From contig JBODTK010000136.1 of assembly GCA_050613775.1 (NCBI GenBank), positions 1 through 64,000 of the forward strand: DNA of 64,000 nucleotides, read 5' to 3'. Shown in pieces: positions 1 to 64,000 of the stretch. How positions within the stretch are numbered: position 1 is the first letter of the stretch; each line of letters starts with the position of its first letter. The stretch comes from Neocallimastix sp. 'constans'. Its lineage: Eukaryota. A program made the translations under genes and the position numbers. Below the pieces are notes generated by a model. The model saw only the letters and a program-made list of their open reading frames with translations. It was not told the origin of the DNA and did not search any database.

Positions 1-2220
1 AAAACTAATCTAATATAAAATACTATAATAAGTCTTTATAAAGTATTCATCAGTATTAATTTATAAAGTTTTCTTAATACAAATATAGTTTGAATAATAA
101 AGTTTATTTATATAAATAAATATGCATATATACAGAATATCACTGATTAATATTTGATATATTTTATTAAAAGTTGGTCTATATTTATCGCATAAATTTA
201 TAAATTTTTTTTGAATTTAAAGTTTTTGAATTTTTTCTATGTATGTAAATATATATTAAATAATTTATTTAATAAAAAAGGCATATAATAAATATAATAA
301 TTTTTTTACATGATATAAATTAAACTAAATTATAATATTTAAAAATAAACAAGTTTTAATAATATAAATTAAAAATAATTTTTTAGAAAAATTAAAATTA
401 TAATTAAATGTATTACATTTGACTTTGTTTCTTTTTTAAAAAAAAATAAAGTATTAAAACGTATATATATACTTTTAATATATATAATATAAATATCTTC
501 ATCATTAAAAGTATATCAAATAGTATTATATGGATGATTCATAAAAAAAAAAATTCAAAATTAAATTTATGATTTAAAACCTTAATTGTAGTAAAATTGT
601 AGTATTAATATTTCATTTTATAGTATCTATATTTAATATACTAATTATTATTATTTTAATAAATCAAAATAATATTTTAAAAAATCATAATATTTTAATA
701 AATATTAATTAATTTTTTTTTTTTTAAAAAAAAAAAAATTATATTAATAATAATAAAAAAAATAAAATTTAAAATATTAGGATTAAAAAAAGTGATTATA
801 AATTAGGTTTTAAATAAATAATAAATAAACAAAATTATTTTCCTTTGTTAAACTGTCATATATTATTTCAATAAATATCTAAAATAAATTATATATATAT
901 ATATATAAAAAAAAAAATAATAAAATAAATGATATTTATGATATGAGTATTTATATATAATTAGTTATAAATTAAATTAAAACTAAAATACCAAAATTAA
1001 TATATATTTACTCAATCTTTTAGAATAGATAAAAATATATCAAAGTTGACTTTTATATATATATATTTTATTATTATTAATTTTTTGTTAACTTTTCGAT
1101 ATTAAATGAGTATACAATAATTATAATTTTTTTTTTTTAATTATTTTTATGTTAAATAATTAATTGAAATAAATATTTTAATATAAAAGAATTTTAAAAT
1201 TTCAAAGTAATTTTCAATTAAAGAATTCAAAAATAATTGAAAATTACGTATAAACATATTAATTTTAATCAAATATAAAAGTTTAAGGTTAACATTAAAT
1301 AAATATAAAGGATTAGATTATTTGAAATTTAATAATATATATTTATTATATAATAATTAATTTAACTTTTTTAAATTAAAATATTATATTTAAGAATTTA
1401 AGAAATAAATATATAAAATTAATAAATAAGAAAAATAATATATATTTAATTAATATTTTTCAAATATTAATATGTTTAAATTTTTTAAAAAATTTAATTT
1501 TTTTATTAATTTAATAATATAAAAAAAAAAAATCAAAAGTGTATATTTTAATTTTTAATTTTTTATTATTATTTTAATTATTATTTTTTAATTAGTATTA
1601 TATTTCAATTATCATTAATATTTAAATTTTAATTATATATATATTTTTTTTAAAAAAAAAAAAATTATACATATAATTAAAATTATATTAAAATATTATT
1701 GAATTATTTTTTTTTAATTGTTAATATAATATAAAAAAAATTTATTATAATAAATTATTATTTTTATTACTTTAATTTTATTAAATATATTTTATTGATT
1801 TTGCTGCTTTTATTAATTATTATTACCAATAAAAATTATATTAATATATTAATATTATTTTATTAATTTATTTTGTTTGGATATCATTGTTAACATAAAA
1901 ATAATTATTTGTTTTAATAATAATAAAAAAAAAAAAAAGAAAAATAAATAGTTTATTGTATATATTTTTTATTTATTTAATTTTAAATTGCTTTTCTTTA
2001 TTCTTTATGTATTTTAATTATATATAGGGAAAAATTATTAAATAATTAATGTTTAATAAAAAATAATGTTAAGTTATAATACGTCTTATGAAAATTCAAA
2101 TGGTAACTTCTATTATAAATTGCTCTCACCGTTCTATTTATTACTTTTTTCAAACAAATATATATAAATAATAAATACTATTTTAAATATATTCATTTTT
2201 ATAGTTTATTATGAAAAGTT

Positions 2221-2263
<43 letters not shown>

Positions 2264-2446
2264 TTGTTTTTATAATTAATATTATTTTAATGAACAAGAC
2301 TTTCAATTAGTTTTTCTTATTAATTATTTTTGCTAATTCTAATTTTTTATTATTATTATATATATCTATTAAATATTAAAAAAAAAAAAAAATTCGAAGT
2401 AAGAGATAAGAAAAAAATAGATATTTTTCATTTACCTCCTATAATA

Positions 2447-11561
<9,115 letters not shown>

Positions 11562-11622
11562 AATAATATATATATATATATATTTTTGTATGTGAGTGAG
11601 AGTTTTATTCTTATGAATCTTT

Positions 11623-11656
<34 letters not shown>

Positions 11657-11979
11657 ATTAGTAATAAACTTTATTTAATAATATTTATTAAAAAAAAATA
11701 CATGAAAATAAAATAAAATACATAAAATTATAAAAATTAACATTTAAATATTTTTATATGTTTATTTAAAATTATTACCATATTATCTATAAAAATTATA
11801 TATGTAGTTTTTTTTTTTTTTTTTTTTTGTTAATTTATTTTAATTTATTTCATTTTTATCTATATAATATTTAATAATTTTGGATTTTTTTTTTTTTAAT
11901 TCATATATTTATTAATATAATTTATTTTTATCCTAATTTATTCATTATTATGATAAAAGTTAATAATTAAATATACATT

Positions 11980-12560
11980 TTTTTTTTTTTTTATTTTTTT
12001 TTTTTATAGTCGCAATTACTGCAAATTTTAAACTTTATTTATAAATTCCTTTAATAATTAAATGAATATATATATATATATACTAAAAAAAACAAAAAAA
12101 AAAACAAAAAAAAAAAAAAAAAAAAACATAAAATTAATAAAAATAAAATAAATAAATAAATAAATATTATATGGCCAATTAGAAAATAATAAAATTTTAA
12201 ATAGTAGTGTGAAATAAAAAAGTAATTTCAAAATAAAGTGTACAATAAAATAAATGCATCGAACCTCATTTCCACATTATATGATTTCTGATTTAAACAT
12301 TTTTTTTTTTTTTATTTTTTTATAGCCGCAATTATTATAAACTTTATCCTTATTTATTTATTTATTTATTTATTTATTAATTAATTAATTAATTAATTAC
12401 AATGATATTTTTAATTTTAATAAAAAAAAACACAGAATTAATAAAAAAAATAAATATTCTTTGTTCAATTAGAACATAATAATATTTAAAATAGTAACGT
12501 AAAATAAAAAAGAAATATTCAGAAAAAAGTTCTTATGAAACAAACCTCACTTCCTTAAGA
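11980..12560. repeat. Two degenerate tandem copies of a ~320 bp unit
   Basis: poly-T-TATAG(T/C)CGCAATTA at ~12005 and ~12320; AATTAGAA(A/C)ATAATAA..AAATAGTA at ~12177 and ~12467; AACCTCA(T/C)TTCC at ~12262 and ~12543. Confidence 0.6.
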
Positions 12561-14500
12561 ATTAGGATTTGAATTGGCTATCTGAAAGAAATAATGGTCT
12601 ATCTCCTTCAGAGGTATTGATTGGCCCTGATAGCCTGTCTTACTGCATTTTCAGCGTTGATAGTTTGTGCTTATACCGTCGGAATAGCCAACCCTTGTCG
12701 TGTATTAGCCCTTGGCATAATTTCTGTAAAGGGAGATGTAGATAGCACCAAGAATGGCGTTTTTGAATAATCACCAGAAATGATTTGATCTTTAAACAAA
12801 ACAAACCATTCCTTTTTATAATTTATATCAATAATGCCTGCATCTCTTTCACCAAGAAGGAAGTTATATAATCGGTACCACCTCACATAAATATTTACAC
12901 ACTTATTATTCAGAAAATTAGTTAAATTAACACGATTTTCATTAATTGAACTATTCACTACATTATTAGTAACGGTACTATTATTTTCATTATCACTAAT
13001 ATTATTATTTCTATTTTCACTATCACTAAAACTACTATTATTAACAATATTATTACTATTGCTATTATTATTAATATTATATAATTCGTTACTACTTCCA
13101 GAATCTGAACTTGATTCTATAGAATACACTTTCAGTGTTTTATTAAATTATTAAAATATTTTTATAATTTAAATCAATAATATTTACATCTCTTCCACCA
13201 AGAAAGAAGTTATATAATATGTACCACTTCTCATTACTCAGAAAAATACTTAAATTATCATGATTTTCACCAAATGAGCTTTTTTTTTTTTAAAATTAAA
13301 AAGAGAATACACTTTATGTGCTTTATTAAATAGATTAAAATATTTTTATGTATTACATTTTATAAAAAAATACATTTTATAATTTAAAGTTAAAAAATAA
13401 AATGTAAAATAAAAAGAAAAAAAAAAAAAAATTTAATTAATCATAAATAATAAAAAAAAATTAATGTAATAAAGAATTAAAACAAGTTCAAAAGTAAAAA
13501 AAAAAATCGATGTGATGTATACCATGGATAGTAACATGATCACCAGTTAGATCTAAAATAATAAAACAAAGAAGTAACATCTTTGAAATAGATAGTGTAT
13601 CCACTAAACTTTCCCCTGAACCACAAGAAAGATCATCAAAAATTGAATTACTTATTATAGGTTCTGTGTTCGGAACTGTGCTGTTAGTAAATGTGTATTG
13701 ATGAGAATTAACAGGACTTCTAACTGCACTATTCCTTTACCATATCGGTACGACATCGGTACTCTTGATAATGAAAGTGTTTTTGTTAAACCTCTCTAAA
13801 AGTTACTCAAGAGAACTACTGATGATTGATATTGAATTAGCAATGTATTCCGCAAGCCCCACTTAAATGTCTCTATTCCCCAGCATCGAATTGTAGCTCA
13901 TCTAAAGCTGAAATTCCACCAAGAAAGAATATAAAAAACCTGTTTATGAAATTTTCATATTCTAAAATATTAGAGTAAGAAGGAAGTAAGGAAAGACTAT
14001 AAAAAGATTCCCCGCCATTATATAATGTCTTAAATACAAACTTTGGAGTGAATCAATCTCCTACATTTCCATTTTACAATAGCTACATGAGATACAAAAT
14101 AATGATTAAGTAAAAGATAATAGATTCATTACAATGATAAAATGTAGAAACTATATGATATTATTAATTATACAACACCAATGTTACTACATATCCAGTT
14201 TAAAACAATATATAGCATCAGATTCACTTTCTACAGTCTTCCAGTATTCCAATTTACACTCTTCGTACTAGAAGCCACTTTAGAAAGGATAACCAACGAT
14301 TATCATCAGAGTCACAGAAAGCTGTAATTAGTACACCTGATATAAGCTATTCCTTTTCCATCAACCCTCCATGAACCTGGAAAAAAAGTCCACATCATTG
14401 GATTATACTATTTGCTAATCCCCTCAGAAACCCTACAGCTAAGGAGGTTAGAGGTTAGAGACCAATTGAATGTTCACTACATTTATTAGTAATGATAGTA
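12560..14500 (-). pseudogene. Decayed coding-like or transposon relic of unknown type
   Basis: GC well above the intergenic background; only a 152-aa ORF (12671-13129) with no recognisable motif; 12840-12930 partly duplicated at 13187-13260; no intact long frame in 13500-14480. Confidence 0.35.
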
Positions 14501-14984
14501 TTTTTTTCTCTTAAATAATAATATTTTCACAATCACCAATTCCACTATTATTAACAATATTATTTCTATTTTTATAAAATTTATAATTATTAACATTAAA
14601 ATTTATTTAAAAATAAAAAAAATAAAAAAATAATGTGAAACTATAAAATAAAACTACCATAAATATGGCACAAACATATATTAATAAATATATAAATAAA
14701 TAAACATTATCTCTACCTTACACTATATGTAATATTTACCATATATATATCAACATAACATTTCACATTAATAACACTTCAATAACATAGAACTATTTTT
14801 TGTCATAAAAACTAAATTTTTTATATATATTTTATTTATTTTATTATCAATAACTTTTATTTCTATAACACGATAATTTCTAAAAATAATACGTAATAAC
14901 ATTTTTTTTTATTTTTTTATTCGTATTTCTTATTTTAATAATTTACTACTATTAATGTATATGTTTAAAACCATACTAAATATT

Positions 14985-16262
14985 TTAGTTCTTCTTTTCA
15001 ATATCTTTCTTAAGAATACCCATAAAAGCATCCTTTTCCTTAGCAGTTTGGAAGCGACCGTGACCGAATTTGGAGGCAGTATCAATGAACTTAAGATTAA
15101 TTGTTTCGGTACTTTGGCGACTAGCGTAAGTAAGAACAGACTTACGGAGAGTAATAACTCTCTTCTTAACACCTGGGCAAGAACCCTTAATCATAACGAA
15201 ATCTTCATTAACAATACCGTAGTGTGGGAAACCACCCATTGGAGTAATTGTCTTTTCAGTAATATCGAATTCAGTTGAAGCACTCTTTTCATCAGCACCA
15301 TGAGCAATACGGTAGATCTTCTTGTTCATTTCAGTACGATGGTGGTAACCATCTTGACCAGAACGTGCAACTGAGAACATAACATGACTTGGATGCCAGG
15401 CTCCAATACAGGCAACCTTACGAAGACCACGATGAGTCTTACGTGGAAGTCTTGTAGTACCCCAACGGTGTGTAACACCTTCGTAACCATGACCCTTGGT
15501 AACGGCAATAGTATCAATGACTTCACCTTCAGCAAAAACAGACTTAACGTCAATAGTCTTTTCGAAGTTGGCCTTAGCAAAATCAACCTTATCAGCAACA
15601 GAACCACCATTTAATTGGATTTCCATAAGATGAGCCTTCTTTTGGCCTATATTAACCTTACGCATTTGAGTATGAGCAAGAACACGAACAACAGTACAAT
15701 ACTTCTTTATTCTTTCTAATTCTCTTTCAATTGGCTTAGCAGCTTCAGCATATTTCTTGGCATATTTAGTGAAAGCCTTTTTCTTAGAGTGGTACCAGTT
15801 CTTGTAGAAACGACGTTTAACTTCGTCTGAAAGATGTTCTGACCATACAGTGGTTAAACTACGAAGACCACGTGGGGTTTCAATGTAACCAACAACACCA
15901 ACAATAACCATTGGTGGGGTTTCAATAATTGTAACAGCTTCTACAACTTCTTCAGATTTATTTAACTTTGAACCTGGACGTTCAACATCACGAACAACGT
16001 GAGTCATACCAGCCTTATAACCAAGGAAAGCAGTAAGATGAACACTTTTCTTGGGATCATCTTTTGGGAAAGTCTTAACCTTACCTCTGTGGCGTGCAGC
16101 ACGCTTACGTGGTAAGAAACCAAGGGAACCGTGACGTGGACACTCGTACTTACGATGAGACTAATTTAAGTAATTATATAAAAAAATAACAAATATTAAC
16201 ATCCATCCATCATAACTAATTTGATATTTAATTGATCATTTATCATAGTAACACCATACCAT
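14985..16262 (-). CDS. RPL3: 60S ribosomal protein L3 (uL3)
   Basis: ATG-only first coding exon 16260-16262, intron 16161-16259 (GTATGG...TAG), then [20 protein letters not shown]...AGMTHVVR...[11 protein letters not shown]...[14 protein letters not shown]; stop at 14985. Confidence 0.98.
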
Positions 16263-17629
16263 ATTATTGTAATTTATATATAACTATAAGAGAAAGTTTA
16301 TTATGTAATGAATAAAAATTTAATTTATATTATTAAATTCAATACTTTATTGGCTAAATTTAATAATATTTAAATTTTATTGGATAATTTTTTTATATAA
16401 TTAATAAGTTTGTAAATTCAAATTCATTATAAAATTTTTAAAATTCATAATAAAAACTAAATTTTTTTTACAAATTTAATTAAGATATTTTGTAAACTTT
16501 TTTGATTTAAAAGATGAATTAGTATGAAAATTAAATATATTTATTTTTTTTTTTTATTGAATTATTTTTCTTCCTTCCTTTTCAACAAAAAAAAATTTTT
16601 TTTTTTTGATAATAAGAACAAGAAAGCATTATCAAAAAATTTTTCTATATCTAAATTATAATAAAACAATAATAATTTATAATTTCTTTAAAATTTCTAT
16701 CTTTAAATATCTTTAAATAATAATAATAATTTATTAATTTATAATATTTTAATGGAATTTTATATTCAATTTATTATTTCTTAAATTTTATAATATTTCA
16801 TAATTAAAATACTAATTTAATGATATTATTATTTATGGGAAAAATATTAATTATTAATAATAAATAATTATAATAATAAATAATTATTTCAATACAAAAA
16901 TCCTTAAAATTATTATTTTTACTTATTTATTTATTTACTTTCTTTATTATTTTTATTTTTTTTTTTTTTTTAAATATTTGAATTATTATATAATTTTTTT
17001 TTAGTTTTTACAATCTTAGAAATTCAGTATTCGATAAGAAATAATTATAATTTTTAATTATAATATTAAAATAAAAACTTCATTTCAAATAAATAATTAT
17101 AAAATGCTAATTTATGTTTTTATCTCTGAATTTATACTTTCACTCTAAAAATTAATTAAAATCTATAAAAGGAGCATTTAATTATGCAATGGTATGATAA
17201 TCACGATATTAATGTATAAATCTATAAAAAGTGGAACAAAATATTTTATTTTTATATTTTAATATATTATATCTTTCAATTTAATAATAGATAATAGTAA
17301 ATAATAATCAGTAATAATAGTAATATAATAATAATAATAAATATTAATAAAAATATATTTATAGGTTTTTTTTGTTATTATTAACTATTATTATTAGAAG
17401 ATATAATATAAATTATAAATAATGAAATGGAATGAAATAAAATAAAACAATTAAACTTTTAAAAAATGATTAAACATTTTATTAAATATTTTATTACGAA
17501 AATTAATCTTAAGTTAGAATTTAATACTATTTTTTATTGCAATAGTTTTTTTATCCATATTTATAATATATTTAAATAAAACATATTTAAATTGGATTTT
17601 ATTATAATTTATTATTTATAAAATATAAA

Positions 17630-17760
17630 TTAATAATCCAATCATTTGATATGATTGTTTATATAAATTGTGACATCACTATAAATATAATATATAATCC
17701 ATTATATTAGATTTATTGGGTAAAATAAAATAAAAAGTCAAAAATATGATTGGTAGATCT
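17630..17760. promoter_or_regulatory. CCAAT boxes and CRE-like site between divergent RPL3 and V-ATPase G genes
   Basis: CCAAT 17638-17642, TGACATCA 17671-17678, ATTGG 17715-17719 and 17749-17753, about 200-300 bp upstream of the V-ATPase G start. Confidence 0.45.
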
Positions 17761-17953
17761 AATCAAGCCATTTAATATATTATTATTCAGTTTAGTGGAA
17801 TATTGAATAATACAACATTGTAATTAATTAATATTACTAAATACCTAAAGGTAAACAATATATTAAAATAAAAATTGCTTTTTTTTTTTTTTTTTAAACA
17901 AAAAGTTTTTAGATTTTTTTATACTAACTATATTATAAAAAAATTAGAATAAA

Positions 17954-18947
17954 ATGGTATATATCAAAATAATATTTTTATATTATTATATATTCGAAAA
18001 ATAATTAAATGAAAATAAATAAAAATGGTTCTAAATATTTAATTCATTCAATATACAATTGATACCATTAAACGAGATAATAGAGAAATGATTCTAAATA
18101 AATTATTGTTATATATACAATAGTTAATTAATAAATTTTGTTATTCATTGTTAATTTGGATATTAATTTTCATATTAAGAAAAAAGAAATAAGAGAAATT
18201 ACATGAAATAATATAAATACCATATATATTAATTCGGAATTGGGCAATTTTAATTAATATTGATATAAATAAAAATTATTATTAAATATATTTTACATAT
18301 ATTTATTGATTATATATTTATTGATTATATATAATAGTCTACTCCAAATTCACAAGGAATTCAAACTTTAATTGATGCTGAAAACGAAGCTTCCAAAATC
18401 GTCCAAAACGCTAAGCAATGTAATTAATAAAAATAAAAAATAGATAAATAATCAATTATGATAGTCAATAATTTTTAATTAATTTAATTAACATATATAA
18501 TATAATGGGATAAACAGACAGAGTTAAGCGTTTAAAGGATGCTAGAGCTGAAGCTGCTAAGGAAATCGAAGACCTTAAGGCTCAAAAGAATGCTGAATTC
18601 GCTGAATTCGAAAAGACTGTAAGTATATAAAAACTTCAAATAAATTTAATTAATTAGAAAGAAGTATATCGAGTAATATGTAAATAATAAAATGTAAATA
18701 GCACTCTGGTTCCACTGACGAAAGTGCTGCTAAGGCTAACTTAGAAACTGAACAAAAATTAAGAGAAATCGAAACTGATTACAACAACAACAAGGAAAAG
18801 GTTGTTAACAAGTTAGTCGAAGTTGTTTTAAATGTTAAGCCAAAGGTAAAATAATTATAAAAATTTAAATTTTTATTAATAAAGTATTAATTTTATATTT
18901 TAAATTTTGTTGATAATTTATAGATTCACACCAACTACAAGGCTTAA
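17954..18947 (+). CDS. VMA10: V-type proton ATPase subunit G
   Basis: Missing from the ORF track. Exons 17954-17956 (ATG, inferred), 18338-18419, 18518-18618, 18702-18845 and 18924-18947 give MSTPNSQGIQTLIDAENEASKIVQNAKQYRVKRLKDARAEAAKEIEDLKAQKNAEFAEFEKTHSGS...VLNVKPKIHTNYKA*. Confidence 0.95.
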
Positions 18948-19477
18948 ATTAATTTAAAGAAAACCTTAATTAAATAAAAATAATAAATTAAAAACAATCA
19001 AAATAAATTAAAATGAAAAAATAAATTGAAATAATAAAAGAAATCAAAAAAAAAAAAAAAAAGAATTAATAATGCAAATATTAATAATATAAAAAATAAA
19101 TAAGAAATATTAAGAAAATATAAAGGAAAATAAATTAAAATAAATTAAATAATAATAATAAAAAAATAAAATAAAAATTTAAAATTAAAAATAATAAAAT
19201 AAAAAAAATAAAAAAATAATTTTAGAAAAATTTATTACAATTATTTAAAAAAGAATATGTAGAAAAAAAAAAAAATCTTCATTTTATTGTTTTTAAATAT
19301 ATTGAATAAAATTAAAAATTAAAGTAATTTTATAAGAATTGGTTTTTATTTGTATATAATATATTTATATTTTTATTGTTCATTAAAAATTTGCATAAAT
19401 GATAAAAATTTTTTTTCTTTAAAATTGATACGAAAATAAATAAAAAGAAAATGACCAAAATTGTAATATAAATTTTA

Positions 19478-22290
<2,813 letters not shown>

Positions 22291-23729
22291 TTTTAAAATT
22301 TAAAAATTTACTGAATTCTTGATTTTTTACTTTCTTAAAAAATATATATATATTTAGAAATTAGATATGTAGTATTTCCTATATTTCTAATACAAATAAT
22401 TTAATTGATTTATAATAAATAGGTAATATATTAGTTATATATTCTAATATATAGAACTTTATATAAATTAATGTATTATAATTATTATAATTATAATAAT
22501 ATATATTGAAATTAAATAAAAAAAAAAAGATGTAAATTTAATATTTAATAATTATAATTAAATATACAAATATGTTATCATATTTGTTTTATATCATATT
22601 AATTTATTATATAATTTAAATCCAATATATCACAAAAAAAAATAATAATAATAATAATAATTTCTTATTTAAACGTTTTAAAATGTATAAAAATTTTTTA
22701 TAATTTAGAACAAATAGATTTATCATCATAATAAAATAGAACATTTTAATATTTATAAAATTTTAATATTTATAAAATTAATATAATTATTGTGTAACAA
22801 TAAAATTTTCATTTCTTATTTTTTATATTATGAAATTTTTTTTTTTAAGACTTTGTATATATCTACATATACACATATGGTGCACTTCTTTTACTCAATA
22901 CCATATATATACATTTATATAAATTGTAATTATATATAATTATAATATACTTTGTTTATCCTATGTACGCAGACAAAAGTTCAAGACAATATGTAAGTCT
23001 ATGATGGCGAATGAACATTCAACTTCATTTATAAGGAAAACCCAGGGAAGGGAAAATCATACGTAAGGTCGATCCAGAAACCTTATGTATGTTAGCCCCG
23101 AGTACTAATCTCCAAGATAAAAACTGGAAAGACTTCTAAATTAAAATTAAAAATATAAAATATCTAATTTAAATATATATTTAGCATAAATTTTTAAATA
23201 AAAAATGAATATTCTTTTTAAGGGAAGGTTCAGTCTATTAATTTGCTTTATAATAGTTACTTTCACTCTCTTTAATTACATCTACATTACTACAATGAAG
23301 TAAAATATGTCAATCTATGTATTTTGATGGATTATATAGATTAGGTATTTAGAACAGATAATCTCCACATTTGTACATAATAATATATTATCTTTCATAA
23401 AAAAAATAGACAATAAGTGGTAAAATCTTTAATTAATACAAATAACATATATTTTTTTTTTTTCAAAATACACTATATTATCAGTTAAATATAATGAAGA
23501 ATTAATGAATAAAAAATTTCAATTTTTTAATTATATAATTTTCAAGAAATAAACTATATTATAACATTATATATAATAATAATTTATCAGAAATATTCTA
23601 TTAAATTATTGTAATATAAATTATTATTTTATAACTCTAAAAAAAAAAAAAAGAAAAGAATAGAAAAGAAAAGTAAAAAAAAAAAAAAGTTAAACATCCA
23701 GATTTCATTTTTTATATTAAAAGTATTAT

Positions 23730-24727
23730 TGTTAATATTATTAGTATTATTTTATACTATTATTATAATTATTAATTAAAGCATATACGTCGAAACGATA
23801 AGGCAAAGAAGAAATTCTGATACAGATTCGAATGATAACTTTTATCCACATGGGATTATTATCGATGAATTGGGAAGAGTTGGAGGACATTTTATACTCG
23901 AAATCCATTAAGTAGTAATTTAAATTTTAATATAAAAAAATTTTCACATATTTTATTTTAAAGTAATTTTTAATAAATATTATTAGCACATATTTAATCA
24001 ACATATGATGTATATATATTATTCAATATATACATGCATTTATTATTAAATAACTAATAATACTTATGTATATAGTTTGTATAACCATATAATATGTTTA
24101 GTATATAAAATAGTACAGTAACGGTGTTATTAAAATACTTAAAAATATGCTATAAATATACTATTAAAATACTATTGCTTTTATTGTTATTTTAACTATT
24201 ATTTAATATTAGAATTCACACTTCAAATTTCGTAATTTCAAATTTTATTTATTATTTTATTAATAATTTTATTTATTTATTTATTTATTTTTTTTTTTTT
24301 TTTTTTTTTTTTTTTCTATATGGAGTTTCTTTGCTTATGGGGAGTTGAGAGCGTCGACGCCGTACCGGTATGGCAGTTAATCATACACCCATATTACTAT
24401 ATGGGGAAGACCAAAGTCTTCAGTCTATAAAAAAAAAAAAAAAAAAAAAAATTATTTATTTATTTATAATTATAGTTAACTACTTTTTAATAATTATTTT
24501 TAATATTCTTTTTTATATATATTTTTACTACATAAATTTTAATTATGTCACAATTATATTTTATGTGTTATTACATAAATGTTTTATGTACGTCATACAT
24601 GCGCCATATTACAATTTATATAATAGTTGATATCTTAATAATTTATAATATTTATACATAAAATTTATATATGTTATTTTGTTTAATAACAAGAATAATA
24701 TTCATATATTAAACTTTATTTCTAACA
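23730..24727 (-). repeat. Copia 3' LTR (~998 bp)
   Basis: Starts TGTTAG (minus strand) right after PPT TAGGGGGAA (24728-24736); candidate end ...TAACA at 23730. The left boundary is unverified because the partner LTR is outside the window. Confidence 0.65.
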
Positions 24728-24773
24728 TTCCCCCTAAAGTTTAATATTCTTTAAATAAAAAAATTTATTATTT

Positions 24774-26453
24774 TTAATTACTAAAGCTAGAAAGAATGTT
24801 ATTTCTAAATTTACTCATTAGAGTAGAATTAAGATATTTAGTAAAACCATCAGCTATATTATGTTCTGATTTAATATAATTTAATTTTATTTTACCTTCT
24901 CGAACTAGTTCTCTAATTTTGTGATATTTTAAATCAATATGCTTTGACTTAAGATTTATAGTTTCGTTTTCACAATTATAAATTGCAGCTTTATTATCCG
25001 AATTAATTGTTATATTATTTATATTTATATTTAGTTCTTTAAATAAATTTTTATACCATAAACATTGACGTGCGCACTCATGTATCCCGTAATATTCACT
25101 TTCTGCTGTAGAGACTGCTACAGTGTTTTGCAATTTAGAATACCAACTAACGGGTCCTGAGTTTATTGTCATCACGTATCCAGTGGTAGATTTTCTAGTA
25201 TAGGGATCACCACCTAAATCCGCATCTACGTAGACCTCAAAATTATAATTATCATTTTTACTAAATTTAATTCCATAATTTGGTGTGTATTTTAAATACC
25301 TAAATATTTTTAAGACATTAAACCAATCCTCATAATTTGGATTTTGATTTTTACGTGATGCTTTACTTACCGAAAATAAGATATCTGGCCTTGTACATAT
25401 GGCAAGATATAATAGATTACCAACGGCTTGTCTATATTTTGTTGAATTAAATGTTTTCTCTTTTAATTTTTTATTATTAATTGGAATCATATTTGAACAT
25501 GGTTTTAATATAACTTTTAAAATTTCTTTATTTTCACCTGTGATGAGAATATCATCTACATATACACCTAGAAGGCAAATAATTTTATTATGTGTATTCC
25601 TTTTAACATACAGACAAGGTTCACTTAATAGTCTATTAAAATTCATGTCAATTAGAGCTTCATTTAGAGTGTCATTCCACATACGTCCTGCTTGTTTAAG
25701 ACCATATAAAGCTTTGTTTAACTTGCAATATTTCATTCCTTGATAGTCGTCACCTTCTGGTAGTTCCATATATATGTCTTCATTTAATTTTGCATTTAAA
25801 TAAGCTGCCTTAATATCTAATTGATGTATGTTATAATTATTCTTTGCAGCTATAGAAGTAATAATCCTAATTGTATCTTGTTTTAAAGTGGGTGCGAATG
25901 TTTCTTTATAATCTATTCCATATTGTTGAGTAAAACCACGTGCCACTAATCTTGCCTTTTTCTTATATACTCTACCATTAGCATCGTGTTTGTTTTTAAA
26001 TACCCAACGAGTAGAAATAACGTTAACACCTTTAGGAAGTTTCTTAATAGGCGTATAAACATTCATTTTCTTCATATTATTTAATTCATTATTAATTGCT
26101 GTAATCCACTCATCTTTATCTTTTCGAAAGAAAATTTCCTGATAAGAATTTGGTTCATCAGATTCTTTCTTCATATCGACAGCCATGAATGCATTATTTT
26201 CCATGATTTCATCTATATTAAAAGATTTATATTTTTTACTTTCATAATTACCTATATTAGATTTATTGATACGATTATATTTTCTTTTTCTAAGTTTTCT
26301 TTTGTATTCAATAATACTGGATTCGCTAAAAGGTGATTCACTAATTGGTGTATCATTGTCATCTAATATATCTTCTATGTTAAAAGTTTTATATTTCTTG
26401 CGAACTTCAGTATTATTTCTTTTAGATTTTCTTTTCTTATTCACTCTTAAGGA

Positions 26454-26498
<45 letters not shown>

Positions 26499-28297
26499 TA
26501 ATTTACTGTCATTTAAATTATTTAAATTTGAATTTGAATTTGAATTTGAATTGTCATTGAAATTATCTGAATTCATTTTTGTAAATTTGTCTTTGGAATT
26601 ATTTAAATTAGTAGAATTAACTTGTTTATCTTCAATTGAATTTTTATTTTTAAAATTAGAATTAATTTGTTTATTTTCATTTGAAATCACGGATTCCTTA
26701 ACTTTTTTCCTTTCCAAAGAATTATTCTTAATTTTATTTTTTAAATTTGAATTGTTTGAGTGTTTATCTTCATTAATGAATTTAGAATTATTTTTGTGTT
26801 TATTCGAATCCTTAGTTTTAATTTTCTTTTCTTTTGAATTTGAATTATTATTTTTTAATTTATTATCTAACCTTTTGTTTACATTCTTAAATTATATCTT
26901 TTATTAACATTATTATAATTATTAATATCATTACTTATTTCTTTCGCAATTAAATTGGTTGGGTCATTTATATTACTTAAATTTGTATTTATATTATCAT
27001 TTTCATTAATTTTGTTTTCATTATTATTTAACATGTTTATTTCATTAGAATTTACATTATCAATATTACTCGTGTTATTACTTACGCGTTTATCAATTTG
27101 TTTTATAGTATCATTATTACTTACAGTATTACTTACGCGTTCACTTAATTGCTTATCTGAATAAACATTACTTTTAAACGAGTTATTAATAAAATTATTA
27201 TGTTGAATTAAATTTGGTTTTTTATTTACATTTATAAAATTTGATTTTTTGTTTACATCATTCGAATTGTTTGAATTCTGAGTATGTTTCAATTCCTCGT
27301 TTTCAAATGAAATTACATTTTGTAAATTTTCTTCACTAGTGTTAGCAATTTCCTTCCCTTTCTGTTTATTTGAGATATCCTTTAAATATGTATCGATATT
27401 TTCCTCAATTAAATTTGAATTTGAAGATTTGTTTACATTTGAATTATTTGATAATTTATTTAATTTATCCAAATTAATATTTAAATCATTTTTATTTATT
27501 AAATTATTATTATTATTTAAATTATTAAAATTATTTTTATTATTTAAATGATCATTATTTTCATTAGAAAAATTATTATAATTTTCATTTTGAAAATAAT
27601 TATTATAAATGTCCGGATTTAAATTATTCAATGGAGCATTTATGTTTTGTGAATTTAATTTTTCGTTTATATTATTTTCTTTTATATTAAAATTTAATTG
27701 ACCATTTAAATTATTATTAATAAAATTTAAATTATTATTTAAATTATTATGATTAAGGTTATCTTGATTAAAATTTTTAATTAAATTATTTTGGTTAAAA
27801 TTATTATTTAAATTTATATTATTATTTAAATCACTTTGATTGTTATAATTAAAATCTTTAAAAATTTCTTGAATATCATCGTTATTATTATCTTCAGAAA
27901 AAATTGTAAAATTAACAATATCTGGAATAGTATTAGGATTTCCAACATTTCCAGGAATATCCTCAAAGAATTCCACTGCACGAGATAATATAACTTTATT
28001 GTTATTGTAATCATATATTTTGTATGCAGTTGGATTTAAATTATCATATCCAATAAATATGCCTGGAAGGGTAGAGTTATAAAATTTCTTTCTAAATTGT
28101 TTTGGAACGTAATAAAAACATTTACAATCAAAAACTTTAAATTTATTGTAATTTACCTTTTTATCAAATAATACTTCAAAGGGGACTTTATTGTTGTTTC
28201 CTTTGTGAGGTATATTATTATGTATATAATTTGCTGTGGAGACAGCATCTTCCCAAAATCTACGACTTAATTTGGCATCTTCCAGCATGGCACTAGC
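24774..28297 (-). pseudogene. Copia pol: integrase C-terminus, reverse transcriptase, RNase H (disrupted)
   Basis: KARLVARGFTQ, QLDIKAAYLNA, LYGLKQAGRMW, YVDD, DADLGG, AESEYY and KHIDLKYH motifs; frameshift near 26880-26900; probable in-frame deletion after YVDD (EILKVI|LKPCSN). Confidence 0.9.
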
Positions 28298-28819
28298 TGT
28301 AACGATTTACACCCAATAGGTCTACACTAATAAGTAATTCGTTTTCTTAAAAAATTTGTTTTATTAATATTTTTTATTAAAATATAAAATTTATTATTAT
28401 TTTTTTTATTATTAATTAGTTATTGTAATATTTCGAATTACTTTTAGCTAGTTAATAAAAGCACAAAGAAAAATTATTTTTTATTGAGAAATTCACGCTT
28501 ATTTATACTTTTTCGGAAAAACAGTTTCGGAAAAAGTTAAGATTAACGAAAGTTCGAAAAAATTAAGTTTTCTTTCTAGAAAATGAATCTTATAGAAAAA
28601 TGATAAAATAATTATTAAAATAGAACTTTCTAGTTTCATTTAGTTATATAATATTAACCAAAGAAACTCTAGAACTTTCTACAATAATTTAATTAATTAA
28701 CTAAAAATAATTTAGATTGGGAAAGGGTGTGAGTCGAACCTAAGAAATTCGGCTTCATTGTCATGGTGTATTACCACCAGACTACAACAACAATTTTACT
28801 AACTTTAGGATTCGTTACA
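28298..28819 (-). repeat. Element A 3' LTR
   Basis: Matches 32852-33359 + 49112-49124 with about 2 substitutions by eye; preceded on the minus strand by PPT GGAGGAGGACCA (28820-28831). Confidence 0.93.
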
Positions 28820-29216
28820 TGGTCCTCCTCCAGGATTCGGATACCAGACGAATCTTAAAGTTAAACTAGACTACAATGAATAAATAAAATATTTAAGTGT
28901 GAATTTCTTTTTTGCTTAATAGTATGAAATAATAAAAATAATAATACATGATATTAATAATTAATTACATGAAATAACATATTTAATAATTATTTTTGTT
29001 ACATGATATTAATAAAGTTTACAGTTATTATAGATTTTTTTTTTTTTTTTTTTTTTTTAAATATAAGTTATAAAATAATATAAAGGAAAAATTAGGTTTT
29101 AACAATAATAATAAGTTTAATATTAATAATTTAATAATATAATTTAATCATATAATTATATAATATACTATAAAATTTAAAGTTTATTAGAGATTCATTT
29201 TCTAGTTTAAGTTATT

Positions 29217-31502
29217 TTAATTATTTTTATTGAATTTTTTCAAGAGTTTGGGGCAATTAAGATTTTCCTCAGGTTCCCAAGAAGCTTCTGAAAGCGGATA
29301 TCCTTTCCATTTTATCAAGTATTGGATTTTCCCATAATGAGTTCGTTTGTCTAATATTTGTTCAACTTCGTACTCTTCTTCGTTGTTAATGATAATTGGT
29401 GGTGGTTCTTGGTTTCTTCCAAACTTATCTTCAAAGTACGGTTCAAGGTCAGAGACATGCATGATTGGATGAATCCTAAGATTTTTTGGCAAGTCAAGTT
29501 TATACGAAACAGGAGATATTTTGCTTAGGATTTTAAAAGGTCCTAATTTTCTTGGTTTAAGCTTTTTGTTACCATTCTTTATAATTAGAGAACTATTGAT
29601 CCAAACTTTGTCATTTTTCTTGAATTCAGGTGGTTCCATACGATGCTTATTGGCATATTTCTCTTGTTTTTCAATTGCTATTTTAATATTTTCTTTTAAT
29701 TCCTTGGTTAATTCTGCAAGGTTTTTAACAAGTTCTTCTGCTCTAGGTACTTCAACATTTGTGGGGACTTCGGGAGAATGTCTGGGATTGAATCCATAAT
29801 TAGCGAAGAAAGGTGAATGATTAGTGGATTCTTGAATGGTGTTATTATAGCTAAATTCTGCTAAGTAAAGGAAGTCATTCCAATTAGATCCTTTGAAATT
29901 TGTATAGCATCTTAAGTATTGTTCGATAACGGAGTTCACCCTCTCCGTTAAACCATTTATTTGGTGATGAAATGGATATATTGGGCCGTAATATAAATTA
30001 GTGTTTGGTTTCAAATTAATTTCACAATCATATTGTCGATGAGGGGGTAGCATGTTCGCAGTGACTTCACTAAAAACATCCATAAATGAGGATAATTTAG
30101 TTGGTAAAAGATAGATAACATTTTTATTATCTTCGTTGGGTTCCTTGTGTTGGTTCTTAGTATTATTAATTATTTCATTAGATATTTTTTCTTCTGAATT
30201 GTTAATTTCTTCAATTTTTTGGCTGTCCGAATTATCGGAATTTTTTGGAATTTCGTTTATTAAATTGCATGAAGGAATGAAGGTTGTATAAGTATTTGGA
30301 ATAACGAGACAATTATTAATACAATATTTTGAATTAAAATGAAGTGTTTTAGAAGAGAAATCTATTGTTGGATTATGAGTAGAGAGCCATTCAGCGCCAA
30401 GAAGAGCACAATAAGAAGGTAAATCGACGACATAAAACTTAGTTTTACAATTGTGATTTTTATAGCTGATCGAAATTGGCAAAGTTTCCCCGAGAATTTT
30501 CTGAGTACCACCAATTCCTCCTACTTCAGGATGAATGGTTTCGGATGAATAAGGAATGTTATTTTCATTGGCAAAGTAGACATCCATAAGATTAAGTTGA
30601 GAACCTGAATCTAGAAGAATCTTAGTTTTGACTGATGATTTTAAAACATTGAGAGTGAATTCAAATATAGGAAGACTCAAATTTTGTTGATCTGAGATTC
30701 TTGTTCTTTCTTTGGCCTTTGGTTCAGGATTAGTAATATGAGAAGTGCTTGAGGGTGATTTTTTCTTATTTTTGAGTGGACAATTGCCTAGAGTATGATT
30801 TGAGGATCCACAATATAAACAAAGGTTTTCTCTTTTTCTTCTTTCTTTCTCTTCGTCGGATAGGGGTCCATAATGTTTAGAATTCGAACCTTTCTTATAA
30901 AAATTCCATCTTTTCTTATTAGAATTGTTGTTATTAAGGTTATTGTTTGATCGATTTTGATTATTTGTAAATTACCTATGGGCTGATAGACGGCCATCTA
31001 TTCTGGAAGCTATAGTTTGCATAGCAGTAAGAGATCTTGGACCAGGGAACATTTCCAGAATTCTTGTAGCGATTTGATCATTTAAACCAACAAGAAATGC
31101 GTCCATTTTCGCTTCTTCGTTCCAAGATGACTCGTCGGCATAAGAGTTGAATTCGAGTATATAGCTTCTAATGTCGCCTAACCGTTTTTGTCTTATAGTT
31201 CTGAGTTTCTGATTTGCAATGAATGTTGAGTCATAACTCCCATATACAGATTTCATTCTTTCAACGAAGGCTTCGTAATTTAACAAGCAAGGGTCCTGAT
31301 TCTCCATAAGTAATGCTGCCCAATTCATAGCATTACCATATAACCTAGAAATAACGTAGATTACTTTTGTTTCATCATTATTGAATCGATCAGGGTGAAT
31401 CATGAAGATTAAATTCATTTTAGCTAAGAATCCCTTAAGGTAGCGTCTATCTCCGGCAAAACCATCCTTATAGGTTGCGTTGGCAAAATTGTTTTCTTCC
31501 AT
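29217..31502 (-). pseudogene. Element A gag-protease-(RT/RH deleted)-partial integrase-chromodomain
   Basis: One frame from ATG 31502 with an internal TAA at 30972-30974; zinc knuckle [14 protein letters not shown]; protease LLDSGS; GPIYPF fused to [12 protein letters not shown]; chromodomain [11 protein letters not shown]...[17 protein letters not shown]. Confidence 0.9.
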
Positions 31503-32477
31503 TTTGAATATAAGTTTCACTGTTATTTTTATAGTTGATTATTGAATAAGTTGGAATAAGATATATTTAAGAACGATTTTTTCAGTATAATAGAGAGGAA
31601 TTGAATTATAATATAATTTTGATTAAGGAGGATTTGAATATATAAATAGTAATAATTGATCCCACTGGAATTATTTAGAATTAAATAAGGTTTGGTATTG
31701 AAATTTTAAATTTATATAATATACTAAATTAGGTATAGTAGATTTGTATATATATTATTATAGTAATTTAATAGTTATAGAGAGCTGGAAATAATTTAGA
31801 AAAGATTATTGAGATTTAAAATTTATTGCATTAAGTTGATATAAAATTTCAGATTGATTTTGAGAGTGATTTGAGATTGGATATTTTCAGAGTTGATTTT
31901 TTTGATATATCCCGTGATTAAGATTTTTTTTTTTTTTTTTTTTTTTTTATAGTGATAAAGTAATATATAATTATTTTGGAAGATATAGGAGTAATTAAAT
32001 ATTTATTTTATTTGATTAATCTTTATTTCTTATTGAATTGTTATAAACCAAATCATATAGTATTGAGCCAGGAAATATATAATTTGTTAAAGCCTTGCGT
32101 GGTAAGTCTCTTTAGCTCTTTATCGATAAACGCAGATTAAGTCGATTGTTAGTACCAATTAATGGTAGAAGGAAGTAATGTAATTGTATTTTTGTTTGTA
32201 TCTAACCTTTGTTAGCATGAAAAAGTACAACAAATTATCTTCCCCAGTTATCAACAGAATCTGAACGACAAAGTATTATGGTAACGATGCTCAACTATCG
32301 TCGCTTTGGGAGCCAGGCAAGCCTTTATATATAACGTAAGAAATTTAAAATTAATTATATTTAAAATAAATATTTATTCGGAGAGTAGAGTACTATTTAA
32401 TGCGAGATGTTGTTTAGAATAGTATCTGTAATTTAATTTATTTTATTTTATTCGCTTTATAATAAATCTTCTTGATT

Positions 32478-32800
32478 CGGTAGATTTCCTTGATTTCTTG
32501 AGTTGGTAGATTTCCTTGATTTCCTTGATTTCTTGAGTTGGTAGATTTCCTTGATTTCCTTGATTTCTTGAGTTGGTAGATTTCCTTAATTTCCTTGATT
32601 TCCTTGATTTCTTGAGTTGGTAGATATCCTTGATTTCCTTGATTTCCTTGATTTCTTGAGTTGGTAGATTTCCTTGATTTCCTTGATTTCTTGAGTTGGT
32701 AGATTTCCTTAATTTCCTTGATTTCCTTGATTTCTTGAGTTGGTAGATATCCTTGATTTCCTTGATTTCCTTGATTTCTTGAGTTGGTAGATTTCCCTTG
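32478..32800 (-). repeat. Tandem array in element A 5' leader (26-44 bp units built on 9-bp subunits)
   Basis: GGTAGA(TTTCCTTGA)1-3TTTCTTGAGTT repeated about 8 times. Confidence 0.9.
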
Positions 32801-32851
32801 GCTAGTCCTTAGTGCAGGGGTACTGGGCTTCTTTTCTTTGGGTGCTTTTAT

Positions 32852-33359
32852 TGTAACGATTTACACTCAATAGGTCTACACTAATAAGTAATTCGTTTTC
32901 TTAAAAAATTTGTTTTATTAATATTTTTTATTAAAATATAAAATTTATTATTATTTTTTTATTATTAATTAGTTATTGTAATATTTCGAATTACTTTTAA
33001 CTAGTTAATAAAAGCACAAAGAAAAATTATTTTTTATTGAGAAATTCACGCTTATTTATACTTTTTCGGAAAAACAGTTTCGGAAAAAGTTAAGATTAAC
33101 GAAAGTTCGAAAAAATTAAGTTTTCTTTCTAGAAAATGAATCTTATAGAAAAATGATAAAATAATTATTAAAATAGAACTTTCTAGTTTCATTTAGTTAT
33201 ATAATATTAACCAAAGAAACTCTAGAACTTTCTACAATAATTTAATTAATTAACTAAAAATAATTTAGATTGGGAAAGGGTGTGAGTCGAACCTAAGAAA
33301 TTCGGCTTCATTGTCATGGTGTATTACCACCAGACTACAACAACAATTTTACTAACTTT
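32852..33359 (-). repeat. Element A 5' LTR, main part (last 13 bp at 49112-49124)
   Basis: Direct repeat of 28298-28806, ending ...ACTAACTTT at the element B junction; the remainder AGGATTCGTTACA follows element C. Confidence 0.93.
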
Positions 33360-33848
33360 TGATAAGAATGTACTAAATAATGCATTCTTAATTAAATCTA
33401 CGATTTATTTCTAATACATTATGTGTACATTATTATTTTTGTACTTTAATAAATTTTTAAATTCAAAGATTAAAAATTAGATCAAAAATTATATTAAACT
33501 TTATAATTTTTATATTAAATCTTATATTAATAGTAATATTTTTATATATTTAAAACTTATATTAACAATATTAATAATAAATCTTATTTTTTTATTTTTA
33601 TATTAATAATGAAAATTTGTATTAATAATATTTTTATATATATTGATAATTAAAAATTTATATATTATATTTTAACTTTTATTATAAAATTTTATATCGA
33701 AATGTTTTATTTTATATTGAAAAATATTTTATTTTATTAAAAACCTTTATATTAGAATAGTATTTTTATTTTTATTTGAATATTTTAACAGATTGTAATA
33801 AAAATTTTAGCCAATTAAATAAATTCTTATTAGTAATATTTTAGATAG

Positions 33849-33893
<45 letters not shown>

Positions 33894-34202
33894 TATTAAT
33901 ATTATAAATGTATTTTATTTATATTGTTATAATTAAATTTTATATAATTGATTATAAAAATCAATTTAAATTTAATAGTTTCATATATAAAAAGAAAAAT
34001 AATAATAAAATGTAATTTAGTGGCAAGAACAACTTTTATGCCTTGAAAAAAAAGTATAAATAGTTGTAAATTTTGCTACTAATTTTTAAATATCATCAAA
34101 TAAAATCAAATAAATTTATAAATAAAAATAATAAATAAATAAATAAAATTTGTGTTTCCTTACTTTATTTTTATTTAATTCTCTAAAACCTTAACATTTA
34201 TA

Positions 34203-34219
34203 TGGTGGAGATATCGGGG
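34203..34219 (+). promoter_or_regulatory. Element B primer-binding site, tRNA-Ala-like
   Basis: TGGTGGAGATATCGGGG, 6 nt after the LTR; resembles the complement of eukaryotic tRNA-Ala 3' ends. Confidence 0.75.
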
Positions 34220-34424
34220 TATTAAATAGAAATAATAGTAAATAACATAGATTTTTTTTAATTTTTTTTATTTTATATTGATAAACAAGTAAGTCGTTAA
34301 TCCTTTGATTAACCTATGGCGCTTGTTTGATATATATATATAAAAAAAAAAAAATTTTTTTTAAATAAGTAAAATTAAGATTCTAAAAAAACAAATTTTG
34401 TAAAATTATAACAAGGAGCGGATA

Positions 34425-34642
34425 GAGCTCATACACAGTGTATTCTCAGATAGCAACAAATTAACTCTATTCATAGTAGGTTATTGAATAGTAGTTAATT
34501 TGGAGATTAATTGGAAAGTAGACGAAGGTATTTGGTTACCGACCCGGTAATAATAGTTCAGCCTTCAACGTTTCAACACACGAAGGTGCGGGTACTTTCC
34601 AAGCACTGGCGAATAAGGAGCTTACGTCACCGAAGGCGTAAG
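34425..34642 (+). ncRNA. Candidate cis-acting structured RNA in element B leader
   Basis: Same three-way-junction architecture and invariant motifs as 42623-42863, with covarying stems (see findings). Confidence 0.7.
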
Positions 34643-35220
34643 ATTGTTTTTTTTATATATATTTTTTTTTACTTTTCTTTGTGCTAGTTATAAGGCACTT
34701 TATTATATAAAGTATCAGACTTTGGCTAACTTCGCCATTTAAATTTTTTTTATTTTTTTTTATTACTGATACTTTATTTGTTTAATAATTCCTGTAAAAG
34801 AATCTTAATTTACTTGAAAATATTGTGTTTTTAGTTAATTTTTATTAGTTAATAAAAATATTATTGAATACTTTTAAAATTTTTTTTATTCCGTACATAG
34901 ATTATTGGATTAAGTTTATCCTACATAGTAATTGGGCTAGTAGGCTCTGAACTGCTATATTTTATATTGAATATAGTAATCGTGGCACACGCGTGGCATG
35001 ACACCATTAGGTAAGCTGCACGTCAGACAGTGTGTACTATCAGATTGTACGACAATAAAGATTATTTTTTTGTATTTAATAATTATAATTAATTAATAAT
35101 TTTATTAGCTATAACAATACAATATTTATCGTTTAAAAAGAAAAATTTTTGAAAGGTGAAAATAATAAATAAAACTTTGCTTCTAAATTTATTACTACAA
35201 ATATACTAAATTACAAAATT

Positions 35221-35411
35221 CAAGTGGTCGATAAAGGTTTCGAGCTTGAAAAATATTCTATTGAGTTGTCGATAAAGATTTCGAACTTAAAATTATTCTA
35301 TTGAGTTGTCGATAAAGATTTCGAACTTAAAAATTATTCTTAATAAAGTAGTCGAAAAGAACCTCGTGCTTTATAATTTCTACTAAGTTGTCGATAAGGA
35401 TTTCGAGCTTA
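35221..35411 (+). repeat. Five ~39-bp hairpin-forming tandem repeats upstream of B gag
   Basis: RAGTTGTCGA-TAAAGATT-TCGARCTT-like units in tandem. Confidence 0.85.
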
Positions 35412-35585
35412 TATCTACTAAAGAAAGCAAATAAAATTATTATTTTCAAAAGTTACTAAAATATATTGTTTTAAAAATTGATTCGATATTAAATTACCTA
35501 TTAAATTATATTTTTAAAGTTGTATTTCCAAATTTATTCTTATTTAATCACCTCATTAATATACAACAAGAAATATTTAAACAAA

Positions 35586-38500
35586 ATGTCCAAGGAAACA
35601 ACTTTGAGCTTTAAAGAATTGAAAAAAGAATTAAGAGATATTGTGAAACTTAGCAAGGACAATTTAGATATTAAGTCCTGGGCTACTGAATTAAAACTTT
35701 GGATCAAGATACAAGGTATTACAGATCCAGAAACAATATTTAATGCTTGTTTACTTACCAGCTCTGGTGAAGTACAACGCGTTATTGAAGATTTGGGAGA
35801 AGATAGTGATGATGAAAGTGATGATTCATCAGATGAAGAAGAAGATGATGATGAAGAAGAAAATGTTGATGATGATATTAAATTTCCTTCCCTTGAAAAA
35901 ATTATTTCAAGTCTTGAAAATTTTTACGGTATTAAAGAAGACCAAAATTTACTTCTTAAAGAACTTCGTGCAATGCGAATTAAAAGAAACGAAAAGATTA
36001 AAGACTTTAATGTAAGATATAGAACTTTGTACACTAAACTTGATAAAAAGAGAAGAAAGCGCATTGGTGTACTAGATTATATTGATTCTATTCAAAATAA
36101 TTATGAAGCCTGGAAGAAATTATCCCTTAAAGATGATATAAGTATGGATAAAGCTTTCAAAATTGCCGAGAAAGTAGATAGACTTTCTGTAAGGAACAAT
36201 AATATTAATACCTATAATGTTAATAATTCCCAACATAATCAAAATAATCAAAACAGTACTACTTCAAGACTTTATCCTAAAAGAAGAAACGAAACTTTCC
36301 AAACAAATCAAACAAATAATAAACCGAAACCTCAAGATATTATAGAAGAATCAACCCAGAAAATGAGAAATTTATCCGTTAAAACTTGCTTCTTCTGTAA
36401 GGAAGAAGGTCATTACTCATACTATTGCCCTCAATTAAATAAGATTATGGAAAAAAATAAAAAAGAAATATATTCCAAAAAAGTCTTTAAACTTCTAAAT
36501 GGGAGCAGAAGCACTCCCAATGACAAAACAATAGCTTCATTAAATAATTTACAAAATAATACTTTTACTAAGAATACTCCAATTGATAATAATTCCTTTA
36601 ACGAAGAATCTGAAGAATCTGATTTTAGTGACACAACTGAAAGTGAGGATGATATCATTATAAATGCTGTAAAAAGAAAAATGAATGATAATAACAGCGA
36701 AAAAGAAGGAAATAATTCCAAGAAAGTACATAAAAGTTTAAAAGATAATCCACGTCCTTTTGCAACTCCTGCTTTAAGAAAGAAGAAAGAAAATGAGCTG
36801 CATAATAAACCAAATAAAGTTTATAAAAATCAAATACTTCCTTCAATTTTAACTCAACCAAATATTAACAAAGAAAAACAAAAAGAAAAGGAATTAAGAA
36901 ATATGACAAGAGTAAGAGAAAGTAAAGAAGAAAACAACAATTATTCATCAAAAGGAAAGGAAAAAGTTGAATCTGAAGATATACTTGTAATCGATAATGA
37001 AATAGAAGATCTAGAAATGAATAAAGATAATCAACAAAATAAAACTAATACTTTGGAAAAATTAATTTCAACAAAAACTAAGGAAACTAATAATGGAAAT
37101 ACTCAATTAGTAAAAAGGAATATCAAAATGATGAATAATAAAGAACCTTACAATATTATGGATGATTTAAATAATCTTAAATCCAGTATTACGATAGGTC
37201 AACTCTTGAATGCATGTCCTAAAATTCGTTCACAATTAACTCAAGGTTTAAAGTTAGAAAAGTCTAAAATAATTGGAACTGTAGACAATGTAATAGCACG
37301 AACTTTATTAGTAAATAACTATGACCATAGCTACATAAGTAAAAGTAATGAAGTAGCCGAAGAAGACTTAGCAATGGTTGATGCAAGTGTTGACGGAGTA
37401 CTAGGAAAACTTTTAATTGATTCTTGTAGTAACCTAAGCATCGTTACTAAGCAGTATTTTGATAAATTACCTGGTGAATATGAAACAGTTGGAAAAAGTC
37501 GTGGAAGAATCCAACTAGCAACACAAGATGAAGAATACTCGGAAGGAATTATTGTTCGATTACCAGTAAAAATTAATAATTATGAATTTAATGCGGACTT
37601 TAGAATTATTGAGAAAGAAGACTCATTTTATGATATGTTAATAAACTTTAAAACTCAAATCGATCATTGTTTATTTATTCATCCAACCTTAAACAGTCTA
37701 TGTAAACTTTTGTCAGAAAGTGAATACGAAGAAATAGCTAAAATAAATAATCAATATTATGATGAAGAAAGTATAATCTGCACTATTAGAAAAGTTGAAG
37801 AAACGAATAATGAAAAGGAAATTATAAAGGAATTAACTCCAATGGAATTTATTGAGAGTGATGAATTTTTAAGTACCTTAAATAAAGATTATAAAGAACA
37901 AATTATTAAAATTCTCAAAGAAATGATTGACATAGTTGCCACTTCAACAGAAGAACTAACTCCTTCTAAACTTTCACCACATAAGATCCGTTTGAAAGCA
38001 AATGCAAAGCCAGTAAAATTAAGAAGTTATAGGTTAACTAAATTAAAATCAGATATCTTAAAAGAAGAACTTACAAAACTTATTAAGAAAGGATTGATAG
38101 AACCATCCTGTTCAGAATGGTCATCTCCAGTAGTACTTATTCTAAAACACAATGGAAAGTGGCGCTTGTGCATTGACTACCGAAAAGTCAATGATATGAC
38201 AGAAAAAGATTCTTATTCAGTTCCATATATAGATGAAATTTTTGATAGTCTCGGAGGAGCTAAAATATTTACAACTCTTGATTTATTTTCTGGTTTTCAC
38301 CAAATCTTAATGGATGAAGAAAGCGTAGAAGTAACCACTTTCACTACTAAGTTTGGAAATTATCAATTTAAGGTTATGCCTTTTGGACTTACTGGAGCTC
38401 CCTCAACCTTCCAAAGAGAAATGAATAAAATTTTATTCCCTTTTATTGGTGAATTTGTTTACGTATTTATTGATGATGTTTTGATCTATTCAAAAAGTAT

Positions 38501-40496
38501 CGAAGAACATTTAATTCATATTAAACAAGTATTAGAAGTATTTAAAGAAAACAAGTTAAAAATTAATATTGAAAAGTGCCATTTTCTTCAAACTGAAGTT
38601 GATGTATTAGGTCACAAACTTACTACTAAAGGATTAAGTCCCATGGAAAGTAAAATAACAGCTATTAAGAAGTGGGAAGCCCCTTCATCAATTCATGAAT
38701 TAAGATCATTTCTAGGAGCAGTAGGATATTATCGTGACTTTATTCCTAAATATGCTCAAATTACCTCACCTTTATGTAAATTATTGAAAAAGAATACTAA
38801 ATATGAATGGAATAAAGAACAACAAGAAAGCTTTGAACTCCTAAAAGAAAAATTAATCAATGCACCTATTCTAAAATTTCCGTCATTTGACAAACCTTTT
38901 ATCATTAGAACTGATGCTTCGTATAATGGAATTGGTGGAGTTCTTTTACAAAAAGAAGAAGAAACCGGTAAGGAGCATCCAATACACTTTATAAGTAGAA
39001 GTTTAAAGAAAGCTGAAAAGAATTATGGTATTACCGATTTGGAAGGAACCGCTTTGTTTTACTGTATGACTAAATTTAAATCTTATATTGAAGGAAATCC
39101 ACTACCTACAACTATTTACACAGATCATAAACCATTAGTTGGTTTATTTAAGAATAAAGAACCTTTGAATGCAAGGCAAACAAGATGGTGTCTAACCGCT
39201 AGTATGCTTGGAATTAATATAAAATATGAATCAGGCAAAAAGAATGTGTTAGCTGATGCTCTTTCAAGAATGAAAAGTAAGGAAGAGAGAAAGATATTAT
39301 TAACAAAAATTACTGATGGAAATAATGAAGAATTATTATCTAAAGTTATAAAGGAATTTATTAATGAAAAGTTTACTGTTATTGATGGTGAAGATTACTT
39401 TATCGACAATGGAAATTATAGAAAATTAATAACGGACGAAAATGAAAGGTTTAAATTAATTTTAGAAGCTCATAATATTGGCCACGAAGGATATTACAAA
39501 ACATATCAAAGACTTAAGAAAAACTTTTATTGGAATCATATGATTAAAGATATCAAAAGAATTGTTAGTAATTGTGAAAAATGCCAGTTAAATCGTCCTC
39601 AACCATATCCAGAACCAACCGAAAACCATCCAACTAAAGTGGAGGGTCCCTTTGTGCATTTAGGATTAGATATTATAGGACCGTTACCAAAAACAAGAAA
39701 TAATAATCAATATATTATAGTAACTGTTGATTACTTTACCAAATGGGTTGAAGCCGAACCCACTGAAAACATAACTTCCTCTGATATAATTAAATTTTTA
39801 ATAAACGTTTTTGCAAGACATGGTGTGCCTCAAGTTATTACTACAGATAATGGAGTCCAATTCACTTCTGATATGACTAAAATCTTTCTTGATCTTTATG
39901 ATGTTTATGTAAAATTCATAGCTACCTATCACCCTGAATCCAATGGTCTCACTGAAAACCGAAATAAAGAAATTGGAAAATTACTTCGTTTATTAGGAAG
40001 GAAAAATCAAGATTGGGATGTAGTTTTACCTTCTGCTTTATGGGCACTTCGAACTACCAAAAACACAGCTACCGGACATTCTAGTTTTGAATTAGTATAT
40101 GGAAGAGAAGACCAACAGCCTTATGATATAGCCATAAGAACAATTGAAAATGCAGGTAAATCGTATGATGAAATTTTAATGGAAAAATTTGTTCGTCATT
40201 ATCAATGGACTAGAGAAGCATGCGAAAATGTGAAGAATGCTAACAAGTATTGGGCAACAAGACGAGAAGAACAAATAAGTATGAAAAAAGGAAAAGAATT
40301 AAAAGCTGGTGATCTTGTTCTTGTTAGAAACTTTAGCCGCACTAAGCTAGAACCATATTACAATGGACCATTTAAAATTTTAAAAATTCAATTCAACACG
40401 GCAACCTTAATCGATCAGAAAACTGGGAAACAACTCGATAGGAATGTTCATTTTAAAAATTTAGTAAAGTTTAACTCCGCTTACAGAGAAGCTTGA
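35586..40496 (+). CDS. Element B Gag-Pol polyprotein (CCHC, PR, RT, RNase H, IN)
   Basis: CFFCKEEGHYSYYC; LIDSCS; MPFGL; FIDD; TDAS; GLDIIGP, TDNG and NGLTE; no chromodomain; probable start MSKETT at 35586. Confidence 0.93.
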   Translation: MSKETTLSFKELKKELRDIVKLSKDNLDIKSWATELKLWIKIQGITDPETIFNACLLTSSGEVQRVIEDLGEDSDDESDDSSDEEEDDDEEENVDDDIKFPSLEKIISSLENFYGIKEDQNLLLKELRAMRIKRNEKIKDFNVRYRTLYTKLDKKRRKRIGVLDYIDSIQNNYEAWKKLSLKDDISMDKAFKIAEKVDRLSVRNNNINTYNVNNSQHNQNNQNSTTSRLYPKRRNETFQTNQTNNKPKPQDIIEESTQKMRNLSVKTCFFCKEEGHYSYYCPQLNKIMEKNKKEIYSKKVFKLLNGSRSTPNDKTIASLNNLQNNTFTKNTPIDNNSFNEESEESDFSDTTESEDDIIINAVKRKMNDNNSEKEGNNSKKVHKSLKDNPRPFATPALRKKKENELHNKPNKVYKNQILPSILTQPNINKEKQKEKELRNMTRVRESKEENNNYSSKGKEKVESEDILVIDNEIEDLEMNKDNQQNKTNTLEKLISTKTKETNNGNTQLVKRNIKMMNNKEPYNIMDDLNNLKSSITIGQLLNACPKIRSQLTQGLKLEKSKIIGTVDNVIARTLLVNNYDHSYISKSNEVAEEDLAMVDASVDGVLGKLLIDSCSNLSIVTKQYFDKLPGEYETVGKSRGRIQLATQDEEYSEGIIVRLPVKINNYEFNADFRIIEKEDSFYDMLINFKTQIDHCLFIHPTLNSLCKLLSESEYEEIAKINNQYYDEESIICTIRKVEETNNEKEIIKELTPMEFIESDEFLSTLNKDYKEQIIKILKEMIDIVATSTEELTPSKLSPHKIRLKANAKPVKLRSYRLTKLKSDILKEELTKLIKKGLIEPSCSEWSSPVVLILKHNGKWRLCIDYRKVNDMTEKDSYSVPYIDEIFDSLGGAKIFTTLDLFSGFHQILMDEESVEVTTFTTKFGNYQFKVMPFGLTGAPSTFQREMNKILFPFIGEFVYVFIDDVLIYSKSIEEHLIHIKQVLEVFKENKLKINIEKCHFLQTEVDVLGHKLTTKGLSPMESKITAIKKWEAPSSIHELRSFLGAVGYYRDFIPKYAQITSPLCKLLKKNTKYEWNKEQQESFELLKEKLINAPILKFPSFDKPFIIRTDASYNGIGGVLLQKEEETGKEHPIHFISRSLKKAEKNYGITDLEGTALFYCMTKFKSYIEGNPLPTTIYTDHKPLVGLFKNKEPLNARQTRWCLTASMLGINIKYESGKKNVLADALSRMKSKEERKILLTKITDGNNEELLSKVIKEFINEKFTVIDGEDYFIDNGNYRKLITDENERFKLILEAHNIGHEGYYKTYQRLKKNFYWNHMIKDIKRIVSNCEKCQLNRPQPYPEPTENHPTKVEGPFVHLGLDIIGPLPKTRNNNQYIIVTVDYFTKWVEAEPTENITSSDIIKFLINVFARHGVPQVITTDNGVQFTSDMTKIFLDLYDVYVKFIATYHPESNGLTENRNKEIGKLLRLLGRKNQDWDVVLPSALWALRTTKNTATGHSSFELVYGREDQQPYDIAIRTIENAGKSYDEILMEKFVRHYQWTREACENVKNANKYWATRREEQISMKKGKELKAGDLVLVRNFSRTKLEPYYNGPFKILKIQFNTATLIDQKTGKQLDRNVHFKNLVKFNSAYREA

Positions 40497-41003
40497 GTCT
40501 TCGTCGGGGCATCTTGATAAGAATGTACTAAATAATGCATTCTTAATTAAATCTACGATTTATTTCTAATACATTATGTGTACATTATTATTTTTGTACT
40601 TTAATAAATTTTTAAATTCAAAGATTAAAAATTAGATCAAAAATTATATTAAACTTTATAATTTTTATATTAAATCTTATATTAATAGTAATATTTTTAT
40701 ATATTTAAAACTTATATTAACAATATTAATAATAAATCTTATTTTTTTATTTTTATATTAATAATGAAAATTTGTATTAATAATATTTTTATATATATTG
40801 ATAATTAAAAATTTATATATTATATTTTAACTTTTATTATAAAATTTTATATCGAAATGTTTTATTTTATATTGAAAAATATTTTATTTTATTAAAAACC
40901 TTTATATTAGAATAGTATTTTTATTTTTATTTGAATATTTTAACAGATTGTAATAAAAATTTTAGCCAATTAAATAAATTCTTATTAGTAATATTTTAGA
41001 TAG

Positions 41004-41049
<46 letters not shown>

Positions 41050-42234
41050 TATTAATATTATAAATGTATTTTATTTATATTGTTATAATTAAATTTTATA
41101 TAATTGATTATAAAAATCAATTTAAATTTAATAGTTTCATATATAAAAAGAAAAATAATAATAAAATGTAATTTAGTGGCAAGAACAACTTTTATGCCTT
41201 GAAAAAAAAGTATAAATAGTTGTAAATTTTGCTACTAATTTTTAAATATCATCAAATAAAATCAAATAAATTTATAAATAAAAATAATAAATAAATAAAT
41301 AAAATTTGTGTTTCCTTACTTTATTTTTATTTAATTCTCTAAAACCTTAACACTTTGTTACGGAACAAATAAAATAATTAAAATTATATATAATTATTAA
41401 AGATTAAAAATTATTAATATTAGTGGAATTAAATAATTAATGTTAAAATATTAAAATAATTATAAATTTAGTTATAATAAATTAGAAAATGTATTAATTA
41501 TTATCTTTATTTAATATTGTAATACTTAATAATATTTTAATAGTTTATTATATTTTATTATTATATTTTATTATTAAATTTTTATTATTAAATTTTTATT
41601 ATTAAATTTTTATTATTAAATTTTTATTATTAAATTTTTATTATTATATTTTTATTATTAAATTTTTATTATTAAATTTTTATTATTAAATTTTTATTCT
41701 AATCCAATCAAATAACTATTCTAAATGTATAAAAAGAACAAAGTAGTACAATACTTTAGTTCTCTCTCTTTTTCTTACAACTTTATTATTATATTATTCT
41801 TTTGATATTTTCGAGTTTAAATGATAAATTTAGATAGTTAAATTAAAATAAAATTAGTTTAAATAATTAAATTTAAATAGTTTAAATAATAAATTAGTAT
41901 AGTTTAAATAATAAAGTTAGAATAGATTAAATAATAAAAATAAAATAGTTTATTTTAAATAAAGTTAGAATTAAAAATAATTTAAGTTTTGTATTAAGTG
42001 TTTAAAGGTTTTTAGTGTTTGGTTAATAGTTTTAATAATTATAGTTGTTAGTTAAATTATTTATATTAGGTTATCTTAATTTTGAATAATTTATTTTAGT
42101 TTAAATTGTTTAGTATTTAGATTTTTAAATTAGAATAATAGATTAGAATAATAGAATAGAATTTAAAATTTTCTTTAATTATTAGAATATATTATTTTAT
42201 GATAAAAATTCTTCAGTTCTGTACCATAAAGATT

Positions 42235-42251
42235 TGGCGAGCTATGCAGGA
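42235..42251 (+). promoter_or_regulatory. Element C primer-binding site, tRNA-Arg-like
   Basis: TGGCGAGCTATGCAGGA, 8 nt after the LTR; resembles the complement of tRNA-Arg(ACG) 3' ends. Confidence 0.7.
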
Positions 42252-42323
42252 CCTGAAGAAATAAAATAATATGAAAATAATAATTTTAGAAAAATTTTAT
42301 TAATTAATAAAGTTTAGAAATAG

Positions 42324-42357
<34 letters not shown>

Positions 42358-42622
42358 TAATTGATAGAATAAAAATAATAATAAATAAAAAATAAATAAT
42401 TAATTAGTTAATTAGGAAATAGTATAAAATTTTAATTAGAAAAAAAAAAAAATAAAATAAAATAAAATAAAATAAATAAAATAAAATATAAGTAAATAAT
42501 ATAAAAATTTTAATAAAATTAGAGTTAGAAAAAAAAAAATAATAATTATAATAATTAATAGTAATTTAATATTAATTTATTATTTTAACTCAAAGAAGAT
42601 AACAAAACCAAAAAATATAATA

Positions 42623-42863
42623 ATTCATATACAGTGTGTAAACCGTAAGGAAATTAATTAATAACGAATTAGGGTGATTCCAATTTGTTATTAATTAAGG
42701 TTTTTAGTCGATTTTGTGAGTGCGGTTTTCCGTCCCGGAGTAATATAAATTTATACTCCCCACGACACATCTCCGTAGTTTGTTAACTATTCGAGTGTTG
42801 GCAGGGTTTCCGGACAAGATCGAGCACTGGCGAATAATGAACTTATTTCACCGAAGTTATAAG
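42623..42863 (+). ncRNA. Candidate cis-acting structured RNA in element C leader
   Basis: Structural homologue of 34425-34642. Confidence 0.7.
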
Positions 42864-43025
42864 GTTTTTTTTTAGAATTATTATATGAATATAAAATAAA
42901 GTTGTCATTAATAAAATTCAGTGGAAAATTTCAATAAACAATATTTCAATCCAATAACAATTATTTTTAAATTCAATTAGTTCAATATTTAATTCAAATA
43001 GAGAATTGAAAAATTATACTCAACA

Positions 43026-43250
43026 CATCCATCCATCAACTTAAATAAAAAAGTGACAATAAAATTAATAATTAAATTAAAATTTCATTCATCAATCCAT
43101 CAATTAAGAAATAATATAACAAGCGATAATAAAATTAGAAATAAAATAAAATTTCATTAATCCATCCATCAAATTAAGAAATAAATTAGGAAGTGATAAT
43201 AAAATTTATAATCAAAAAGAAAACCCATCCATTCATACATCAATTAATAA
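43026..43250 (+). repeat. About four degenerate ~67-bp repeats upstream of C gag
   Basis: ATCCATCCATCAA-like core recurs near 43027, 43095, 43160 and 43228, with AAG(T/C)GA(C/T)AATAAAATT between copies. Confidence 0.75.
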
Positions 43251-43269
43251 TTTCAAATAAAATTCCAAA

Positions 43270-44325
43270 ATGAAAATATTAGAACTACAAAGAATTCTAC
43301 CAAGACTCAACGAAAACGCAAGAGATATAGATTCTTGGTGCGAAGAATTTACAAGAATTATGTCTCTAGCAGATATAAATAATCCAAAAAATATACTCAC
43401 ATGGGCTATCGAATGTGTCGATGGAAAGTTAAAAGGGACTTTACAAGAATTACATACCAAGAACGAAGAAGAAAATGATATCTACCCTTCTATTGAAGAA
43501 ATCAAAAAAGCAATAGAAAATGAACTTGAGATAACACCCCAAGAGAAATGTAAAAGGTTACAAAGAATGAAAATTAGAAGAGGAGAAAGTATAAAGAACT
43601 TTAATTGGAGATACAAGAAAATTTATAATAATCTACCGAAAATTTACCAAACATTTATTACTGTTGAAGACTACGCAGATTCAATAATCTATCGACCTTA
43701 TGCTAGATCTCAAGTCATAACCCAACGATGTTTCGACTTAGAAGATGCATTCGAAGAAGCTGAATTGGCAGAAAGAGCCGAAGAAATTGGAGATGCCGCT
43801 AATGAAGCAGTAATGACAACAGTTTTTAATTCCCAACCATTTTATTACAGAAATAATGTTCATCCTTTCAAACAATTTAATTCTTCGATTTATAATAAGA
43901 ATTATAATCAAAGTTATAACCAAAATCACAATCAAAATTATAGTAGAAAGCAATTATACAACTCATACAATAAAAGGAATCAACCAAATTATCAAAATTA
44001 TAATGAATTTAATGAATTCCAGCATGGTTTTAGTAATCCAAAGATTGCCAATAATAAAAGAACTTATAATCAAGAAGAATACGAGCAAAAAAATAATCTA
44101 GTGAATATTAAGCAAAATTTCGATGATACAAGACTTAATAATGAATTTACGAATAATGAAACTAACCAGAATAGAAAGAAAATTATTACCAAAAAATCAC
44201 CGATTACATGCTATCGTTGTGGACAACAAGGACATTACTATAAACATTGTCCATATTCTTTCAAACAACTTGCTGAATTCGAAAATCAAAATCAAGGCTC
44301 TTCTAACGATCATTTAAACTTCTAA
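43270..44325 (+). CDS. Element C Gag
   Basis: Zinc knuckle CYRCGQQGHYYKHC; ends ...HLNF* over the slippery TTTAAAC. Confidence 0.92.
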   Translation: MKILELQRILPRLNENARDIDSWCEEFTRIMSLADINNPKNILTWAIECVDGKLKGTLQELHTKNEEENDIYPSIEEIKKAIENELEITPQEKCKRLQRMKIRRGESIKNFNWRYKKIYNNLPKIYQTFITVEDYADSIIYRPYARSQVITQRCFDLEDAFEEAELAERAEEIGDAANEAVMTTVFNSQPFYYRNNVHPFKQFNSSIYNKNYNQSYNQNHNQNYSRKQLYNSYNKRNQPNYQNYNEFNEFQHGFSNPKIANNKRTYNQEEYEQKNNLVNIKQNFDDTRLNNEFTNNETNQNRKKIITKKSPITCYRCGQQGHYYKHCPYSFKQLAEFENQNQGSSNDHLNF

Positions 44326-47300
44326 AAGGGAGAAGGGAAACTCCCACTAATCAAACCAAAGAAGAAATTGTAGCTACTGCTATTAGAAAAAAAACAAATT
44401 TATTAATTGAAAAACCATATGGAAAAAACAAAAGGAAAAATAAAGAAAATAATACAATTAATCAAAATAATCAAATTGATTCTAATACAAAAACTAACAA
44501 TGAGAATATCGAAATCGAAGATGATGCAGTTTCAATCGACAAAATATATCCAAATGAAACAGAAAAACTTAACCAAATTGATGTTTCTGTAATAAGTCAA
44601 CCATCAATTAATAAAGCAAAAAAGAACGCAAGAAAACAAAGAGAAAATGAAATTTTAAACATTAATAATAAAGAAACGAATAAACACAAAGAAAAAGCTA
44701 AACTTCCAAGTATCGAGTTAGCTGAAAAGAAAGTTAAAGACTCTAATTTTAATAAGCAAATCACAATTATGGAAGGACAACCAAAGTATGACATTTGTAA
44801 GGATATAAGCTCAAAATTTGCTAATATTACAGTTCCACAATTATTAGATGTTAGTCCAAAACTTCGTGCAGATTTTATTAAGGCATTAAAACTCAAAAGT
44901 CCTGAAACTCTTAATGAATCACCTGAAGAAATCGTACTGTCTGCCATGCATAGAGAAGATGTAGCAACTGTTGAATGTTTTATTAATGATATTAAAGGTT
45001 TAGCATTTTTAGATACATGTGCCAGTATCAACATTATCACAAAAAACTTCCTAAATAAATTGAATAAAATTAAACCTATAGGATTTGTTAAGAACAACAT
45101 TGTACAAGTATTATCAAAAGAAAACGTTTACACTGAAATTTATTTACTAAATATTAAAATTGGAAAATTAGTTATACATGATATTTTCAGAGTCATTGAT
45201 AATGATCAAAATTTGTTTGATATATTAATTGGCTACAGAACACTTAAAGAAAACAATTTATTCATCAATCCTCTTAACAATAATCTATGTTTAATGAAAG
45301 AAGATGATTCTTGGGAATATATTATAAAACTTGGTAAAGGCAATAATGGAAATATTATTAATAATAATGATGATGATGCTGAATCTATAATAATATATGA
45401 TGAAACAAACTCTGATATTAATAATAATTCTTATTTATATTGCTTTATAAAGGAAGATAATAGTAAGAAAAATAATACGATACTAAAAGAACCAATAAAT
45501 ACAAAAAATTCAAATCTTGAAACAGGAAATAAAAAAATAAAAAAACAATTTAATGAAGAAATTAACGAAAAGGATAGAATGATAGAAGTAATAATTAATG
45601 GAGTACCGAATAAGTTTAAAAATAAAATAAAAGAAATCTTTAATGAATTCTATTCTATTCTTGCTACTAAAATTGATGAGTTAAAACCAACCAAGTTACT
45701 TCCACATAACATTCAACTTGAAATGAATACTAAACCAATAAAACAAAAATGTTATAGACTTTCAAAAGTTCAGGCTATAGCACTTAAAAAGGAGTTAGAA
45801 AAACTTATTAAAAACAAATTAATCGAACCCTCGAACTCTCCTTGGTCTTCTCCGGTTATCCTAGTTCTCAAGAAAAATAAAAAATGGAGATTATGTATTG
45901 ACTTCCGAAAATTGAATAACGTTACAATCAAGGACGCTTATGCGCTACCTCTTATCGATGAAATTTTATTTTCTATTGGTAAACAAGTAAAAATATTCAC
46001 AACAATTGACCTATTTTCTGGATTCCACCAAATACCCATGAATAAAGAAGATATTCCAAAAACAAGTTTCACGACAATGTACGGTAATTATCAATTTTTA
46101 GTTATGCCTTTTGGATTGTGTAATGCTCCAGGTACCTTCCAAAGAGAAATGAACAGAATATTTTTCCCTCTTATTGGTGTATGTATGTTTGTTTATATTG
46201 ATGACTTAGTAATATTCTCTCCTTCCTTAGAACAACATGTTGAAGATCTTAAAAAAGTATTTGAAATTATAAAAGAAAATGGATTAAAGATTAACTTAGA
46301 AAAATGTAATTTCTTTAAAGAAAAAGTAGAACTATTAGGACATACATTGTCGATTAATGGTATTTCTCCAATTCAAGATAAAATAAAAGTTATTTTAGAA
46401 TGGATACCTCCCAAAAATATCACACAATTACAATCATTTCTCGGTGCAGTTGGATACTATCGTAAATTTATATTCAACTTTGCGAATATTGCAAAACCAT
46501 TATTCAAACTTTTAAAAAAGGGAGTTAAATTTATTTGGGAAAATGAACAAGAAGAAAGTTTCAATGAATTAAAAAATAAACTAGTTTCAACTCCAATACT
46601 TACTATGCCCGATTTCGAAAAACAATTTATTATTAGAACTGATGCTTCCTATGACGGAATAGGTGGCGTATTACTTCAAAAGGATGAAAATAACAATGAA
46701 AAACCAATTCACTTCGTAAGTCGCTCTTTAAAACCGGCGGAAAGAAATTATGCAATTACGGATCTGGAAGGAACAGCCGCGACTTACTGCGTTAAAAAAT
46801 TTAAATCATATATTTCTGGAAACAAATATACGACGCTTCTTTACACGGATCACAAACCTTTAGTAGGATTATTTAAAAATAAAGAAACAAACAATTCAAG
46901 ACAAACAAGATGGGTCTTACTTTTATCAATGCTTAATGTTAAAGTTTTATACGAACCAGGAAAGAAAAATGTTATCGCTGATGCATTATCAAGGTTAAAA
47001 ACGAAAAATGATGAATTAGTTGCAACAATAACTTCTGAAATGAACGAAAATAATCTTTTATCAAGCTTTAAAGATAAATTTGTAATCATTAATGGTGAAA
47101 AATTTTTTAAGGATGATGGAAAATTAAGAAAAGTTATTTATAATGAAAAAGAAAGAATTAAACTTATACTTAGTGCTCATAAAATTGGTCACGAAGGAGT
47201 ATTTAAAACTTATAATCGACTTAAAAGAGATTATTATTGGACCAATATGATATTGGATGTGAAATACATAGTTAGAACTTGCAAAAGATGTCAGCTTTTT

Positions 47301-48218
47301 AGACCTCAGTCATTTAATTATCAAACTGAAGATATAGCAACAAAACCAGGTTTACCATTCACAAGAGTTGGTCTAGATATTATAGGCCCATTACCCACAA
47401 CAAAAAATGGAAATAAATATATAATTGTTTTAGTAGATTACTTAACAAAATGGGTAGAAGCAGAGCCAACTAAATACATAGAATCTGATGATGTTATAAG
47501 ATTTTTATCCAAAGTTTTTTCTCGTCACGGTATTCCTGAAATAATTGTAACAGACAATGGACCCCAGTTTAATTCCGATAAAACAAAAGCATTCCTCGAC
47601 TTATATGGTGTTTATGTTCATTTTATAGCAACCTATCATCCAGAATCAAATGGAGAAGTCGAAAACCGCAACAAAGAAATTGGGAAATATTTAAGACTTC
47701 TTTGTAATAAAAATACTTCTCAGTGGGATGAAATATTACCAAGTGCTTTATGGGCGTTGCGTACAAGTAAAAATGAAACAACGAAATTTTCTAGTTTCGA
47801 ATTATTATATGGTAGACGTGATCTCCAGCCATTCGAATTAGTATTGAACTTAGACAAAAAAGAAGATTTCGAAAGTAATGAAGAATTTTTAATAAGAAGA
47901 TTTACAACCCATTATAAATGGATAAAGGAAGCAATCAATAATATTCAAACTGCCAATAAAATATGGGAAGACAGAAGAAAACAGATGAAAAGACTTAAAG
48001 CTGAATATAAATCCGGAGATTTAGTAATGATTAAGTGTATAAATAGAAGAAAACTTGATCCTTTCTTTCTAGGCCCTATGAAAATCGTTAAGAAACAATT
48101 CAACACAGTAACACTTTGTGATCCAGTAACAAACGAAATTGCCGATAGAAATGTTCACTTAAAAAATATTGTTCCATATCAATTATGCGAAATCGAGACT
48201 TCAGGGGACGAAGTCTGA
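44313..48218 (+). CDS. Element C Pol (PR, RT, RNase H, IN), via -1 frameshift
   Basis: The -1 frame from 44313 is in frame with ORF 44769-48218; LDTCAS, MPFGL, YIDD, TDAS, GLDIIGP and TDNG motifs. Confidence 0.92.
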   Translation, partial: FKLLKGRRETPTNQTKEEIVATAIRKKTNLLIEKPYGKNKRKNKENNTINQNNQIDSNTKTNNENIEIEDDAVSIDKIYPNETEKLNQIDVSVISQPSINKAKKNARKQRENEILNINNKETNKHKEKAKLPSIELAEKKVKDSNFNKQITIMEGQPKYDICKDISSKFANITVPQLLDVSPKLRADFIKALKLKSPETLNESPEEIVLSAMHREDVATVECFINDIKGLAFLDTCASINIITKNFLNKLNKIKPIGFVKNNIVQVLSKENVYTEIYLLNIKIGKLVIHDIFRVIDNDQNLFDILIGYRTLKENNLFINPLNNNLCLMKEDDSWEYIIKLGKGNNGNIINNNDDDAESIIIYDETNSDINNNSYLYCFIKEDNSKKNNTILKEPINTKNSNLETGNKKIKKQFNEEINEKDRMIEVIINGVPNKFKNKIKEIFNEFYSILATKIDELKPTKLLPHNIQLEMNTKPIKQKCYRLSKVQAIALKKELEKLIKNKLIEPSNSPWSSPVILVLKKNKKWRLCIDFRKLNNVTIKDAYALPLIDEILFSIGKQVKIFTTIDLFSGFHQIPMNKEDIPKTSFTTMYGNYQFLVMPFGLCNAPGTFQREMNRIFFPLIGVCMFVYIDDLVIFSPSLEQHVEDLKKVFEIIKENGLKINLEKCNFFKEKVELLGHTLSINGISPIQDKIKVILEWIPPKNITQLQSFLGAVGYYRKFIFNFANIAKPLFKLLKKGVKFIWENEQEESFNELKNKLVSTPILTMPDFEKQFIIRTDASYDGIGGVLLQKDENNNEKPIHFVSRSLKPAERNYAITDLEGTAATYCVKKFKSYISGNKYTTLLYTDHKPLVGLFKNKETNNSRQTRWVLLLSMLNVKVLYEPGKKNVIADALSRLKTKNDELVATITSEMNENNLLSSFKDKFVIINGEKFFKDDGKLRKVIYNEKERIKLILSAHKIGHEGVFKTYNRLKRDYYWTNMILDVKYIVRTCKRCQLFRPQSFNYQTEDIATKPGLPFTRVGLDIIGPLPTTKNGNKYIIVLVDYLTKWVEAEPTKYIESDDVIRFLSKVFSRHGIPEIIVTDNGPQFNSDKTKAFLDLYGVYVHFIATYHPESNGEVENRNKEIGKYLRLLCNKNTSQWDEILPSALWALRTSKNETTKFSSFELLYGRRDLQPFELVLNLDKKEDFESNEEFLIRRFTTHYKWIKEAINNIQTANKIWEDRRKQMKRLKAEYKSGDLVMIKCINRRKLDPFFLGPMKIVKKQFNTVTLCDPVTNEIADRNVHLKNIVPYQLCEIETSGDEV

Positions 48219-49125
48219 GCTTAGGGGTGGCATTATGTTACGGAACAAATAAAATAATTAAAATTATATATAATTATTAAAGATTAAAAATTATTAATAT
48301 TAGTGGAATTAAATAATTAATGTTAAAATATTAAAATAATTATAAATTTAGTTATAATAAATTAGAAAATGTATTAATTATTATCTTTATTTAATATTGT
48401 AATACTTAATAATATTTTAATAGTTTATTATATTTTATTATTATATTTTATTATTAAATTTTTATTATTAAATTTTTATTATTAAATTTTTATTATTAAA
48501 TTTTTATTATTAAATTTTTATTATTATATTTTTATTATTAAATTTTTATTATTAAATTTTTATTATTAAATTTTTATTCTAATCCAATCAAATAACTATT
48601 CTAAATGTATAAAAAGAACAAAGTAGTACAATACTTTAGTTCTCTCTCTTTTTCTTACAACTTTATTATTATATTATTCTTTTGATATTTTCGAGTTTAA
48701 ATGATAAATTTAGATAGTTAAATTAAAATAAAATTAGTTTAAATAATTAAATTTAAATAGTTTAAATAATAAATTAGTATAGTTTAAATAATAAAGTTAG
48801 AATAGATTAAATAATAAAAATAAAATAGTTTATTTTAAATAAAGTTAGAATTAAAAATAATTTAAGTTTTGTATTAAGTGTTTAAAGGTTTTTAGTGTTT
48901 GGTTAATAGTTTTAATAATTATAGTTGTTAGTTAAATTATTTATATTAGGTTATCTTAATTTTGAATAATTTATTTTAGTTTAAATTGTTTAGTATTTAG
49001 ATTTTTAAATTAGAATAATAGATTAGAATAATAGAATAGAATTTAAAATTTTCTTTAATTATTAGAATATATTATTTTATGATAAAAATTCTTCAGTTCT
49101 GTACCAACTTTAGGATTCGTTACAC

Positions 49126-52100
49126 TGTAAAATAAAATACTTATCAAGTCTAGGTTTGTGGCTATTCTAAACTAACTTTACTACACTAATAACACTATAT
49201 CTTAAACCTCTATTATTTAATTAATTATTTTCTTTTTTTTAATTTCTTTTATTTATTTATTTTATTTATTAACTAATTTTCAACAACCACTTAACTGGGT
49301 AACGCAGGGTCCTTTCCGGAGTTCCCACTAGCAGTTAAGGTTTTACAAACTATAATATAATTGTTTTATAAGAAAGTAACTATTCTAATAATAGTTACGA
49401 AACTAATAATAAAATTTAAATTTTCCTATTCTATACGATTTTCCAACTATCGTTCAATAGTTGAAAAATTAACTCTTTTTATACTTTTTCAAAATAAAGT
49501 TTTAAATCAAAATAAATTTTAATAAATTATATAAACATATTATTTTATATTATCAATTACATTATATAATAAATTACATGAAATGTTATGAATTATTTTA
49601 ATATAAATCCTATTTAAAACTATCTAATTTTTCTAAAATTTTCTATGAAGAAAATTTAGAGTTTAATTCATTAATTATATGATTAAATATATTCTATCCA
49701 TATATTTAATTTAAATTTTGCCAAGTTGTGAAAACCAATTTACTAAACCACAACTTGCTATTTTTATTTTTAGAATTTCTATAATTTAAAAGACAAGTAA
49801 ACAAAACGGCAAGTTTTTGTAAACAAACGGAAAAGGCAATATTCCTTTAATTATTTTAATTTAACTAATTAATGACTAATTATTTTTTAATTTATGAAGT
49901 TTCGTGATTCAACTGAGTAATTGTTACGTAAATTCTCCAAATAATTTAGTCATAAATTTTTGAGAAAATTATTTAAATTAATAATTTGGAATACATTTAA
50001 ATTTATATTAAAAATTTGGAAAACATTTTTATCCACAATAATTTACATTACATTACATTTAAATACGTATTCAAATTATTAAATATTTTACATGCCCCTC
50101 TGTTTAAGTCGAGCCCCTGAGCGACTTATAATCTCGAAGGAACTCTATTAGTTCTATTGAACTCTTGAACTAATTGAGGATCGGAGATTTCTTCTTCAGA
50201 AAACCAAGTGCATTCAGTAGCTGGAAGTCCTTTCCATAACATAAAGTAAAGAGGTTTATTGTTAACAACTTTAGCGGCAACAATCTTCAAAGGTTCCTTT
50301 CCTTCAGTATCAGTAGCGATCGAAGTAATTCGAGTATTAGTACTTGCACTTGATTCATCAAATTCTCTTTCATTGTAAGGTTCTAGGTTTGAAATATGGA
50401 AAACATTATGACACTTAATAGTATCAGGCAATTCTAATTTATAAGAAACAGGGCCTGTTTTTTCAATAATTTTAAAAGGACCAAGTTTTCTGTTAGTCAA
50501 TTTAGAAGGACCTTTTGGAAGTAAGTCTGGACGCTTTAACCAAACTTTATCACCTACTTTTAATTTTGGTCCTACAATTCTTAAGTGATCTGCATATCTC
50601 TTATATCTTTCCTTAGCTTTTTCTAAATTTTTCTTGAGGAATTGCATGTTTTTCCTTATTTGTTCAACATGGTCAATGGTACTTGTTCTTCTGCTATCAG
50701 CAGGTATAACTGGATTGAATTTTGGATTAAAACCATAATTTGAGAAGAATGGTGTCTGATTAGTCGATTGTTGTAATGTGTTATTATATGCGAATTCAGC
50801 ATAGGGAAGAATGTCCATCCAGTTATTTTTTCTTTTGTTAATATAGCACCTTAAAAATTGTTCTAATATACCGTTAACTCGTTCAGTTTGACCATCTGTT
50901 TGAGGGTGATGTGCTGTTGACAAATTTTGACGAATATCTAATAGACTGCATAATCGTGTCCAAAATTCCGAGGTAAATTGAGAACCCCTATCCGAAACAA
51001 TATCATCTGGAAGGCCGTGTAAGCGAAAGATTTCACGAAAGAAAACATCTGCAGCGATAACAGCGGTCGGAAGGTTTCTAAATGGGATAAAATGAGCCAT
51101 TTTAGTTAATCTGTCTACTATAACCATAATTACTGATTTGTCTCTCGATTTAGGTAAATCAGTGATGAAATCCATTGAAACATATGACCATGGTCTTTTT
51201 GGAGTAGGGAGCGGTTGAAGTAATCCATATGGTTTATGACGATCATCTTTAGCTTGACAACAAATCTTACAAGAAGCAATGTACTTTACGATATCATCCG
51301 TCATTCTGAACCAAACAAAATTTCTACTAATAACTTCTTTAGTTTTAAGAATTCCAAAGTGGCCTTGCACAGGATTATCATGGTGGATACCGATAATAAT
51401 ATCTTTCATCTTGTTAGGAACAAAGATAAGTCCTTTATAAAGAAGTAATCCATCCTCCTCAAGTTCGAAATCTTTCATTTTACTTTTATATTTATTGTTA
51501 GTAGTCGATACTCCTTTCTTTACGCTAATTAATTCCTGGATAAATTTATCCTCTTTTGTATTCTTTATTAATTCCTCTTTTAGTTGACCTTGGATTGAAG
51601 GGTATGAATTATTATCTAAGTCCATGATAGCGAAGCACGGGGTTGAGTCTTCTTCATCCTCAATTTCTTTATCTTCATAGTCTGGTCTTCTTGAAAAAGC
51701 ATCTGGTTTTCCACCCTCTTTTCCTGGTCTATATTGCAATTTATAATCGAATCGTGACAAAAATAAATTCCATCTAATTTGTCGTTGAGATAGAAGTTCT
51801 GGCTTACGAGGAAAAGTAAGATTTTTGTGATCTGTGAAAATTGTAAACTGGTGTTTTGAACCCTCAAGGTAATGTCTCCATTCTTGTAATGCACACTTAA
51901 CAGCTAAAAGTTCCTTGTCATAAATAGGGTAGTTTCTTTCAGATTTGGACAAACCTCTAGAATAATAACAGATTGGATGTAACTCATTTGTATCCTTATT
52001 TCTTTGAGATAATACGGCACCAATTGCAAAATTACTTGCATCTGTCTCTACTATAAACGGTAATTCTGGATCTGCATGAACAAGTATTGGTTCTTTTGTA

Positions 52101-54860
52101 AAGAGTTTCTTTAAAGTTTCGAATGCGGCAGAACATTCTTCAGTCCATTCATATTTAACATCTTTTCTTGTTAAGTTGTGTAACGGCTTAGCAATTTTAG
52201 CAAAGTTTGGGATGAATCTTCGGTAGTAGTTGCATAAACCTATAAATGATTGTACTTCTTTGACTGTAGTTGGTATTGGCCATTCTAAGATAGACTTAAC
52301 TTTATCCGGATCCATGGAAATTCCTTGATTGGATATTACGTGCCCCAAGAATGTTGTTTTCTGTACTTCAAATTCACACTTACTTAATTTTGCATAAAGT
52401 CCACTTTCTTGCAAACGTTTAAGAATCTTCTTCACATGCACGCGATGTTCTTCTAGAGTGTTTGAGTATATAAGTATATCATCAATATAAGCGAAAGCGA
52501 ATTCATCTAAGTATTCCCCTAATACATCATTAATAAAGTGTTGGAAAGTAGCAGGTGCATTCTTTAATCCAAAGGACATTACTCGGTATTCATAATGACC
52601 ATATCTTGTTCTGAAAGCGGTTTTATACTCATCTCCTTTACGAATTCTTACTAGATTATATGCTGATTTTAAATCTAACTTAGTAAAATACTTAGCTTCT
52701 CTCAATCTGTCAAAAAGCTCGGTGATTAAAGGGAGTGGATAGGAGTCCCTTATAGTATTTTCATTAAGTCTTCGATAATCGACACAAAGTCTTAAACTTC
52801 CATCCTTTTTTCTAACGAATAAAATTGGAGCACCAGCAGGAGATGTTGAAGGTCTAATGAAGCCTTTTTCTAAATTTTCTTTGATATATTCTTTTAAAGC
52901 TTCACGTTCTTCCTCCGTTAATGGATATAAAGGACCATAAAATAAGTCAACATCATCCTTTAATCTAATTTTACAGTCATACAACCGGTGAGGAAGTAAT
53001 TTATCGCATTCTCTTTCATCAAATACATTTTTATATTCCTTATATTGTTCTGGAATCTCTTCTTTAACTTCATCTTTTATATTAATTTTATTTCTATCTT
53101 GTTTTTCTCGATCAATACTAGTATTCCTTTTTACATTTTCACATTTTTCTCTAATAACACGTAAAACTTTATCTTTACTTTCAGTTTTTGAAACACAATA
53201 AAATACATAATTTTCAATTTTATCTTTATTTAAATTTTTTCTTTTTAAACTCTTATTTTTCTTAACTAAGGCTTTTTTCATAACAGCCTTTTTACTACAT
53301 ACTTTACGAATATATGCTTTATTTTTTTCAATCTCTAAACTACTTTTAAAATCATCATTATCTAATCTAATACAATTATCTTTATTATTTTCAACCTTAT
53401 AATTAATAATTTCTTTTGCTAATTGGATTTTATTCCTGCGTTCTTCTTCTTCTTTTCTTCTTTTTTCTTCAACTCTTCTGGCAATTTCTTCAGCGGTAGC
53501 ACAGCAGTTTCTTTTACAATACTGAGAACTGAATCTAATATTTCCATGGTCAAATTCAATTGTTGGGCAGTGTTTCTTTAACCATGGATTTCCAAGGATA
53601 ATGGGTATTCCTTCAGGTAAATTATAAATGTAAAAATTAATAGTTTCAGAATGCTGACCCATAACCATAGTTAAAGGAATGGTTTCATAGCGGATAATTC
53701 CATTTCCGTTAATACCTAAAACATTCTTTTCATAACGAAGACGTTGCATTGGAATACCATACCTGTCGACAACTTTTCTATCAATTAAGTTAATGTCAGA
53801 TCCGGTATCTAAAATTGCCTTTAGGATTAATCCATCTCTGAACTTGATAGCTACATTGTAGGTGTGAGATAAACTCTTTTTACTAACAGTTATCTGTAAT
53901 ACCTTTTCTCTTCTCCGAATTTTCTCTTTTTGTTTAGGACAGTTAGACTTCAAATGATTAGTACTGTTGCATATAAAACATTTCTTAATTCTTGACAATT
54001 TATTTGCTGGCGGCATTCCATAATTTCTTTCGGTATCTTGGTAATTAGTCCTGTAGCGGCTTGTTCCTAAACTTCTGCTAAAAGGTCTAATTCTTCTCTG
54101 GTCTACATCCATGGGGTCATTTCCAAAAACACGACGGTCTTCTTCAGCGTTGGCAGATACCACATTAATTAGTTCGTTGAGTTTCCTGATCCTGGGATAG
54201 ATCAATCTTGTTCTTTCTTTTGCTCTTGCTGGCAATCCATCAATAAAAAAGTGAATCTTGGCTTCATCATTAAAGGAGGAGTCTCTGGCTACCTTTTCGA
54301 ACTGATCACAGTATTCGGCGAGAGAACAATAATGGTGGCTTTTTATCTTCGTAATCCTACTGTTGGCTACATCGGTACTGGCACAGGTTTTATATCTTTC
54401 TTTTAATGCATTTATAAAGAGATCGTAACTTTGGAGCAAGGGGCTTTCTTCTTTACACAAGTCAGCATACCATTCTGCGGCGGTTCCATCTAAGTAGCTG
54501 CTCACTACATCTATCTTGAATTCGTCATCTTCAATTGCTTCACCTTCTAAGTTATATTTGAAATATCTTGAAATTTGGCCTAAAAACGCTGACAGTTCGT
54601 TCCTTTTTCCTGAAAATACCTTAGGTTTTGGAATGAGGCGTGCCCTGGTATTGACGTGATTACCAGCCTCATTTTCTACTTCCATGGAGCTGGCTTCAGA
54701 GACTGCGTCAAAGTCTCTCCTAGCTCCTGGGTCTTGGTTGTTGATTCTCAAATACTCCATTCTATTTATAAACCTATTTTTATTACTAAACAATAAACTA
54801 TATACTATACTATATCTAATTATTAAATCCACCTTTATTTACTATTACTAATTTTAAACT

Positions 54861-54911
<51 letters not shown>

Positions 54912-55958
54912 CTAAAACTAAAAATATTAACTATTCCTTATTTCTTAACAATGCCACAAAGGTAAACTTCTATTCTAAAGAGTTGGAAAATTGTAAAATA
55001 AAATACTTATCAAGTCTAGGTTTGTGGCTATTCTAAACTAACTTTACTACACTAATAACACTATATCTTAAACCTCTATTATTTAATTAATTATTTTCTT
55101 TTTTTTAATTTCTTTTATTTATTTATTTTATTTATTAACTAATTTTCAACAACCACTTAACTGGGTAACGCAGGGTCCTTTCCGGAGTTCCCACTAGCAG
55201 TTAAGGTTTTACAAACTATAATATAATTGTTTTATAAGAAAGTAACTATTCTAATAATAGTTACGAAACTAATAATAAAATTTAAATTTTCCTATTCTAT
55301 ACGATTTTCCAACTATCGTTCAATAGTTGAAAAATTAACTCTTTTTATACTTTTTCAAAATAAAGTTTTAAATCAAAATAAATTTTAATAAATTATATAA
55401 ACATATTATTTTATATTATCAATTACATTATATAATAAATTACATGAAATGTTATGAATTATTTTAATATAAATCCTATTTAAAACTATCTAATTTTTCT
55501 AAAATTTTCTATGAAGAAAATTTAGAGTTTAATTCATTAATTATATGATTAAATATATTCTATCCATATATTTAATTTAAATTTTGCCAAGTTGTGAAAA
55601 CCAATTTACTAAACCACAACTTGCTATTTTTATTTTTAGAATTTCTATAATTTAAAAGACAAGTAAACAAAACGGCAAGTTTTTGTAAACAAACGGAAAA
55701 GGCAATATTTCTTTAATTATTTTAATTTAACTAATTAATGACTAATTATTTTTTAATTTATGAAGTTTCGTGATTCAACTGAGTAATTGTTACGTAAATT
55801 CTCCAAATAATTTAGGCATAAATTTTTGAGAAAATTATTTAAATTAATAATTTGGAATACATTTAAATTTATATTAAAAATTTGGAAAACATTTTTATCC
55901 ACAATAATTTACATTACATTACATTTAAATACGTATTCAAATTATTAAATATTTTACA
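49126..55958 (-). mobile_element. Element D: full-length Ty3/Gypsy chromovirus (Tf1/sushi-like)
   Basis: 967-bp LTRs 49126-50092 and 54992-55958 (TGTAAAAT...ATTTTACA, about 2 differences by eye); 5-bp TSD TACAC (49121-49125, 55959-55963); PPT AGAGGGGCA. Confidence 0.95.
50126..54760 (-). CDS. Element D single-frame Gag-Pol with C-terminal chromodomain
   Basis: CFICNSTNHLKSNC; LDTGS; YIDD; TDAS; SMDFITDLP, SDRG and GQTE; chromodomain-like YFMLWKGLPATECTW; probable start MEYLRIN at 54760. Confidence 0.93.
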   Translation of the reverse strand: MEYLRINNQDPGARRDFDAVSEASSMEVENEAGNHVNTRARLIPKPKVFSGKRNELSAFLGQISRYFKYNLEGEAIEDDEFKIDVVSSYLDGTAAEWYADLCKEESPLLQSYDLFINALKERYKTCASTDVANSRITKIKSHHYCSLAEYCDQFEKVARDSSFNDEAKIHFFIDGLPARAKERTRLIYPRIRKLNELINVVSANAEEDRRVFGNDPMDVDQRRIRPFSRSLGTSRYRTNYQDTERNYGMPPANKLSRIKKCFICNSTNHLKSNCPKQKEKIRRREKVLQITVSKKSLSHTYNVAIKFRDGLILKAILDTGSDINLIDRKVVDRYGIPMQRLRYEKNVLGINGNGIIRYETIPLTMVMGQHSETINFYIYNLPEGIPIILGNPWLKKHCPTIEFDHGNIRFSSQYCKRNCCATAEEIARRVEEKRRKEEEERRNKIQLAKEIINYKVENNKDNCIRLDNDDFKSSLEIEKNKAYIRKVCSKKAVMKKALVKKNKSLKRKNLNKDKIENYVFYCVSKTESKDKVLRVIREKCENVKRNTSIDREKQDRNKINIKDEVKEEIPEQYKEYKNVFDERECDKLLPHRLYDCKIRLKDDVDLFYGPLYPLTEEEREALKEYIKENLEKGFIRPSTSPAGAPILFVRKKDGSLRLCVDYRRLNENTIRDSYPLPLITELFDRLREAKYFTKLDLKSAYNLVRIRKGDEYKTAFRTRYGHYEYRVMSFGLKNAPATFQHFINDVLGEYLDEFAFAYIDDILIYSNTLEEHRVHVKKILKRLQESGLYAKLSKCEFEVQKTTFLGHVISNQGISMDPDKVKSILEWPIPTTVKEVQSFIGLCNYYRRFIPNFAKIAKPLHNLTRKDVKYEWTEECSAAFETLKKLFTKEPILVHADPELPFIVETDASNFAIGAVLSQRNKDTNELHPICYYSRGLSKSERNYPIYDKELLAVKCALQEWRHYLEGSKHQFTIFTDHKNLTFPRKPELLSQRQIRWNLFLSRFDYKLQYRPGKEGGKPDAFSRRPDYEDKEIEDEEDSTPCFAIMDLDNNSYPSIQGQLKEELIKNTKEDKFIQELISVKKGVSTTNNKYKSKMKDFELEEDGLLLYKGLIFVPNKMKDIIIGIHHDNPVQGHFGILKTKEVISRNFVWFRMTDDIVKYIASCKICCQAKDDRHKPYGLLQPLPTPKRPWSYVSMDFITDLPKSRDKSVIMVIVDRLTKMAHFIPFRNLPTAVIAADVFFREIFRLHGLPDDIVSDRGSQFTSEFWTRLCSLLDIRQNLSTAHHPQTDGQTERVNGILEQFLRCYINKRKNNWMDILPYAEFAYNNTLQQSTNQTPFFSNYGFNPKFNPVIPADSRRTSTIDHVEQIRKNMQFLKKNLEKAKERYKRYADHLRIVGPKLKVGDKVWLKRPDLLPKGPSKLTNRKLGPFKIIEKTGPVSYKLELPDTIKCHNVFHISNLEPYNEREFDESSASTNTRITSIATDTEGKEPLKIVAAKVVNNKPLYFMLWKGLPATECTWFSEEEISDPQLVQEFNRTNRVPSRL

Positions 55959-55962
55959 TACA

Positions 55963-56158
55963 CTAGCATTACTAATAACAGTTCCATTAAGCCTTTCAAC
56001 CCTTCCGTTTTGTTGTGGATTATAAGGTACTGTAAGTTGATGAACAATACCTTCGTTATTTAAAAATTCTCTAAATTTCGAATTCGCGAATTCAAGTCCA
56101 TTATCCGTTTTAATATATTTTATAGTTTTATCAAATATATTTTTTATTCTTTTATACC
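55963..56158 (-). pseudogene. Fragment of Copia integrase catalytic core
   Basis: YKRIKNIFDKTIKYIKTDNGLEFANSKFREFLNNEGIVHQLTVPYNPQQNGRVERLNGTVISNA; not in the ORF track. Confidence 0.92.
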
Positions 56159-57177
56159 TGTAACGGAGGTGCTTCTATTGTAAAGGCGGGATGAGATATA
56201 GAAACACAGAAAGGAGAAAACTCAATAGGTTTACACTATCTGTATAAATAATTCGTTTTATTAGAAATATTTTTTTATTAATTATAAAATTTAAAATAAT
56301 TATTAATATTTATAACAGAATTAATAATTACAATTATTTTATTATTTTAATATTTAGTATTATTTTTCAATAAAGTTTTAAAATAAATAATTAATGATAC
56401 GATATTTTATTAAATACCGTATATGTTAGTTGGGCGTTTGTGCAAAAGGGAATTACTCCAAGAATATTATATTACAATAATTATATTTACTTTTTATTTA
56501 TTTATCTTTTATTATTTTATTTATTATATTTTATCATAAAAAAAAAATACATGTTTTATTATTATTCCTTAAAAAAAAAGAAAATATTTATTTATAAATT
56601 ATTTTCATAATTATATTTTTTACTAATTTTATAAATTTTATTTATCGAAACACTAAAATTAATTAATAAATATAAATATTCATAACTTTTTACTTATAAC
56701 TATTAATTCATATTGTTTAACATTATTTAAAAATTATTTTAATATTAACATCAATTTAATTAAACATTCAATCTCCGTTATAATTAATATAACTAATTTT
56801 ACTATATTATCAACAATTCTTTTAATATTTTTTAATATTATTATTTAATTTAATATTTTAATAATTAATAATAATAAATTATCTTTAATAATATATTAAT
56901 AATATATTTTAAGATTCATTATATAAAATAAATTTTTAATAAATATTTATATTAATAATTTTTCTAAATAATTTTTCTATTATTTTCTATTATTTTTACT
57001 GGACATGCATCAAGATGCCCCCACTTAGCTTAGACTTCGTCCCTTGAAGTCTATAAGCATATTAAAATATTTATTAAACTAATAATACTATTATATATTT
57101 TATAATATTTTTTTTATATATTTTTTTTTTTATATTTTTTATATATATCAAAATTTTTTTTTTTATATATATATCAT

Positions 57178-57227
<50 letters not shown>

Positions 57228-57232
<5 letters not shown>

Positions 57233-60200
57233 GATTATAATTTAGGAAATTACTAATATATGGAATTACATTTTTTAGATGAATGTTTCTCTCTGCAATT
57301 TCGTTCGTATAAGGATCACATACTGTGACAGTATTAAATTGCTGTTTAACTATTTTTAATGGTCCGATATAATAAGGGTCTAGTTTCCTTCGATTGAAAT
57401 TTCTAACTAAAACTAGGTCTCCTGGTTTGAATTCACTTCTTAATCTTTTAATCTGTCTTCTCCTATCTTTCCATAATTCATTTGCAGTTTCAATATTTTT
57501 GATTGCTTCAGAAATCCAATTATGGTGATTAATAAATTTTCGAACAAAATATTCTTCTTCTGATTCTTCAGGAAATCTTTTGTCAATATTAATTGCTAAT
57601 TCAAATGGTTGTAAGTCTTTCCTACCATAGAGTAATTCGAAACTACTAAATTTAGTAACTTCATTTTTTGTTGTTCTTAAAGCCCAAAGTGCACTAGGTA
57701 AAATATCATCCCATTCTTGATTTTGTTTACTTAATTCTTTAAATTGGCTTTTAAGAATTCTAATATATTTGACTATTTCTCTATTCCTGTTTTCAACTTC
57801 TCCGTTAGAAGCAGGATGATAAGTACTAATATAATGTACATAGACATCATTTAAATCTAGGAAAGCTTTTGTTTTATCAGATATGAATTGCGGGCCATTA
57901 TCAGTAATTAATATCTCTGGAATCCCGTGTCTTGAAAATATATTATTTAAAAATCTAATGACATCTTCTGATTCTGTTTTGGCTAATGCTTCAGCTTCCA
58001 CCCATTTTGTTAAATAATCTACAAGTACTATTATATATTTATTACCTCTGAAAGATTCGTATAAGGGTCCAACTAAATCCAATCCTACCCGAGTAAAAGG
58101 TAGACCTGGGGGTGTAGCTAAATCTTCTGTAAATACATTCGGTGGTTGTGGTTTACATAATTGACATACATGACAAGATTTAATAAATAATCTGATATCC
58201 TTATTCATTCCTATCCAATAATAGTTCCTTTTCAAACGATGGTAGGTTTTAAAGTTACCTTCATGTCCTAAACAATGAGCTTTACTAATAAGTTCCCATT
58301 TTTCATTATCATTAAATATTACTTTTCTTAATTCATTATTATCTTTATAATACTGAACTCCATCAATTAATACAAATTTCTGGTTTATTATTTTTTTATA
58401 GAAATCATTTAGTATTTCAGTACTATCATCAATATCATTATTATTAGTATTAACATGATTAATATTATTATTATTATTATCATTATTATTAAAACTATGT
58501 TTATTATTTTCTTCAGTTTGAAATACCATATAATTCACATTCAATTTATTTTTCACTCCATTATTTTCACTATTATTATTATGTAATTTATTATTAAACT
58601 TATTAATGTTATTTACATTATTTTTAATTTCCTCATATTCCATTTTGTAATTTTCATTATTACTATTGATCTTAATTTCATCCACTAACTCTTTTATTTT
58701 ATTAATTTTAGTATTTTTCTTATTTCTAATTTCTTCATTATTTTTAATTTCACAATTTTGAATTTCATTATTTATAACTTGGTTGAATACATCTTTATTA
58801 TAATTTTTTATATTATTTCTTTTATTTTTATTTTTTATATGTTTATCATCATTTTTTATATTTTTGATTATATATTTTTCATTGTTAGAATGTAATCTAG
58901 ATAGTGCATCAGCAACTACATTCCTCCTCCCCTCTTCATATAACACTTTAATTTTTAAAATACTTAACTCAGTTATCCATTTGACATGCCTTGCTGAAGA
59001 AGGTTCTTTATTTTTAAATATGTAAACTAAAGGCTTATGATCGGTATAAAGAATTGTCTCAAAACTATTACCAGTGAGAAAAGGTTTAAATTTCATGACA
59101 CAGTAAAATGCGGCAAGCCCCTCAAGTTCTGTAATGCTATAATTGATTTCAGAATTGGAAAGTGTCCTACTTTCATAATATAATGGCTTCTCAATGTTGT
59201 CATCGTCTAACTGAAGTAGTACCCCGCCAATTCCTGATTTAGATGCATCTGAACGAACAATAAATGGTTTATCAAAATTTGGAGGTGACAATATAGGTGC
59301 ATTAATAAGACGAATTTTTAAAAATTCAAATGCATTATTAGATTCGGTAGACCAAACAAAAGGAACATTCTTTTTTGTTAAATCATATAAAGGTTTAGCA
59401 ATTTGGGCAAAATGGCTAATGAATTTCCGGTAATATCCAATTGCCCCTAAGAAAGAACGTAACTGTTTTAAATTAGAAGGAGGTAACCAATTAGCAATAA
59501 CTTTTATTTTAGAATTCATAGGTTTTATACCCTTAGTAGAAAGAGTATGACCAAGGAGCTCAACTTCTTCTTTAAAGAAATCACATTTTTCAAAATTCAC
59601 TTTTAATCCATTATTAGCAAGAATGAGGAATACTTTTTCTAGGTCTTTGATGTGTTGATCTAATGAAGGAGAATAAATAACTAAGTCATCTATGTAAATA
59701 AAAACACATACTCCGATTAAATCAAAAAATATTCTGTTCATCTCCCTTTGAAAAGTAGCGGGAGCGTTGCATAGTCCAAAAGGCATAACTTCAAAATTAA
59801 AGTTTCCGTAAATGGTCGTAAAGCAAGTGATATCTTTATCATCAGAATGCATAGGAATCTGATGGTACCCTGAGAAGAGATCAATAGTAGACAAAATAGA
59901 AATATCACCGCTAACATAGTAAAGTATATCATCTATTAAAGGAAGTGCATAAGCGTCCTTTAATGTACAATTATTAATCTTCCTGTAGTCAACACACATT
60001 CTCACTTGACCATTCTTTTTCGGTACCAGTACTACAGGAGAAGACCAAGGAGAACTAGAAGGGACAATTAAGTTATTATTTATAAGTTTAATTAATTCCT
60101 TTTTAAGTGCATCAGCTTGCACTTTTGAAATACGGTAGGCCCTCTGTTTAATAGGTGTTGTTCCTGGTATTAAATTAATTCTATGAGGATATAGCTTTGA

Positions 60201-62706
60201 CGAACCCAAATCGTCAGTTTTCAGTGCAAGAACACTAATATAATTTAAAAATAATTTTTCTACATCAGCTTTCAAATTTTCTGGTAATTTTTTTACAATA
60301 GAGTGAATCATTTCCAGTTTAGATATTGTGTCGTCTGTGCAAACCTCGTTTTCATTATGTAGTACTTCATTAGTTATTAATAAAAGAGATGGAATCAATT
60401 GTGTTGTAATATCAACCGTTTTATTCTTATATTCTTTCCTTTCAATATTTCTATCTACTAATTTATAATTACTATTTAATTTGTTATTGCCGTTTTGATC
60501 AGAATCGATTTTTGATGGAAGTTTAGAATGTAGTATGGGATTTATATTGTTTGTAACTTTAGAATTAATTTTATGATCATTTATTTTATAATTGTCAATT
60601 TTATCATCATTCTTATTATTATTCGTTTTTATTTTGATATTATTTTCTTTATCGATGTCGACACTATTAAAGAAAGGTAATTTTACATTAAAATTATTTA
60701 TGTTAATATTAGGTAACTCTGATTTAGCATATGTAAAAAGTATATTATTATTATCATTATTATTATCATTGTCACTCCAACTAGTTTCAGAATCCTCATC
60801 ATTCTCTTCAGAAGAATTATTATTTATATTATTCTCCTTATTCATATTATTTTCTTCGTCATTAATTCTATTTGTACTTTCAGAAGGACTCAAGCTAACA
60901 TCATAAAATAAAGAAGCTAATTCTATAGGATTATTATTTTCATCAATATGATATAAGGTATCATTAACTAAATTTATATCAAATCTATTTCGTTTAAGTG
61001 TGTCAATACCTATTAATATATCAAAGATATCATCCTTATCAATTTTCCTAAAGTAATCGATAAAAGTGTAATTTCCAATAGATATTTTTAGTTCATAAAT
61101 ATCTGAACAAGTTGAATTGTTGGAATATACCTGAAAAATTTTTTCGGATATTCTCCCAATAGGATTTTTATTAATTTTAAATTTTTTTAAAGCCGTAGTG
61201 GTAATCAAATTAACGCTAGCACACGAGTCCAAGAAAATTTCAGCTGGTTTCTTATCCACAGTGCCTTTAACTTTAATCACTTTATGTTGGCTTATAATTG
61301 TCATTACATTTATTAAAAGATGTATTCAAATTTTTCTTTATTTTCTCTTTTCCTTCGGTTAATTTTAATGCTTTTGTAAATTCTGACCTGAACTTTGGAA
61401 ACAGGTCTAACAAATATACTAACTTCGTTATGACTTCGGTTGATGCTACTTCCTTGATAAAGTCCTTAATTTTAAATTCATTAAAATCTTCCATCATTTT
61501 TATGTGTTTCTCTGGCTTGGAATAACTTTTAACATTGATGGGTATATCATCTTTGTTACTGCTCAGTATTTCATTTATTTTATTCAATTTATTCGCTTTT
61601 TTTACATTTCTAATATTTGGTTGATTGATATAAGAAAGATCCAAATATTCTAATTTATTTGTATTATTATTAGTTATTGTTTGATTAGTTGGTGGTTGTG
61701 AATCCTCAAAAATTTCAATAGATTCATTGAAAGTAACATTTTTATGATCTTTATTTTCTTTAAATTCTTTACCTTCTTCTTTTTCTGTTGATAGTTTGAC
61801 ATTCGTTCCTCCCTCATCTATTATCATATCAGGTGTTCCTGTAGTTGCTAATTTATTAACGTTTAATTTTCTTTTCATAATAGTATTTTTCTTCATAGCA
61901 TTTGTAATAATTGGAACTGGATTATCTATAAGCTTTTTCTTTATTTCTTTGGTATATGGGGAGATTTTTATTGAATTATTTTTACCTTTCTTTTGGGCAA
62001 CAGCGATAATTTCCTCATTATGGTAATTATCAAAATTATTATAAATATTATTTGAATTAGGTTCATTATTAATTTTCTTTTCATTATCATTTATAGAAAT
62101 TCTATTTAAATCAATTTCATTGTTACTTTGATCATCATTATTATTTTTATAAGTATTATTTATATTAACATCATTGTTAACTTGTTTATTAATAGTGTCA
62201 TTTTCATAGATGTTGTTATGATTACTATTATTTAATTTATAACCGTTACTAGTATTCTTACTAAGATATTCTATATTATTTAAGTTATTATTATTATTAT
62301 TATTGGAATAAATATTATCAATACTTGTATGATTATCATCAAATAAACTGTTTGTATAATTTATTTTATTATTCTTATTTAAATAATTATTGTTTATATC
62401 ATAATTATGTGAATTATCATTATAAGGATATCCATTATTTATTACATCATTATTTGAAGTTGCACTAGCATTATATGAATTATTATTATTATTATTATTA
62501 TTATGTAAGTTATTATTATTATTATTATTATGTAAATTATTATCATTAGTATTATTATAATTATTTTTTATTTTCATAGTATTATTATTTAACTTGGGAG
62601 AGTATGTTAAATTTACATATTCTTCATTAATACTATTATTTTTATTATAAGTTTGAAGTTTGGTTTGGTTAACGGGAGTTGTCCTTCTCCCATTATTTAG
62701 TTTAAA
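57228..62706 (-). pseudogene. Element E Pol (-1 frame from 62706; extra 1-bp frameshift near 61315)
   Basis: ORFs 61282-62577 and 57228-61304 overlap out of frame at TCTTTTAATA; LDSCAS, MPFGL, YIDD, SDAS and GLDLVGP motifs. Confidence 0.85.
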
Positions 62707-64000
62707 TTATTAAAGCTATCTCCATTATTATTATTATTATTTACATTAGCTTTGAAATTACTATTAATATTTGAACTAGTAGTATTAATATCCTGATTTA
62801 TTCCATTAGAATTTCTATTAAAATTATTATTTCCAGTGGGAATATTATTCTCATTAAAATTATTATTATTTCTATTAGCAATATTATTTCCAGTAAATTT
62901 ATTATTTTTATTAAAGTAATAATTACTACCATTAAAAGAATTATTGTAGCCATTTTTATTACTATTATTATAATAATTGTTATATTTATTACTATTATTA
63001 TTATAATCAAAATTATTATTATAATTATTACCCATATCATTATTATTCACATTATAAAGATTATTATTTCTATTACTACCATTATTTTTATTATTAGGAC
63101 ATTCATAAGCTTTATGTCCTACTTGTTTACATGAGTAACACATAACTGATTTTCTAGCTTTTGGTTCGTAGTTATTATAGAATCTTCTTGTATCATAAGT
63201 ATTATTTTGTTGAATTTGTTCTACTCCGTGATAATAATTATTATTATTATTAAAACTTTTATTTTTATAGTTACTATATCTACCTGGTGTAAACATTCTA
63301 TTATTGGTGGAGTTTTCATTTATATAACCCATAACATATGATGACGCTTGATATGAATTATCTAAATTATTTCCATGTTCTCTTAAGCTCCTATAAATTG
63401 GATGATTTAATAAATTGTTATTATTTTTATTTATGTTGTTTTGATATACCATAACATTCTGAGAATTTTTGTTTGTTATAGTTCGTACTTCAGCTTTTTC
63501 TGCACGTTCTGCTACTTCGAACGCTTCTGTTAATGTTTTACAGTTGGCCAAAATTACTTGAGAATGTACATATACCCTATCATGTATAGCATTTAAATAA
63601 TCATCGACACATATTAATTTTTTATATTCCAAGTCAAGTCGATGATAAAGAGTTAAATAATTATAATTAAATCCTTTAATTGTTTCATTTCTTTTTATTT
63701 TTAAGGCCTTTAAAATTGAACACTTATCATTTTGAGTAATTTCTAAATAATCTTCAATGGCTCTCTGGATTTCTTTATATGAGGGAAACCTTTTAACATT
63801 ATTTCTTGTAGTACATAAAGATTTTAAAAGGTTTTTTATGTCAGCCTCTACTGCGTTCTTTACCCAAATAAAAATTCTGTTTGGTTCCTCAATGTTGTAA
63901 ATTTCCATAACATTTTTGAAATCTTCTATCCAAGAATCTATGTCCTTACCATAATTTGCTAAGTATGGTAAGTCTCTTCTAATTTTCGAAGCGTCCGCCA
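62697..64000 (-). CDS. Element E Gag
   Basis: Frame open to the window edge: (M)ADASKIRRDLPYLANYGKDIDSWIEDF, similar to the C Gag N-terminus; CYSCKQVGHKAYEC; ends NLN* over TTTAAAC. Confidence 0.9.
   Translation of the reverse strand, partial: ADASKIRRDLPYLANYGKDIDSWIEDFKNVMEIYNIEEPNRIFIWVKNAVEADIKNLLKSLCTTRNNVKRFPSYKEIQRAIEDYLEITQNDKCSILKALKIKRNETIKGFNYNYLTLYHRLDLEYKKLICVDDYLNAIHDRVYVHSQVILANCKTLTEAFEVAERAEKAEVRTITNKNSQNVMVYQNNINKNNNNLLNHPIYRSLREHGNNLDNSYQASSYVMGYINENSTNNRMFTPGRYSNYKNKSFNNNNNYYHGVEQIQQNNTYDTRRFYNNYEPKARKSVMCYSCKQVGHKAYECPNNKNNGSNRNNNLYNVNNNDMGNNYNNNFDYNNNSNKYNNYYNNSNKNGYNNSFNGSNYYFNKNNKFTGNNIANRNNNNFNENNIPTGNNNFNRNSNGINQDINTTSSNINSNFKANVNNNNNNGDSFNNLN

What the first reader, a model, noticed from the sequence alone, without database searches (positions are those of the whole stretch)
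34425..42863. Covarying ~230-nt structured RNA conserved in the 5' leaders of two divergent Gypsy elements (34425-34642 and 42623-42863)
Seen: B and C have unrelated LTRs, different primer tRNAs and unalignable AT-rich leaders, yet both carry the same fold. Shared motifs are CATAYACAGTGT at the 5' end and AGCACTGGCGAATAA-N-GARCTTA-NN-TCACCGAAG-NNN-TAAG at the 3' end. CAGTGT pairs with GCACTG (34436/34603; 42632/42824) and closes a three-way junction. It has a 2-nt RT linker; arm 1 closed by TCTC/GAGA (B) or AAACC/GGTTT (C), carrying a long AU-rich hairpin; a 4-nt TTAR linker; and arm 2 closed by a 10-bp stem of entirely different sequence (TTGGAAAGTA/TACTTTCCAA vs TCGATTTTGT/ACAAGATCGA) directly abutting GCACTG. 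An outer stem (AGCTC/GAGCT vs TTCAT/ATGAA) frames an internal loop containing GCGAATAA. A final hairpin has the invariant loop ACCGAA, which could pair with a CGGT present in arm 2 of both. Inference: selection on RNA structure, e.g. a ribozyme, IRES, or packaging/dimerisation or regulatory element. I do not recognise it as a known family.
Basis: partly seen in the sequence, partly recalled or inferred. Interest (0 to 1): 0.88.

Follow-up and report, generated by a model that had tools for sequence, protein, structure and literature searches.

The report
New folded RNA in fungal retrotransposons
A family of jumping genes in anaerobic gut fungi keeps the same uncatalogued, branched ~220-240-letter RNA fold in front of its genes through compensating mutations, and the fold likely serves as the signal by which the element's capsid protein picks its own RNA for packaging.

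Summary
Two Gypsy elements of a Neocallimastix-type fungus (pol 57% identical, unrelated LTRs, different primer sites) carry one fold between the primer-binding site and gag. A third copy (L121) differs from B at 21 positions: 16 form 8 compensatory pairs, 1 makes a G-U pair, 4 are unpaired, and none breaks a pair. A model built from the B family alone finds C (78.5 bits) and no other locus in the window. Helix, bulge and linker lengths match in B and C. Rfam has no match. No copy was found in the viral or prokaryote scans.

The CGGT pseudoknot partner is lost, and the 'invariant' GCGAATAA strand is altered, in a C-type variant seen in three runs.

Function is inferred, not shown. A packaging (Psi-like) signal that also gates translation is most likely (0.45). 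An IRES-like element is less likely (0.2), because AUGs are depleted through and beyond the fold. A self-cleaving ribozyme is unlikely (0.1), because a cut here would sever the primer site from the genome. Verdict: a real, apparently undescribed RNA family with a deeply conserved shape.

The parts
34425..34642 (+). Structured RNA, copy B (whole)
34428..34432 (+). B outer stem P0, 5' strand (pairs with 34616-34620)
34436..34441 (+). B core helix P1, 5' strand CAGTGT (pairs with GCACTG 34603-34608); identical in B, L121 and C
34444..34506 (+). B arm 1: 4-bp stem, 9-nt bulge 34448-34456, 17-bp hairpin, 11-nt loop 34474-34484; 5 compensatory pairs against L121
34511..34602 (+). B arm 2: 10-bp stem and family-specific interior (91 of 92 nt identical in L121); internal fold unresolved
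34609..34615 (+). B junction strand GCGAATA (3' side of the 3x7 internal loop)
34621..34642 (+). B terminal hairpin, 8 bp, loop ACCGAA (34629-34634); 3 compensatory pairs against L121
42623..42863 (+). Structured RNA, copy C (whole): P0 42624-28/42837-41, P1 42632-37/42824-29, arm 1 42640-42703 (bulge 42645-53), arm 2 42708-42823, terminal hairpin 42842-42863
33360..34196 (+). Element B 5' LTR (3' LTR 40515-41352, 99.8% identical)
34203..34220 (+). Element B primer-binding site (resembles the complement of a tRNA-Ala 3' end; assignment recalled, not tested)
34890..35060 (+). Second conserved structured island of the B leader, with palindrome CACGCGTG at 34988 (candidate dimerisation site); no such palindrome in C
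35586..40496 (+). Element B gag-pol ORF (CCHC knuckle, RT, RNase H, integrase; no chromodomain)
41356..42226 (+). Element C 5' LTR (3' LTR 48236-49106, identical)
42235..42252 (+). Element C primer-binding site, different in sequence from B's
43270..44325 (+). Element C gag (CCHC knuckle)
44307..48218 (+). Element C pol (protease, RT, RNase H, integrase)

Best explanation
It is a conserved, sense-strand RNA fold in the leader of a gut-fungal Gypsy clade, between the primer-binding site and gag, and it likely acts as the packaging (Psi-like) signal that Gag binds to move the RNA from translation into particles. Shown: position, strand preference, secondary structure of the scaffold, compensatory evolution, fixed lengths, and a family-specific arm 2 on a shared scaffold. 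Inferred: the fixed lengths and the constant core helix and ACCGAA loop reflect a compact tertiary shape. Arm 2 would give each family its own Gag specificity. Scanning ribosomes would melt the fold until Gag accumulates, clamps it and withdraws the RNA from translation.
For: Position: unique leader, outside the LTRs, where retroviral encapsidation signals lie; RSV and HIV-1 cores are built on three-way junctions (PMC7599994, passages), and Gag represses translation from HIV-1 and RSV leaders (PMC5035971, passages). B, C and E Gags each keep a CCHC knuckle. Arm 2 is 91/92 identical within the B family while fourfold-degenerate pol sites differ at 68 of 271. It differs in C, and a third stem sequence appears in loose ends. 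AUG is the most depleted trinucleotide of both leaders: 2 seen vs 16.5 expected in B, 4 vs 11.1 in C. AUG is weakly depleted inside the fold too: 1 vs 5.2 for B+C, P 0.035. This fits scanning through the fold. The plus strand folds 8-11 kcal/mol better than the minus strand in 3 of 3 copies. One RNA-library contig runs across the fold and on to the second island (record 25).
Against: No binding, packaging or translation data exist. The core helix and terminal loop are the same in families whose Gags are only 29% identical, which points equally to a host factor or an intrinsic RNA activity. No GC-rich palindrome is shared by B and C within the fold. The B family has a second island with a palindrome, which could be the real dimer or packaging site. 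Ty1 and Ty3 packaging sequences are not precisely defined and extend into coding regions (PMC4974528, PMC11381356, passages). AUG depletion also occurs in the leader of chromovirus A, which lacks the fold (3 vs 9.2), so it is not specific. Upstream of the fold the depletion is not significant (2 vs 3.8, P 0.27).
Confidence: 0.45

Rival explanations
1. Translation-entry element (IRES-like or shunt-promoting) that loads ribosomes inside a 1.0-1.4-kb structured leader, after which they scan to gag.
For: AUG depletion is strong downstream (2 vs 15.1 for B+C) and not significant upstream of the fold. A conserved core across divergent Gags suits a host ligand such as the ribosome. Some errantiviruses carry IRES sequences (PMC3383448, passages).
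Against: The gag AUG is about 940 nt (B) and about 400 nt (C) away, with no fixed spacing. AUGs are also scarce inside the fold. No Rfam IRES family matches.
Confidence: 0.2
2. Host-factor binding site for nuclear export or stability of the unspliced RNA (CTE- or RTE-like; analogy recalled).
For: Long hairpin with a fixed bulge and constant loops, shared by families with different Gags and primer sites.
Against: No joints with splice-type ends in the two RNA runs laid on B's leader, so no evident need to bypass splicing. No Rfam match. The family-specific, near-invariant arm 2 is unexplained.
Confidence: 0.13
3. A catalytic RNA of a new class (regulated self-cleavage or branching) that makes a shorter gag-pol mRNA, or a ligand-sensing fold.
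For: Fixed lengths, a constant core helix and constant loops on variable stems are typical of ribozymes and aptamers (inference). GCGAA after a helix resembles HDV J4/2 (recalled).
Against: Cleavage here would separate the primer site from the template. Known retroelement ribozymes sit at element ends or in LTRs (PMC6765202, passages). The junction strand is altered in a variant seen in three runs. No HDV P3-L3 or hammerhead core, and no Rfam ribozyme at E<=10. An RNA-library contig crosses the fold (it may be DNA).
Confidence: 0.1
4. Element for reverse-transcription initiation (primer tRNA capture or end-to-end pairing).
For: It lies 200-370 nt from the primer site. Arm 2 differs where the primer sites differ.
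Against: No conserved partner for the terminal loop or junction strand in leader, LTR or 3' end. Spacing to the primer site varies. The tRNAs were not available to test (none in the window).
Confidence: 0.07
5. A captured host or Pol III small RNA carried as a passenger (as Cassandra elements carry 5S; recalled).
For: A T-run follows the terminal hairpin in all three copies.
Against: No B box in either copy; A-box-like strings only in B. No Rfam match. A contig reads through the T-run. T-runs are common in this genome.
Confidence: 0.05

Closest known systems
Retroviral core encapsidation signals (RSV muPsi, HIV-1 PsiCES; PMC7599994, passages)
   Same: Leader position downstream of the primer site; three-way junction architecture; Gag with a CCHC knuckle in the same element.
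   Different: No sequence likeness found in Rfam. About 220-240 nt with fixed arm geometry. Scaffold shared by families with 29% Gag identity. 400-940 nt from the AUG. No conserved palindrome.
Ty1 and Ty3 5' cis-acting domains (PMC4974528, PMC11381356, passages)
   Same: Structured 5' region of a fungal LTR retrotransposon.
   Different: The Ty domains extend into gag and use palindromes and, in Ty1, a pseudoknot. This fold is wholly non-coding, in a leader over 1 kb long.
HDV-like and hammerhead ribozymes of retroelements (R2, L1Tc, Penelope, retrozymes; PMC6765202, passages)
   Same: Conserved structured RNA carried by a retroelement; a GCGAA string after a helix.
   Different: No nested double pseudoknot, no P3-L3, no CUGANGA. 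Internal position, where a cut would break the genome.
Errantivirus and Idefix leaders (PMC3383448, passages; Meignin et al. seen only as a title in its reference list)
   Same: Long Gypsy-type 5' UTR implicated in IRES activity and a Gag-dependent translation switch.
   Different: Insect lineage; no comparable covarying fold in the passages read.

Membership tests
Any Rfam family | Match at the family's gathering score | tested here: not met
   best E 1.6 (B region, outside the fold) and 2.2 (C region); all far below gathering scores
HDV-like ribozyme | P3-L3 hairpin and nested P1/P1.1/P2 pseudoknot upstream of P4 | tested here: not met
   0 matches of a recalled P3-L3 descriptor on either strand of either copy; Rfam negative
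HDV-like ribozyme | Fixed catalytic C at the start of J4/2 | tested here: not met
   C42831 read as A in a variant seen in 3 of 4 runs
Hammerhead, hairpin, twister, group I or group II ribozyme | Core consensus motifs | tested here: not met
   recalled patterns; no hammerhead, hairpin or group II hit; stray twister and group I strings only outside the fold or on the minus strand of B; Rfam negative
Retroelement packaging signal (Psi) | Located in the unique 5' region downstream of the PBS, sense strand | tested here: met
Retroelement packaging signal (Psi) | Conserved secondary structure | tested here: met
Retroelement packaging signal (Psi) | Palindromic dimerisation site within or near it | tested here: inconclusive
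   CACGCGTG 350 nt downstream in B and L121; none shared with C
Retroelement packaging signal (Psi) | Specific Gag/NC binding; necessary and sufficient for encapsidation | not testable with these tools
   needs binding and VLP assays
IRES | Cap-independent initiation | not testable with these tools
   needs reporters
IRES | Start codon at a fixed short distance from the 3' border | tested here: not met
   about 940 nt in B, about 400 nt in C
Pol III small RNA gene | A and B boxes plus a T-run terminator | tested here: not met
   T-run present, B box absent in both copies

The most novel reading that the evidence does not exclude
The fold is the founding member of a new class of functional RNA: a catalytic or ligand-sensing domain, or a new type of ribosome-entry site. 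It would have been kept since the base of a large gut-fungal Gypsy clade and would decide whether the genomic RNA is translated or packaged, with a swappable specificity arm on a fixed scaffold.
Probability: 0.2. Interest if true: 0.9.

Novelty: new variant of a known kind. Interest (0 to 1): 0.66.

Why it matters
For Ty1 and Ty3 the packaging sequences are still not precisely defined (PMC4974528, PMC11381356). Here a discrete, non-coding RNA domain with clear boundaries and a covariation-backed structure is shared by Gypsy families whose pol proteins are only 57% identical. It comes with natural family-specific arms for swap experiments. That makes RNA selection by a Metaviridae Gag directly testable and adds an apparently uncatalogued RNA family. 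If it proves catalytic or ribosome-binding, it would be a new class. It could also supply a cis element for retrotransposon-based tools in anaerobic fungi.

Tried and rejected
Genome search: no whole genome is held, so E's leader and stand-alone copies were not tested.

Viral contigs: 0 hits for the long pattern. The 14-mer gave 120 loci, and 0 of 120 had any other part of the motif. A looser pattern gave 3 hits without the hairpin. No related pol was found.

Prokaryote genomes: 13 hits, none with more than 4 of 8 terminal-hairpin pairs. The model found 0 of 96 bacterial and viral loci; 40 of the 120 14-mer loci were not given to it.

Metagenomes: one scan, 1 hit. The pattern was too strict for the variant junction, so this says nothing about rarity.

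Pseudoknot ACCGAA-CGGT: rejected. An alternative 6-nt complement (TTTGGT, 34531) exists in B and L121 only, in 2.4% of shuffles, and not in C; left open.

Arm 2 interior: the B-like and C-like folds differ by 4-5 kcal/mol and could not be resolved. The two model hairpins inside B arm 2 never vary, so they have no covariation support.

Whole-leader folding: the helices get probability 0.6-1.0 in B but only 0.17-0.47 in window copy C, which has two mismatches in its terminal hairpin.

Splicing: donor-like strings exist, but no branch-acceptor match and no splice-type joints.

Reads: all runs are contigs, so ends, strand and expression level could not be read, and RNA-library coverage does not prove transcription.

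Tree: the IQ-TREE run did not finish, so FastTree was used; 121 of 131 proteins went in.

Literature and earlier findings: searches for this RNA found nothing (earlier findings). Subscription journals and supplements were not seen. The Idefix paper could not be read.
Full report
Setting. The window is very AT-rich and holds a nest of LTR retrotransposons. B (33360-41352) and C (41356-49106) have 99.8% and 100% identical LTR pairs and intact reading frames. Both are Gypsy elements without a chromodomain, as is E; A and D carry chromodomains. The N-terminal 177 aa of C Gag are 99% identical to a Neocallimastix californiae protein, and a cluster next to B pol holds a Neocallimastix lanati protein. 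The host is therefore an anaerobic gut fungus. B and C pol are 57% identical and their Gags 29%. In a FastTree of 121 RT-RNase H segments, 112 rows form one clade (support 100). B falls in a 35-row subclade, and C and E fall in a 52-row subclade. If the fold was inherited vertically, it goes back to the ancestor of at least 87 of these 112 rows, and E should carry it. That is a prediction; E's leader is outside the window.

The observation. The 14-mer GCACTGGCGAATAA occurs exactly twice in the window, with no further match at up to three mismatches. The chromoviruses A and D therefore lack it. Side by side the two copies share this layout:
- a short outer stem, a 3x7 internal loop and the 6-bp core helix CAGTGT/GCACTG;
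- a 2-nt linker, then arm 1: a 4-5-bp stem, a 9-nt bulge ending in AA, a 17-bp hairpin and an 11-nt apical segment;
- a 4-nt linker, then arm 2, closed by a 10-bp stem that abuts the core helix;
- an 8-bp terminal hairpin with the loop ACCGAA, followed by a T-run.
The lengths match although the stem sequences do not.

Independent evidence. One metagenome scan gave one hit, L121, a B-family element (pol 89%, Gag region 80%). Within the fold it differs from B at 21 positions plus one inserted base. Sixteen changes form 8 compensatory pairs, 1 turns C-G into U-G, 4 are unpaired, and none breaks any of 65 model pairs. Random placement reached 8 double hits in 0 of 200,000 trials, also when confined to the variable parts. 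The tool's shuffle control gave 2 of 500, and slid partners gave 0-1 double changes. All 8 pairs lie in arm 1 and the terminal hairpin. The core helix and arm 2 do not vary within the family, so their support comes from the B-C comparison.

Contigs of four runs laid on C gave 55 variant rows, of which 40 were shown. Twenty fall in unpaired positions, 12 keep or restore a pair, and 8 break a pair when taken alone. One of the 12 (42841) comes from B-type contigs. Three of the 8 breaks come with a partner change at matching depth (42661/42691, 42737/42811, and 42665 with loss of 42687); linking them by depth is my inference. Five remain unexplained, all in arm 2, and four of these occur in one gap-rich contig. 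Changes at 42847 and 42857 repair both mismatches of C's terminal hairpin. Loose ends show a further arm-2 stem sequence joined to the same core.

What fails. A C-type variant present in three of four runs has an altered junction strand (an inserted A after 42830 and changes at 42831-42832). Loose ends in the same runs show loss of the CGGT in arm 2 while the small hairpin there is kept. So GCGAATAA is not an invariant core, and the proposed pseudoknot has no conserved partner. I cannot tell whether that variant is autonomous. No other partner for the ACCGAA loop is shared by B and C; a 6-nt complement exists in the B family only.

Function. The fold lies outside the LTRs, about 200-370 nt after the primer site and about 400-940 nt before gag, and it folds best on the sense strand. 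A constitutive cut here would separate the primer site from the template, which argues against a self-cleaving ribozyme. The retroelement ribozymes described in PMC6765202 (passages) sit at element ends or in LTRs. AUG is strongly depleted in the leaders (B 2 vs 16.5, L121 3 vs 16.9, C 4 vs 11.1) but not in the LTRs or, with one weak exception, in five intergenic controls. So the unspliced leader is probably scanned. The depletion is strong after the fold, weak inside it (P 0.035) and not significant before it. It also occurs in element A, which lacks the fold. This leans toward scanning through the fold but does not exclude internal entry.

Arm 2 is almost frozen within a family (91 of 92 nt, against 25% change at fourfold sites) and different between families, which is what a family-specific protein ligand would produce. 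The position and three-way-junction build match retroviral encapsidation signals (PMC7599994), and Gag-dependent repression of translation is described for HIV-1 and RSV leaders (PMC5035971). I therefore commit to a Psi-like element that gates translation against packaging, at 0.45. The constant core across very different Gags is the main reason this is not higher, and it keeps a host-factor or intrinsic activity open.

Novelty. Rfam gives nothing near threshold. Viral and prokaryote scans gave only chance matches. Paper searches combining anaerobic fungi, retrotransposons, ribozymes and structured RNA found no description (listings only). The main text of the fungal motif survey PMC5640933 has no occurrence of transpos-, Neocallimastix or Piromyces (passages; supplements not seen). 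The library lacks most subscription journals. I file it as a new variant of a known kind (a cis-acting leader domain of an LTR retroelement) with an uncatalogued fold. It rests on three full sequences plus fragments, which is enough to show the structure but not to define the invariant core.

Noticed in passing
window:33355-33360, 41353-41356, 49107-49126, 55960-55965: Insertion hot spot: C sits about 20 nt inside the end of A's LTR (4-bp duplication ACTT), B 1 nt inside C's LTR (CTTT), and D 1 nt past A's LTR end (TACAC). All appear to lie inside a Copia element, which E also seems to interrupt near 56158.
   Followed up: partly
window:34890-35060: Second GC-richer structured island in the B leader: 162 of 171 nt identical in L121, z -2.85. 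It holds the palindrome CACGCGTG, the only upstream AUG shared with L121 after the primer site (34998), and a second CAGTGT that could compete for GCACTG. No compensatory pair seen.
   Followed up: partly
window:34283-34328: Hairpin between the primer site and the fold, kept in L121 with one compensatory pair; it contains a donor-like GTAAGT at 34289.
   Followed up: partly
window:35216-35415 and 43025-43240: Short dispersed repeats before gag: about five TCGA-rich units in B (kept in L121) and CATCCATC-type units in C; possibly DNA-binding or insulator-like sites.
   Followed up: no
L121:1599-6571: gag and pol are in two frames in L121 but form one ORF in B; a frameshift site may have been gained or lost within the family.
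   Followed up: no
P0003: An 80% identical Gag is deposited as a protein of a Methanosphaera MAG, probably a fungal contig binned with an archaeon.
   Followed up: no
window:34201-34224 and 42244-42264: Short upstream ORFs begin at or within the primer-binding site in B (7 codons) and C (6 codons); the spacers between LTR and primer site are long (6 and 8 nt).
   Followed up: no
window:29217-31538 (- strand): Element A has 99.4% identical LTRs but no Pfam RT or RNase H match in its two ORFs, which suggests a recently active non-autonomous chromovirus. Its leader has tandem repeats at 32422-32840.
   Followed up: no
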